Shown here: positions 1-64,000 of the stretch, one piece after another
Numbering within the stretch: the first letter of the stretch is position 1
Layout of the letters: every line of letters begins with the position of its first letter
DNA from: an uncultured Gammaproteobacteria bacterium
GTDB taxonomy: Bacteria > Pseudomonadota > Gammaproteobacteria > CAWCPV01
Assembly (NCBI GenBank): GCA_963797555.1
Contig: CAWCPV010000009.1
Location: 96,001-160,000 of the forward strand
DNA length: 64,000 nt
Reading direction: 5' to 3'
Notes under the pieces: generated by a model
What the model was told of the DNA's origin: nothing
Database searches by the model: none
The model's input: the letters and a program-made list of their open reading frames with translations, nothing else
Position numbers and translations under genes: made by a program

Positions 1-2351
1 TTGTCGGCGCTGCCGAAGAGGTCCCGGATCGTGGCGTGGCGCTCGGTGAGTAATGTCCTGAGTTCATCCGGCAGCTCCGTGAAGCTCAGGGCCTGCGCGG
101 CTGTGACCGCGTCCGGCTGGACATCTCCGGCCGGGGTCGAAACGCCCGCGACCGAGATCTGCGTCGACGCGCTCTGAGTCAGAGCAAGAGTCTGCTGGGT
201 ACCCGAACTCGGGACAAACACCACGTCCACCCAGTAGTTGGAGGTGTTCCAGGTCTGGTTGGGGAAGCTGCTAGTCGAGCCATAAGCGTACACCCCATTG
301 CCACCCGATACGCCGTTCTGAAGCGCATGCAGCGGCGGATTGTCTACCCCGGTGGTCGCGAAGTAGTTCTGGTCATCGGCATAGTGGCCCACGGTGGTAT
401 TGTACGAGGCGACATACACGGTGTTGGCAGTAATCGACAGCGGAGTCGAGAAGTTCGCCTGCTGCCACCCGGAGGTGGTCTCGCCGCTGAAGGTGACCGA
501 GGCCAGCTTGGTGCCGCTACTCGACCACAGGTTGCCGACGTGCGTGCCGGTGTTGCCGCTCCCCTTGTAGAAGCGGATGCCAGTGATCGTGCCTGCAACA
601 TCGGACCGGAACTTGACTCCTAGCTCCACCGCGCTGTCTGGACCGGAATCTGCCGTTCCGGGCAGCGCCGAACCGAAGATCGTGGCCTGCGTAGTCGGTG
701 GAGGCTGCGCGGCTTGCACGGTCAGCCCAGTGCTCCCGGGAACACCGCTCAGCGCCGCCGAGATGGTTGTGCCGCCAGCGCTAACGGCGGCTGCCAACCC
801 ACCTGCGTCGATGGTGGCCACTGCCGGCTTCGACGAGGTCCAAGTCACCTGACTGGTGAGGTTCTGGGTGGAGTTATCCGAGTACGTCCCGGTAGCGGTG
901 AACTGCTGGGTCCCGCCGGTCTGAATCGTCGGATTCGCCGGTGTCACCGCGATGGACTGCAGCGGCGGCGCTGAACCTGAACTGAACACCACGTCCACCC
1001 AGTAGTTGGAGGTGTTCCAGGTCTGGTTGGGGAAGCTGCTAGTCGAGCCATAAGCGTACACTCCATTGCCACCCGATACGCCGTTCTGAAGCGCATGCAG
1101 GGGCGGATTGTCTACCCCGGTGGTCGCGAAGTAGTTCTGGTCATCGGCATAGTGGCCCACGGTGGTATTGTACGAGGCGACATACACGGTGTTGGCAGTA
1201 ATCGACAGCGGAGTCGAGAAGTTCGCCTGCTGCCACCCGGAGGTGGTCTCGCCACTGAAGGTGACCGAGGCCAGCTTGGTGCCGCTACTCGACCACAGGT
1301 TGCCGACGTGCGTGCCGGTGTTGCCGCTCCCCTTGTAGAAGCGGATGCCAGTGATCGTGCCTGCAACATCGGACCTGAACTTGACCCCGAGCTCCACCGC
1401 GCTGTCTGGACCGGAATCTGCCGTTCCGGGCAGCGCCGAACCGAAGATCGTGGCCTGCGTAGTCGGTGGAGGCTGCGCGGCTTGCACGGTCAGCCCAGTG
1501 CTCCCGGGAACACCGCTCAGCGCCGCCGAGATGGTTGTGCTGCCGGCGCCAACGGCGGTCGCCAACCCGCCGCCGGTGATGGTAGCCACCGTCGTCTTGT
1601 TCGAGTTCCATGTCACCTGGCTGGTGAGGTTCTGCGCGGAGCCGTCAGAGTAGGTCCCGGTGGCGGTGAACTGCACCGTCCCCCCGGGCAGAATCGTGGG
1701 ATTCGCCGGTATCACCGCGATCGACTGCAGCGTCGGCGCTGGAGGCGCGGCTTGCACGGTCAGCCCAGTGCTCCCGGGAACACCGCTCAGCGCCGCCGAG
1801 ATGGTTGTGCCGCCAGCGCTAACGGCGGCTGCCAACCCACCTGCGCCGATGGTGGCCACTGCCGGCTTCGACGAGGTCCAAGTCACCTGACTGGTGAGGT
1901 TCTGGGTGGAGTTATCCGAGTACGTCCCGGTAGCGGTGAACTGCTGCGTCCCGCCGGTCTGAATCGTCGGATTCGCCGGTGTCACCGCGATGGACTGCAG
2001 CGGCGATGTCGAAACCGGGGTGGTGGTGCATACCTGATTAGAAAAAGCGCTCTCGCTGCCAGACCGATCGTAGGCTGTCGCTACAAAGCAATAGGTCGTT
2101 CCGTTCGCGAGACCGGGGACCGTGGCAGGGTTATTTGTCCCTACATCTTGAGTGGAGCCGTACTGTCCACTTGCGGTGCCGTAATGAATATTATAGCCGG
2201 CCACGAATCCCGATGTATTAGGATCATTCCAGGCTAGAGTTACTTGTGCGGCATCGCTATTGGCTGTATAGAGAAGTACGGATAAACCCAAGGTCGAGAT
2301 CAGACCTAAGATGGCACGGAACGAGGCGAAAATCGGATGAGCGCTGTACAT
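1..2351 (-). CDS. Secreted repetitive surface/adhesin-like protein: signal peptide, Fn3, Big_2, Big_2, DUF4082, Big_2, DUF4082; runs off the left edge of the window
   Basis: Manual translation (not in the ORF track, no stop in the window): MYSAHPIFASFRAILGLISTLGLSVLLYTANSDA-AQVTLAWNDP...GYNIHYGTASGQY (Fn3); LQSIAVTPANPTI...QFTATGTYSDNSTQNLTSQVTW (Big_2) x3; VELGVKFRSDVAGTITGIRFYK...SNYWVDVVF (DUF4082) x2. GGAG upstream of the ATG at 2351. Confidence 0.88.
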   Translation of the reverse strand, partial: MYSAHPIFASFRAILGLISTLGLSVLLYTANSDAAQVTLAWNDPNTSGFVAGYNIHYGTASGQYGSTQDVGTNNPATVPGLANGTTYCFVATAYDRSGSESAFSNQVCTTTPVSTSPLQSIAVTPANPTIQTGGTQQFTATGTYSDNSTQNLTSQVTWTSSKPAVATIGAGGLAAAVSAGGTTISAALSGVPGSTGLTVQAAPPAPTLQSIAVIPANPTILPGGTVQFTATGTYSDGSAQNLTSQVTWNSNKTTVATITGGGLATAVGAGSTTISAALSGVPGSTGLTVQAAQPPPTTQATIFGSALPGTADSGPDSAVELGVKFRSDVAGTITGIRFYKGSGNTGTHVGNLWSSSGTKLASVTFSGETTSGWQQANFSTPLSITANTVYVASYNTTVGHYADDQNYFATTGVDNPPLHALQNGVSGGNGVYAYGSTSSFPNQTWNTSNYWVDVVFSSGSAPPLQSIAVTPANPTIQTGGTQQFTATGTYSDNSTQNLTSQVTWTSSKPAVATIDAGGLAAAVSAGGTTISAALSGVPGSTGLTVQAAQPPPTTQATIFGSALPGTADSGPDSAVELGVKFRSDVAGTITGIRFYKGSGNTGTHVGNLWSSSGTKLASVTFSGETTSGWQQANFSTPLSITANTVYVASYNTTVGHYADDQNYFATTGVDNPPLHALQNGVSGGNGVYAYGSTSSFPNQTWNTSNYWVDVVFVPSSGTQQTLALTQSASTQISVAGVSTPAGDVQPDAVTAAQALSFTELPDELRTLLTERHATIRDLFGSAD
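213..2003. repeat. Intragenic near-identical domain repeats
   Basis: ~213-777 recurs at offset 768 (~981-1545); ~709-965 recurs at offset 1038 (~1747-2003). Confidence 0.9.
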
Positions 2352-2422
2352 TATGGCAACTCCCATGCAATAGGCTTGGGGAGCCCCATAGTCGGGGTAC
2401 TGCAATAGCGCCATCCGTCGAC

Positions 2423-2514
2423 ACTCTGGCAATCCCGCTATCATGGGGCCTGAAGCCCGTTAGACCGGTGACTTTGCGCCCCTACCTTTCGGTAGGTTTG
2501 CCCTTTACAGAAGT
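2423..2514 (-). promoter_or_regulatory. Cyclic di-GMP-I (GEMM-I) riboswitch
   Basis: Minus strand reads AAGGGCAAACCTACC-GAAA-GGTAGGGGCGCAAAGTCACCGGTCTAACGGGCTTCAGGCCCCATGATAGCGGGATTGCCAG, matching the GEMM consensus (GGCAAACC..GAAA..GG.CGCAAAG..CCGG.CTAA..TAGCGGG.TT.CC). Lies in the 5' leader of the surface-protein gene. Confidence 0.92.
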
Positions 2515-2979
2515 CCTCGCAACAGTTTCAAACAAGCCTCGTGCCCGCATTAGTCGCAGCGCTGCGTATACGCTAGAGATGAACGGAATGACGTTCCCGT
2601 GGGGACATCCGAACGGCGCGCTGTGACGTTTTGAGGCAGAAACTGACCGTTTCTGCCATCAGCATGGGACGAGGCCACGGACGCGTGAAGAACTGTCTCT
2701 CGTTGTGCACTGCCCACATCCGTTCCTCGGAACGATACCATGCCGAGAAGTATAGCGGCTGTTCCTTAAGTCAGCCTTAAGGGTCGGTTGTCCTGTCTCT
2801 TCCAAGGATCGGATCCATTCGGGCTGTCCTCGTAAGGAGGGGACTGACGCCGTGGGCTTGGCATGGCGAACAGGGCCGAACCGAGTGACCCACCAGGGTA
2901 ACGCGATACGGATCAGTCGAAGGACCTAGGCTTTTTCCAAGCCCATTTGGGAAAGGGGATTCTCCTTCGCAGAACAGGC

Positions 2980-3055
2980 GGAAACCCGATCCCGCTGGGT
3001 TGAAATACCCAGCGGTCTGAGCCTGCCGTTGGTTTTGGGGATGTACAGTAGACTC
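2980..3055 (-). pseudogene. Group II intron reverse transcriptase relic (short fragment)
   Basis: Translates as LYIPKTNGRLRPLGISTQRDRV, matching the intron RT motif YIPKxNGKxRPLGIPTxxDR. Confidence 0.6.
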
Positions 3056-3232
3056 CTCTCGTCTATATGATCGTCCAGGATAAGACACTCGGGACGAATC
3101 TGCTGCGCGTTCCGATAGCGGGATTGCGCTCCGTGCGCGTTGCTCTCGGGCCGCCGCTCGCGAAGATTTCTCCACACGCCCTGAGATCCATGTGATCGTG
3201 CGCCGTACCATTAACTGAGCAGGTAACCGGCC

Positions 3233-3643
3233 GTGCCCCAGTGGATGATCCCCGCCCTCGTCGCGTTCACCTGTTGGGGGGTCTGGGCGTTCCTGCCCAA
3301 GATTACCACGCGGTACCTGAACCCCAGCAGCGCGGTCATTTACGAGGCGCTGGGCGGCGCCTTGGTGGCGCTGGCTGTTCTGGCCTTCATCGGCTTTCGC
3401 CCGGAGATGCACGCGCGCGGGGTATCGCTCGCCTTGTTGACGGGCGTCCTCGGGCTACTCGGAGCGCTCGCATACCTGTTCGCCGTGCTCAAAGGACCGG
3501 TCATGCTGATCTCCACGATCACGGCACTGTATCCCATGCTGGCCGTCGCGCTGGCCTATGTCCTGCTGCATGAACCGGTGACCTGGAAGCAGGGGGCCGG
3601 AATCGTCCTCGCTCTCATCGCCATCCTCCTCATGACGACTTGA
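3233..3643 (+). CDS. EamA/DMT family small membrane transporter
   Basis: 136 aa, about five hydrophobic helices, WGVWAFLPK and ISTITALYP...LLHEPVTWKQGAG motifs. Confidence 0.85.
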   Translation: MPQWMIPALVAFTCWGVWAFLPKITTRYLNPSSAVIYEALGGALVALAVLAFIGFRPEMHARGVSLALLTGVLGLLGALAYLFAVLKGPVMLISTITALYPMLAVALAYVLLHEPVTWKQGAGIVLALIAILLMTT

Positions 3644-4030
3644 AGCGGTTCCAGCCTTCGACCCAAGACCGGACTCGGCGCTGCGGGGGCGTCAGTGCGA
3701 AGGCTTACCGCGCCCGCGGCACGTCCTTTAGCGGTGCGCCCCTTCCTCGGGCCCTATTATGGGCGTCGGGTCGTCGCGCTTCCGACGCTAGACGTCGTGG
3801 CCGGACCAGTTGAAGTCCTGCTGGAGGTCCCAGTATTGCGCCGAAGTCAGCATACGGCACTGACGAGCTGGCTCACACCTGATCTTCGCGTCGTTCGGGA
3901 ATCGGGGGGATGTCGGTCGGCCTCGGAGAAATCCCTGCTTCCCGCCGTCCTCGATCCTATCCTCCACGGCACGCACCGGGTTTAAGGGCTGACACCGCAG
4001 CGCCCCGTCGCTTCCGATGGAGGGTTCTCA

Positions 4031-4139
4031 GGGGTTGTGAAGAAATGCGGTTCGCGGTTAAAGATGCGGGCGCAAGCCATGGCGTTTACCGGTGCAATTC
4101 CATCTCCTTGGGCTGCTGAAGCGAAAAGTTCGCAACCTC
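4031..4139. mobile_element. Miniature IS5-like element (MITE)
   Basis: Ends GGGGTTGTGAA...TTCGCAACCTC (imperfect inverted repeat), flanked on both sides by TCA; ends resemble those of the larger MITE family in this window. Confidence 0.5.
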
Positions 4140-4286
4140 TCAGTTCGGGACCCCAGGGCTTGATCACCTGGGCGAAGTTCCGCGGGCATGCTCTAGGCCA
4201 TCGTGCTGGCCTAGGCGCTATGGCTGCTACCGCGCAAAGGGCTTATCTTCGCAACGGTCTGAGATTAGTGCAGCGCAGACGCCGCC

Positions 4287-6167
4287 TTACAGCCCTTCCC
4301 ACAGGCCGGCGAAGCGCTCCGCAGGGCTTGGAGGCGCCTCCGCTCCCTGTTTTACGGGCTCGCGCTCCGCAAGGAGGGATAGCTGCAGTTGCGAAAAAGC
4401 GGCCGTCCTTTCGGACACGGTGCTCAAGCTGAAGCGCCTCACGCCCTCCCATCCGTCCACGGTTAGTTCATCACCCGGTCGCCAGGTCAGCGCGCTCGGG
4501 GTCAGCACAACCATGTGCCGATCCAGATGCTGTTTAGGCAGCGCAAGTCCGAAGATCCTGGCGGGATTGCCGGGCGCCGTGCCGGTACGTTTGACCATGA
4601 CCGGCACAGGGTTCGGTGTGAGCCACTGTACACCCGTCTCCAGGGGATCGATTTTGTCCTGCTTCATCCAGCGTACGACCCCGAGCATGGATGCCTGCTT
4701 GGCGGTCGAGGCCGTGACTCTTATCAGGAGCAACGCGCCTACTTTCACGCCACTGATGTCTCCTTCCGCCCAGCGCACCCGGCAACCTCCCACGCCATAG
4801 TCGAGCGCGATGCAGCCGTGCGTAATGGGGACAGGGACGGCCAACGGTCCTCGTGCGGCCTCGAATCCGGTCCTCAGCACCGCCGGGGCGCGCGGTGATC
4901 CCAAGGGTAACCACGGATCTGGTGGCCCAGCCCCTTCGGATAGTGCCCCCCGCATTTGATCGGTTTGTACAGTGAGGGAGGCGTGAATTGCGTGCAGGCC
5001 GGTAATGACCTCGACCGTCAACGGTCGCTCGGCGCGTTGCACCTGTCTCCCAAGTCGGGTGTCCCAGCTCTGGGTGAGGTAGGCGAGCGTGGTATCGGAG
5101 GATGCGGATCCCGAGCTCAGTTTCGCGGCGCCGATGAGATCACCCAAGTCCTGGGCCGGCGTCCCGCCACGCTGCCTTCTGAGTACCGGCAGTAAGCGCG
5201 ACGTGTCCAGGATTCGATGAGAGTCCCCTGCCATCGCCCGCATTGACGCACGCGCAGGCGGTTCGTCCTTGTGGAGGTCAACCACGAAGCAGTCCGGGTC
5301 AAGCGATCCGCTCGCGAGGCGCAGGTCCGCCAGGGGTGCCCATTGCTCCACGGCGACGTACACCCTGTCCATCTCATCCTGCGGAAAACGGTAGGGGTCC
5401 GTCAAGGCGAGCAATGCGATTTGCTTGTATGCATCACTAATGCTGCCCCGCTTTGCCAGCCGGTAGCTGTCGTCCTCGATGGGCCGCTGATGGATGTCCA
5501 GCCGCTCTGCAAACTCGTACAGTTGGTGCAGTTCCGACCAGAGCCCGCCTGGGCACGGCGAATAAGTGCGGCAGTTGACCAAGAGGACACGGTTGAGCCA
5601 GCGAATGCTACGGTGGATCGCGAGTGCGGTGGTGCCGCGGTGTGCTCTGGACTTACCGACGGTCAGGTCTCGTACGACAGTCTTGTACCCGATGGCCATC
5701 TCGGCACACAAGCTTTCAGCGAGCGCCGCCACTTCACGGCTCGTTTCGGGAAGCGAGAACGTCATGCCGATATAGTGTCGCCGAAGTGACCGCCCGACAT
5801 ACTGGCTGGCCGCCCGGATCTGCTCCAGGAAACGGAGCCGCTGATCCGGGCGGATGTCCATGCGATTGCTCCGCACCACGCTCTGGAACACCAGTTGTGC
5901 AGTGTGACCTACGTGTGCCCACGGCAGGTCCGCGAGCCACTGCCTGAGAATCTTGGGGCGTATATCGACGATTTCGGGTGAATACGGCCTCTGCTCCGGG
6001 AGTGAAAGGTCCAACCGAAAACCGTTGAGCTGGGCCGGTTTCCCGAGGAGCCTGGTCAGAGTGGCGGTGAGAAACAGCGAACGGAGTGAGCTAGACTCGT
6101 GCCCCACAACCGGCACCGGTTGATTCGGTCGGTTCTCTTTATCGGGCCAAGATGGGCGGTAGTGCAT
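4287..6167 (-). CDS. FimW-like c-di-GMP receptor with degenerate C-terminal PilZ-like region (true start may be downstream)
   Basis: LRQWLADLPWAHVGHTAQLVFQ...RLRFLEQIR...AEMAIGYKTVV resembles the N-terminus of Pseudomonas FimW (PA4958); RQVQR, DYGVGG and GVVRWMKQ in the C-terminal half. Confidence 0.7.
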   Translation of the reverse strand: MHYRPSWPDKENRPNQPVPVVGHESSSLRSLFLTATLTRLLGKPAQLNGFRLDLSLPEQRPYSPEIVDIRPKILRQWLADLPWAHVGHTAQLVFQSVVRSNRMDIRPDQRLRFLEQIRAASQYVGRSLRRHYIGMTFSLPETSREVAALAESLCAEMAIGYKTVVRDLTVGKSRAHRGTTALAIHRSIRWLNRVLLVNCRTYSPCPGGLWSELHQLYEFAERLDIHQRPIEDDSYRLAKRGSISDAYKQIALLALTDPYRFPQDEMDRVYVAVEQWAPLADLRLASGSLDPDCFVVDLHKDEPPARASMRAMAGDSHRILDTSRLLPVLRRQRGGTPAQDLGDLIGAAKLSSGSASSDTTLAYLTQSWDTRLGRQVQRAERPLTVEVITGLHAIHASLTVQTDQMRGALSEGAGPPDPWLPLGSPRAPAVLRTGFEAARGPLAVPVPITHGCIALDYGVGGCRVRWAEGDISGVKVGALLLIRVTASTAKQASMLGVVRWMKQDKIDPLETGVQWLTPNPVPVMVKRTGTAPGNPARIFGLALPKQHLDRHMVVLTPSALTWRPGDELTVDGWEGVRRFSLSTVSERTAAFSQLQLSLLAEREPVKQGAEAPPSPAERFAGLWEGL

Positions 6168-6629
6168 GCTCGCGAGGATCGCTATTTTCTGCAGTTTCGA
6201 ATTGTATCCTGACCGACATCCTAACTCAATGACGCGAGCCCACGGCTCACGGTCCCGTCCAAGTTTGTCGACTGACAGGTGTTGAATGGTGGGGTTGGGT
6301 GAGGATGAGCGGCTGAGGCGGGGGCAGGCGACGGAGAACGTTTAGTCGCGACGGGGTTGAGGCGATCTTTTCGGTACGCAAAGAGAGACCACAGATGTAG
6401 GAGCCGCCCTGGCGCTTCCTTCGCTGACATGCCTGCGTGCGAGGCCGCCAGGGTCAATGGGTGTGGGCGCGCTGTGCAAGCTCTCGAGTACGCGACCAGG
6501 CTGCCTCTTCGCGGAGAAGGCGGCGAACACCTTTCCAGCGCTCCACCGCCCCGTGAAGGTCGCACCTTGTACGTCTTGCGACCCACAGCTCTTTGTCCCG
6601 CTGTACAGGGGTGCAGATTGTAGCGCGCC

Positions 6630-6968
6630 TCAAGCCATCCCAGTCAACGAGCACTGCACCAGATCGTGCCACCGTGAGAGTTGAGTGGTCGAGAGGCCGA
6701 CAGTGACGCGCTGCGCCAGCCCCGGCGATGGTTTATCCGATAGTACGAGGGGATTGGCCTCCACTGGCAAGTGGCCTGAGGTCTCGCGCGTCAATTTCGG
6801 GAGGCAGGTGCATGGCAGCGGGGAACGACCGCTTCTCGCAACTGGCCCGGCGGGGCCGCCCGCGACCGATTTGTCGGGGGCGGCTATCACAATCGCGGTG
6901 ATAAGGGCTGCGAGCACCAGCGTGCTTGCCAGCAAAGCGAGCCCAAGGCGTTGGCGGCGCTTTTCCAT
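6630..6968 (-). CDS. Hypothetical protein with N-terminal TM/signal segment
   Basis: 112 aa ORF beginning MEKRRQRLGLALLASTLVLAALITAIVIA; follows the small ORF at 6981-7094. Confidence 0.4.
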   Translation of the reverse strand: MEKRRQRLGLALLASTLVLAALITAIVIAAPDKSVAGGPAGPVARSGRSPLPCTCLPKLTRETSGHLPVEANPLVLSDKPSPGLAQRVTVGLSTTQLSRWHDLVQCSLTGMA

Positions 6969-6980
6969 GACCGCTCGCCG

Positions 6981-7094
6981 TCATTCACTGGTGCCGCAGA
7001 GAGGGCACTTCCTGTAGCTGCAGCAGGCGACGACCAATGCCACCGAGACTGCCACCATAATTCCTGAGATAGTGAAGTCGTCGAATGCGAACAT
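6981..7094 (-). CDS. Small membrane peptide (37 aa) with CxxC tail
   Basis: AGGAGG RBS then MFAFDDFTISGIMVAVSVALVVACCSYRKCPLCGTSE*; below the ORF-track cutoff. Confidence 0.5.
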   Translation of the reverse strand: MFAFDDFTISGIMVAVSVALVVACCSYRKCPLCGTSE

Positions 7095-7819
7095 CGCTAA
7101 CCTCCTGAGTTGGGGTCGGAACAACACTGTCTTCGGCCACTGAAACCGACGAGCGCGGAAGCGCTCCTGCCGGAGCTTACAGATCTGCGGTTACATAGTG
7201 ATTGCAGGATGAGGCGATTGATGTTGCCGCAACGAAGATCACGCCCTCGCTGGGGTACGACAGACCAGCGACGTCCTCCGGCAGACGCCGATGAGCTTGC
7301 TGGTGCCCCATCTCAATGGGTGGGCGCCGAAGACCATTCCGGGCTACCGGGAACCGCCGACCGAGTCCCAAGGGCAGGAGGGGCGCACCGCCGCCACGGT
7401 CCCTATGACGGCGCTTGTGGCGGCGCCGGGCTGGCTATCGAACATGTTGTTGTCCTTGAGTCCGTTCGAAGCGGCCGATGATAGCCGTTAGGCAGTACCG
7501 AAGGACCGTTGGTTCCCTTTTCGGAGCAGCACCGAGCGTCTGCGCGCTGACAGGCCTGGCGAACGGGCGAATGCGTGCGTGATCGGCGGAACCGTGGTTC
7601 CAGACCAGATCGGCGCGCGAGCTGGATCTTCCCGCTCCGCGACCGGCCTGACCGACAGAACCGACCGAATCGGAGCGCATTGGGCACCAGTGGCGCGCTT
7701 GGACGAAGTTGGGCTTGAGCCGGGCTCTACCCCCACGAGGACCCGGCTCCCGCGGACCGGTACGCTACGTAGCAGGCGGACCGCGAAATGCGCTTCACGC
7801 GGACCGGCCGGCGGCGGCG

Positions 7820-8308
7820 CTAGCGCAGCAGCGCCGCAATCAGCTTGTCTTCTAGCGCGATCCGAACCGCAATTTCTTCACCTAACCGCGACAGGTCGCT
7901 GTCCAGGGACTCCGAAGCCCGGAACGGCTTCCCGTCGTGCATGTCGTTGTAGTCTACGGCGTTCTGCGTAGTGTCGGCGATACGCGGGTAGACTCGCTTG
8001 GCCACCTTGGCGACCTCGCGACGCCGCTCGTTGCCCTCGGTAATGCGTTCATAGAGACCGAAGTGTCCGGCCGCCATGTAGTCTATAAGCACCTCGCAGA
8101 ACTGCTCGTGCAGTTCATCCGTACGGGGGCCGCTGTCGTACGGTGCAAGACCCGCCACGCGGCAGTAAAGCACGAGCATTTCGTTGCGCTCGGCGAGCAA
8201 CTTAGCGATGACTGCCCGCGTCCGTGCGCGGCGGTCGCCGGCGGGCGGTCTGCTGTCGGACACTGGGGTACCGCTCTTGGTCATGACGGCAATTTTTCCT
8301 TCGCGCAT
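7820..8308 (-). CDS. rsd: Rsd/AlgQ family anti-sigma70 factor
   Basis: LLAERNEMLVLYC...FCEVLIDYMAAGHFGLYERI...LSRLGEEIAVRIALEDKLI family signature. Confidence 0.88.
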   Translation of the reverse strand: MREGKIAVMTKSGTPVSDSRPPAGDRRARTRAVIAKLLAERNEMLVLYCRVAGLAPYDSGPRTDELHEQFCEVLIDYMAAGHFGLYERITEGNERRREVAKVAKRVYPRIADTTQNAVDYNDMHDGKPFRASESLDSDLSRLGEEIAVRIALEDKLIAALLR

Positions 8309-8379
8309 TCAAGCATAACGCAGACCGGCCTTCGCTTCGAGCAGCCGCGAGTCCCCGTGTTTGCCTTCCAGTGGTCTGA

Positions 8380-8585
8380 AAGCTTGGGAATCAATCTGCT
8401 GCCTGTCCCGATAGTGGCGCGGTGGTGATGGCGTACCTTACTTGTATGCCACCTCTTTGGGGGCGTCCTGCGGACGCGCCGAAAGGCTGTCCTGCCATGC
8501 GGTCACTCCTCGCCTATCGACTGGAGAGGGTTCGTCGCTGCGCTCCGTGCGCTATGCTCGCGGTAATTTCTTCAACAACGCTGAC
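8380..8585 (+). repeat. MITE copy with internal ~85-bp palindromic insert
   Basis: Shares ATCTGCTGC..TCCCGATAG..CTCCTCGCCTATC..GTCGCTGCGCTCCGTG..ATTTCTTCA with 51926-52474. Confidence 0.65.
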
Positions 8586-9223
8586 TGAAATTGTCTCAAT
8601 TGATAGCTCGAGATGTCCGGGAACTCCTGCGACATGTTGGCGACTAATCGTACGCTCGGGGCGAACTGAGCGCAGAGTGCGTCGCCGCACGCGGCGCCCG
8701 ACCCGAGCGACGCCGATGCCAGTAACCTACCCACTTCCTCTATGCTCTCTCGTGAACTGCGCCGAACGCCGATCCCTCGGAGTACTGCTAGACCTGCGGC
8801 TCACTGTGGGGCAATGCCACCGCCGGTCGCCTCCGCGCTGGGGGCTACCACCGTGCGTCTCCATCGGGTTCCCGTCGCGCCGCCGAACTCAATGGAGGGC
8901 GAGCTGAGAGCCCCGCGAGGCGTCGCGACGGGAAGAGTGGCGATGCATTCCCAATGACCGCGGGTACCGTTGCCATTAACGCCTTCCCGCCACTGGCCGG
9001 TGTCCAGCACACGCGAGCTATAGAGCGTACATCGGCGGTATCAATCCCGCGACGGTCGAATCACTGTCGATACGGGCCGAGCGCTGCCGTCCGACGCACG
9101 TCCCGCCCTCGGTCGTCCAGCCATGTGTCCCCCCCGGCGGCACGGGCTTGGTCGGACGCTTCCCGAGCCTGTGAAACATCGTTAAGCATCTCAATGTATA
9201 CGGACTCTTGAATGGAGGTTGAC

Positions 9224-10681
9224 ATGAGACACGAGGTCATCGACGGCCGTGCAGCACGGCTTCTGGTCATGGCGGTGGGCATCATCCTCCTGCCGCTGGC
9301 ACGAGCCGCGGAGCTGCCGGATTTCACCAAGCTGTTCGACGAGAACAGGGCCGCCGTGGTGAACATCAGCACTACCCGAAAGGTCGGCATCGGCGAGGAA
9401 CAAGGCGAGGAACAAGGGGAGATGCCCTCACTTCCCGACATCCCCAAAGACAGCCCGTTCTACAGGTTCTTCAAGCACTTCTTCGAGGAGCAGCCGTTCC
9501 AGCCTGGCCAGGGTGATCACCCGTTGCTGGTCTCCTCGCTCGGCTCGGGCTTCATCATCTCCGCCGACGGCGACATCCTCACCAATGCCCACGTGGTCAA
9601 GGGAGCGGACACCATCATCGTGGCGTTGAGCGACAGGCGCGAGCTGAAGGCCAAGGTGGTGGGCATGGACAAGCTCACGGACATCGCGCTCCTCAAGGTC
9701 GACGCGCAGAACCTGCCGACGGTCAAGATCGGCGACTCCAGCAGGCTAAGGGTCGGTCAATGGGTACTGGCTATCGGGTCGCCCTTCGGCTTCGATCACA
9801 GCGCCACCCAGGGCATCGTGAGTGCGCTGGGCCGCAGCCTGCCCAACGAGAGCTATGTACCCTTCATTCAGACGGATGCGGCCGTAAACCCCGGCAACTC
9901 CGGAGGACCGCTGATCAACATGGACGGCGAGGTCGTCGGGGTCAACTCCCAGATCTACAGCAAGACCGGCGGGTACATGGGTCTGTCCTTCGCCATCCCC
10001 ATCGACGTGGCGATGGATGTCGCGAAGCAACTGAAGACGACGGGCCGCGTTTCGCGCGGCTGGCTCGGGGTCACCATCCAGGACGTGAGTCAGGATCTCG
10101 CCAAGTCCTTCGGACTGGCGATGCCCAAGGGAGCCCTCGTGTCCAGCGTGATGCCCGACAGCCCGGCCAAGAAGGCGGGCCTAGAGGTGGGCGACGTGAT
10201 CGTGAGCTACGATGGGCACGCCGTCGAGAGATCGTCCGATCTGCCGCCCCTCGTCGGCTCCACGCCACTGGGGAAAACAGTCCCGCTCACGGTTGTGCGG
10301 GGCGGCAAGGAGAAGACCATAGAGGTGACCATCGCCCAGCTACCGGAGAAGGAGGCGCGGCTCGCCGCGGGTGAGACGCCGCAGGAGACGGGGCCTGCCT
10401 CCCGGCTCGATATGTCGGTCGCCGACCTCACACCACAAGCACTGCGCGAGGCCGGGGTGCCTCATGGCGTGAGGGTGCAGGAGGTGGGAGAGGGTGCCGC
10501 TGCTGTGGCTGGCATCCGTCCGGGCGACATCATCCTCGAGGTGGGCCAGACCCCCATCGAGAGCGTGGCGCAACTGCGCGAGGTCGTTGCGAAGCTCCCG
10601 ACCGCCAGGCACATCCCCGTGCTGGTGCGGCGCGGCGAGGGCGCGCTGTTCCTTCCATTGCTGATACCCGCGGGACACTGA
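9224..10681 (+). CDS. Periplasmic serine endoprotease Do/DegQ/MucD family (trypsin + 2 PDZ)
   Basis: LGSGFIIS, TNAHVV, DIALLK and QTDAAVNPGNSGGPL catalytic motifs; signal peptide; GGAGG RBS. Confidence 0.95.
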   Translation: MRHEVIDGRAARLLVMAVGIILLPLARAAELPDFTKLFDENRAAVVNISTTRKVGIGEEQGEEQGEMPSLPDIPKDSPFYRFFKHFFEEQPFQPGQGDHPLLVSSLGSGFIISADGDILTNAHVVKGADTIIVALSDRRELKAKVVGMDKLTDIALLKVDAQNLPTVKIGDSSRLRVGQWVLAIGSPFGFDHSATQGIVSALGRSLPNESYVPFIQTDAAVNPGNSGGPLINMDGEVVGVNSQIYSKTGGYMGLSFAIPIDVAMDVAKQLKTTGRVSRGWLGVTIQDVSQDLAKSFGLAMPKGALVSSVMPDSPAKKAGLEVGDVIVSYDGHAVERSSDLPPLVGSTPLGKTVPLTVVRGGKEKTIEVTIAQLPEKEARLAAGETPQETGPASRLDMSVADLTPQALREAGVPHGVRVQEVGEGAAAVAGIRPGDIILEVGQTPIESVAQLREVVAKLPTARHIPVLVRRGEGALFLPLLIPAGH

Positions 10682-10855
10682 CCGCGGCGCGAGAGGGGGA
10701 GGGCGATCCGCGGATCGTCCTCCCTTTGTTGTGTCAAGTCGCCCCCCACGACACCAGAGTGGCGCTGCCCTTCGGCTTGCTGCGACGACTGCGCTCGGGT
10801 GGCCCCGGTTGTTTATCCACCGAGCCGATCACTGGTAGTCTCAATGGTGGCGTGA

Positions 10856-10976
10856 GAACTTGCGATCAAAGCCGCTGCGCGTCCCGATAGCGGCGTTGCG
10901 CGGTGCTCGCTCCTGGTCTATCGACCTGGATAGCGCGTCGCTGCGCTCCGTGTGCGACGATTTCGTCACAAACGCT
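10856..10976 (+). repeat. MITE copy (short form)
   Basis: GCTGCGCGTCCCGATAGCGGCGTTGCGCGGTG is identical to the 51.9-kb copy; degenerate terminal repeats. Confidence 0.7.
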
Positions 10977-11029
10977 TAGGGGACGGTTCTTGCTCGGGTT
11001 TGGCCGAGAGGGTGAGGAGGGTGAAGGGG

Positions 11030-12310
11030 ATGAAGCAGGCAGGGCTTCCCGAAGTACTGGTGCTGGGCGGTGGCTTCGCGGGACTGGGGGCGGCGCAGGC
11101 GATACGCAAGCTTGCCGGCGATCGCGTCAGGCTAAGCTTGCTGGATCGCAGGTCCTATCTCATCTATGTTCCCAATGTTGCGCCGGAGGTGTTCTCGAAC
11201 AACAAGCCCATGCAAACCATGCGGATGCCGCTCCCGGCGGTGCTGGACGAGGATGCGGTCGACTTCATTCAAGCCGAGGTGACGGCCATCGATCTGGACG
11301 CGAAATGCGTATCCTGCCGTCCCACAGAACGTGGCGGGGCGGCGCAGGCCAGGATTGGCTACGACTTCCTGGTCGTGGCCCTGGGCGCAGACCTTGCGTA
11401 CGACCGCATTCCTGGCTTTGCGGAGCATGGACAGGCGGTCTCCGACACCTATTACGGCGAGAGGCTGCGCAAGTTCCTGAATGACGGCCGTTATCGTGGT
11501 GGACCCATCGCCGTCGGCTCGGCGCGCTTCCACCAGGGTAGCTTGGGCCGGCCGGCCTGGCTGCCCACGGCCGCGGCGGCCTGCGAAGAGCCGGTTATCG
11601 AGAGCGCGCTTTGTCTTGCAGGCTGGCTGGACGCCCAGGGAACGGGGCAGGCCGGTCGCGTGACGCTGTTCTCGCCGGGCGAGTCGGTAGCGCCTGATGC
11701 AGGGTCCGAAGCGAGCAAGGGATTGCTGGAGTATGCCGCCGAACGGGGGCTACGGTACCGGGTCGACGTAGGGGACGTCGCCCGCCTGAGCGAACAAGGC
11801 GTCGAGTTTACCGACGGCAGTAGTCTGGAAGCCGAGCTGACCATCCTGTTCCCGGACTGGGTCCCGCACGTTGCGCTGAGAGGTCTGCCGATCGGCGATG
11901 AGGCGGGCTTCGTCGTCACCGATGCGACGATGCGTAGCCCAAAATACTCCGAGGTGTTCGCCTGCGGGGACTGTGCAGCCCTGACGGTTCCGAAGCTCGC
12001 GGGCATCGGCCGCCAACAGGCGGAGGTCGTGGCGCGACAGATCGCCCGCGACGTGGGGGTGCCGGGCCTGCAGAAGGCGGAGATGGAGATGCGCCCGGCC
12101 GTCGTCTACCTCGGCGACATGGGTGGCGAGCAGGGCTTCTACATCCACTCCGACGTGTGGTTCGGGGGGACCAGTCAGATCTTGAGGATGGGTCGGATCC
12201 CGCACATCCTGAAGAGGTCATATAAGGACATGTTTTTTGCCAATGCAGGGAAAATACCGGGGTGGGGAGTGCCTTTCGGTGAATGGGCGGCAGAGCATCT
12301 GGGCACATGA
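11030..12310 (+). CDS. FAD-dependent oxidoreductase, sulfide:quinone oxidoreductase-like
   Basis: VLVLGGGFAG FAD motif, YDFLVVALG, AAACEEP, VFACGDCAALTVPKLA, GDMGG...FYIHSD. Confidence 0.8.
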   Translation: MKQAGLPEVLVLGGGFAGLGAAQAIRKLAGDRVRLSLLDRRSYLIYVPNVAPEVFSNNKPMQTMRMPLPAVLDEDAVDFIQAEVTAIDLDAKCVSCRPTERGGAAQARIGYDFLVVALGADLAYDRIPGFAEHGQAVSDTYYGERLRKFLNDGRYRGGPIAVGSARFHQGSLGRPAWLPTAAAACEEPVIESALCLAGWLDAQGTGQAGRVTLFSPGESVAPDAGSEASKGLLEYAAERGLRYRVDVGDVARLSEQGVEFTDGSSLEAELTILFPDWVPHVALRGLPIGDEAGFVVTDATMRSPKYSEVFACGDCAALTVPKLAGIGRQQAEVVARQIARDVGVPGLQKAEMEMRPAVVYLGDMGGEQGFYIHSDVWFGGTSQILRMGRIPHILKRSYKDMFFANAGKIPGWGVPFGEWAAEHLGT

Positions 12311-12702
12311 AGCGGTGGGCCCCGGGCGCGCCCATCGCGGGCTCCTCGGGCGGACTCGTCGCCGGGGATATGTATTGGCCATCGTGAGGAGGGGATCTAT
12401 GAACGTCTGGCGCTGGAGGATATTTAGCGGGCTGCCGACCTGTTCCGTCCGGTTTTCCAAGACACGGAGGGCAGGAGGCGCGGTATGCGGCGGTCGTGGA
12501 GTGAAGTGAAGCCGCACCGCGTCTCTGCGTGGACACCGACGCCTTCCACGTTGTGGGGGTTACGGGCGCCAGCGTGCAACGTCACGAACAGCGGGGGGCC
12601 GCGGGTGACGAGCCCTGCGTTGCTTGGTTGGGGACGGATCAGGCGGGCGCTGTGGCAAGATAGGACACAACCTATTCCGCAGAGGCAGAAGGAGAACGGT
12701 GA

Positions 12703-14243
12703 ATGAGCACCGAACAGCCATCGGCGTACGTGGCCTTCGCCCTGTTCGGAGCAGCCGGCGACCTGGCTTGGCGTCTAATCGGGCCGGCCCTCTTCAACCT
12801 CCACCTGGACCGGCGGCTGCCGAAGCGATTCGCGCTCATCGGCGTGGACCACAGGGACTACGACGACGAGGGCTTCAGACGGCGCCTGCGCGAGGGAGTC
12901 GATCGGTTCTCCCGCCGTGGTCCGGCCGAGAAGTCTGCCTGGGAGGCGTTCGCGGCACAGGTCCGGTATGCTCAGGCGGACTTCACGGATGCGGGTGCCT
13001 ATCAACACCTGAAAGAGTTGCTGAACACGCTGGAAGAGGGGTGGGAGGAGCCTGCGCATCGCGTGTTCTATCTGGCCACCCCACCGACCTTCTTCGGGGC
13101 GATCGCCCGCGGGCTGGGTTCTGCCGGGTTGTCCGGCGACGCCGGACGCAGCCGCGCCGTCGTGGAGAAACCCCTGGGCTACGACCTCGACTCGTTCCGC
13201 GAGATCAACCAGGCGCTGTTGGAGCACTTTCAGGAGCGCCAAGTGTTCCGCATCGACCATTTCCTGGGCAAAGAGACCGTGCAGAACATGCTGGCCTTCC
13301 GTTTCGCGAACCCACTCTTCGAGCCCATCTGGAATCGGCGCTACGTCGATCACGTGGCCATCACGGTGGCGGAAGACGTGGGGGTGGAGCACCGAGGCGG
13401 GTACTACGAACGTGCCGGCGCGCTTCGCGATATGGTGCAAAACCATTTGCTGCAGCTTCTTTGCCTGGTGGCCATGGAGCCGCCGGTGTCCTTCGAAGCG
13501 GACGAGGTTCGCAACAAGAAGGTCGACGTGCTGCATGCGATCCGCCCCATTTCTCCCAGCCAGGTGCACGATTTCACGGCCCGTGGGCAGTATGGGGTCG
13601 GCTGGATCAGAGGGCAGCAGGTGGCGGCCTACCGGGACGAGGAGGGGGTAGACCCGGATCTGCCACGGAGACGTTTGCAGCCCTCAAGCTTTTCGTCGAC
13701 AACTGGCGCTGGCAGGACGTGCCGTTCTACCTGCGCACCGGGAAGCGGATGATGGCCAAGGCGTCGGAACTCTCGATTCGGTTCCAGGACGTGCCGCATC
13801 AGGCTTTCCCGGCGGCCTCCAGGAGGGAGTGGCAGTCGGCGCGTCTGGTGGTCTGCATCCAGCCCGACGAGGGTATCGTGCTCAAGTTCCATGCCAAGGA
13901 GCCCGGCCCTTACATGCGGCTGCGTCCCGTGGATATGCGCTTCAGCTACCAGGACACGTTCAAGGCGGCCTCGCCCGACGCTTACGAAACCCTGATCTGG
14001 GACATCATGCGCGGCGACGCGACGCTCTTCATGCGCGCCGACCAAGTGGAAGCGGCTTGGTCCCTGTTGATGCCCGTACTCGATGTGTGGGGGGACAGCC
14101 CGCCGAGCGATTTTCCGAACTATGTGTCGGGCACCTGGGGGCCGGAAGCGGCGGAAGCGCTGATCGCCCGCGACGGGCATACTTGGATGCCGCCGACGCT
14201 GCTGAATACCCATGCCCCCGCGCTTGGCCGGAGCGGTCCGTAG
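12703..14243 (+). pseudogene. zwf: Glucose-6-phosphate 1-dehydrogenase, one -1 frameshift near 13660
   Basis: FGAAGDLA, RIDHFLGKETVQN and DMVQNHLLQ in frame 1; TETFAALKLFVDNWRWQDVPFYLRTGK and DAYETL in the next frame. Confidence 0.9.
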
Positions 14244-14327
14244 GAGGGTGTCGCGCCATCGCGAGGCGCCCGTGCGTGGCGGCGGCCGGGCCTCGGGGGA
14301 GCCAGGAAGGCAAAGAGTGAAGCCATC

Positions 14328-14964
14328 ATGGCAGTGGGTGGGGTCGCTGCGGATCACCTCGGCGCGGTGAGCCCCTACCTGGCCCACTACGGGGCCTGGG
14401 CGGTGTTCGCCGGGGTGCTGCTCGAGGACTTCGGCGTGCCCATGCCCGGTGAGGCCCTGTTGATCGCGGGCTCGGTACTGGCGGCACGCCATGGTCTGAA
14501 CATTGCCTGGCCGCTTGCGCTGGCTTGGGCCGGAGCGGTGGTCGGCGACAACATCGGCTATCTGATTGGAGTGACCGGTGGGCGCGCCCTGGTGCTGCGT
14601 TTCGGACGTTATCTATTCCTCGACCGGCAGCGCCTGGCCCGGGTAGAAAGCTTCTTCGCACGGCACGGCGGACAGGTCGTGGTTGGGGCCCGTTTCGTCG
14701 AGGGGCTGAGGCAGCTCGAACGGCGTCGTCGCGGGCATCAGCCGCATGCCCTGGCGGACCTTCCTCCCGTACAACGCGTTGGGTGCCCTCCTGTGGGTCG
14801 GAGTCTGGGGTGGCGGGGCGTACCTCCTGGGGCGGCGGCTGGATGTAGTGTTGGCAGGTTTCCACCGGGCGCAGCAGTCCTTCTGGGTGGGCGCTCTGGT
14901 GGGCGCCGGCGTGCTCTTTGCCGGCTACGTCGTGTGGAAGGTGGCCCGCGGGTCGAGCGAATGA
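14328..14964 (+). pseudogene. DedA family membrane protein, frameshift near 14717
   Basis: LLEDFGVPMPGEALLI, GDNIGYLIG, ARFVEGLRQL then frame change to MPWRTFLPYNALGALLW. Confidence 0.85.
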
Positions 14965-14989
14965 ACGGTGCACCGGCACCTCGCGAGGC

Positions 14990-15145
14990 CCCGGGAGTAC
15001 CCGGCCTTTCTCCGACGTGGACCAGTAGTACATAAGGACATGGTGGGCTGTGCCCTGGGCGCGGCGGATGTTGAGGAGGTGTTGCTCGACAGCGCAATGG
15101 TCCGTACCCACCGGCACGCGGCCGGGGCCCCAAAAAAAGACCGTG
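14990..15145 (+). pseudogene. IS5-family (IS427-like) transposase relic
   Basis: LLDSAMVRTHRHAAGAPKK with an A7 run resembles IDSTxVRAHQHAAGAxKK at the programmed frameshift of these elements. Confidence 0.5.
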
Positions 15146-15251
15146 ATTCCCCCGCGCTCCAGCCGCCACAACCCCCCGCGTGTGCGACAAGCCTCCCCTT
15201 GATTCCTACGCCTTCATCGCTTGGGCGAGCGCATGGCTCCGGCCGGCATGA

Positions 15252-16631
15252 ATGTCAACACGGCCTGATCGCGTTATCACGAATGTGGCTCGCACCATGA
15301 CCCACCGCCTGACCCGCATTGTTCGCAATCCCCGACTGCAGTTGCGTGTTTGGCTGCACCGCCTGCTGTTGTGGGGCGGAGCGGTGATGGTGGCGCTGGT
15401 TGCTATCCTGTTCGCCAGGACGAGTTCCGAAGGCAACCGGCTGTTCGCCGCAGCCATCGCCGCCTATCCCCTGCTGGCCTTCGTCATCACCCCGCTGAGC
15501 TTCGCCGGCGTTGTATGGCTGACGCGTCAGGCGTTCGCGGGCGCCGAGGGCAGCGGCATTCCCCAGACCATCGCCGCGCTGAAGATTCCCGAGTTGGCCC
15601 ACCGGCGCAGCGTGCTGTCGCTGCGGGTGGCGGCGGGTAAAATTCTGCTGACGACTGTGGCCCTCTGCGGCGGCGCGTCGGTCGGGCGCGAAGGCCCCAC
15701 GGTGCAAATCGGTGCGGCGATCATGCACTCGCTCGGCCGCTGGTTTCGCTTGCCCATCCAGGACATCGACCGGGTGCTGATCCTGGCCGGCGCCGCCGCC
15801 GGCATCTCGGCGGCCTTCAACACACCGCTGGCCGGCATCGTGTTCGCTATCGAGGAACTGTCCCGGTCGTTCGAACAGCGGACCAGCGGCACCGTGCTCT
15901 TCGCGGTGATCGTTGCCGGCATCACCTCCATGGCGGTGCTCGGTGACTATAGCTATTTCGGCCGCACCGACGCGATTCTGCCGTTGCCGGAGGCCTGGCA
16001 GCCGGTGCTGGCGTGTGGCGTCGTCGGCGGCCTGCTGGGCGGGTTGTTCGCCCGTGTCCTGCTGGTATTCGCCCACGGACTCCCCAGCCGGCCGGGTGCG
16101 CTGATCAGGGCACATCCCGTCCTTTTCGCCGCGCTGTGCGGCTTTGGCATGGCCTTGCTCGGGCTGGTTTCCCATCACACCATCTATGGCACCGGCTACG
16201 AGCAAGCCAAGGGGCTGATCGAGGGAACCCACGGCCTGCCCGCCACCTTCGGGCTGATGAAGCTGGCGGCAACCGTGCTGTCCTACATCAGCGGCCTCCC
16301 CGGCGGCATCTTCGCGCCGTCGCTGGCGATCGGGGCCGGGCTGGGGTCCAATCTGGCCCCTTGGCTGCCCGGCCCGCCAATCGGGGCCTGGGCCATCCTG
16401 GGCATGGTGAGCTATTTCACCGGCGTGGTGCAGGCCCCGATCACCGCGGTGGTCATCGTCATGGAGATGACTGACAGCCAGACTCTGACTTTGCCCCTGA
16501 TGGCCGCGGCGTTGATTGCGTTCGCGGTGTCGCGAGTGGTCTGCCCACAGCCGATTTACCGCGCCATGGCGCGGAGTTTCCTGGAAGAGGTCGTTCGCCG
16601 CGAACCCCGCCCCACGTCGGAGGCCCCGTGA
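15252..16631 (+). CDS. ClC-family chloride channel / H+/Cl- antiporter
   Basis: GSGIP, GREGP and GIFAP signature motifs; AAFNTPLAG. Confidence 0.93.
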   Translation: MSTRPDRVITNVARTMTHRLTRIVRNPRLQLRVWLHRLLLWGGAVMVALVAILFARTSSEGNRLFAAAIAAYPLLAFVITPLSFAGVVWLTRQAFAGAEGSGIPQTIAALKIPELAHRRSVLSLRVAAGKILLTTVALCGGASVGREGPTVQIGAAIMHSLGRWFRLPIQDIDRVLILAGAAAGISAAFNTPLAGIVFAIEELSRSFEQRTSGTVLFAVIVAGITSMAVLGDYSYFGRTDAILPLPEAWQPVLACGVVGGLLGGLFARVLLVFAHGLPSRPGALIRAHPVLFAALCGFGMALLGLVSHHTIYGTGYEQAKGLIEGTHGLPATFGLMKLAATVLSYISGLPGGIFAPSLAIGAGLGSNLAPWLPGPPIGAWAILGMVSYFTGVVQAPITAVVIVMEMTDSQTLTLPLMAAALIAFAVSRVVCPQPIYRAMARSFLEEVVRREPRPTSEAP

Positions 16632-16689
16632 GGGCTGTGCCGTGCAAGCGGCGGCCACGCTCCCTTGTCCTCCGACCCCGAGGGCTCCG

Positions 16690-16950
16690 TTTGCTGTGGC
16701 GTTGTCGATGAGGTTGATCATCCGCCACAACGCGTTGGCCGCCGGGTCGGATCCTGCTCCGCAGTCACCCGTCGGCGGAATCTCCGCTCTGCGGATCGAA
16801 GCAGCCGAAACTCAGCCCGTCCGCGGCCCGGAGCTTCGCGCCGTTGTCTTCGATGAGGACCGGCCGCTGCGTGCCCTCCATGCACCGACTCTCTTCCGTC
16901 CGGCAGTCGCGCCGGTCGGGTCGGTGCGACACCTGGTTTCCCACGATGCA
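16690..16950 (-). pseudogene. Degenerate fragment of a right-handed beta-helix protein (paralog of 18647-19590)
   Basis: DNA similar to 19431-19575; encodes PVLIEDNGAKLRAADGLSFGCFDPQ and MINLIDN. Confidence 0.55.
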
Positions 16951-16979
16951 GGTGCGCGGCAGGACCTCCACTCGGCCGC

Positions 16980-17143
16980 CTCCCGCTGCCGAATTAGCCC
17001 GCGTCGTCGAACCGCAGTGCCCAGACCGCGTCAGGTGGTCGGGCAGGACCACGATGGCATCGATATCGAGAGCTGCGGTCGGCGAGCGTCACCCTGAAGA
17101 AACACGTGCCACCGGGCGCCTGATTCGGCGGCACAGCACCATT
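16980..17143 (-). pseudogene. REP-associated tyrosine transposase (RAYT) relic, internally deleted
   Basis: Across frameshifts reads MVLCRR..PGGTCFFRVTLADR and IDAIVVLPDHL (HUH-like), typical of the RAYT N-terminus. Confidence 0.6.
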
Positions 17144-17172
17144 CGTGGCGACCTCCGAACGCAAGACCCACA

Positions 17173-17386
17173 TCGTAGCCTGGATGGAACGAAGTGGAAT
17201 CCGGGGATTGGGGACGAAATCAGGCCTCGTCATTCCCGGATGCCACGTCCTGCCTTCGCCGTATGTGCCCGCACCTCGCCGGATTCACTCCACTCCCCGC
17301 CCCATAGCCCAGAAGAAGCGCAGCGGATTCCGGGGCATTGTTTCCCCGGAGCCCCGGATTCCATTGGCATTCCATCCGGGCTACGC
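17173..17386. repeat. REP-like palindromic repeats
   Basis: CGTAGCCTGGATGGAACGAAGTGGAATCCGGGG (17173) and its inverse CCCCGGATTCCATTGGCATTCCATCCGGGCTACG (~17352-17385), with degenerate internal copies. Confidence 0.7.
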
Positions 17387-17464
17387 TTGCTACAGCCCGG
17401 TGCCGTAGTAGCGTACAGTGGACAAAGCGAGCTACCTCCGATCAGCCGTCGCCACTAAGAGCAG

Positions 17465-18646
17465 GTGCACATGTCGCAAACTCGAATGAACTGTCTGTCG
17501 ACTGACCTGTACCGCATGATCGACTCGCTCTATGAAACAGTGCTGACTCCCGATGCTTGGAAGGCGGCTCTGCGGCAGCTCACCGAACTATTCGACGGTC
17601 GCGCTGCCCACTTCATGCTGTGGGACCAGCCGACCAACGGCGCCTTGTTCTCTATGATGTGGGGCGATGCCACCGACCAGGCCATGCGGGACTATGCAAA
17701 GCACTACGGCGGGCTGGACTGTCGCCGCGAAGTGGTCGAGAGGCTTCCCGTCGGCCAATGGCTACTCTGCCACGAGCACTTCGACGAAAGGTTCGTGCGC
17801 CGCAACGAGTTCTATAACGATTTCCTGCTGCCCTACGAGGTCCGATATATGGCGGGCGCCCGATTGCTGGACGCGGGCGGCGTCCAGGGCCTTATCGGTG
17901 TCTTTCGGGCACCTGGCCAGTCGCCCTTCGCCGGGGAAGACATCGCAGTGCTGGAAGTCTTGCAGGGTCATCTCTGCCGGGCCGCGCGCTTGAACCACCA
18001 AGCCGCGCGCCTGGGACTCCAGGGGGCCGGCTGCGCCGCCGTCTTGGACAAGCTGGATGTGCCCATCCTCGTGGTGTCGGCGAGCGGCCGGGTCATGTTC
18101 GCGAACGGTGCGGCCGAGGCTCTGCTGGCGAAAGGGGAGACGTTGAAGGTGCGTGACGGGCGCCTGGTCGCCGCCCGTCACGCCGACACCCAGCGGCTGG
18201 ACGCGGTGATGGCCGAGACGCTCATGCACCGCCGCGCCGGTACGCTGCGGCTGCGGTCCTCGAGTTGCCCGGCGCCCCACGAAGTGGCGGTGCTCCCCCT
18301 GCCGGCGCACGAGCCTATCGCAGGCTTGTGGCAGGCGCCGCTGGCTCTGATTACCGTTTCCGCTCCCGGCCAGTCCCGCAGCTTATCCCCAGGTGCCCTC
18401 GGAGCGTGGTTCGGGCTGACCGCGGCGGAGTCCAGACTCGCGCAGGCATTGCTGGACGGCCACACACCCGCGGAGTTCTGCGTTCAAGCGAGAGTGTCCC
18501 TCGCCACGGTGCGCAGCCAGCTACGCTCGCTGTTCGCCAAGACCCAGACCCGCCGACAGGCGGAGCTGGTCCGGCTGTTGCGGCTGCTTCCTCCTCATCC
18601 TGCCGTACCACGGTCGCAGGCCGGGCGAGACCTCGTCGAACGGTAA
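17465..18646 (+). CDS. LuxR-type HTH transcriptional regulator with sensor/PAS region
   Basis: C-terminal FGLTAAESRLAQALLDG...SLATVRSQLRSLFAKTQTRRQAELVRLL; PAS-like VVSASGRVMFANGAAEALL. Confidence 0.88.
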   Translation: MHMSQTRMNCLSTDLYRMIDSLYETVLTPDAWKAALRQLTELFDGRAAHFMLWDQPTNGALFSMMWGDATDQAMRDYAKHYGGLDCRREVVERLPVGQWLLCHEHFDERFVRRNEFYNDFLLPYEVRYMAGARLLDAGGVQGLIGVFRAPGQSPFAGEDIAVLEVLQGHLCRAARLNHQAARLGLQGAGCAAVLDKLDVPILVVSASGRVMFANGAAEALLAKGETLKVRDGRLVAARHADTQRLDAVMAETLMHRRAGTLRLRSSSCPAPHEVAVLPLPAHEPIAGLWQAPLALITVSAPGQSRSLSPGALGAWFGLTAAESRLAQALLDGHTPAEFCVQARVSLATVRSQLRSLFAKTQTRRQAELVRLLRLLPPHPAVPRSQAGRDLVER

Positions 18647-19590
18647 TCACGGCAAACAGCCGATGTATCCCGAGACCGGATTGCCCCACTTGACGTAGGG
18701 ACCGCTGATGCACACGTTCTGGGTGGTGACGTTCTCGGCTGCGATATACCAGCCGGTGGTGGGCGGGGCGGTCAGGTCCTCCTCGAAATTGACGCTCTCC
18801 AGAGAATGCGCCGCGCAGCAGGCTCTGGAAGTCCCCGTCGATGCGGCTGTCGTCGCCGTGGACGACGGTGGTGTTGCGCACAATCTCGCGGGTCGAGCCT
18901 TCGTCCAACCACAGCGCCCGAGTTCCGTGGGCGACAATCTCGCTGTCCTCGATGAGGTTGTTCTCGCCGTCCAGCTCCAGCAGCGCGTTGGAGCGGAATA
19001 CGCCCGCCGACGCATAGGGCACGTCCTCGAACCGGCAGCCCACGAGCGGGTGGCGAGCGAAGGGTCCGACGACCCGTAGGCGTTCGGCACGCTGCCGTAG
19101 ATGCGGCTGTTCTCGAACAGCAGGCCGGGCCTGCGCGGGACGACTGACCACGTGGTAGTTCCCCAGAAGGTGCAGTTGCGGAACGTGCTGTAGCCGCCGT
19201 CGCCCGACTCGGAAACCACGCCCGGCCCGGCATTGTCCACCGCCTCGCAGTCCCGATGATGATCCCGTCGGCGCCGTGGTGCGGGCATAGACGTTTCGGA
19301 TGTCCACCCGGACGTTGCCGTAGGCCCGGATGCCGTCGGCCGCGACCTGGCGCCCCTCCGGGCAGGCGCCTCCCAGGAGGTAGCCGTCGAGGTTGCCGTC
19401 GAGCTCGAAGTTCCGGATCGTCACTTTCCTGTTGTCGATGAGGTTGATCATCCCCCAGTAGGCGTTGGCCGCGTGATCGGACTCGGCTCCGCAGTCATCC
19501 GTGTCGGCGGCCCCTCCCGTCTGCGGATCGAAGTAGCCGAACGCAGCCCATCGGCGGCCCGGAGCTTCGCGCCCGCGCCCTCGATGCGCA
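18647..19590 (-). pseudogene. Right-handed parallel beta-helix protein, multiply frameshifted and 5'-truncated
   Basis: Fragments VTIRNFELDGN, ADGIRAYGN, FRNCTFWGTTTWS, FENSRIYGS in different frames. Confidence 0.6.
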
Positions 19591-20199
19591 GGTACTAAAC
19601 GGCGTACGTCTCCGATTATTGGGATCTCTTATCAGTCTGCCGAGAGGGGCCTGCATCCGCCGGATCGCCCGGGTGCGGCTATTTCACGCGCATCAACTTC
19701 AACAGACCGAAATACTGTGGCCGGTTGTCGAAGCTCACACGCGGTAAAGACGATCCACCAGTGCTGGTAGCCGCACGTTCCGCACAGTTGGGGTGATAGT
19801 CGTGCCAGCCCTCCGCCTTGAGCGCATTGTGTCCGTTGGCATCGTTACACGGGGTGACCCCATGAGTGTGGTCGATCTGAAGCGTTACGTTACTGGCCCC
19901 ACCAACTTCACCCATACGGTCCGCACTGACACCCATGACGAACCGATCCACGAGATTCGGGGTACTGCGGCCTTTGAATGGGCCACTCGCGATAGGGCTT
20001 CCGTCACAGACCTGGAAGCCCTCCGGAATCGGAATCTCTTTGTTGGGGCGATACCAGTCGACTACCGTACCGACAGGTACCACTTCCGCCAGGCCTCGGT
20101 GCAACTGGTCGGCGAATTGATCGGTCCGCTTCTGATCATCATCGGCGTTCCGCGCTAAACTATTCGATAGCCGTTGCACCTGCTCTTGCAGGGCACTTA

Positions 20200-21301
20200 C
20201 TAATCCTTTCTTAAGTAAGGCCATATCAGACAGCGTAGCAGCAATGCGGATGCATGAAAAAGCCTTTGACGATTTCTGGCAGCTTCTGGAGCCGGCGCAA
20301 AGCACCGAGGAGTTTGCTCTTGAGATCCTCTTTGCTTTCCACCCGGCGCTTGGCGACGCGGGCTTTCACATGCCCCCAAACCTGTTCGTCGGGATTGAGT
20401 TGGGGCGAGTACGGGGGGAGGAAGAACAGCTTAAGGCGCCCGTTCTGTTCGCCGATGAAGTCCTGGATCAATCGTGCCTTGTGGATGGGATGGCCATCGA
20501 CGATGAGGAAGACCGGCCGGGTGGCGCCCACCAGCAGGCGCTTGAGGAATTCCTTGAACACCGCGGCGGTCACCGTCCCCTCGTGCACCATGAAGCGCAA
20601 GCCCCCGCGGGCGCTCACCGCCGAGAGCATGGCGAGCGAGAACCGCGCCCCGGTCACCGCGACCACCGGGGTCTTGCCCATCGGCGCCCAAGTGGTGCCG
20701 GCGTGGTAGTCGGAGCGCATCCCCGACTCATCCCCAAAGTAGATGGTCGCCCCCACGCGCTTGGCCTCGGCCTGGATGGCGGGAAATTGCTCTTTCTGCC
20801 AGCGCTCGACCAGCACCGGATCGCGCTGCCAGGCACGGTAGAGCGGCTTCTGGGCAGTGAATCCCAGCACCCGCATCACCCGCCTGACGGCGGAGTCCGA
20901 AAGGCGCTTGTTGAACCGCCGCTCGATCAACCTGCCGATGAGCGGCAGGGTCCACAGCGCAAACTCGAATCGGAACTGCTGCGGCGTGTGCTCGCGCACC
21001 GCCCCCGCCAGCCAGCGCATCTCCTCGGCGCCAAGCAGCGGCGGGCGGCCCGGGATCGGCTTGGCCAACAGCGCGTTCTGTCCCCCCGAGGCAAATGCCG
21101 AGAGCCAGCGAAACACGGTGCGAATGTTCAACCCGAAGGCCTGCGCTACGCTCTGTACCGTCTGTCCGTGACGCACCGCTTTCACGGCTTGCTGGCGCAG
21201 CACCTGCAGGCTCCTATGATCGAGCTTGCGCCCGTCCGATTCGCGCTTGCATTTCATGCCCCCATTGTACCAACATATGGCTTTACTTAAAATGGACTTA
21301 G
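20200..21301 (-). mobile_element. IS630-family insertion sequence, copy 1 (1102 bp)
   Basis: Imperfect IRs CTAATCCTTTCTTAAGTAAGGCCATAT / CTAAGTCCATTTTAAGTAAAGCCATAT; TA duplicated at a TTAA site. Confidence 0.95.
20226..21257 (-). CDS. IS630 transposase (343 aa)
   Basis: HTH, then FGDES, LIVDG and LPPYSPQLNPDEQVW DDE motifs. Confidence 0.95.
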   Translation of the reverse strand: MKCKRESDGRKLDHRSLQVLRQQAVKAVRHGQTVQSVAQAFGLNIRTVFRWLSAFASGGQNALLAKPIPGRPPLLGAEEMRWLAGAVREHTPQQFRFEFALWTLPLIGRLIERRFNKRLSDSAVRRVMRVLGFTAQKPLYRAWQRDPVLVERWQKEQFPAIQAEAKRVGATIYFGDESGMRSDYHAGTTWAPMGKTPVVAVTGARFSLAMLSAVSARGGLRFMVHEGTVTAAVFKEFLKRLLVGATRPVFLIVDGHPIHKARLIQDFIGEQNGRLKLFFLPPYSPQLNPDEQVWGHVKARVAKRRVESKEDLKSKLLGALRRLQKLPEIVKGFFMHPHCCYAV

Positions 21302-23854
21302 TAAGCGTTGCCCCAGCTCTGCCGGCTCGGAAGCTGAAGGCGCAGGGGCCTGCTGCCCCCAAGCCGTCACCAGCGCACCGCACAGCGCACCCCCTGCCAC
21401 TAACAGTCTCGAACACTTGGACATCGAGCTACCCTCCGATAACGGTCGTAAAACAACAACACAAACGGGCCCCCGTTTCCTTCATCTGTGGTTCACCACA
21501 TAGGGCGGTCGTTGAGCCACCGGCAAGTTTTTGATCACTGGGCCGCATTCCGAGGCGCTTGCTGCGATACACCGATCAAATCGATACGCAAAACAGCGTC
21601 ATCCGGCAAGCCCCTTAGAACGCTTTCAGCATTCTCCCGGCCCCTCACTCGATAGGTCGCGAACAAAGGGCGGGTCTGGAGCCCCTTCCGCTGCACACTC
21701 CCTTCCTGCAGGGCGATGCGTCCGAGTGCAGGCAAGTTAATCGGAACTGCTTCGATTTGTCCATTTTTTGACACCCGGATCCACCCGTCGTTATCTTGGT
21801 ACAGGTCCAGCGAAAGCTGGCCCGTCTCCCAGTCGATTGGGGACCGCCCCGGAACGATCGAAAATATGGCACCCACGAGACGGTGCTGAATTTCATCCGA
21901 CCTTACATTCCATACACAGTCGAGTGTTAGCGTGTTCCCGGGCTCGCTCTGAGGCGTGCAAGGACGATTGGTCTCATCTGTAGTGACATACGGTCGGACC
22001 CGGAAGCGCAATTCGCCATTCCGTCGAACGAGGTAACGTTCGATGTCCGACTTCGTTAGCTTAGGCCCAGGCTGGACATGGACCTGGGGATCCACTTGTA
22101 GCGGCACATTTTTGCAGGTATTTCTTAACAGATCCTTATCGATATTCTTGAAGTTTCTGCTACTGAGTACCAATATGTCGTTCTGCAACCCCTGGCACCA
22201 ACGAGCAGTCTCAGCCAGTAACGACCTCAACGCCTCTTTAACATCCGCCGCGTCGGGCGTGTTGTAACTGGGAGTCCAGGACAGGCAGTCCTCTCCGCCC
22301 GGCTTCTCGGAGTCCTGGCATACATGTTGGACAAGATAATAAGCTTCGAAAACCTGCCAGGCCTGCGCTAGTGTTGCGTTGGCCAGATCGAGATAGAAGT
22401 TCTTGACCTGCTCTGCGGCCTGCTTTTCTTGCTGGTCCCAGATGCGATAAGTCATGTTCCACCTCGCTACGCGATCCCCTGCCATTTGCTCCTCGAGGCC
22501 AGCATTCTCAACTGCCATCTGTGCACCCTTCCACTGCTCTTCCAGGGAGCGGACGCGGTTCTCCTGGGCCTGAATGTATGCCTCAACCTTCTTCAGTCCC
22601 ACTTGCTCGATTTTCACACGCAGCTGTGCCGTGAGCGAGGAGATGGCGACAGCCCGGACTGTTTGGGCCTCCGCCAACTGCACATTCGCGGCACCGCGCG
22701 TCTTGTAATCGGCAATCCGGGAACGAAGATCCTGTTTGGCTGCTTCCCACTTTGTTTCCGTCAGCTGTAGCTTCAGGTCCTGAATATTGCGCTCGGTTTT
22801 AGTTATCTCGGATTCGGCCTCCGTTAGCTGTTGCTCCAACCGGCCCTGAGTCTGGTCGAGGGCCTTATCAAACTCGCCCTTGTCGTCGATGTTGACCAAT
22901 GGCTGCACCACGCCTTCCAGGGCTCCCGGCTGGGTGAAGACCGCTAGCCGCGTCTGGGCGTTGGAGACGTTCGTCCTGATTTTCTCTAGGATGTCCCTGA
23001 CCTCCTTCGGAAGAGGCGCTGGCGGAAGCGCCTCCACGATGGTATCCGCCGTGGCTATGCCCTGGTTCAGGGCCTCCTGGAGTTGGGCGAGCGGGCGGCC
23101 TGCGGCCTCGGCCAGCTTGCTAAGCAGTTCCTGACGCTTTGAGGCTAAGGCCTGACCCAAGGTCTGCACATCAGCCTCGGGGACCTGCTTCCTGATTTCG
23201 TTGATCAAGGCCACCACATTGCGCTCGAAGCTTTCGCTTGTTTGGAACCAGGCAGGTGCGTCAGTCCACGAACCACTCAACATCTGCTGAAGTCCCAACG
23301 TCAGATCCGGCGAGCGCAGGAGGTTTTTGGCTGCCGTCTCGACTTCGGGACCCTGGTTCTTCAGCGCGCTTGTAGCCGCTGCGATAGCCGCATCCTTAGC
23401 TTGCTGTTGCAGCCTCGTCAGGTCCTCGGTCTTGAAGCTCCTGACGCCCAGTTTATTCATTAGATCGTGGATCGGCGACTGCTCTCCCCCGGTACTCCTC
23501 GTCAACCCCGTGGCCAGATAGGACACCCCCAGTTGCCAGGCCTGATGGCCTATGGCGCTCACTCCCGCGTTGTCGATCTTGATAGCGCCGACCACATTGT
23601 CTGTGAGCGGGTGGAGCTGCTTTGCCACATCGTTAAAGGAAGTCAGTACCGGAGCATCGAGATCCCTGACCGCAGAGTCCAGCCCCGAGCCCAACTTACC
23701 ACCGCTTGCCATATTGGCGGTATTGAACGCGTTCGTAAGCCCACCCAGGACATCGCCTCTCCCGATGGAATTGGCGCTGTTGATTGCGCCTTCGGCGATG
23801 GCTACGACATTTACACCCACGAAATACTGGGAGACCACGCCAGCAACGGACTTA

Positions 23855-24956
23855 CTAATCCTTTCTTAAGTAAGGCCATATCAGACAGCGTAGCAGCAAT
23901 GCGGATGCATGAAAAAGCCTTTGACGATTTCTGGCAGCTTCTGGAGCCGGCGCAAAGCACCGAGGAGTTTGCTCTTGAGATCCTCTTTGCTTTCCACCCG
24001 GCGCTTGGCGACGCGGGCTTTCACATGCCCCCAAACCTGTTCGTCGGGATTGAGTTGGGGCGAGTACGGGGGGAGGAAGAACAGCTTAAGGCGCCCGTTC
24101 TGTTCGCCGATGAAGTCCTGGATCAATCGTGCCTTGTGGATGGGATGGCCATCGACGATGAGGAAGACCGGCCGGGTGGCGCCCACCAGCAGGCGCTTGA
24201 GGAATTCCTTGAACACCGCGGCGGTCACCGTCCCCTCGTGCACCATGAAGCGCAAGCCCCCGCGGGCGCTCACCGCCGAGAGCATGGCGAGCGAGAACCG
24301 CGCCCCGGTCACCGCGACCACCGGGGTCTTGCCCATCGGCGCCCAAGTGGTGCCGGCGTGGTAGTCGGAGCGCATCCCCGACTCATCCCCAAAGTAGATG
24401 GTCGCCCCCACGCGCTTGGCCTCGGCCTGGATGGCGGGAAATTGCTCTTTCTGCCAGCGCTCGACCAGCACCGGATCGCGCTGCCAGGCACGGTAGAGCG
24501 GCTTCTGGGCAGTGAATCCCAGCACCCGCATCACCCGCCTGACGGCGGAGTCCGAAAGGCGCTTGTTGAACCGCCGCTCGATCAACCTGCCGATGAGCGG
24601 CAGGGTCCACAGCGCAAACTCGAATCGGAACTGCTGCGGCGTGTGCTCGCGCACCGCCCCCGCCAGCCAGCGCATCTCCTCGGCGCCAAGCAGCGGCGGG
24701 CGGCCCGGGATCGGCTTGGCCAACAGCGCGTTCTGTCCCCCCGAGGCAAATGCCGAGAGCCAGCGAAACACGGTGCGAATGTTCAACCCGAAGGCCTGCG
24801 CTACGCTCTGTACCGTCTGTCCGTGACGCACCGCTTTCACGGCTTGCTGGCGCAGCACCTGCAGGCTCCTATGATCGAGCTTGCGCCCGTCCGATTCGCG
24901 CTTGCATTTCATGCCCCCATTGTACCAACATATGGCTTTACTTAAAATGGACTTAG
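23855..24956 (-). mobile_element. IS630-family insertion sequence, copy 2 (1102 bp)
   Basis: Appears identical to copy 1; TA duplication within CTTAAG. Confidence 0.95.
23881..24912 (-). CDS. IS630 transposase
   Basis: Same 343-aa protein as copy 1. Confidence 0.95.
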   Translation of the reverse strand: MKCKRESDGRKLDHRSLQVLRQQAVKAVRHGQTVQSVAQAFGLNIRTVFRWLSAFASGGQNALLAKPIPGRPPLLGAEEMRWLAGAVREHTPQQFRFEFALWTLPLIGRLIERRFNKRLSDSAVRRVMRVLGFTAQKPLYRAWQRDPVLVERWQKEQFPAIQAEAKRVGATIYFGDESGMRSDYHAGTTWAPMGKTPVVAVTGARFSLAMLSAVSARGGLRFMVHEGTVTAAVFKEFLKRLLVGATRPVFLIVDGHPIHKARLIQDFIGEQNGRLKLFFLPPYSPQLNPDEQVWGHVKARVAKRRVESKEDLKSKLLGALRRLQKLPEIVKGFFMHPHCCYAV

Positions 24957-27686
24957 TAAGTGCGTTGCCCAGCGAACCGAGAAAGCTGGACTTATGGCCT
25001 TCGTCCCACTGCTTCCGCGCATCGTTGATGACCTGAGGGAGTTTCGCGCGGCCGTCCTGGATCTGAATCTTCAGCTCCTGCACGGGGTTCTGTTGCTCAA
25101 GCTCCCGAATCTTACCTTGCATGTCCGCGAGCTGTTGCTGTAGCTGCTGCTGAACCCCCAACTCTTCGAGTTGACTGAAAGCCGCGGCGGCCCGTCGGTC
25201 CTCAATGGATGCCAAATGCCTGTACTCGGCGGCCTTCCGATTGTAATCCTGTTGCTGAACCTCTTTGTGCGCCACCTCCGCACGCAGCTGCTGCATCTTC
25301 TGTTCTTGACGCAATGCGCCCAACACAGACTTGCCTTCCTCGAGATCCCAGGATGCCGCGTGCGCCAACGCTACCGCGCGCTTATGCTCGATTTCCCGGC
25401 TCTGTTTCTCATCCTCGAGCGCCTTCCGCGCGAACTGTGACGCTTGGCTCGCATCCAGATGGTCGATGTAAGGCACATAGGATTTTTGCACATAACCCAA
25501 TAACTGCTCCACGTCGCTGCGTGGCCAACCCAGCGCGCCGCCGTAGTAGTCCTCACCGAAATTCAACTGGTTCAAACGCACCTGAATCTCGCGTTGGAAA
25601 TCGGCTCTCTCCAGCGCAAGCAGTCGCCCGAGCAGCCCGAGCTGATACGCAGGACTCGCTTGCTGGAAAAGCCACTGCGCTTGCAAATACAGGGTCAGAG
25701 CGCGGTCCGCGTCGCGCTTCTGCCGATCGTTCCATCCGTTTACGATGGAGCGCGGGCCTGCTTTGCGATACGCGATGTCTGCGGCCCAGATGTAGTAGCG
25801 CCCGAGCAGTTCTGCGAGGGCGGCGCGCTGGTCTTCGGGCAGAGAGGTCACAGACTTGACGTCACGTTTGGGCACCGGCGTACCGGCGTCCAGCAATGGG
25901 GTCCGAAGACCTTGGACCGTTCCGCCGGCGAAGTCGTAAAAACGCGTGCTTTCGTCTTTAAGGACCCTCTGATTGGTGAGATTGAAACGGCCCTGCTTGC
26001 CCTCTGATTCGGGATTGCACAGCCGGCAGACAAACCGGACATAAGCCCAAGGTAGCCACCCCTCAGGTAATCTTGAGGCGCGAAGCGTGGTCAAAGGCGC
26101 CTTTCCAGTCGACGACCCAGGCTGGAACCCAGTTCTGCGGCTCTGTTGCCCTCCATGTGGAGCACCCCCCAAGCAGCCTTACCCACTTCTGGTAATCGTC
26201 GGCCAGTGCATCGGTCGACCAATAGCTTTTGCCCTTAAGGAATTTAATAGCTTCGAGCAGCTCCTGTTCTTGACCGGTACACTCCGCGAGCCAGGTCTTC
26301 CAGTCAACGTCGACCTTGGGTGTTTCCAAACTCCATCGGTCGAACTCCCGGCTCCAGAGGTGCCTGAGCCATTCGAGGTGCGCTCTCAAAGCCTGCTTCC
26401 AGATCGCATGCTTTTCCTTGGCGAACTCGTCCTGTCCGTAGCCAATCGCGATACCCTTTTGGAGTGCTTCACGCTCAAGTCGCTGATCCTGATCGGGCCG
26501 CGTTAGAGACTCCAGCGTGTTGGCTTTGGCGAGTACGTCGAGTAGCTGCCGGCGATATTCCACATCCCAATTCTTGGGTTCCCAGGGCACTCGTCTCCCA
26601 TCGCTGCCCATCTTATTGGCCCGCTGTGGCAGCCAGGGCTGTCGCAGCGCGTAGAGAAAAGGTTCTATGTAGGCTTGAACGGGTACGGAGTTGACGCCAC
26701 CTCTTGCGATGAGAGTAGTCTGGTCCGAGAGAACGGCTCGCAACCGGTCGCCCAACCCGGTATGCTCGTAGCCGCGCTGGCAAGCCAATGCCTTGTAAGT
26801 GTTGGGGTCGACGGCTCGCTGTCTGGCGGCCTGCCTTTCAGAATAATCGGTGATTGCCAGCAGAACCGCGTCGACAGCAGGATCGTAGTCCCGTTTGACT
26901 CCGCAGGCAGATGGGTCTTCCGTCGCGGCGTACTCAGTTAGGGCGAGTCGGAACTTGTCCTCCACAGCGCATACCTGCAGCAGGGTTGCTAGCTGACTGA
27001 TGACAGCCACGTACCGGGTATGTTCTAGCCACTCCCGGTAGGCGTTGAGATCCGCCTCGCATCCCCGAGCGCCAAGGTAGGCAGCCACGACAAAGTCTCG
27101 CCCTTTGCCGTACCGGTGCTCGCTCATGATCTGTCGCGCATCGTCATCCAGTCGCTGCATGAAGGTCGGATTCGCAAGCGCACAAGCCTCGATGACTTCG
27201 CGGGCGGCATCAGCGGTTGCGGTGTAATCGTCACCGCCGGGCTTCATGAGAGCCTTCAATGCATCGAAGTTCTCTGAACCCTCGCATAGCTGTTTGCGGT
27301 GAGCCTGATCCGTGATGCTGATTAGGCCCCTAACGATAGAGGCGACAAGCTCCTGCTGCTTTTCTTCCTCCGGGCGCCCCACTGCGGTATCCAATACTCG
27401 CGGCAGAAAGGACAGCCACTGGGAGATCGTGAGGCTGGAGAATGGCGGCAAGTCGCTAGCTGTCACGCTGGCCCAGGGTTGACTCCAGCAGAGTGCGATC
27501 AAACCTATTGTCAAGCCCCGTTTGAGACGCCCCGGTTTTCTCACGGGTTTCGCTTTCGGGACGCAACCGGCGTCGGCCTCCGAGAGGCAAGGACTACACT
27601 GGCAGTGGCGGACCTGCAGATGAGCCACTACGGGGGCTTCAGGGGCGACGCCTATCATCGTTGAGACCTTCGATTCCATGCTGGCG

Positions 27687-28349
27687 TCACCGCTTTTTGA
27701 GGCAGTTGTCCTGAATGATGCGGCAGTACCCCATGAACAGAGAGCGATAGGCATCCGCTCGCTGGACTCCCTCATCTGCCAGATGTTTCTCGCGCTCCAG
27801 TTCATGCACCTTGTCGTCCAGCTTGTGGAGGAGGTCGGCGGTTTGCGCAGGGTTCTCGTTGTTGAGGAGGTTATTAATTTCATTGAGCGTGCTTACCGAG
27901 AAATAGATGGCCTGGAGGACACACGGAGGCCATTCGGGGCCCGCTAGACACACCCACAACATGGCCTTGCTCACGGACCATAGCGCCGGGCCGGCCGCTG
28001 TATTGACCCAGTTTGTGAGGTGACGCAGTCTAGCGTTCTGGAGGTCTTTGCGGACCTGCTGTAGCTGAGCACGAAGAGCACTGAGGTCTGGGGGTGCGGG
28101 CGGCACAGGCGTGCTGAGAAATAGCTTTTCGCGCAGCGTCTCCGCCTCCGCGCAGGACTTACCGCGTAGAGCTTGATAGGCCGTTTGTAGCTCAGGGCCG
28201 ACGCTGCCGAGGTCTACGATTGCCCTGCTCTCCACCTGAAAGCTACGCAGACACTCACTAGGCAGTTCCCCCGCAAGGGCGGCGGAGGTGGTCGCGATCA
28301 CCATTTCTGCAAGGACCAGCGGGACGCAACAGGGTCTTCTGCCAAGCAT
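27687..28349 (-). CDS. Hypothetical exported Cys-containing helical/coiled-coil protein
   Basis: Signal-like N-terminus (...TTSAALA-G), several Cys, central hydrophobic segment; abuts its neighbours in the operon. Confidence 0.6.
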   Translation of the reverse strand: MLGRRPCCVPLVLAEMVIATTSAALAGELPSECLRSFQVESRAIVDLGSVGPELQTAYQALRGKSCAEAETLREKLFLSTPVPPAPPDLSALRAQLQQVRKDLQNARLRHLTNWVNTAAGPALWSVSKAMLWVCLAGPEWPPCVLQAIYFSVSTLNEINNLLNNENPAQTADLLHKLDDKVHELEREKHLADEGVQRADAYRSLFMGYCRIIQDNCLKKR

Positions 28350-28687
28350 ATCGCGTAACACTCCTTCTCTTGGCGGTCTTTGTAATCCAGGAGCCGGCAC
28401 AGTTCCACCTCAATGTTGCTGCATTGCACCCAAAACCCACGCGAGGGATGAACCGTATTTGTCAGGTAGCTGCATTCATACGTATCCAGAAGCTTGCCCA
28501 GCGGCCCTTTGAGGCACGCAAGCAACTGTTCGGACTGCGGCTTGACGAGTTTATAGAGTTCGACGCTCAGCATCCGACAGTCTTCGTATGTCGGGTCTAT
28601 GGGGCTTTGCGGCAGCGCCCACACGCTCGCTGCGGTGCTCAACCCCAAACAGGTCAGTGTTACGGTGAGGTTGCGAGGCTCAGCCAC
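28298..28687 (-). CDS. Hypothetical small exported Cys-rich protein
   Basis: GTG start 3 nt after the upstream stop; signal peptide ending ASVWA; seven Cys in the mature part. Confidence 0.6.
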   Translation of the reverse strand: MAEPRNLTVTLTCLGLSTAASVWALPQSPIDPTYEDCRMLSVELYKLVKPQSEQLLACLKGPLGKLLDTYECSYLTNTVHPSRGFWVQCSNIEVELCRLLDYKDRQEKECYAICLAEDPVASRWSLQKW

Positions 28688-28689
28688 GG

Positions 28690-29571
28690 TCAGCTCTCGT
28701 GCTGAGCCCAGCAGGCGATTCCCACAGCCGCCTCCTTGTTGGCCACATAGCCCATGTAGAACAAGACATACGCTTTGGCACAGGAGCCCATGATGTTTCC
28801 ACCCGGTTCGAATTTATAGGTCCCGTTCTGCAGTGTCGAAATGACCTGATCAGGGTTGTCGGCAGAGCGTCGAATGCATACCTCCATCTCGGGGGCGCGT
28901 TGCTCATCGGCTTTAGCCTGTTCAAATGCGGCCTGCGCGGCGGTGGCCGTGGTGTAGCCCTGGGCAAGAAGCGTGCGGAAGCCTTCGCGAAGATCGGTTT
29001 CGAGTATCAGCGAGCGGGCCTTCTGGAGGTCCGCGTCCGGGTACTCCGGTAGCCTGGACGCAAGGTAGGCAAGGGTGCGAGGGCATGGACCTGCTGTGGC
29101 GCCCACGGATCGGGGTGGGTCCGCAGCTTCAGCGCTAGACACGCCTAACGCCTCGCTGGTGTTAGAGGCGAGAATGGTGCGGTGCGAGCCCGAAACTTGA
29201 GCCAGAGTGGTGCCTCCTCCAACGGTCGCGGTGGACACCGGAGACATGGTGGACCCGCCCCTGGCCTGAGCGATCTGAGAAACGCCTCTATTTACCGTTG
29301 CAATATAGCTCTCCTGTTGCTCTGGTGTCTGTTCGCACAGCGGACAGAACCCCTCGTATTTGACCCCTTTGCCTTCTACGGCGTCAGAGACCGTCCCCAT
29401 CAACCCTGGGTGCCACATCCCGAGGGTACCCACCATAACGACACCGTCGACCAAGGCGAAGGGGAGGGAGGCGGCGGTCGCTAAGCCTTCTCGTGGGCTC
29501 GCACACCCGAAAAGCTGCCCGCCAGCAGAGAGAACGAGCGCAACTTGCACAAGTGCTTTGGACATGCTCAT
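28690..29571 (-). CDS. Hypothetical lipoprotein
   Basis: GGAGGAG RBS; MSMSKALVQVALVLSAGGQLFG-C lipobox-like; Ser/Thr/Gly linker; Cys-containing C-terminal helical domain. Confidence 0.65.
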   Translation of the reverse strand: MSMSKALVQVALVLSAGGQLFGCASPREGLATAASLPFALVDGVVMVGTLGMWHPGLMGTVSDAVEGKGVKYEGFCPLCEQTPEQQESYIATVNRGVSQIAQARGGSTMSPVSTATVGGGTTLAQVSGSHRTILASNTSEALGVSSAEAADPPRSVGATAGPCPRTLAYLASRLPEYPDADLQKARSLILETDLREGFRTLLAQGYTTATAAQAAFEQAKADEQRAPEMEVCIRRSADNPDQVISTLQNGTYKFEPGGNIMGSCAKAYVLFYMGYVANKEAAVGIACWAQHES

Positions 29572-29679
29572 TACCGGCTCCTCCCGAGATCCTCCGATAT
29601 GCCCGCGTTCAACTGGGGCGGCCAACGTGGGTTGCGCGGACCGCAATTCAACCTACGCAACTGGTCTCTGTCGCCAGCG

Positions 29680-30429
29680 TCATGGCGTGAGGTTATTGAC
29701 GGTGCTGCACCCTGCGCCCTGCAAGGACAGGTTGGTGCCATTCAATGTCGCGGTGTTACCGATCAGGTTGCTCGCGCAGGTAGCATATATGCCGAAATTT
29801 GTATTACCCAAAGCGGTATTGTTGACAACTGTGCTGCCATTTCCTACATATATGCCGATATTGCCGTTCAGGTCGGCCGTGTTACCAGTGATGGTAGAAC
29901 CAACGTTGACCACGATCCCGCTATGGGTGTTGTAATTCGACGTATTGCCGGTCACAACGCAACGGGACCCGACGTTCATGCCGTCACCATTCTGATAAAA
30001 GAGGCTGTCCTTGACGATACACAGGTCGTTGGCGCCGACGCCGATGTTGCTGTTACCGACCAGGTTCATCCGTTCGACCATTACCTGGATACCGTTAACG
30101 CCGAAGTCGATCCCTGTCTCGAAATTGGTGATCGTTCCATTTCTGACAGTAATACCCGTGCGGACAGCCCCGTCACTCCTGATCGCACTCCCCGTTCCGT
30201 TGCCAAAGATCGTGAAGCCGTTGAGATCGATGGAAACGAAGTCGGCCGCCAACACAAGACAATCACCTGAGGCGTTAAGGTTGCCGGTTAGCGCATAGGA
30301 CCCGGACTGACCGATCGTCCTACACTTGCCGAGCCCGCCGGCCGATGCCGCGGCAAGGCCGTCCGTGGCATGAAATCCCAGGCTCACTGCGAGCACCGCA
30401 CCTGCAATCAGGGACTTTTGTTTCTTCAT
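29680..30429 (-). CDS. Secreted right-handed parallel beta-helix protein
   Basis: Signal peptide; GSYALTGNL, SIDLNGFTI, ITVRNGTI and repeated (V/I)xGNTAxxNxxxGI. Confidence 0.85.
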   Translation of the reverse strand: MKKQKSLIAGAVLAVSLGFHATDGLAAASAGGLGKCRTIGQSGSYALTGNLNASGDCLVLAADFVSIDLNGFTIFGNGTGSAIRSDGAVRTGITVRNGTITNFETGIDFGVNGIQVMVERMNLVGNSNIGVGANDLCIVKDSLFYQNGDGMNVGSRCVVTGNTSNYNTHSGIVVNVGSTITGNTADLNGNIGIYVGNGSTVVNNTALGNTNFGIYATCASNLIGNTATLNGTNLSLQGAGCSTVNNLTP

Positions 30430-31038
30430 GGCTCTCTTTCTCCTGCTCACTAACTGCCCGAATTAACCCACCTTCAAGCCCAGCCAGCATCCGGAATCAG
30501 AGTCCGCCGGGTGCCCAAGCATCACCGCCGGGCAGGATTATGGAAGCCGGGAGGTAGCCGCGTCATCATCCATTTGGGTGATGACAGGAGGCGATTCCCA
30601 GAATCGCCCCAATGCATGACGACCCGTCGTTCCGCGAATAAGTGGGCAGGATTCGAGAGACGGAATGCAGAGACCTCGGAAGCCGGATCGCCGGGAGAGG
30701 CAGCTTCAGTCCGGCGCGATGGTCTGGAACGGCCCGGCGAGCAGCCGGCGCACCAGCTCGCTCTGCCGGCGCACGCCCACTTTCTGGAAGACGGATTGGA
30801 GCTGGGTGCGGATGGTATTGGGGCTGGTGCGCTGGTTTTTCGCGATCTGCTTGACGGTCATGCCATTGGCCACGGCGACCGCCACCCGGGCCTCGGCCAG
30901 GGTGAGACCGTAGACGACGGCGAGTGCTTCGGAAGACAGCGGGTGGCTGTGGTGCGGGTCGCACAGCAGCACGGCGGCGGGGATGCGCTCGTTCTCGCGT
31001 CCCCCCAGCATCCCGCCGCCCCGGACCGCAACGCCTAG

Positions 31039-33047
31039 CCCGACTTCGCGGATTCGCGCGGCGATTGGCCCGCTGGCCAGGGGTAAGTGATTGTTTGTGG
31101 GGACCGTGGTGGGCCAAAAAGGGTCGAAATGCGCTGTAGTGAAGACCTTGCTTGTTTTCAAGGGGAAAAATCTGCGGATAATGATGTTCCATCATGTTTC
31201 TACGGGCCACGACGCGGAAGAAAGACGGCAAGGAGCACCGTTACTGGAGTATTGTCGAGAATAGGCGCCTGAGCGGTGGGCGCGTGCTGCAACGGCATGT
31301 GCTGTATTTGGGTGAGATCAACTCCTCGCAGGAGTTGGCGTGGCGCAAATCCATTGAGGTGTTCGAAGACGGGGCGCTGACACCGCGCACGATGTCGTTG
31401 TTTCCCGAGGAGCGATCTGAAGAGCTGTCGAGGGATGCTTCGGTGGTACGTTTGCGGCTGAAAGAATTGCGGCTGTGCCGACCGCGGCAGTGGGGTGCGT
31501 GTTGGCTGGCGCTGCAACTGTGGGAGGAATTGCAGTTAGATCGCTTCTGGTGGGAACGGTTAACGCCGAGTCGCAAGGGCACTCGGTGGGATCAGGTGTT
31601 ATTCGTGCTCGTGGCCTATCGGTTGCTGGCACCGGGCAGCGAGTGGCGGTTGCACCGGGAGTGGTTTGGCCGTACGGCCTTGACGGATTTGCTCGGAGCG
31701 GATGCGGCGCTCTCCGACAGCCACCGGCTGTATGTCTGTCACGACCGCTTGCTGGAGCACAAGGTGGCGGTCTTTGACCATCTGGTGCGGCGGTGGCGGG
31801 ATCTGTTCAATGCCACCTTCGAGGTGCTGCTCTACGACCTCACGAGCACCTACTTTGAGTGTGAGCCCCCGCAGTCGGAGCAGGACAAACGACGCTTTGG
31901 CCACTCGCGCGATAAGCGCAGGGACTGTGTGCAGGTGGTGATCGCCTGGGTGGTGACCCCGGAAGGCTTGCCCTTGGCCTATGAAGTGTTGGCGGGCAAT
32001 ACGGCCGACAAGACGACGTTGAAGGAGTTCCTCGCGCGCATTGAGCGTCAGTACGGAAGAGCGCAGCGGATCTGGGTGATGGACCGCGGCATTCCGACCG
32101 AAGCGGTGCTGGAAGAGATGCGCGCAAGTGACCCGCCAGTGCACTGACCTGGTGGGCACGCCCAAGGGGCGGCTCAGCAAATTGGAGAACGCGCTGCTGC
32201 TCAAGCCGTGGCGGGAAGCGCGCCCCGGCGTAGCCGTGAAACTGTTGCCGCAGGAGTGGGGAGCTGTATGTGTACGCGCAAAGTGAACAGCGCGTGGCGA
32301 AGGAGCGTGCGATACGACGGCGCAAGCTGAAGTGGTTGTGGGCGCGGTTGAAGAAACTCGCGACCATGCAACTCACCCGCGAGCAGCTGCTGATGAAGCT
32401 CGGTGCGGCGCGCCAACACGGCCCAGCGGTATGGCGCTTGGTTCAACTGGAGGTCGACCCCAAGGACGCCACGTTTAGCTACCGCCTGCGCCGCGATAAG
32501 CTGCGTGAAGTGCGCCGGCGCGAAGGACGGTATCTGCTGCGCACCAATCTCACCGACACCGATCCCGCCAAGCTATGGGGGTTTTACCTGCAACTGGTGG
32601 CGGTGGAAGAAGCATTCAAGAATCTCAAGGGGGATTTGGCCATTCGGCCAATCTTTCATCAACACATCGAGCGTATCGAAGCCCATATCTTCATTGCCTT
32701 TCTTGCCTATTGTCTGCATGTCACGCTCGGGCGACGTTTGCATGCGCTCGCGCCTGGATTAACCACGCGCAGCGTGCTGGAGAAATTCGCCGCCGTGCAG
32801 ATGGTCGACGCACAGGTGCCGACCACCGATGGGCGCGAATTGACGTTCACCCGCTACACCCAACCTGAGCCAGAACTGCAACTGCTCCTAGCGCAGTTGA
32901 AGCTCGAACTGCCCGCACCACCAGCTCCGAAAATCAGCACCGCCCACACTGCCTCAGCCGCCGCGATGTAGTGCAGACCTTGCCAGGCGCCCTCTCGCAA
33001 TTTCAACCACTTACGCTATCCCTACCCCGCGAATCCGCGAAGTCGGG
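31039..33047 (+). mobile_element. IS1634-family insertion sequence
   Basis: Perfect IR CCCGACTTCGCGGATTCGCG at both ends, flanked by CTAG on both sides. Confidence 0.9.
31194..32971 (+). pseudogene. IS1634 transposase with premature stop (32145) and frameshift
   Basis: MFLRATTRKKDGKEHRYWSIVE, LLYDLTSTYFE, VMDRG, VEEAFKNLKGDLAIRPIFH. Confidence 0.88.
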
Positions 33048-34239
33048 CTAGGACCGGCAGCGGTGCCAAGACATTCCGGTGCCGCAGCCCGATGGCGGTC
33101 ACGCCTTCCGGGCCATCGGGCGGGGCCTCGATCGCTGCGGCGATAAGCTGTTCGAGCTGCTTCGCCTGCTCGGGCTCGGTAACCGCAATCCGTTCGCCCC
33201 GGAGGCACAGCGCCGGATGTGTGTGGAGAATGGATTTCGCCAGGGGGTTGAGATACCGCACTCGGCCCGCGCTATCGAGCAGCACCAGTCCGATGACCAG
33301 GCGGTCGAGGCTCGCGTGGAGCACCTCGTCCCGCCGGCCGAGCCGCACGAACTGCTCATGGAGGCGAGAGCGCGCTGGAAGTGCGGGGCGAGCTGCGTGA
33401 GGAGATCCAGCTCGTCCGCGGCCCAGGGCCCTTGGCTGCGCCCCCGGTGGAGGGTGATGGCGGCGGTACAGGTGTCGTCCCGGAACAGGTGTACGCCAGC
33501 GACGTGGTAGTAGTCGTAGGGCTCCATGAACTCGGCGTAGAACTCGCCGCAGAGGCGTTCCAGCTCGGATCGGGAAGGCGCCAGGAGTGATCGGCCCAGG
33601 CCGCGCCGAGGGGCACGGCCTCCGCGCTCAGTCGGTAGAGGGGGTCGAGCCGCCGGTAGTACTCATGGTACGCCCTCTCCGCGTCCGGGGCGACGCCGTG
33701 GACGACGGTGAGGTCGGCTTGCGGGTTCTCCAGGTTGCGATAGACAAGCGCCGAAGAACGAGACCGCGTCAGCTCCGCCAGTCCTTTCAGGACATCCGCC
33801 CAGCGTTTTCGGTCCTGACTCGCCTTGCAGATGTTTCCCGCGAGATCGAGCACGGCCTTCGGTGACGGCTCCATGGCTTTTCTTCTGATGCTGGTTGTCG
33901 AGCCACGTGCTCCGGGAGCAAGCGGACGCGTCCGGATACCATGATGGATAGCGAAACGCATTGTTGCATCACCTGTTTGGGTGATAGCTCGCGGAGGTAA
34001 GCCCCGCCTCTGGCGGGCGACGCCCTGGCGTTTGATCTATACGGCAGGAATCGAAAGGGCAAGCCCTTCTATTCCCTCCTTCTTGACGGGCCATCAACGG
34101 GGAGGGCGAGGGCTGAGGGTGAACGGTGTGCCACCTGTCGACCTTTCACCCTCTTCCCAGCCTTCCCCCATCCAGGGGGAAGGGGACATTGCCGCCTTGC
34201 GCGGCTCACCGTTTTATTAGGCGCCGTGGTCGGCACCTA

Positions 34240-34275
34240 TCCAAACAGCCCCCGGCTCGGCGGGGCTGTTTGATT
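34240..34275. terminator. Hairpin, possible terminator
   Basis: CAAACAGCCCC...GGGGCTGTTTG inverted repeat. Confidence 0.4.
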
Positions 34276-34429
34276 GACTCAAAGCCGTGAACTCGCCCAT
34301 GTGCCTCGGGCCTCGGAGCCTCACGCCGCGCTGGCATGGCCGGGCCGGGTCCGCGCTGACCCGGCGGACCGGTTGGTCGGCCAAAGCGGGATTCCTGCAG
34401 GTAAAGGGATGTGCGAACCCGAACAACTC

Positions 34430-34454
34430 GTTAAACTGACGGTTGTTGTTTAAC
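34430..34454 (+). promoter_or_regulatory. Palindromic operator upstream of the toxin-antitoxin pair
   Basis: GTTAAAC-N11-GTTTAAC about 30 bp upstream of the antitoxin ATG. Confidence 0.5.
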
Positions 34455-34481
34455 TCGCGGAGCGGAGTCCGGAGTCCGTCC

Positions 34482-34724
34482 ATGGTCATCGTCAAGACAC
34501 TCGCAAAGGGCCAGATAGTCATACCAGCCGCCGTGCGCCGGCAGCTCGGCATCGAGCCCGGCTCGGTGCTCGAGATGACCGTTGTGGAGAACCACTTGGA
34601 GCTGCGCCCGCTGCCGCGGGACCCGGTGGCGGCTTTCCGCGGCTCCCTGGCGAAGCGCCCGTCCCTCGCCGAGGCGCTGGTCGAGGAACACCGAGAAGAA
34701 GTCAAACGCGATGAAGGGCGTTAG
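34482..34724 (+). CDS. AbrB/MazE/SpoVT-family antitoxin
   Basis: KTLAKGQIVIPAAVRRQLGIEPGSVL signature. Confidence 0.88.
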   Translation: MVIVKTLAKGQIVIPAAVRRQLGIEPGSVLEMTVVENHLELRPLPRDPVAAFRGSLAKRPSLAEALVEEHREEVKRDEGR

Positions 34725-35103
34725 GCGCTATGTGCTGGATGCCTGCGCCCTGCTGCGTCTCGCCCAGGACGAGGCGGGTGCGGACCGGGTTGCGGAGATC
34801 ATGCAAGAAGCCTCCAGTGGACAGTGCCACCTCCTGCTGCACGTCATCAATTTCGGTGAAGTGGTTTACCGGGTCGGGAAGGTATTCGGCTGGGAAACCG
34901 CCGAGCGAAAGCGAGGCGAGATGGCTCTCTTGCCGATGAGGGTGGTGGAGTTCGACGAAGATACCTTCTGGCAGGCGGTCCGACTCAAAGCCGAACACCC
35001 GCTTTCCTACGCTGACTGCTTCGCCGCGGCGCTTGCGCCGAGAGAAGGGGCAGCGGCTGAGTGCGCTGAAGGGAGACCGCAGCCGTCCAATGTTTCCTGC
35101 TGA
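34711..35103 (+). pseudogene. vapC: VapC (PIN domain) toxin, 3'-truncated
   Basis: YVLDACALL, NFGEVVY, LSYADCFAAALA; the final TGD motif is replaced by unrelated sequence. Confidence 0.8.
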
Positions 35104-35480
35104 CCAGCTTTGCGGCGAGGTAATACCGATAGCCCGTCGCTTCTCGCAGCCAGTCATAGAACCAGTGGCGGTCCATCTCGCGGTCCGCCAGGTACTGGTA
35201 GTCGTAATGCCATTGCCGCTCCGGGTGAGTGAAGAAGCGCTCGGTCCGAGGACAGGAGGGCATGATCTCGATCGCGTAGGGCTGCAGCATCTCGTCAGGC
35301 ATCTCGTGCTTGACGAGGAAGAGACCTTGCCGCGTCGCGTTATCGATGAGTCCCATCAGGATGCCCGGGACTCCGCAGAACTCGCAGACCTGCTGCAGGG
35401 CGCTGGGCCAGAGAGAGCCATCCAGAGCGGCCTCGTACATCGAGCCGATGACATCGAGGAGCTTGTCGTCAGTCGCCACG
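35055..35480 (-). pseudogene. N-terminal fragment of a third LuxR-type regulator
   Basis: DKLLDVIGSMYEAALDGSLWPSALQQV...FYDWL resembles the N-terminus of 17465-18646; ends at the vapC junction. Confidence 0.65.
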
Positions 35481-35492
35481 CCGCGGTTCTCA

Positions 35493-35620
35493 GAGTTCTG
35501 AAGAAATCGTCGCGACGGCCCGAGAGCAAGGCGCACGGAGCGCAGCGACGAGACATATCAAGTAGATAGGCGAGGAGCGAGCACCGCGCAACGCCGCTAT
35601 CGGACGCGCGGTTTCACTCC
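35493..35620 (-). repeat. MITE copy (short form)
   Basis: Reverse complement matches the core of 51926-52474 without inserts, including CTACTTGATATGTCTC. Confidence 0.75.
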
Positions 35621-35900
35621 AGTCTGGTATCGGGGCGTGTCGATTTTGAACGTGGCCGGTGTCGTTGGCTTGCTTTGCACTACCCAACCGAGGTTGGTAT
35701 CCCCCGGACACCTTGCCCGCAGGCTTCATCAGACCAGCGCCCCCAAAGCGCGTCTCTTGTTCGAGGAATACCCGTGGACGCGCGTCTAGCGCGGGCTTCT
35801 CGCCTCGACCTTCGGCCTTCCATGGCTGGTCGCTGGCGCAGGGGAAGAGTAGTCCCGGTGCCCGGACCAGTCAACACCACTCATGGTTCGGGCGCGAGAC

Positions 35901-36768
35901 TCACTGCCCGCTCAGCCACCGGGCGGCGTTTGCGGCATAGGTCTTGATGTCGAAGAGGCGGGCAGGCTCACGCTGAAGGTCGTCTCCGACCGGGTCGGTG
36001 ACAAAGGTCGGGCACCCTCGCGAGGTATCCCAGTTATAGTCGGCGAAATGGTGGAAGCTCGAGTGGGCGAGGGCACGACCTTCGCCTGACGCGCCGCCAT
36101 CAAAGGCCACGAGGAGGTTAAACGTACGGCCGGTGACAGTGCTTTTCCCGGTCGCGATGACACGCGCGCGCTCGTCCGCCGGCGCACTGACCGCGCCTTC
36201 GTGCGGATGGGCGGGGAAGTCGCGAATCGCTGAGCCATCCGCGCGGCGCAAGACCGGGTGAAGCTCTCCCGCCGCCACGATTCTCCTGCACGTCGCCGTT
36301 CTCGCCCGAGTGGTAGTTGGGCCACGAGATGTTCGGGGCGCCGGTGTCGTCCACCTGGCAGCGCTCCGGGCTCTCCGGGTTCTTGGTGTGGAAGTGATGC
36401 GCTGCACCCACGCCCCCGAGCGTGCAGACGGAGGAGCCAAGGTCCTCGTGGTCTCGCGCGACCAGAAGGCCGCCGCCCGCCCTGCTAAACCGACTGATGG
36501 CGACGCAGTCATTCTCCGTCAGGCCGTCCCCGGTGTCGACGGCGAACAGCCACAGCTCGTCAATGTCCGAGCGATTGATGGTGGAGAGGACCGGGTCACC
36601 GCCGTCAGCGGACCTGTCGCGGGCGATGACCTCGTAGAGAGGAGCACCGCTCTGGTCCGTCAGCGACGCGAGGTGGTCTCGCAGGAGCGAGAAGCGTCCG
36701 ATGTGCCAGTCGTCGGGGGTCGTCGCAATGGTCGTCTGTAGGAGGATGCGGACGGCTCGCGGGGGCAT
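35901..36768 (-). pseudogene. Conserved hypothetical protein, frameshift near 36285
   Basis: ILLQTTI...DDWHIGRFSLL, ELWLFAVDTGDGL, HPHEGAV, SSFHHFADYNWD across two frames. Confidence 0.7.
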
Positions 36769-37059
36769 GCGTGTTTTCTCCTCACTTGGCCTAGAACTGC
36801 TCAATGGATGGCGTTTTCAGCTCCCTCGCTCTCGGTCGCTCCGCAGTTCCATCAGGCGTGTAGGCGTGCACCTTAGGTGGCAATGTCAGAGGATACAGGA
36901 TAGGAAATTGAACCGACTCAGAGTAGCGAAAGGGTAGTCCTGGGGCGCAGTACCAGTCAACACCAGGTGAGGTTTGTGGCGATGTCGGCGCAGTGGGGCA
37001 GGTCCTCGGGGCGAATCTGACTGCCCGAGGCTGGCCGGACCGAGCCAAAAGGTGGCTTG

Positions 37060-37237
37060 GGGGATGAATTCAGGGAGTTTCCTGGCGAGCTGCGCGAACG
37101 GAGCAGCGACCGAATGGCAGGATAGCCATTCGGCACGTCCGCAGGACGCCCGAAGGGGTGGCGTACAGGGAGGTACGCCATGACCACCGTGCAACGCCGC
37201 CGTACCGGGACGCGCGCTCGGTCTGTTGAGAGGGCTC
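37060..37237 (-). repeat. MITE copy with internal palindromic insert, at the WD40 gene stop codon
   Basis: Contains CATGGCGTACCTCCCTGTACGCCACCCC...GAATGGCTATCCTGCCATTCGGTCGCT as in 51978-52060. Confidence 0.65.
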
Positions 37238-39600
37238 TCAGCTCTGCCACTCAAGGGCCCAGATGCGTACCAGGCCGTCGCGTCCCCCGGAGGCGACGTG
37301 GCGCATGTCCCGCGAGACGGACACCGAGTGGACCCAGCCGTCATGCCGACCCAACGTACGCAGACACTGTCCTGTGACCAAATCCCAGAGGCGCACCGTG
37401 CCGTCGTTGCTGCCGGAGACGGCATACTGCGCGTCGGTGCTCCAAGCGATGCCGGTGACCGCGTCGTCGTGGGCCTCCAAACTGAGCAGGCAGCGCCCGG
37501 TTTGGACGTCCCAGAGCTTGAGCGTGGTGTCGTCACTGCCGGATAGTGCTGTCTGCCCGTCACGCGCAAGGCATACCGCGGTCACGCTGAGGGCGTGGCC
37601 CTCGAAGGTGCGAATGCAGTCCCCGCCCCTCAGATCCCAGAGCTTCAAGGTCCGGTCACCGCTGCCGGAGAGCACATAACGGTCCTCCCGGGAGACCCAT
37701 ACCGAGCGGATGCGGTCTTCATGGCCGACCAAAGTGCGGACGCCCTGCGCGCCGGACACGTCCCACACGCGCACCACGGGCTTGCGCCCCCCGGAGACCG
37801 CAAAGCGTCCGCTGCCACCGATGTGCACCGCGGCCACATCGTCAGGATGCCCGGTGAGAATGCTCAAGCACTGCCTGGTCACTACCTGCCACAGACGCAA
37901 GGTCCTGTCGTTGCTTCCGGAGAGGGCCCGGCCGCCGTCGCGAGTCAGAGCGAGGGTGTTGACGCCGAGGCTGTGTCCTTCGAAAACGCCCACCGCTTGG
38001 CCGGTGGCAATGTTCCAAAGGCGCAAGGTGCCGTCGTTGCTCCCCGACAGCACGTGCTGCCCGCCCGGTGTGATCGCGACGGCGTTGACCCAGCTCCCGT
38101 GTCCCTCGCACGCGGCGGTCTGTCGGACGGCCACGAAGCGCTTGCGCGGCAACGCTTGGGGCGAGGTGGCTCGCTTCGCGCCGAGCGCCCCTTTGGGCCG
38201 CGTTGCAGCGCGGTCCGCCTTCGGGGGCGGCGTCGGGATGACCTTATGTCGTGAAGCAGCAAGGGGCGCCGTGTAGGGCTCCTGACCGGTGTCCAGTTGC
38301 CACCACCGCAGGGTCCCGTCTCCCCCGGCGGACAAGGCGCACCTCCCGTCCGCGGTGAGCTGCACCGAGGCGACGCCCGCCCCGTGTCCCTCGAATGTGC
38401 GGGTGCATCGTCCGGACTCGACGTCCCATAGCTTCAGAGTACGATCCCAGCTTGCGGACACCGCACGCCGGCCGTCCCGGTCCAGGCGTACCGCTTGTAC
38501 CCAGCTCTGGTGCCCCCTCAGTACGCGCAGGCAGCGTGCGGTCGCCAGCTCCCAGACGCGCACCGTGTTGTCGTCACCGCAGGACGCCGCACGGCTCTCG
38601 TCCGCGGAGAGCGCCACGTCGAGGACCAGATTGCTGTGACCGGCGAAACCGGGGAGCGAAGTGCCGTCGACCACGTCCCATAGGCGGATGGTGCCGTCCC
38701 AGCTCGACGACAGCGCGTGGCGACCGTCACGAAACAGACGCACGGCTGTGACCGCGAGGTCGTGGCCCTTCAGGATGCGCAGGCACTCGCCGGTTGCGAC
38801 GTTCCCACAGTCTCATGGTGCGGTCATCGCTCCCGGAGAGGGCGTGTCGCCCGTCGCCGCTGAGGACCGCCGAGGCGACCAAGTCGCCATGCCCGGTCAG
38901 GGTCCGCAACAGTTGACCGCTGCCGTGGTCCCAGAGCTTGAGGGTGAGGTCGGTTCCAGCGGACAGGATCAGTCGATTTGCGCCGTCCACGGAGACGGTG
39001 AGCACGCTGCCGTGATGGGCCTGGAGCATGCGGTCGCACTCGCCTTTCGGAAGGCTCCATAGGCGCAGAATCCCGTCGTCGCCTCCGGACACCGCTGTCC
39101 GTGCGTCCCCCGCCAGGGCGAGCGCATTGACGGGTGTCCCCGACTCCCCGAAGCTGTGGAGTAGTCGCCGCGATTCAGGCAGGCGGGTCCGGGCGAAGTC
39201 CAATGCTTCCTCTAGTGCCTGACCTACCGCTCCGCCGGTCGCCGCAGCCTGCAGGGCGCTGGCCGCGCCCTGGCAGTCGTCCCGTTCCAAATGGGCGAGC
39301 CCAAGGAGGTAGCTGCTGGTCCAGTCGGGGTGGTTGGCCTCCACGGCTTCCCGCAGGTCGCGGATGAGTGCGGCATCATCGGCGCGTGCGTTTCGCCATT
39401 GCGCCAGACCGAGGTTGTATACCGCCTCGGGATGGTGCGGGAAGTGCTCCAACGCGTCTTTCCAAAGCGCGATGGCGGCATCGAGGTGGCTCTTCTGGAA
39501 CAGCGCTACGGCACGGTCGTTCAATTGGTCCGCAGCGGCCAGGCCCTGCGATGTTCTGGCCGGGGGTGACTTAGGAGGCAATGGAGAAGCTCGCGGTTGG
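37238..39600 (-). pseudogene. TPR + WD40-repeat protein, frameshift near 38805, start uncertain
   Basis: TPR (LNDRAVAL...PEAVYNLGL) then about 14 GH...SGSxDxTLxLWD repeats. Confidence 0.8.
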
Positions 39601-39764
39601 AGAACGAGGACGGTGTCGCGAACGCGAAGGGTAGAGAGGGTAGCTGAGGGCCCGCCCCCTGTCGAGGGGCGGAGGCCGCTGCTTCCGCCTCGACATCCTT
39701 GCTCCCACAATCGAAGGGGTACTGGTACGCGCAGAATCCGGCTGCGCGATGGGCTCGCGGGCCG

Positions 39765-39932
39765 TCAGCGCCACTTCCGCAAGGCTTGACCGATGAGGTC
39801 GATGAGGAACAGGACTACGAACAACAGAAACAGGATCTTCGCGATGTCGATCGCTGCGGACGCTGTGCCGGCAAATCCGAGAACTGCTGCCACGACCGCC
39901 AGGACGAGAAAGAGGAAAGCCCAGCTCAACAT
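39765..39932 (-). CDS. DUF1328 (YtjA-like) small membrane protein, 55 aa
   Basis: [44 protein letters not shown] family pattern; not in the ORF track. Confidence 0.85.
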
Positions 39933-40081
39933 CGGAGGGTCCCGCGAGCTTTCACGGGAGCCGATCCCCGCCGGGCACTGTCCGGGCTGCTGCGAATGAG
40001 CCTATGATCGCCGCCGAGCATCGATTGAGACATCTCAAGAGTAAACCGACTCCTGGCTGCCGGTACAAGTCCCGCGTGCAG

Positions 40082-41134
40082 ATGCACGATACGCTGCTGC
40101 CGTCGCGACGGGGGCGAAGGGTCCTGCGGCGGCTGCTCACAGGCGCGCTCGCGGCGATGGCACTGACCGGCTGCGCCGGCGCCCCTCCGCGCACCAACCA
40201 GTCGGCGGCGCCGCCACGGCTCATGCGGGATTGGGTAATCACCAGCGACGGTTACCGGCTGCCGCTCTCCACCTGGCTGCCTGCCGGTCGGGACCCAGAC
40301 GCCGTCCTGGTCGCTCTGCACGGCTTCAATGACTACCGCCGCTCGTTCGCTGGCCTCGCCGGGTACCTGGCCGCACAGGGGGTCGCCGTGTATGCGTACG
40401 ATCAGCGGGGGTTCGGCGCCACGCGTCGCCCAGGACATTGGGCGGGCAAGGATGCCCTCGAGCGGGATTTCGTCGAGGTGGTGACGCTGCTGCGGGAACG
40501 CTACCCGGAGATACCGCTGTATGCGTTGGGCGACAGCATGGGCGCGCCTGTCACGATGGTCGCTCTCGTACGCGAGCCGCAGTTGCCCGTAAAGGGGGCG
40601 GTGCTGGTGGCACCAGCCGTGTGGGGCGGCCAGAGCCTGAATCCGATCTACCGCGCCGTCCTGTGGCTGGGAGCGCACACCGTGCCGCGGCTGAGGGTGA
40701 GCGGGCGCGGGCTGAAGCTAATGGTTACGGACAACGAGGACGTCCTCAAGGAGATGCGGGCGGACCCCCTGGTCCTGAAGCAAGCCCGTCTGGATGCCCT
40801 GTACGGTGTCGTGCAGCTCATGGACCAGGCCGTGGACACCACGCCCCGGCTGCGCACGCCGCTTCTGATCCTCTACGGCGAACGGGACCAAGTCATTCCG
40901 AAGAAGGCCGTGTGCCGGACGCTGGGGCGCCTGCAGGTGTCCCATCGGGACTTGTTCTACGGACGGGGCTACCACTTGCTGCTGCGTGACCGTGCGGCGC
41001 CGCTCGTTTGGCGGGACATCGCGGCCTGGCTTCACGGAAAGCAGCCGCGCAACGGCGGGCCGCCGGATTGCGGCCAGGAGGGCGCCCCTCGCCTTCGGGC
41101 CGCTCGCGACCATTTCCACCGACGCGGAGCCTAA
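40082..41134 (+). CDS. Alpha/beta hydrolase (lysophospholipase-like), probable lipoprotein
   Basis: ALHGFNDY, YDQRGFG, GDSMG nucleophile, YGERDQVIP, GYHLLLRD; LTGC lipobox. Confidence 0.88.
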   Translation: MHDTLLPSRRGRRVLRRLLTGALAAMALTGCAGAPPRTNQSAAPPRLMRDWVITSDGYRLPLSTWLPAGRDPDAVLVALHGFNDYRRSFAGLAGYLAAQGVAVYAYDQRGFGATRRPGHWAGKDALERDFVEVVTLLRERYPEIPLYALGDSMGAPVTMVALVREPQLPVKGAVLVAPAVWGGQSLNPIYRAVLWLGAHTVPRLRVSGRGLKLMVTDNEDVLKEMRADPLVLKQARLDALYGVVQLMDQAVDTTPRLRTPLLILYGERDQVIPKKAVCRTLGRLQVSHRDLFYGRGYHLLLRDRAAPLVWRDIAAWLHGKQPRNGGPPDCGQEGAPRLRAARDHFHRRGA

Positions 41135-41964
41135 GGGCTCCGGGCCAGACCAGCCACATACGCGGCCAGACCCTCCTGCCAGGGAGGCAGCGAGATCTCG
41201 GGATCTTGCAGTGTCGTGAGGACACTGTAGCGCGGTCGTCGCGCGGGCCGGGGGAACGCGGCGGTGGGGACGGGGACCACGGGGGTCCTGATCCCGAGGC
41301 ACTCGTACAGGCTTCGCGCCACTTCGAACCAGCTCGCCTCCCCGCGCCCCGCCAAGTGATACGTGCCGTAGGCGCCGGTATCGATGAGCTCTGCGATGGC
41401 CTGCGCCAGGTGAGGTGCGTAGGTGGGTGAGCCGTACTGGTCGCTGACCACCCGCACCTCGGGTTGCTCGGCCAGGCCGCGGATCGCGTTGAGGAAGCTT
41501 CGACCGTCGACGTGGTACAGCCAGGCGGTGCGCACCACATAGTGACGTGGGTTGATCTCCCGAACCTCCAACTCGCCGGCGAGCTTGCTGGCGCCGTAGA
41601 CGGAGGTGGGGTTGGGCCGGTCGAACTCGTGATATGGCCTCGAAGCGGTGCCGTCGAACACGTAGTCGGTGGACACCTGCAGCACGGGGATCCGCTGCTC
41701 CGCGGTGGCCACGGCGCAATTGCGGGGGCCCCGGGCGTTGACGACATACGCCGTCTCCGCCTGGGTCTCGGCGTCGTCCACGCGCGTGAAGGCCGCCGCG
41801 TTGATGACCAGATCCGGACGGTGGTGCCGCACCGCGGCGCGCACGCCCTCCAGGCCGGTGACATCCAGCTTGCCGTGGTCCAAGGCGATCACGCTGTGCC
41901 GCACCAAGGCCTCGCCCAGCGCGCGGCCAAGTTGGCCGCCGGCCCCTGCCAGCAGGATCTTCAT
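41131..41964 (-). CDS. rfbD: dTDP-4-dehydrorhamnose reductase
   Basis: [28 protein letters not shown]. Confidence 0.93.
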
Positions 41965-42525
41965 GCGCCTCGGTCCTCGAAGGAAGGCAGGCGGTCCATC
42001 AGGTCGCGCAGGCGCGGCGCGGCGCGGTCCTTCTCGGACAGGAGAGGCGTCGCAACAGGCCAGCGAATGGCCAGTTCGGGGTCGTTCCAAAGCACGGTCA
42101 GCTCGTCAGCCGGGTCGTAGTACGCCGTGCACTTGTATTCCACGTGGGCGTACCGGCTGAGGACGCAGAAGCCGTGGGCAAATCCGGGCGGAATGTAGCA
42201 CTGGCGGAGGTTCTCGCCGGACAGGGTGACGCCTACCCAGCGCGCGAGGCTCGGTGAGCCCTTGCGGATGTCGACCGCCACGTCGAAGATCTCTCCCTCC
42301 ACTACCCGTAGCAGCTTGCCCTGCGGTCGGCGGGTCTGGGCGTGCAGACCCCGCAAGGTGCGCTGCACCGACATCGAATGGTTGTCCTGGACGAAAGTCG
42401 CGAAGATACCGCCGACGCGGTATTTCTCGGCGTGGTGGGTCTCCAGGAAGAAGCCACGGGGGTCGCGGTAGACGTTCTGGCTCGATCACCACGACCTCGG
42501 GCAGTTCGGTGGGCAGGAATCTCAT
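41961..42525 (-). pseudogene. rfbC: dTDP-4-dehydrorhamnose 3,5-epimerase, frameshift near 42475
   Basis: FVQDNHS...[31 protein letters not shown]. Confidence 0.9.
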
Positions 42526-43396
42526 TGCTCTTCCTGGATGACCTGCAGCAGGTATCTGCCGTAGCCGTTTCCCTGCATGCTGTGGGCCAGGCGCGCGACG
42601 TTCCGTCGTGCTGATGTAGCCCATGCTGTAGGCGATCTCCTCGACGCAGGCCACCTTGAGACCTTGGCGCTCCTCGATGACTTGAATGAAGTGCGAGGCT
42701 TGCAGCAGCGCCTCGTGGGTGCCCGTGTCGAGCCAGGCGATGCCGCGTCCCAGCTTCTCCACGCGGAGCGAGCCTGCCCGCAGGTACGCCAAGTTGACCT
42801 CGGTGATCTCCCAGCTCGCCCCGAGAAGAAGGCCGCAGGTCGGCGGCGATGTCCAGGACGTCGTTGTCGTAAAAATAGAGCCCAGTGACGGCGTATGGCG
42901 AGCGGGGCCGGCTTGGCTTCTCTTCGAGCCCAGTGGCGCGGCCCTCCGCGTCGAGCTCGACCACTCCATAGCGCTGCGGGTCGCGAACCCGGTAGGCGAA
43001 GATGGTGGCGCCGCGGGTGCGGCCCGCCGCTCTGGTCAGCGACTCCGGGAAACCGTGGCCGTAGAAAATGTTGTCGCCGAGGGCCAACGCAACTCCGCCG
43101 CTGCCCACGAACTGTCTGCCGATGACGAAGGCCTGTGCGATGCCCTCGGGGTGGGCCTGGGAAGCATACTCGATCCTCACTCCCAGGTGCCTGCCGTCGC
43201 CGAGCAGGCGCCGGAAACTCTCCTGGTCGTGGGGTGTGGTGATCACCAGGATTTCCCTGATCCCAGCCAACATGAGGGTGGACAGCGGGTAATAAATCAT
43301 GGGCTTGTCATAGACTGGCATGAGCTGTTTGCTCACCCCTAAAGTGAGCGGATACAGCCGCGTGCCTGACCCGCCGGCGAGGAGGATGCCTTTCAT
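42522..43396 (-). pseudogene. rfbA: Glucose-1-phosphate thymidylyltransferase, frameshifts near 42812 and 42600
   Basis: [47 protein letters not shown]. Confidence 0.9.
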
Positions 43397-43467
43397 CGGG
43401 ATGGGTGAGCCGCGAAGCGTGCTCCGTGACTCGCGATTAGCGTGAAAGTGCGCCGAAGGCGCCACAG

Positions 43468-43510
43468 AATCCCCCTCGCCCGCTGGCGGGAGAGGGCTAG
43501 GGGTGAGGGA
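43468..43510. repeat. CCCTCxCCC...GGGAGAGGGCTAGGGGTGAGGG-type palindromic repeat (related copies at ~34075-34185)
   Basis: Sequence similarity between the two intergenic sites. Confidence 0.5.
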
Positions 43511-43566
43511 CCGGTCACGGCGTGCGCGCTTTCATGGTCTGGGGCGGCGAAACTCGCCATGACCGG

Positions 43567-44664
43567 TTAGCGACTGGCGGCCGCGGGAAGGCCGAGCCGC
43601 TGCCGGTCGTAGTGCCCGGCCTGGACGGCCGCGCACCAGCTCAGGTGCTCGAGGTACCAGCGGACGGTCGCTTGCAGCCCTGCCTCGAAGCTGTGGCGGG
43701 GCGCCCAGCCGAGCTGCGAGCGGATCTTGGAGGGATCGATGGCGTAGCGCCGGTCGTGCCCCGGCCGGTTCGGCATGAAAGTCTTCAGTTCCGCATAGGA
43801 GCGCAACCCTTGCCGCACCAGCGTGGGGTTGCGGGCCGCGGGCGCTAGGCGCTCGATGGCGGCGCACAGCTCGTCGATTACCTGGAGGTTGGTGCGCTCG
43901 TTGCGCGCCCCGATGTTGTACTTCTCGCCTGGCACACCCCGCTCCAGCACCAGGAGCAGTGCCTCGCAATGGTCCTCGACGTACAGCCAGTCGCGTATGT
44001 TGCCGCCATCGCCGTAGAGGGGGATGGGTCTGCCGTCGAGCGCGTTCAGCAGGGCCAGGGGGATGAGCTTCTCGGGGAACTGGTGCGGCCCGTAATTGTT
44101 AGAGCAGTTGGTGATGATCGCGGGCAGCCCATACGTGGCGTAGTAGGCACGCACCAGGTGGTCGGCCCCGGCCTTGGAGGCGGAGTATGGGGAGTTGGGG
44201 GCATACGGCGTAGTCTCGGAGAACAGGCCGGTCTCCCCGAGGCTGCCGTAGACCTTGTCGGTGGAGATGTGCAGGAAACGGAACCGCGCACGCTCGGATG
44301 CCTCCAGGGTGTCGTAGTGGCGCCGTGCCGCCTCCAGCAGCACTGCGGTGCCCACGAGGTTGGTGTGCACGAACGGCCAGGGATCGTCGATGGAGCGGTC
44401 GACGTGAGTTTCGGCCGCGAAGTTCACCACTGCGCTCGGCCGGTGGCGCGCCAGCAGGTCGGCGACCAGCTCGTGATCGGCGATGTCCCCCTCGCTGAGC
44501 ACCAGCCGGTCGTCCTCGCGCAGACTGTCCAGGTTCTGCCGATGTCCGGCATAGGTCAGCTTGTCCAGCACGACGACGCTTCCGCCGGTGTGGGTCAGCG
44601 CCGCGCGCACGAAGTTGGCGCCGATGAATCCCGCGCCTCCTGTGACGATGATGCTGTCGCTCAT
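43567..44664 (-). CDS. rfbB: dTDP-glucose 4,6-dehydratase
   Basis: VTGGAGFIG, DKLTYAG, AAETHVDRSI, PYSASKA, NCSNNYGP, RPGHDRRY. Confidence 0.93.
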   Translation of the reverse strand: MSDSIIVTGGAGFIGANFVRAALTHTGGSVVVLDKLTYAGHRQNLDSLREDDRLVLSEGDIADHELVADLLARHRPSAVVNFAAETHVDRSIDDPWPFVHTNLVGTAVLLEAARRHYDTLEASERARFRFLHISTDKVYGSLGETGLFSETTPYAPNSPYSASKAGADHLVRAYYATYGLPAIITNCSNNYGPHQFPEKLIPLALLNALDGRPIPLYGDGGNIRDWLYVEDHCEALLLVLERGVPGEKYNIGARNERTNLQVIDELCAAIERLAPAARNPTLVRQGLRSYAELKTFMPNRPGHDRRYAIDPSKIRSQLGWAPRHSFEAGLQATVRWYLEHLSWCAAVQAGHYDRQRLGLPAAASR

Positions 44665-45359
44665 GGCTCCGATAGCCTCTGTGGCGGACCGTCCAACCGC
44701 ACCGCTTTCCGGCCCCCAAAGGCGCGATTATATACGCAGCGTCGAGGGGGCGACGGCCCTGTATTAAGTTAGCGCTCATACCCCCGGAACCTCTGTCCCG
44801 GAACCTCCGTCAAGAGACCGCGCGCCGACAGGCGCCTGAGCCGCCCGATCCTCGCCTACCGCCTGGCTCGGGGCGGGGTACCCTGCGCGCCCCCCTTGAC
44901 GCGCAACGGAATCTCCTGTAAAAATAGTCGCGTTCGGGGCAAACGCAACGAACATCAGTACGAGACGCGCCCCGGCGACCCGGAAAGCACGGTAACACGA
45001 AGGACAGGTTCGTCCCGCCGTTACGCCCGAGACTCTGAGGGGGCTGCGAGGCACAGGGGGCGGCCAAGGGAGGAAATCATGGCGAGGATGCCGGCCGAGA
45101 AGCCGGTCTCGGCGGCGACCGCCAAGGAGCGGTCCGTCACCACGGTTTACATCCACGGGACCGGGCCGGAGCCGGCCCTCGCGTTCTCGATCGCCAGTGG
45201 GACGGGTCCTGTTCGGGATGGACGCCAAGGTCCTCCGCGGATTCTTCCCCCTGCCGGTCACCGAGTGAATTGCCAACAGCGGCGTCGCCCCACGGTTTTC
45301 AACTCTAACTCTTGAGGATCCAATCTTGAAATCTGCCGGGAAATCTCCCAATGGAGGCC

Positions 45360-46323
45360 GACCGGCCAGGCCATCCAACAGGCGCTCGCCGTTTATAACG
45401 ACCCGACCATTCAGCAGAAAGTGCCGGATGCCCGCTTGCGGGCCAGTCTCGCCATGCTGATCGGCACGCCGGGCGAAGGCACAATTGATACCGTTAAAAG
45501 CAGCGATTTGGTGGATAAAGTGGTGTTTGCCCCAGTGCCCTCCGGTTTAAACGCGGATCCCTATGCGTGGATCTCCGTCAATGATCAACAGACTGCTCTC
45601 ACGATTTCTGTAAACCAGAAATATGAATATGAAGATCCTCGCCTGCTGGCATCTATAGTGCCGCATGAGGGAATTCATATTTCACAGGCCAATCTGGATG
45701 GTTTACTTGATGGGACAAATACAGGCGATCTTCAACCCGATGAAACCATTGCGGAGACGGTTGCCGCAGCCACCTATGCGCAGTTTGTTACCGAAGACCC
45801 GACCCTGGCCGGCCCGAAGCGGGATGCCAAAGGGCAGCCGGTTATCGGAAATAACGGGTTTCCGGTGGCTCAGTCGGAACTGCAGCAACGTCGGAACATG
45901 GCTCTGCTGGCCCTGGTGAACACTCGGGTCAATGGGCAGGTTCGCCTGGAAGATTCCGATAGCGGCAATGTGTTCCCCAACGCTGTGACGCCGTTGAGTT
46001 CATTTACGGACCTGTTTAGAGATCTCCCTCCCATCGATCAGGATGGCGGCCCGGCCATGCAAGCCGCCGTGGACAAGCTGGTTGGCTACCACGTGCCCAA
46101 CCCCCGTGCGGACCAGGCCACCGTGGATGTATTGGATAAGAACATCCACAACTACTTTCCACCCCAGGAGTGGGTTGGCATTATGCAAGCCCTGCAATTG
46201 GATGTGTGGCCATACACTCAGGACGGAATGAATGACCATGGCCCTAAGAATGATCCCCGTAATGGCCATGGCAATAAGAATAAAGGTCCTTTGGGGTCTT
46301 CAACTTTAAATCAATTTGCTTAA
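45360..46323 (+). CDS. Hypothetical protein with HExxH motif, probably 5'-truncated, lower GC
   Basis: Frame stays open upstream of the 45421 GTG to a stop at 45313; LLASIVPHEGIH with downstream E (DETIAE). Confidence 0.55.
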
Positions 46324-46361
46324 AGCCCTTCAAAGGTTTCAGCATCCGAAAACTCCCAACC

Positions 46362-47150
<789 letters not shown>

Positions 47151-47199
47151 TCATGCTCCAGGAACATCGTCGCTGCAGGATCACGCCGGAGATCGCCCA

Positions 47200-48066
47200 G
47201 TGAGCCGTCGTGTCAGTCGCCTGGCCCCGGTGCTGCTAGCCCTCGGTCTGGTGACGCTTTTCCCAGGTCCGCCCCGGGGTCTGGCGTGGGAGCGCATGGA
47301 TCCCCAGACTCTGGGCGCGATGTCCGACGGCGCGGTGCTCGAGTGGGCGTTGCGCCAGGTGGGACCCCATCTCGGTGTCATGGCCGCCGCGGCTGAACGG
47401 CACCGGCTGCCGCCGCGGCTGCTGGCGACCTGCATATTGAACGAGCTTGCCGACTACGGTCTGGAGGACCAGCTACAGGAGCTGTTCTTCAATACCGGTT
47501 CCGTGGGCATGGCCCAGATGCAGGTGCCGCGTGCCATCGAGTACCACCGTGTGGACATCGGGCCCCACGAGCTGGACGCATGCGTGACCGGCGCGCTGGC
47601 GCGCGAGCCGGCGCGTGCCGGTTCCGGACAGGCCAAAGAGTTCTGTCAGCGTTACCTGACCTGGCAGCGGCTCAACGAGCCGGGTCCCGCCATCGAGGCT
47701 GCCGCCCGGGAACTGGACTGGATATTGGACGCCATGAATGCCAACCTGAGCCGACCCTGGCAGCAGCAGTTCCTGACCGGTCCCATCGACCGTGCTCAGC
47801 CCTACGCGCAGGTGCGGCCAGCGCCCGACGCGGCGTCCGGCGATGCCGCCTGGGCACGGGAGGAAGGGCTCGCGGTCGCCGTATGCACTGCCTACAACGC
47901 CCCCAGCATCCTGAAGGCTCGCGCGGTGGGGGATGGACAGGGGCGGGAAGCGGCGGCGGGGAATGCTTTTCTCAGCGCGCGCCGCCATGGGCGGAGGGCC
48001 GCACGCCTGGCGGGCCTGCTGGCGCGGGCGCGGGTGCTCGCCTCGGCGTCGACCCGCGCGCCCTGA
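47200..48066 (+). CDS. Exported lysozyme-fold / lytic transglycosylase-like protein
   Basis: Signal peptide; AAAERHRLPPRLLATCILNE, SVGMAQM, AIEAAAREL, AYNA in SLT motif order. Confidence 0.55.
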   Translation: MSRRVSRLAPVLLALGLVTLFPGPPRGLAWERMDPQTLGAMSDGAVLEWALRQVGPHLGVMAAAAERHRLPPRLLATCILNELADYGLEDQLQELFFNTGSVGMAQMQVPRAIEYHRVDIGPHELDACVTGALAREPARAGSGQAKEFCQRYLTWQRLNEPGPAIEAAARELDWILDAMNANLSRPWQQQFLTGPIDRAQPYAQVRPAPDAASGDAAWAREEGLAVAVCTAYNAPSILKARAVGDGQGREAAAGNAFLSARRHGRRAARLAGLLARARVLASASTRAP

Positions 48067-48226
48067 CCGGCGCACGAGATCCCGGCTCAGAAAGCTGCCG
48101 GAGCGCGGCGCGAGCGATGGTATCATTATTTTCCACGCACCGTGGCGGCCGCGGTTGCTCCTACCGATACAGATTTCCGTATGCGGCCGCGCGCGGAGTG
48201 CCGCGCCTCGCGGCAGGCTGACCTCC

Positions 48227-49153
48227 ATGCTGTATGCCCAGAACGTCCTGCGTGGCGCCCTCTTGATCGTGGCCTCGGAGCTGATGTTCACCTCCATGGG
48301 CGCCGCCGTGAAAATGGCAGCGGCGCAGTTGCCGAACGAGGTGGTGGTGTTTTTCCGCAACTTCTTCGGCCTGCTGGCATTGCTCCCCTGGCTGTTGCGC
48401 ACGGGCGCGGGAGGCCTGAGGACCGATGCACTGGGGCTGCATCTGCTGCGTTCCCTGGTCGGCCTGGCGGCCATGTACTGCTTCTTTTATTCCATCGGCC
48501 GCCTGCCGTTGGCCGCGGCGGTGCTGGTGGCACTGATGGCACCCTTCTTAATCCCGATCATCGCGGCGGTGTGGCTGGCCGAGGGCGTGCCGATGCAGAC
48601 GCGCTGGGCGATCCCGGTGGGCTTCCTCGGGGTGGTATTGGTGCTCAAGCCGGGGCCTGGCATCTTGGCGCCGGCAGCCCTGGTCGGGCTTGCGGGCGCG
48701 GGGTTCGCCGCTCTCGCCAAGGTGGCTATCCGGCGCATGGCGCGGAGCGAGCCGACGATTCGCATCGTTTTCTATTTCTCCGTGGTCGCGACTGTAGCCT
48801 CGGCGGTGCCCCTCGCTTGGAGCTGGCGGACGCCGACGCCGGAGCTTTGGGCCGTGCTGGCCACGAGCGGTTTATTCGCCACCGCCGGCCAACTGCTGCT
48901 CACTCGAGCCTATGCCTTGGCCCCAGCCGCCCGCATCGGGCCGGTCACCTATGTGGCTGTCGTGTTTTCGTCGCTGTACGGGTGGGTGATCTGGGGCGAC
49001 ACGCTGGGTGCGCTCGGGCTGGTCGGGGCAGTGCTCATCTGCAGTGCCGGCATACTGACGAGCACCCCACGTCGGGGTGTGCGGGCCGCGGGGCCGACTG
49101 TCGAGGCCCCAGGCGTGGCGCACCCCCTGGTGCGGGACGCCACCGCGGAGTGA
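48227..49153 (+). CDS. DMT/EamA family transporter
   Basis: About 10 TM helices; VVFFRNFFG, HLLRSLVG, AYALAPAARIGPVTY. Confidence 0.9.
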   Translation: MLYAQNVLRGALLIVASELMFTSMGAAVKMAAAQLPNEVVVFFRNFFGLLALLPWLLRTGAGGLRTDALGLHLLRSLVGLAAMYCFFYSIGRLPLAAAVLVALMAPFLIPIIAAVWLAEGVPMQTRWAIPVGFLGVVLVLKPGPGILAPAALVGLAGAGFAALAKVAIRRMARSEPTIRIVFYFSVVATVASAVPLAWSWRTPTPELWAVLATSGLFATAGQLLLTRAYALAPAARIGPVTYVAVVFSSLYGWVIWGDTLGALGLVGAVLICSAGILTSTPRRGVRAAGPTVEAPGVAHPLVRDATAE

Positions 49154-49249
49154 TTTCGTCGTGGCCGAGCCCCGGCTTTGCCGAGGGTTCCGCGAGGCTT
49201 GGCCTTCAGCGGGGTCGGAGGTTGGCCCGGTCAGCCCGGCAGCCACTTA

Positions 49250-50351
49250 CTAAGTCCATTTTAAGTAAAGCCATATGTTGGTACAATGGGGGCATGAAAT
49301 GCAAGCGCGAATCGGACGGGCGCAAGCTCGATCATAGGAGCCTGCAGGTGCTGCGCCAGCAAGCCGTGAAAGCGGTGCGTCACGGACAGACGGTACAGAG
49401 CGTAGCGCAGGCCTTCGGGTTGAACATTCGCACCGTGTTTCGCTGGCTCTCGGCATTTGCCTCGGGGGGACAGAACGCGCTGTTGGCCAAGCCGATCCCG
49501 GGCCGCCCGCCGCTGCTTGGCGCCGAGGAGATGCGCTGGCTGGCGGGGGCGGTGCGCGAGCACACGCCGCAGCAGTTCCGATTCGAGTTTGCGCTGTGGA
49601 CCCTGCCGCTCATCGGCAGGTTGATCGAGCGGCGGTTCAACAAGCGCCTTTCGGACTCCGCCGTCAGGCGGGTGATGCGGGTGCTGGGATTCACTGCCCA
49701 GAAGCCGCTCTACCGTGCCTGGCAGCGCGATCCGGTGCTGGTCGAGCGCTGGCAGAAAGAGCAATTTCCCGCCATCCAGGCCGAGGCCAAGCGCGTGGGG
49801 GCGACCATCTACTTTGGGGATGAGTCGGGGATGCGCTCCGACTACCACGCCGGCACCACTTGGGCGCCGATGGGCAAGACCCCGGTGGTCGCGGTGACCG
49901 GGGCGCGGTTCTCGCTCGCCATGCTCTCGGCGGTGAGCGCCCGCGGGGGCTTGCGCTTCATGGTGCACGAGGGGACGGTGACCGCCGCGGTGTTCAAGGA
50001 ATTCCTCAAGCGCCTGCTGGTGGGCGCCACCCGGCCGGTCTTCCTCATCGTCGATGGCCATCCCATCCACAAGGCACGATTGATCCAGGACTTCATCGGC
50101 GAACAGAACGGGCGCCTTAAGCTGTTCTTCCTCCCCCCGTACTCGCCCCAACTCAATCCCGACGAACAGGTTTGGGGGCATGTGAAAGCCCGCGTCGCCA
50201 AGCGCCGGGTGGAAAGCAAAGAGGATCTCAAGAGCAAACTCCTCGGTGCTTTGCGCCGGCTCCAGAAGCTGCCAGAAATCGTCAAAGGCTTTTTCATGCA
50301 TCCGCATTGCTGCTACGCTGTCTGATATGGCCTTACTTAAGAAAGGATTAG
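49250..50351 (+). mobile_element. IS630-family insertion sequence, copy 3 (1102 bp)
   Basis: Reverse complement of copies 1 and 2; TA duplication at TTAA. Confidence 0.95.
49294..50325 (+). CDS. IS630 transposase
   Basis: Same 343-aa protein. Confidence 0.95.
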   Translation: MKCKRESDGRKLDHRSLQVLRQQAVKAVRHGQTVQSVAQAFGLNIRTVFRWLSAFASGGQNALLAKPIPGRPPLLGAEEMRWLAGAVREHTPQQFRFEFALWTLPLIGRLIERRFNKRLSDSAVRRVMRVLGFTAQKPLYRAWQRDPVLVERWQKEQFPAIQAEAKRVGATIYFGDESGMRSDYHAGTTWAPMGKTPVVAVTGARFSLAMLSAVSARGGLRFMVHEGTVTAAVFKEFLKRLLVGATRPVFLIVDGHPIHKARLIQDFIGEQNGRLKLFFLPPYSPQLNPDEQVWGHVKARVAKRRVESKEDLKSKLLGALRRLQKLPEIVKGFFMHPHCCYAV

Positions 50352-50522
50352 TAACTTTCCCTTGCGCGGCCAGGGGCGGTGCAGGAAGGGGTTCGACGAC
50401 CCGCCGCCTTGAGCGGTTGACGGTTTCACGGCTCCGTCGAGGCGCTCACCCCATTTCGCACCCGGCTGCGCCGGGTCATTCGACTCGCGGGAATGCCCGT
50501 GACGGCCGGTCTCGCCGGGTCA

Positions 50523-51224
50523 TCAGCCGGAGTGTCCGGTCCTCTTGCCGGTGGCCAGCGGCACGCTGACGCTGCCGGCACTCCTCCCAATCCTCCGGCG
50601 GTCTATGACGAACAGCCGATTGCCGTTGATCATGGCCGAAATGTCACACCCCGTTCCCTTCCAATCCTGCAGCAGGACGCCGGCCAGGTGGAGCAGCGTG
50701 AAGGCCAGCACAGTCGCGTCCCCGACCCGATGGAGCCCGAGCCAGAGGTCCTGCGGCCAGGGCAGCAGGTCCCGCATGGCGAGCGCGAGGTTCGGGGCCG
50801 CCAACAGAAAGCCGCTTATCACCTGGAGCGTCAAGACGAGGAACAGGCCCAGGTAGACCGGTCCCCAGAGCGGGTTATGCGCGTAGTAGGCGGGAAGGGG
50901 AGAGCGCCCTCCGGTCAGGTAGAACATCATGACATCGCGGCCCGCACGCCACTGAGGTCCGCGGGGGATGAGATCACGCCAGTGCTCCGCACCCGACCCG
51001 AAGAACAGCAGATAGAAGCGCAGCAGCAGCGCTCCCGCGAGCCCATAGCCCGCTATACGGTGGATCGCGAGCGTCCGTTCGCCGGTCTGGACGATGTGAC
51101 CGGCGAGGATCCAGCCTGTGGCGAGGAGGCAAAGCACGGATACCGCCATCGCAGCGTGGGCAAGCCTCGAGGCTCCGCTCCAGACCTTCACGCGCTGGAT
51201 CTCCTGCTGGCCGCCCGGGTTCAT
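50523..51224 (-). CDS. Cytochrome b/b6-domain protein (hydrogenase b-type cytochrome-like)
   Basis: RVKVWSGASRLAH, IHRIAG, AHNPL, LHRVG...LHLAG heme-ligand His pattern; ISAMING. Confidence 0.85.
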   Translation of the reverse strand: MNPGGQQEIQRVKVWSGASRLAHAAMAVSVLCLLATGWILAGHIVQTGERTLAIHRIAGYGLAGALLLRFYLLFFGSGAEHWRDLIPRGPQWRAGRDVMMFYLTGGRSPLPAYYAHNPLWGPVYLGLFLVLTLQVISGFLLAAPNLALAMRDLLPWPQDLWLGLHRVGDATVLAFTLLHLAGVLLQDWKGTGCDISAMINGNRLFVIDRRRIGRSAGSVSVPLATGKRTGHSG

Positions 51225-51316
51225 GGCAATCCTCCATGGGAGATGTGGACCGTGATAATAAGCAGGTCCCCGGACCAGAGACAACAGGCCAAGACAGGTG
51301 CACTCGGGTCCTAATG

Positions 51317-51359
51317 TTGACTTTTTCACTCGGGTATATATATTAGTAGAAGGTAATAT
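51317..51359 (+). promoter_or_regulatory. Sigma70-like promoter overlapped by a palindromic operator
   Basis: TTGACT-N16-TATATT; ATATTA-N8-TAATAT at 51340-51359; AGGAGG RBS downstream. Confidence 0.6.
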
Positions 51360-51385
51360 GCGTTAACTGCTAGGAGGATTCCAGC

Positions 51386-51841
51386 ATGTCAGGACTGATT
51401 GCAGGCTTTCCCTTGGACGGCGTGGTCACCGTCAACCGAGTGATCCTCAGGCCGGGCTACACGGTGGATGACCTCCAGGACCGGGTGGCGCTGCTGTGCG
51501 AGAACGTGAAAACCTACCACTCCGACACCGGGTTCATCGGCGGCTTCGTGGCACTCAACCGCGGGGATATCTCGAATGAGGGCAGCACCGTCGGTCAGGC
51601 GGTGTCGAGCCCCCTGAAAGACCGCGAGGCCCTCATCGTCACCTTCTGGCGGTCCTTCGAGGACCACGAGCGATCGCATCGCAGCGACACCTTCCAACCG
51701 CTGTTCCAGCAGGTCCTCGAGCTTTGCGAGAACGGCAACGAGGAGATTGCTTACAGCATGCTCTGGTCGGGCGAGGCGTACTCCGCGGCTGAGGCGGACG
51801 CCGCCCGGCGCGCCAAGGAGCGCTTCTCAGCCGCGGCTTAG
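51386..51841 (+). CDS. Dimeric alpha/beta-barrel protein, sulfur oxygenase reductase-like single domain
   Basis: GFIGG...G.ISNEGS...IVTFWRSFEDHERSH...F...ELC pattern, recalled from SOR-related small proteins of sulfur oxidisers. Confidence 0.55.
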   Translation: MSGLIAGFPLDGVVTVNRVILRPGYTVDDLQDRVALLCENVKTYHSDTGFIGGFVALNRGDISNEGSTVGQAVSSPLKDREALIVTFWRSFEDHERSHRSDTFQPLFQQVLELCENGNEEIAYSMLWSGEAYSAAEADAARRAKERFSAAA

Positions 51842-51925
51842 AGGGTTCGGGGAGGGCGGTCTATGGCGCGGCGCGCACCCCCCGGCCTTCCCCATTCTGC
51901 AAACAGGCCTGAAACCCGCACCTGA

Positions 51926-52474
51926 GAGCTTGTGAATAAATCTGCTGCGCGTCCCGATAGCGGCGTTGCGCGGTGGTCATGGCGCACCTCCCTGTACGCC
52001 ACCCCTGTCGGGGCGTCTCGGGGACGTGCCGAATGGCTGTCCTGCCATTCGGTCGCTCCTCGCCTATCTACTTGATTGTCACCCCATGGGAGGGTTCAAA
52101 CCCCCAGCTTGAGCTGGAAGCTTTGAGCCTGCCCTTGTAGCTTAGGGGGGATGAGCGATTATAGGCGAGGGACGCACTCGGTTTTTCGGCTGCACGTGCA
52201 CTTGGTGTAGTGTACCAAGTACCACAAGGGGGTGTTGCGCGGCGACGTTGGGCAGAGGACCGAAGATCGGTTTCAGGTCGTTGAGGGGGGCGACTTGGAG
52301 TCGCAATGAACCGCCTTGGGGCGGGTGGCTTGCAGCCGGCTTCAGCCGGAACCGGCACTTACAGTGCCCAACTCAAGCCACCGGCTTATAGCCGGTGGTG
52401 ACATTGACATGTCTCGTCGCTGCGCTCCGTGAGCCTTGCTCTCGGGCCGCTCGCGACGATTTCTTCACAAGCTC
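51926..52474 (+). mobile_element. IS5-like MITE with two nested insertions
   Basis: TIR GAGCTTGTGAATAAATC / GATTTCTTCACAAGCTC, TGA on both flanks. Confidence 0.8.
52077..52408 (+). mobile_element. Non-autonomous IS200/IS605 derivative
   Basis: Inserted 3' of TTGAT without duplication; relic tnpA MSDYRRGTHSVF.LHVHLV.CTKY; terminal hairpin CCACCGGCT-TAT-AGCCGGTGG then TTGAC. Confidence 0.8.
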
Positions 52475-52648
52475 TGAGTGGGAGCCTCCCGCAGCTCCCG
52501 CCGGGCGTCCCCCTTGCGACCGCGGCGCCGCGCCGGGAAGATGGCCGGTGTGGGCAGCCGTCGACGGTCATGAGGGTCTTTGCCACCCTAGAACATGACG
52601 ACGGTTGCTCACCCGTCGCTGCACTGTGACCGTCACGAGAACTACACC

Positions 52649-53215
52649 ATGGCGCGGCGTCTGTCCCACGTCGTCGGGTTCGACGACGGGCCGTTCGCTC
52701 CGACGCACCGAGGCGACGTCCTAGTCGTAGGTACCGTCTATGCCGGCCTGCGCCTGGACGGGATCCTCAGCGCCCGGGTACGCCGGGACGGCGCCAACGC
52801 GACGCGCACGCTGGTAAGCTTGGTGTCCGGGTCGCGCTTCGCTTCGCACCTCCAGCTCGTCGTGCTCCAAGGGATCGCTCTGGCCGGCTTCAACGTAGTC
52901 GACCTGCACGGGATGCACTGCGCCCTCGGGCTGCCGGTGCTGGTGGTGGCGCGCCGGGCTCCCGATCTGGAGTCCATACGCCGCGCGCTGTTGACCCGGA
53001 TTCGGGGCGGCGCGCGTAAGTGGTCGCTGATCGAGCGCGCCGGGCCCATGGAGCGGGCGGGTCGGGTATTCGTCCAGCGGGCGGGGTTGACGCTGGACGA
53101 GGCGCGCGCGGTGGTCGACGGCCTGGCCGTCCACAGCGCGCTCCCCGAGCCGTTGCGGGCGGCCCACCTGATCGCGGCGGGATTGGTCCTGGGAGAAAGC
53201 CGGGGTCGGCCCTGA
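52649..53215 (+). CDS. DUF99 family (endonuclease V-like) protein
   Basis: HVVGFDDGPF, VRRDGANAT, QGIALAGFNVVD, PEPLRAAHLIAAG. Confidence 0.88.
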   Translation: MARRLSHVVGFDDGPFAPTHRGDVLVVGTVYAGLRLDGILSARVRRDGANATRTLVSLVSGSRFASHLQLVVLQGIALAGFNVVDLHGMHCALGLPVLVVARRAPDLESIRRALLTRIRGGARKWSLIERAGPMERAGRVFVQRAGLTLDEARAVVDGLAVHSALPEPLRAAHLIAAGLVLGESRGRP

Positions 53216-53232
53216 GGGATTTGCCGGGAAGG

Positions 53233-53817
53233 CTATTCGGCGGTGGACGGGTGCGGTACTGCGCGGCTTGCGTCCTGCTCTTGTGATGTCGGGTTCTCGA
53301 CGGCCCTGGCGATGATCGTGCGGGCCTCGCGGCCGGTGAGGGTCTCGCGCGCGAGAAGGACCCGGGCGAGGGCGCTCACGGCCCGCGACAGGTCGTCACG
53401 TCCGAGGACGTTCCAGGCGCGTTCCCGCAGCCGGCCCCAGCGATCACGGCTCTCCTCGTCGGAGCCGCAGCCCTGCTCGATCAGCCGGTAAGCCCGCTCC
53501 AGGTCATGCTGCGCGCTCGGCGCGCGGAAGCGCCGCTCGTACGGCCAGGCGGCCAGCGGTCCCGCCAGGTAGACGAGCACCGCGCGATCGAGGGCGGACC
53601 TATCCACCGTGTGCGGCCCGGGCGAGAAGTCACGGCAGAACCACACCCAGCCGCGACAGCGGGGTGTGCCGCGTATGCTGATGGTGCGGAACGCTGCTCC
53701 GAGGTGCCACCCCATGACGGCGTGCCCGGCCTCGTGAAAGGCGACGGCGGTGGCGCGCGGGGGTGGGCGGCGTGCGTCGGCTTCAGCGACTCCGGGGACG
53801 CTGGGGTCGGCACTCAT
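53233..53817 (-). CDS. Peptidase M41-like (HEAGH) hypothetical protein
   Basis: AFHEAGHAV, YLAGPLA, AQHDLERA, LLARETLTGRE; ATGA overlap with argE. Confidence 0.7.
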   Translation of the reverse strand: MSADPSVPGVAEADARRPPPRATAVAFHEAGHAVMGWHLGAAFRTISIRGTPRCRGWVWFCRDFSPGPHTVDRSALDRAVLVYLAGPLAAWPYERRFRAPSAQHDLERAYRLIEQGCGSDEESRDRWGRLRERAWNVLGRDDLSRAVSALARVLLARETLTGREARTIIARAVENPTSQEQDASRAVPHPSTAE

Positions 53818-54980
53818 GCGGCCTGCGGTCCCTGCACGCAGAGCCGATGGATCAGGCTCCTCAGCAGGTCGACGGTAGGCGCGATCCGGTCCATGGCCAG
53901 GAACTCGTTCGGCTGGTGCGCCTGCTCGATATTTCCGGGACCCAAGATGAGAGGAGTAGTGCCCAACTGCATGAAAAACGGCCCTTCCGTACCAAAAGCG
54001 ACGGCTCCTGCAGGTTCCCCGGTCAGTTCCTCGGCGGCGCGCACGAGCGGGGAGCGCGCGTCCACCTCCAAGGCCGGGATCCCGGGGAAAAGCGGTACCG
54101 TGCGCACCGTGAGGCCGGCATCTCCCACGGATTCCGCGACCCGCTCGGCGAGTGTGCGGCGCAGCTCCTCCAAAAGCATCCCGGGCAGGGGGCGCAGCTC
54201 GACACGCAGCTCGCAGTGGGCGCAGATGCGGTTGGGGTTGTCCCCGCCGTGGATGTACCCGAGATTCAGAGTGGGAACGGAGACCTGGAAGGCATGGTTC
54301 ACGAACCTGCCCTGTAGGTCTGCACGCCAGCGCAGCAGCCCCTGGATGACCCGCTGCATCCCCTCCAGGGCGCTGGCTCCCAGACTCGGGTCGCTCGAAT
54401 GGCCGGAGCGGCCCTGGACGTGGACCGCCTCCCACATGACCCCCTTATGCATCCGCACGGGCTTCAGCCCCGTCGGCTCGCCGATGATGGCGTACCGCGC
54501 CCTGGGGCGACCGGCGGAGACCAGCGCCCGGGCACCCTCCATCCCACTCTCCTCGTCCGCGGTGGCGACCACGAAGAGGGGCTCGCTGAGGTCTTCTCCG
54601 ATGAAGCTGCGTGCCGCCTCCAAGGCCAAGGGGAAGAAGCCCTTCATGTCCGCTATGCCGAGACCGTATAGCCGCCCGTCCTGCTCGGTGAGTGTGAACG
54701 GGTCGAAGCGCCACAGTTCCTCATCATAGGGCACGGTGTCGGTGTGCCCCGCGAGGACCAGCCCGCCCGATCCTTCGCCGAGGGCAGCGATCAGGTTCGC
54801 CTTGTGGAGGGTTCCCGCCAGTGCCTGCACCTCGACGCGGAAGCCCAGCTCGTCGAGCCAGCTCGCCAGCAGGTCGATGACCCCGCGGTTGCCCTGATCG
54901 GTTCGGGGGTCAACGCTGCTCACCGACGGGACGGCGACTAGCCGACGCATCCTGTCCACCACGGCGGCTGAGGCGCTCAT
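53814..54980 (-). CDS. argE: Acetylornithine deacetylase
   Basis: GHTDTVPYD, GIADMKGF, ADEESGM, IIGEPT, QAHQPNE. Confidence 0.93.
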   Translation of the reverse strand: MSASAAVVDRMRRLVAVPSVSSVDPRTDQGNRGVIDLLASWLDELGFRVEVQALAGTLHKANLIAALGEGSGGLVLAGHTDTVPYDEELWRFDPFTLTEQDGRLYGLGIADMKGFFPLALEAARSFIGEDLSEPLFVVATADEESGMEGARALVSAGRPRARYAIIGEPTGLKPVRMHKGVMWEAVHVQGRSGHSSDPSLGASALEGMQRVIQGLLRWRADLQGRFVNHAFQVSVPTLNLGYIHGGDNPNRICAHCELRVELRPLPGMLLEELRRTLAERVAESVGDAGLTVRTVPLFPGIPALEVDARSPLVRAAEELTGEPAGAVAFGTEGPFFMQLGTTPLILGPGNIEQAHQPNEFLAMDRIAPTVDLLRSLIHRLCVQGPQAA

Positions 54981-55108
54981 GGGGCGATTCTGACCCTGTC
55001 GTGGAGGTGTACGCAAGGGCGCTGGCGGCAGATCCGCTCTTGGGAGTCAGGTAGCATGTGCCAAGCCGCGCGAAGCGGGGTTTCGACAGCAGCCATCGAG
55101 GATTGGCA

Positions 55109-55921
55109 ATGAAGGAGATCGACCAGCTCGCGAGCATTATGGCCCGCCTCCGCGATCCGGAAAGCGGCTGTCCCTGGGACCTGGCGCAATCCTTCGAGAG
55201 CCTCGTGCCCTTTACCATCGAGGAGGCGTACGAGGTGGCGGAGGCGGTGGAGCGAAGCGATCTTGATGAGCTGCGGAACGAGATCGGAGACCTGCTGTTC
55301 CAGGTAATTTTCTACTCCCAGCTCGCCGCAGAAGTGCGCCGGTTCGACTTTCGGGACGTGGTGGCCGGCATCGTGGATAAAATGGTCCGCCGCCATCCGC
55401 ACGTGTTCGCGGAGGCGCGCATCGGTAGTGCCGCCGATCAGAGCGTAGCCTGGGAGCATCACAAGGCGCGCGAGCGGCATGCCAAGGCGCACGCCCGGGG
55501 GGAGGCTCCCAGCCTGTTGGACGGGGTCAGCACGGCGCTACCGGCGCTCACGCGCGCGGGGAAGCTGCAGCGGCGTGCCGCCCGAGTGGGCTTCGACTGG
55601 CCAGCCGCGGATGCGGTGGCCGACAAGGTCCAGGAGGAGCTGCGGGAGATCCGCACGGCGCTGGCCGGCGGGGCGCGCCAGGAGCAGGTGGCAGAGGAGA
55701 TCGGTGATCTGCTGTTTAGCTGCGTCAATCTGGCGCGCCATCTGCACGTGGACCCGGAGTCGGCCCTGCGGGCGGGAAACCGGAAGTTCGAGCGGCGTTT
55801 CCGCCGGATGGAGGAGCTACTGGCCGGCAGCGGACGCCGGGCCGACGACGCGAGCCTGGAGGAGCTGGACGCGCTCTGGGAGCGGGTCAAGACCGAGGAG
55901 TCGGGAACGACCGCGGACTAG
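55109..55921 (+). CDS. mazG: Nucleoside triphosphate pyrophosphohydrolase
   Basis: LRDPESGCPWD, EEAYEV, GDLLFQV, RRHPHVF, VGFDW, EEIGDLLF. Confidence 0.95.
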   Translation: MKEIDQLASIMARLRDPESGCPWDLAQSFESLVPFTIEEAYEVAEAVERSDLDELRNEIGDLLFQVIFYSQLAAEVRRFDFRDVVAGIVDKMVRRHPHVFAEARIGSAADQSVAWEHHKARERHAKAHARGEAPSLLDGVSTALPALTRAGKLQRRAARVGFDWPAADAVADKVQEELREIRTALAGGARQEQVAEEIGDLLFSCVNLARHLHVDPESALRAGNRKFERRFRRMEELLAGSGRRADDASLEELDALWERVKTEESGTTAD

Positions 55922-56171
55922 CCGCCCCCTAAAGCGCGCCGCGCGGCACTGCGGCCGCGGCCTCCGCTTCAGGACGTATTAGAAGCTGACAGATATACGC
56001 CTCCGTGGCGTGGCGCCGCATCATGCGGTGGCTGTTGAAATAATAGCCATTCTTCCTCCTCGGGCGGGTTGCTCTCCACCAGCGGAAGCTCGAGGTCGGC
56101 TGCGGAGCGGGCGGTGTCCCCGCGAGGGCCCCCAGACCTCCGCTGTATGTGGCGATCTCCGGCCGCAGCCC

Positions 56172-56831
56172 TTACGGATCACCCGCCGGTTGGCTGATGA
56201 CGTGGGTGCGCTTGCGAGGTCGGGGCTTGCTCAGCAAGGTCAGGGCGTCGTCCAGCGCCGCGCGAGGCAGGACGATGCCATATTGCTGGGCGAGGCGGGC
56301 CGCGGTCTCCTCGACCGGGAGCGGGAACCCCTCCATGCGCTGGATAAAAGCGCTCACGTCCTCCATCACCGCCCACGGATAAATGATCCAGCGCCAGCGC
56401 AGGCTTCGGTGGGCGAAAAAGTCCGGCGTGAACGTGGACTTGTGCTTGTAGTACAACACTGCCGTTTGCACCGCCGCCGGCAGGTATTCGGCCAGCAGGT
56501 GCTCCATGGCGGCCTGCAGGGTCTCGCCGCTGTCGGTGAGGTCGTCCACCAGCAGGACCCGCAGACCCGACACGTCGATGGGTAGGGGAAAGCGGATATG
56601 GGTGCGCTTCACCTGAACCGCACCGGCGCCGTAGTGCACGATGCGCAGGCTGGTGAGGTCCGAGACCTGGAGGAAGTCCGCCAGGATGCGGGCCGGAACG
56701 AATCCGCCGCGGGCGATGGCGACGATGATATCCGGACGGAACCTCGACCCGATAATGTCCATGGCGACGCGGCGGCTTAGCCGGTACACCTCGCTCCAGC
56801 TCACGAGCTTGCAGGGCAGGCTGGTGGACAT
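56172..56831 (-). CDS. Type I phosphoribosyltransferase
   Basis: IVAIARGG, VLLVDDLTDSGETL PRPP loop, WIIYPW. Confidence 0.9.
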   Translation of the reverse strand: MSTSLPCKLVSWSEVYRLSRRVAMDIIGSRFRPDIIVAIARGGFVPARILADFLQVSDLTSLRIVHYGAGAVQVKRTHIRFPLPIDVSGLRVLLVDDLTDSGETLQAAMEHLLAEYLPAAVQTAVLYYKHKSTFTPDFFAHRSLRWRWIIYPWAVMEDVSAFIQRMEGFPLPVEETAARLAQQYGIVLPRAALDDALTLLSKPRPRKRTHVISQPAGDP

Positions 56832-57089
56832 ACACCTCCCGATAGCTGCCGATCAGCGCCCGGCCAGGACGCGGACCGTCGTGCGCTCGACCGGCCATCT
56901 CGAATCGCGCCGGCCCGGGGTCGAGGAGGCTGCTCGCCCCATCACCGGTTCCATCACCCTGGCCTTTCCCGTAACAGGGCGAAGGGGTGCGGCAGCGCCT
57001 GCGACGCGTTTTCAGCAGGACAAGCTTAAACGAGCGCGCCTCGGCCGGAAATAGCCGGGGCCGTCGTGGGGTCCGACACGCCCCCACCC

Positions 57090-57640
57090 TCGCCGGCGGG
57101 CACGCTGGTGTTTCGCGGCCCGAGCGGCGAGCGGGTGGTGCCCGTGGACCGGTTCTACCTCGGCACCTTCTACCCACAGATGAAGCCGCAGGATCTGCTC
57201 GTGGAGGTGCGGGTTCCGGTCCCGCCGCCGCACAGCGGGCACTCCTACAAGAAGCTCAAGCGCAAGGTCGGAGACTACGCCACGGCCGCCGCGGCGGTCC
57301 AACTGACGCTGGGGGGCGGCCTCCGGCAGCCACATCGGCTGCGAGACGTTGCACACGGCGCCTGTACCGTGGACCTGGACGGCAAGTCGGTCAAGTCTTG
57401 CACCGTGCTCGCGGCGCAGGCCGAGGGAAGCGCGGTGACGACGGTGGAAGGCTTGGCAGCCGACAGTCAGCCCATCCGGTGCAGGAAGGGTTCATGCAGG
57501 AGCACGGTCTGCACTGTGGCTTCTGCACGCCGGGCATGATGATGCGCCCCTACCGCTTATTGCAGGAGAACCCCGATCCGACCGAGGCCGAGATTCGCGT
57601 CGGGCTGTCGGGAAATCTCTGCCGCTGCACCGGCGCACAG
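57090..57640 (+). pseudogene. Fused relics of aerobic CO dehydrogenase medium (coxM) and small (coxS) subunits
   Basis: [33 protein letters not shown] joined to [28 protein letters not shown] and GNLCRCTG, with frameshifts; no coxL. Confidence 0.8.
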
Positions 57641-57709
57641 CCTCGACAGCCTCGCGGCGCTGGAGCAGTATCTCACCGGGCTGTGAGCGGGATCGCGGAG
57701 GAGGGTGGC

Positions 57710-58711
57710 ATGATGCTGGAGAGCGACCGGGTCTTGGAGAGGGCGGCAAGCCTGCAGTCGCAGGGGAGGCCGTTCGCCCTGGCCACGGTGGTGCGTTGCG
57801 AGTCCCCCACTTCCGCGAAGCCGGGTGCCAAGGCCCTGGTGGAGCCGGACGGGACCATCCACGGCTGGATCGGCGGGGGCTGCGCTCAGCCGGCCGTGAT
57901 CAAGACGGCCAAACGGGCGCTTGCGGAGGGTCGTCCATACCTCATCCGCATCAGTCCCGAAAAGGATGGCGCTATCGAGGAGGGCGTTCTGGACTTCGGT
58001 ATGACCTGCCACAGCGGCGGCACGCTGGATATCTTCATCGATCCGCTGGTGCCGCGCCCGCGTCTCTTGATCATCGGGGCCTCTCCGGCGGGGCAGTGTC
58101 TCTCCGCCCTGGCCGCGCGAGTCGGGTTTGCCGTCACGGCGGCGTTCCCGTGCGTCACCCCGGAAATGTTCCCGGACGCGGAGCGCCTGGTCGACGGCCT
58201 CGACGTGGCGGCGAAAGATCACCCGTCGGCGCATCTCGTGGTCGTCTCCACGCAGGGGAAGAGGGACGAGGAGGGACTGGAGGCGGCGCTCTCGACGGGT
58301 GCGTCCTACATCGCCTTTATCGCCAGTGAGCGCAAGGCGGCGAAGGTCAGGGACTATCTGCGCGAGCGCGGTCACGATCGGGCACGGGTCGACGCTATCA
58401 TGGCCCCGGCTGGGATCGAGATCGGGGCGGTGACTCCGGAAGAGATAGCCTTGTCGGTGCTTGCGGACGTCGTTCGGTATCGACGCGCGGCCAGTCCCGT
58501 CGAGGCGCCGAGCCGCGAAGGACCGCTCCAGCCGACCGGGCCTGGGGCGCAGGCCGTCGACCCGGTATGCGGCATGACGGTGGAGACGCGGGGCGCGGAG
58601 CATACCAGCTTGTACCGCGGCGAGACCTATTACTTCTGCTGCGCGGGCTGCCAGCATGCCTTCGAGAAGGCGCCCGAAGACTACCTCCCGGCGGCCGGGG
58701 CGCGAGCGTGA
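57710..58711 (+). CDS. XdhC/CoxF-family Moco chaperone with C-terminal YHS domain
   Basis: [40 protein letters not shown]; DPVCGM...YYFCCAGC. Confidence 0.88.
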
Positions 58712-59352
58712 CCAGCGTATCCGCCATCGTCCTGGCGGCCGGTGAGTCGCGCCGCATGGGTCCGGCCAACAAGCTGCTGTTGCCGGTCGGCGGCGTCCCG
58801 GTGCTGCGGCGCACCCTGGAGACCCTGCTGGCCTGCGGACTCGAGGAGATTGTAGTGGTGCTGGGTCACCAGCGCGACCGGGTGATCCCCGTGCTGCAGG
58901 GTTTGCCCCTGCAGACCACCGACAACGCGCATTACGCCGAAGGTCAGATGACTTCGGTGCGTGCCGGTCTGGCGAGCCTACGCCAGCCCTGTGACGGGGT
59001 GATGGTGTGCCTCGCCGACCAGCCGCTGCTGACCGTGCGGGAGCTCCGGGATCTGATGCGGGCGTTCGGGCGGCGCGGCGATCGTTCCATCTTGGTGCCG
59101 ACCTATCTGGGTCGTCGCGGCAATCCGATCATTCTGGCCTGGCGGCAGCGCGCTTGGATCCTGCAGAACGAGCCCAATCTGGGGTGCCGGCGGCTCATCG
59201 AACGCCACCCGGAGCGCGTGGCGACGCTGGAGATGGACACCGACCACGTGGTGTTCGACTTGGACACCCCCCTGGACTATCAGACGCTCCTGGCGCGGCT
59301 CGGTGAGGAGCGGGGAGCGGTGGCGACGGAAACGGGGGCGACGGCGGGATAG
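58708..59352 (+). CDS. Molybdenum cofactor cytidylyltransferase (MocA-like)
   Basis: [35 protein letters not shown]. Confidence 0.85.
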
Positions 59353-59358
59353 CGCAAG

Positions 59359-60279
59359 GTGGCCAAGGATATCCTGGACGTCATACTGGAGATGCGGGCC
59401 CTGGGTCGCCCCTATGCCGTAGCGACCGTAGTAGAGACCCAGGGCTCGGTGTCGGCGAAGACCGGCGCCAAGGCGGTGATCGACCACGAGGGCCGCGTGG
59501 TGGCGGGGTGGGTCGGCGGGGGCTGCGCCGAGTCCACGACCTGCTACCAGGCGCTTCAGTGCATCGCCAAGGAACAGACTGCGCTGATCGATGTCGACAT
59601 GAACGACGAAGTCCTGGGTGTGGGGATGCCCTGCGGGGGGAGCATGCGCGTTTACGTCGAGCCGATCCTGCCGAAGCCGACCCTGTGGCTCTTGGGCCAC
59701 GGCAGGGTGGCGGAGTGTCTGTGCCTGCTCGGAGATCTCATGGGACTCGCCGTGGTGGCGAATGACCCCCTGGTAACGGCGGACAAGTATCCCGCGGCGA
59801 GCCGCCTCATTACCCACGACGCGGAATACGCCGAGCTGCAGCCCCTGCAGGGTGATTTCGTGGTGATTGGCACCCAGCACAAGGGCGACCACCGCTCCAT
59901 GCAGCGCGCCCTGCGCTCCAATGCCGGCTACATCGCCCTAATCGCCAGCCGCAAGCGCTCTCGGCTGGTGCTGGAGTACCTGCGCAAGGAGGGTTTCTCG
60001 GAAGAGGATCTGGCGCGCGTGCGGGCCCCCGCCGGGCTGGATTTGGGTGCCAGGACACCGGAGGAGATCGCGCTGTGCGTCATGAGCGAGATCGTCCTGG
60101 TGCGTCGTCGCGCCAGCGGGATGCCGATGCGCGACGCGCTGAGGGAGCCGCCCGAGCGCGTCGCTGCGGTCGGGGCAATGAGAACTTGCACCCGTCCCTG
60201 CTGCATGAGCACGCGCGCGAAATGCTTGAGCGGGCGGGAGGTGTTGCGGGTGAGATCGGCTTTCATGGTTCCCCCTTAG
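59359..60279 (+). CDS. XdhC/CoxI-family protein (last ~35 codons read into eCIS relic DNA)
   Basis: PYAVATVV, GWVGGGCAE, PCGGSM, APAGLDLGARTPEEIAL. Confidence 0.85.
   Translation: MAKDILDVILEMRALGRPYAVATVVETQGSVSAKTGAKAVIDHEGRVVAGWVGGGCAESTTCYQALQCIAKEQTALIDVDMNDEVLGVGMPCGGSMRVYVEPILPKPTLWLLGHGRVAECLCLLGDLMGLAVVANDPLVTADKYPAASRLITHDAEYAELQPLQGDFVVIGTQHKGDHRSMQRALRSNAGYIALIASRKRSRLVLEYLRKEGFSEEDLARVRAPAGLDLGARTPEEIALCVMSEIVLVRRRASGMPMRDALREPPERVAAVGAMRTCTRPCCMSTRAKCLSGREVLRVRSAFMVPP
60175..60266 (-). pseudogene. DUF6519-family (eCIS-associated) gene, first ~30 codons only
   Basis: RBS then MKADLTRNTSRPLKHFARVLMQQGRVQ, matching MKGDFxR.T..P.KH..RVL.QQGRVQ. Confidence 0.7.
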
Positions 60280-60534
60280 CTTGCGTAAATGATGCCTGAG
60301 TCCATCCCGGCAGGGGTGTACTCGTCGAACCGGGCGCGTAAGTTGGCCTCGCGTTGGGGCTGATAAAGATCGTGGAAGACGCCCATTTCGGACTCGTCGT
60401 CGGCGCCGCGTTTGATCGTAACCGTTCACCCCCCTGGAATATTTTGACCCGGAGGGCTGGACAAAACGGTTCCAGCGTGAGACAGTTGGGTGCCCTTGGC
60501 AGGATGTTCCTCGACCTCACTGTCACACACAATC

Positions 60535-62103
60535 ATGGTGCTCAAGGAGCACGACCTTCGTCAGCTCAGCGAGGAGCGCATTCTGGAGCTGAGGCAGAAG
60601 GATCCCGATGCGCTGGCAGCGCTGAGCATCCGCCTGCTGCAGGATCTCAAGGAAGCGTGGGAGCGGCTCAATCAGAGTCCCTCCAATAGCTCTCGTCCGC
60701 CGAGCAGTCAAGACCCCTGGCTGCGTGCGCGGGAGGACGAAGAGGCCGACGCCGGTCCTGAGGACGAGGAGGCCAAGAGCCGTTCTGAGGAGGATGGCCT
60801 CCCCGGGGCTGGCGGCCAGAAGGGCGCAAAGGACACGAGTGGCAAGACCTCAGGGACGCAGCGCCGAGCGGGCCGGCAGCCTGGCTCCCAGGGATTCGGG
60901 CGCGCCCAGAAGCTGACAGTCACCGATTGGGACCATCATCGGCCGGGAAGTTGTGCGCTGTGTGGTGGGGCGCTCAATCCTGAGCAGGCGAAGCCCTACA
61001 CCGCCTTTGATAGGCTGGACTTGGTCTTTGGCGATGAGCAGGCGCCGGGGCTGCGCCTGACCTGCACGCGGCAGGTATACTACCAGAGCCGTTGCGACTG
61101 TGGTCATGAGACCCGGCAGGCGCCGCACCGCGCGCCCGAGCACTTGGGATGCTGGCGAGGGGTGGAGCTTGGCGAGTGGCGCCTGGTGGGGCCGGGATTG
61201 TGCGCCTTCATCGTCTGGCTGCGGTTTCGGATGCGCCTGTCCATCCGCCTGGTCCGGGAGTTCCTGCACGAGGTGTTTGGGCTGGCGCTCGGCATCGGCA
61301 CCCTCCACCAATGCGTGATGGAGACCGCCCGTGCCTGCGAGCCGGTCGAGGATGAGCTGGTGACCCAGTTGCTGGAAGCGGCCCTCATGCATGCCGATGA
61401 GACACCGCACAAGCAATGGGGAGAGCCCTTGTGGTTATGGGTGTTCATCTCGGCCTCGACGGCGCTGTTCTTGGTCGGCTCTCGCGCCAAAGAGATGTTT
61501 CAGAACCTCATCGAGGATCTCTTCTGCGGCTATCTGATGAGCGATGGGTACCAGGTCTATCGGGACTATGCCAAGCGCCTGCGTTGCTGGGCGCATCTCA
61601 TTCGCAAGGCCCGGGGCCTGAGGGATTGCCTCTCGCCCACCCTCCAGGGCTACGGCCAGGCGGTCTATGACCTGCTCGATGCGCTGATGCAGGCCGTCTA
61701 TCACGCCCGCGAGGGACCGGGCGGCTCCCTGCGGCAAGCCCACCCGGGCGAGCTCAACGAGCTCACGGCCCTGTGTGAACGCATGAGCTGCTGCCCTTAT
61801 GACAAGGCCCAGGCGCTGGGCAAGGAGCTGCTCAACGACTGGGGGGCGATCTTCCGGGTGTTGGATGAGCCTCAGCTGCCGCTGACCAACAACGTGGCGG
61901 AGCGGGCGCTGCGTCACTGGGTGATTCTGCGTCGCATCAGCCAGGGGACCCGCAGCGAACAAGGCAGCCGGGCGCTGGCGCTGCTCGCCAGTGTGATCGA
62001 GACTTCTCGGCTGCGATTGAGCTCCCCGCTGTGCTATCTCAGAGATGTCCTCGCCCACCGACGCCGCGGCTTTGAGGCACCGCCGCTTCCTGCGCCCGCT
62101 TGA
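60535..62103 (+). CDS. IS66-family transposase
   Basis: NSSRPPS, Zn-finger CxxC, HADET, LMSDGY, RCWAHLIRK, TNNVAERALR. Confidence 0.92.
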   Translation: MVLKEHDLRQLSEERILELRQKDPDALAALSIRLLQDLKEAWERLNQSPSNSSRPPSSQDPWLRAREDEEADAGPEDEEAKSRSEEDGLPGAGGQKGAKDTSGKTSGTQRRAGRQPGSQGFGRAQKLTVTDWDHHRPGSCALCGGALNPEQAKPYTAFDRLDLVFGDEQAPGLRLTCTRQVYYQSRCDCGHETRQAPHRAPEHLGCWRGVELGEWRLVGPGLCAFIVWLRFRMRLSIRLVREFLHEVFGLALGIGTLHQCVMETARACEPVEDELVTQLLEAALMHADETPHKQWGEPLWLWVFISASTALFLVGSRAKEMFQNLIEDLFCGYLMSDGYQVYRDYAKRLRCWAHLIRKARGLRDCLSPTLQGYGQAVYDLLDALMQAVYHAREGPGGSLRQAHPGELNELTALCERMSCCPYDKAQALGKELLNDWGAIFRVLDEPQLPLTNNVAERALRHWVILRRISQGTRSEQGSRALALLASVIETSRLRLSSPLCYLRDVLAHRRRGFEAPPLPAPA

Positions 62104-62105
62104 GT

Positions 62106-62825
62106 TCAGCGCTCACCGCGCAGGCGCTCTCTGGCCTGCGGGTGCAGAGCGTAGAGGAAGACCCGCTTTATCGCTCTGCCATGGCGTTGGTGCGCACGGT
62201 CCATGCGCCCGCGTCCGCTGGTCTCGCCCACCTCGCACCAGTTGGCCGCCCGGTAGCAGGTCCCGGCAAAGCGCAGCCGATCCACGCATCGCGGGCCTGC
62301 ATGCGCCAGGCCGGGCTGGTGTAGGTGAGCCCGCCCAACACCTCCCCCTCCCGGCGCTGGGAGCGGATGAGATAGACCAACTGGGCCCCAAAGGGTGTGG
62401 CATAGCCCAAGTAGTGATAGCGCGCGAGAAGCTCGCGCCACAAATGCCCGTCCCTCGGCCTGGCGCACTAACTGAAGCTCCACCGGGGCCACCTCCTGCA
62501 GCGCACCGGCAATCTCGCCGCGGCGTTCGCCCCGATCGGTCTGCGCAGTGCAGGTGCGCCGCCCCTTGGGCCTGCCCGTGCGCTTGGCGGGAAGCCCCAG
62601 ATCCCCCGAGCTTCCAACCGCTCCAGTAGATCCCGACCCTCGCGGGACTTCAGGGCTCCGTTGTCCCGTCTCCACCCCAGCAGCTCACAGATGGTCTGCG
62701 CCAGCTCAAAACGACTCAGGCCCACGCACATCGACACCATTCGGACGATGGCGGAGATCTCCTCTTCGGTAAAGCTCCGGCCGCTCGCCGTGATCGCCTG
62801 GCGGAATAGAGGGCTCTTGATCCAT
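62106..62825 (-). pseudogene. DUF4338 (Druantia DruA-like) protein, degenerate
   Basis: SGRSFTEEEI..LSRFELAQTICELLGWRRDNG, WRELLARYHYLGY, RDAWIG, RFAGTCYRAANW across frameshifts and a stop. Confidence 0.75.
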
Positions 62826-63042
62826 GAGCCGGGAGTGTACGACAAGCCGAGCGGCTCTGCTGCGCTGGACGCGCTCTTAACGCATCGATCAACTGGTGGG
62901 AGGGTCTGAACGGTTACCGTTTGATCTCGTCTGCGGAGGCATCCGCAAGCTGGCAGTACGTCGGGATACCGTAACGCGTGCTGTTGAACTCGGGCGCGAC
63001 GCGCAAGCGCTCGCTTTCCTGGAGCATGTCTCTTTCCTCCGC

Positions 63043-63862
63043 CGTTATGTGCACGACTCCAATGGGGCAGAAGCGTTCATCCGAGACTGCATCCGGCAGG
63101 TGCGGGCTGCCCTGCCAAAAGTCATCATCGAGGTGCGCGCCGACAGCGCCTTCTTCAGCGACTCCCTCGTCGGCCTGCTGCAAAGCGAGAAGGTGCAGTA
63201 CACGCTGAGTGTCCCCTTCGAGCGCTGGACCGAACTGAAGCAACGCATTGAGACGTGCCAGCGTTGGTTGCCCCTGGACGACGAACAAGCCTATTTCGAG
63301 GCTCAGTGGAAGCCGAAGTCCTGGCACTTGTATCATCGCTTCCTGTTCATCCGCAGAACGGTGAGGCAACAGTCCAAGGGCCCCCTACAGCTCGATCTCT
63401 TCATCCCTTACCAGTACGGTTACGAGTTCAAGGTGATGATCACCAACAAGCCCCAGCACGCCGCTGAGGTGGTGGCCTTCCACAACGGCCGCGGTGCTCA
63501 GGAGGGATTGTTCGCAGAGCTCAAGTCCGACAACCAACTCGACTATGTGCCCACCCGCACCTGGGTGGGCAACCCGATCTATCTGCTCTCGACAGTGCTC
63601 GCGCACAACCTCAGCCGGGAGCTTCAAATGATAGCGCGCCCACTACCCCGCCGTGTCTCGCAGAAACGGCCCGCATTGTGGGACTTCGCCCGTCTCAATA
63701 CGCTGCGCTGCCGGCTCATCCAGCGCGCCGGTCGCCTGATCCGCCCACAGGGTCGATTGACCCTGTCGATGAGCGCCAATTCAGCCGTCCAGCACGAGCT
63801 GTTGCATTATCTGCAGGCCCTGCAGAAAGCGGCATGATCAGAAAGGTTTTGCAACGATAGGG
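63043..63862 (+). mobile_element. IS1380-family transposase, 5'-truncated, with right end
   Basis: VHDSNGA, VRADSAFFS, FHNGRGAQEGLFAELK, LAHNL; CDS stop at 63837. Confidence 0.8.
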
Positions 63863-64000
63863 TCAACCTTCCAGTTGCATAAGTTCGTGGGACGACCTGG
63901 GGCCCACTGCGTAAGTGCCTGGCGCGGGAAGCGGAAGAGGCCGTGCGGGAGGCGAGGGCCCTCAGGCAGTCGCACCTCGAGGAATTGCAGTAACGCGTTC

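Follow-up and report, generated by a model that had tools for sequence, protein, structure and literature searches.

The window analysed here, a stretch of 64,000 nucleotides, holds a low-GC run of genes around one giant protein, and it raises the question of whether these genes encode a single exported machine, or whether only a part of the run is conserved and, if so, what that part may do. The sequence-only reading of this DNA had proposed a Sec-exported, disulfide-stabilised complex of six proteins with a TcA-like giant protein at its centre. The features discussed below, from upstream to downstream along the genes, are as follows.

33053..33961, minus strand: LuxR-type regulator gene, 5′ part (sensor region), in two frames, located by tblastn against an intact LuxR
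31034..33052, plus strand: 2-kb DDE insertion sequence inside the LuxR gene (PF01609; 28-nt inverted repeats)
30706..31033, minus strand: LuxR-type regulator gene, 3′ part, GerE helix-turn-helix (PF00196, E 1e-7)
29680..30429, minus strand: right-handed beta-helix protein, 249 aa (PF13229, E 4e-6), signal-peptide-like N-terminus; accessory
28690..29571, minus strand: probable lipoprotein of 293 aa with an apolar stretch before Cys23; accessory
28298..28687, minus strand: Cys-rich protein 1, 129 aa, a truncation of a 312-aa protein
27687..28349, minus strand: Cys-rich protein 2, 220 aa, singleton with no family in Pfam, NCBIfam or PHROG
26063..27544, minus strand: giant gene piece A, N-terminal domain (homologue P0002 residues 54-365, E 3e-7), ending at a frame break
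24957..26172, minus strand: giant gene piece B, encoding the helical bundle and the descending helix (P0002 375-749, E 4e-22), ending at an IS630
23855..24956, minus strand: IS630-family element inside the giant gene (DDE_3, PF13358, E 1e-39, from an identical copy)
21535..23838, minus strand: giant gene piece C (P0002 769-1494, E 6.5e-54), with apolar tip, helical insert, return helix and jelly-roll C-domain
21302..21424, minus strand: collar gene 5′ piece, signal-peptide-like N-terminus (three-frame translation; hydropathy 2.3)
20200..21301, minus strand: IS630-family element inside the collar gene (DDE_3, PF13358, E 1e-39)
19679..20199, minus strand: collar gene 3′ piece, with a short coiled coil and a divergent tail-collar domain (phrog_1800)

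Layout and decay of the locus

The six minus-strand genes are co-oriented as first described and span 30429 to 19679. Gaps between them, in the 5′ to 3′ direction, are 108, 2, −52, 142 and 110 bp, and the earlier statement that most are short or overlapping holds for two of the five only. The low GC content was confirmed: with insertion sequences removed the locus has 58.4% GC against 64.6% genome-wide, a value as low being found in just 0.9% of the genome's 1,306 8-kb windows, and GC3 of the locus genes is 0.64-0.69 compared with 0.76-0.84 in five flanking genes. Promoter and terminator counts across the locus were at the level of shuffled sequence.

The insertions that had been noticed are present, as two IS630-type copies and a 2-kb DDE element. 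The IS630-family element has 11 near-full copies in the genome. For the DDE element, which we take to be IS1634-like, there are ∼12 genome copies, and its ends were found in short-read contigs. These contigs derive from one study (four soil runs) and are thin over the frame break of the giant gene near 26.1 kb, which is separate from the insertion and is either a real break or an assembly error; one of them spans the junction between the giant 3′ end and the collar 5′ end. The proposed LuxR-type gene does lie upstream, but it is split by the insertion and by a frame break: in tblastn, the intact plus-strand LuxR at 17465-18646 matched 33548-33369 in one frame and 33369-33130 in another (E 1e-10). 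Since IS630 copies interrupt both the giant and the collar gene and another insertion sequence interrupts the regulator, the local module is most likely dead.

Among the four genes upstream of the giant gene, the beta-helix gene has a strong ribosome site, and the probable lipoprotein belongs to no family in Pfam, NCBIfam or PHROG. Each small protein has 6-8 Cys. Cys-rich protein 1 matches its 312-aa cluster mate P0031 through residue 112 and diverges beyond; the divergence point, 28351, is 2 bases from the ATG of Cys-rich gene 2, and this cut exactly at the start of the next gene indicates a deletion or a cassette join. We also considered that the two Cys-rich genes are one frameshifted gene and rejected this, as the C-terminus of P0031 is unrelated to Cys-rich protein 2.

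The giant and collar genes and their relatives

The three pieces of the giant gene are collinear with intact metagenomic homologues of 1,493-1,629 aa. A HMMER scan of 1.84 billion representatives returned 17 matches at E ≤ 1e-3, one near-identical and 16 at 22-33% identity, with eight full-length; none of these 16 relatives is annotated or has an informative Pfam or NCBIfam match. Word-index homologue searches gave no further relatives, no further giant loci were found in 60 class relatives or in 100 and 300 genomes around genome G061, and no relatives were found in viral contigs, plasmids and phages or, with a single query, in genome contigs. Two short coiled-coil matches among 400 class genomes were not accepted as giant loci, and PDB sequence searches returned nothing or coiled-coil noise. 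In 11 of 11 sequences, 22-47% identical apart from one close pair, the lengths of the two arms are nearly fixed (185-196 aa and 167-177 aa). The tip between them is the second most conserved window of the family, and the last strands of the C-domain are also among the most conserved parts.

Only two loci outside the source genome were found, L002 and a single contig recorded as both L003 and L004 and counted once. In all three loci the giant gene has a collar gene no more than 260 bp away (gaps of 110, 53 and 259 bp), so that the suspected pairing held throughout, the collar gene being divergent in one of the two outside loci; in the 7.5 Mb of G061, the sole Pfam collar match adjoins the giant gene. 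Counterparts of the four upstream genes were found in neither L002 nor L004, where upstream DNA is available for L002 alone (0.8 kb), and these genes are probably passengers outside the conserved core. The six genes are real but do not form a single conserved operon; two of them, giant and collar, make up the conserved core. This is a rare, undescribed bacterial gene pair, present here as a broken copy: a literature search, subscription journals and supplements excepted, returned no publication on the giant family or on its pairing with a collar.

Among PHROG families, the window collar matches the tail collar fibre phrog_1800 (E 3e-8) as well as three others of tail type; in Pfam it has no match. 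Its collar motifs align with those of the related-locus collars, of which two of three exceed the PF07484 cut-off. A profile of four collars matches phage short tail fibres in the PDB (E 4e-12), and a profile of the three related-locus collars did not find the window collar. Both the tail-collar (PHROG) and the beta-helix (PF13229) identities given at first sight therefore stand. With the phage tail-collar/T4 gp12 family (PF07484) the window collar shares the collar motifs and a C-terminal RP-N-type motif; it differs in being ∼210 aa long, with a short N-terminal coiled coil and a signal-like N-terminus, and in having no phage or sheath genes nearby. Stand-alone bacterial collar proteins are known from dioxygenase/sulfotransferase operons (PMC2938197), whereas the partner of the window collar is the giant gene.

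Judged by eye and hydropathy, all six N-termini of the locus are apolar over a stretch whose best 9-mer has a hydropathy of 1.7-2.8. The claim of an export signal on every product is upheld to this extent and weakened in two cases: the giant protein has its signal only if translation starts at GTG 27544, where a ribosome site is not evident, and in Cys-rich protein 2 the signal is atypical, with Glu within the apolar part. Three of the eight full-length giant homologues have a signal (P0003, P0010 and P0016), while the other five have Met directly at the conserved domain, with no export or anchor signal, and the related-locus collars lack one in 3/3 cases, covering both outside loci. The giant family tree is star-like and the signal state is unclustered on it (3 changes; shuffles were as low in 182/500). 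Signal peptides are, as far as these N-terminal predictions go, optional in the giant/collar family.

For a single Sec-exported, disulfide-stabilised machine of all six products under LuxR control, one could cite the co-orientation, the uniform low GC3, the signal-like N-termini, the Cys of the small proteins and the secretin genes of the source genome. We consider it very unlikely, because counterparts of the upstream genes were found neither in L002, with its 0.8 kb of upstream DNA, nor in L004, Cys-rich gene 1 is cut where gene 2 starts, signals are optional, and giant homologues have 4-10 Cys per ∼1,500 aa.

Two eCIS-type loci in the source genome (contigs C3 and C13), together with the tail-fibre nature of collar domains, could suggest that the pair is an orphan accessory locus supplying fibre and cargo to an eCIS encoded elsewhere. 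A tail-fibre-like part is indeed common to the pair and to eCIS of the PVC/Afp type, but sheath, tube, baseplate and spike are absent from all three loci, no sheath was found in G061 (an incomplete genome), and the Sec signals predicted here would part both proteins from a cytoplasmic eCIS. Such an accessory role is highly improbable.

Predicted fold of the giant protein and its likeness to TcA

An AlphaFold model of an intact homologue, of moderate confidence and lacking the first ∼330 family residues, predicts in order a helical bundle, a ∼190-residue helix, a tip, a helical insert of ∼300 aa, a return helix of 177 residues and, last, a jelly-roll. The predicted tip combines a basic amphipathic helix with a conserved apolar segment; it is only moderately apolar, its 19-mer hydropathy being ≤1.8 wherever it was detected, and its pLDDT is low. 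In Foldseek against the PDB, 15 of 16 matches at E ≤ 0.001 were TcA (best 2e-5). VIA-align placed the TcA rows in order, TcdA1 2011-2516 being paired with the model from residue 250 to its C-terminus (Z 8-9.8), with 420 of 927 model residues aligned and modest structural scores (TM ∼0.12, rmsd 14-46 Å). The C-domain of the window's own protein (model pLDDT 60.5) was compared with 48,161 chains, and four of the top five were TcB-binding domains of TcA at Z 6.1-6.2; the best, TcdA1 2327-2516 (Z 6.2, rmsd 3.4, 122 aligned), is tied with unrelated jelly-rolls (5.3-6.1) and falls below the Z of 7-8 that chance alone can give with this tool. Foldseek on this domain gave YenA2 as the row of highest probability (0.90). 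ESM Atlas family leads, to be read as leads only, pointed to PF18276 for two different queries (0.88 and 0.79). The PF18276 HMM had no match to the giant family, and when the family was compared with 13 PF18276 proteins in hhalign the probability was 1.1%, against 0.8% for the reversed control. The TcA-like character first ascribed to the giant protein is thus borne out as a TcA-pore-like predicted architecture, with no sequence homology.

The missing homology leaves room for a non-pore surface stalk or adhesin, in which a long coiled-coil hairpin, a collar fibre and a binding domain of generic jelly-roll type resemble TcA through common shapes. The coiled coils of SMC and PrgA reach scores no lower than those of TcA (Z 10-10.7), the C-domain is tied with carbohydrate-binding and viral jelly-rolls, and beta-helix and lipoprotein genes are neighbours here. 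Against this, hairpin and C-domain together, in order, are matched by TcA only, the SMC-type rows ending before the beta domain; moreover, the amphipathic and apolar tip is conserved, the arm lengths are fixed, and a surface protein fits poorly with the five homologues that have no export or anchor signal. A stalk or adhesin seems rather unlikely to us.

TcA proteins such as Photorhabdus TcdA1, Xenorhabdus XptA2 and Yersinia YenA2/TcaB (PMC6795518, PMC7861908) have the order of bundle, long hairpin with apolar tip and C-terminal beta-sandwich that is predicted in the giant model. The giant protein has ∼1,500 aa where TcA has ∼2,500; it also has longer arms and a 300-aa tip insert with no counterpart in the TcA alignments. 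Between bundle and hairpin the model has ∼23 residues (after helix 217-241, with no beta domain there) where TcA has a stretched linker. A knotted shell and beta domains of neuraminidase-like and receptor-binding type are further features of Tc toxins. The giant gene further differs in its collar neighbour, in the signal peptide of some members and in the lack of tcB or tcC nearby. By the criteria of PMC7861908, a Tc locus is recognised by tcB (SpvB, TcdB_midN) and an Rhs-core tcC within ∼10 kb; this gene content was not found at the giant locus, both genomes being incomplete.

Could the cargo cocoon of a true Tc-type injector then be encoded elsewhere, or have diverged past detection, with the C-domain docking a TcB-like partner? 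The TcB-binding-like domain is kept and highly conserved in its last strands, and G061 has 33 Rhs cores. In the source genome (84.6% complete, rpoB not found), the single Rhs core is a remnant on another contig and neither SpvB nor TcdB_midN was found; TcdB_midN was also not found in G061, and nothing TcB-like is present in the window or in the 10 kb downstream in L004. As noticed from the start, genes for TcB, TcC, sheath and tube are absent from the locus by Pfam, NCBIfam or PHROG. We regard such an injector as improbable, the tip insert being a further point against it.

A proposed two-gene module

We give roughly even odds to a two-gene module in which a reduced relative of the pore half of TcA, with no TcB/TcC cocoon, is paired with a collar protein as its likely binding fibre. 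On the model, the giant protein would be an undescribed TcA-like protein that does without TcB/TcC, its pore function, oligomeric state and target being putative. The ∼1,500-aa protein would form oligomers and probably penetrate a target membrane with no cargo cocoon: several hairpins may bundle into a hollow spike of ∼25 nm, the tip may enter the membrane, and either the pore as such or the tip insert that the protein carries may do the damage. A trimeric collar, suggested by analogy with a T4 gp12 title cited in PMC2938197, could bind surface glycans and so likely aim the giant protein. Export would vary by lineage. Here both proteins have signal-like N-termini and the genome has a type II secretion secretin, while in L002 neither protein has a signal and exit would be by lysis, the route by which YenTc leaves (PMC10847048). 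In the source genome the module sits on its low-GC patch behind three unrelated secreted genes. A more elaborate version, a two-part nanomachine with a TcA-derived hollow spike, its own tip payload or plug, trimeric collar-based aiming and Sec export in some lineages, is more tentative.

In the way it may work, the module resembles the Streptomyces umbrella toxin particles, which are secreted and have a long stalk and separate binding spokes (PMC11062931). UmbC matches the giant model by coiled coil only (Z 8.6, 162 aligned). Compared with umbrella toxins, the giant family has no repeat ring by Pfam (16 homologues), a conserved and not polymorphic C-terminus, and a collar in place of the lectin spokes.

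By definition Tc toxins consist of three parts, and the surveys published so far rely on TcB/TcC domains, so that a TcA-like pore module lacking them would be missed. If the module is real, it would point to a role for the pore half alone, to a simpler model of Tc toxin origin and to a link with phage fibre parts. Moreover, signal-bearing and signal-less members would make secretion and lysis of one machine directly comparable.

Anatomy of the six-gene block

The source genome (5.35 Mb in 20 contigs, 84.6% complete) shares only its class with its closest relatives among the compared genomes. On the minus strand, from 30429 to 19679, six genes follow one another with intergenic gaps of 108, 2, −52, 142 and 110 bp: four upstream genes (beta-helix protein, lipoprotein, Cys-rich proteins 1 and 2), the giant gene for a TcA-like protein and the collar gene for a tail-collar protein. 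Co-orientation and low GC content, as claimed in the sequence-only reading, were confirmed (58.4% versus 64.6% for the genome), while the short gaps or overlaps that it gave for most genes hold for 2 and −52 bp but not for 108, 142 and 110 bp. Since GC this low occurs in just 0.9% of 1,306 windows of the genome, the block was likely acquired. An apolar stretch is present at the N-terminus of each product, and no paralogue of any of the six genes was found in the genome.

The giant gene and the collar gene are each split by a copy of an IS630 element (11 long copies in the genome), and the LuxR gene by a 2-kb element (12 long copies). A frame break near 26.1 kb also disrupts the giant gene. Frame breaks are also frequent in ordinary genes of the window, three examples being genes we take to be glucose-6-phosphate dehydrogenase-like, WD40 and rmlA-like, and at two places in the 2-kb element single bases present in the window are absent from short-read contigs, so long-read errors may account for some of the breaks, and those common to copies of the 2-kb element may be systematic assembly errors. 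The IS insertions themselves are not long-read errors, and the local copy of the giant and collar genes is probably non-functional. The transposase of the 2-kb element (31194-32971) is broken in 11 of 12 copies in the genome and open (594 aa) in one.

Directly downstream of the collar gene lies a decayed beta-helix-like gene in several frames (18647-19600, minus strand); ~160 bp of its 5′ part is repeated at 83-85% identity at 16700-16860, 2.73 kb off and beyond an intact LuxR gene (17465-18646). A 300-aa ORF of lower GC with an HExxH motif (45421-46323, plus strand) is located between rhamnose-pathway-like genes and a glutamate-synthase-like fragment, and Rsd-like and DegP-like genes are present, which points to a gammaproteobacterium.

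The six products had been read as one operon and complex, which was not supported. The upstream four have no match in the two loci of giant-gene homologues that were compared, L002 and L004; the L004 sequence breaks off within the giant gene, and upstream DNA in L002 amounts to only 0.8 kb, which contains its collar gene. Moreover, Cys-rich protein 1 is 312 aa in another assembly and is the same in the window up to residue 112; the two versions diverge at 28351, with the start codon (ATG) of Cys-rich gene 2 two bases away, and the C-terminal part of the 312-aa protein is absent from the genome. This point is a deletion or a join of two blocks, and therefore the six-gene operon is likely a mosaic. 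LuxR control of the block is suggested by gene position.

Family and predicted fold of the giant protein

Comparison of piece C of the giant gene with 1.84 billion representatives gave 17 matches. One is a 99% copy; the other 16 are relatives sharing 22-33% identity, and 8 of these are full-length (1,493-1,629 aa). Pieces A, B and C cover residues 54-365, 375-749 and 769-1494 of the intact homologue P0002 in order; as judged from these alignments, they belong to one gene, and its family is rare. Neither Pfam nor NCBIfam gave an informative match for any member, and the sole source name across 10 clusters is 'hypothetical protein'. Short exact pieces occur in soil metagenomes (four runs of one study). 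A signal-like N-terminus was seen in 3/8 full-length members, scattered rather than clustered on a poorly resolved family tree, and in 5/8 the initial Met coincides with the first conserved position; in P0002, an upstream ATG would add 38 aa, unlike a signal.

The AlphaFold2 model of a second intact homologue, P0004 (1,177 aa, 18 alignment rows, pLDDT 68.6, pTM 0.45), predicts a long hairpin followed by a beta domain.

Predicted features of the P0004 model (residues)
147-263, helical bundle
265-444, ~180-residue helix
431-502, apolar turn, low confidence
490-740, helical insert
744-887, return helix
970-1176, beta domain

Over 11 homologues the arms measure 185-196 and 167-177 residues. At the tip, a basic amphipathic helix leads into the stretch that ranks second in conservation across the whole protein. 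In Foldseek against the PDB, TcA accounts for 15 of 16 matches at E ≤ 0.001, with TM only about 0.12. In VIA-align, coiled-coil proteins score Z 10-10.7 on the hairpin only; TcA rows (Z 8-9.8, rmsd 14-46) extend to the C-terminus, TcdA1 2011-2516. The last 328 residues of the giant protein in the window were modelled (pLDDT 60.5) and compared with 48,161 chains, where TcB-binding domains were four of the top five (Z 6.1-6.2, rmsd 3.4-3.8, 122-128 aligned), level with other jelly-rolls; Foldseek gave this domain no match at E ≤ 0.001. The hairpin plus TcB-binding-like domain is a prediction. Profile-profile comparison of the family with 13 loci of the TcA family PF18276 scored at about the level of the reversed control. 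The claim of a Tc-like protein is supported by the predicted likeness to the pore-half fold but not by sequence, and the giant protein is likely a remote homologue of the TcA pore half.

Of 401 class genomes, 14 contained PF18276 itself above cut-off (loci L013-L039), in open frames reaching 4,856 aa; TcA-like proteins vary far more widely than those with solved structures. Searching BFVD with model ma9bb4b265303 gave one match at E ≤ 0.001, the uncharacterised 1,032-aa Mimivirus LCMiAC02 protein A0A481Z1I0 (E 6e-6, probability 1.0, 1,115 columns, TM 0.12), which may have the same hairpin-plus-jelly-roll layout.

Collar neighbour and Tc partner genes

A Pfam collar gene is divergent from the giant gene in L002, 259 bp apart, and L004 has two collar-type genes, the first beginning 53 bp downstream of the giant gene. 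L004 is in a record labelled Actinomycetota MAG (G061, same contig as L003), and the collar match at this locus is the sole Pfam collar match in its 7.5 Mb. A rough estimate of chance for such adjacency gives 1e-4 to 6e-4 per locus. In all four collar proteins a short coiled coil precedes the collar, and their profile matches phage short tail fibres. The window collar is the divergent one (PHROG E 3e-8; E 6e-4 in pairwise comparison with the L002 collar), and a profile built from the other three did not detect it. Signal-like N-termini occur on both core genes in the window, on neither in L002 and on none of the L004 collars. From these few (three) loci, the collar gene appears to be a conserved neighbour of the giant gene.

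The absence of TcB/TcC genes from the locus was upheld: the 84.6% complete source genome yielded neither of the TcB domains SpvB and TcdB_midN, and G061 yielded no TcdB_midN. Rhs cores, which mark TcC, number one in the source genome and 33 in G061; the former, a remnant, is on a different contig. This orphan core (L010, G000:C14:25697-25888) directly follows a transposase and has a C-terminal extension. In G061, several HEAT-repeat-like genes also lie in a row 4-9 kb downstream of its collar genes. Two eCIS loci lie away from the window locus in the source genome, at G000:C3:27000-40000 (L046) and G000:C13:52000-65000 (L047), the C3 locus having Pvc16, tube, VgrG-like and baseplate J genes with PASTA-domain proteins both within and next to the locus, and two secretin genes are above the GspD cut-off.

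Comparison with Tc toxins and a possible mechanism

In TcA, a pentamer, the channel, linker and TcB-binding domain are conserved, and cargo is held in the TcB-TcC cocoon, according to PMC6795518. On present evidence, the giant protein would work like the TcA pore module, while on sequence and on partners it fails membership of the Tc family. Anatomy, family, collar linkage and the lack of cocoon genes in the loci are established. Overall, the sequence-only reading was partly confirmed in its observation and partly supported in its interpretation.

The available parts of PMC6795518, PMC7861908, PMC10847048, PMC13236867, PMC2938197 and PMC11062931 describe neither the family nor the pairing of a TcA-like gene with a collar gene, and a literature search gave no description of either; supplements and subscription papers, which were not covered, may bear on novelty.

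By analogy with TcA, giant-protein subunits might bundle into a long hollow spike whose basic, apolar tip would go into a membrane, and a collar trimer could provide target binding, replacing the TcA receptor domains. TcA has a long stretched linker, whereas the giant protein is predicted to have a short connector and a 300-aa tip insert, so the trigger probably differs from the Tc spring. Harm would come from the pore itself or from the tip insert. A distinct two-part nanomachine is a tentative and rather doubtful reading; the giant protein is an undescribed, rare TcA-like protein without TcB/TcC and with a conserved collar neighbour.
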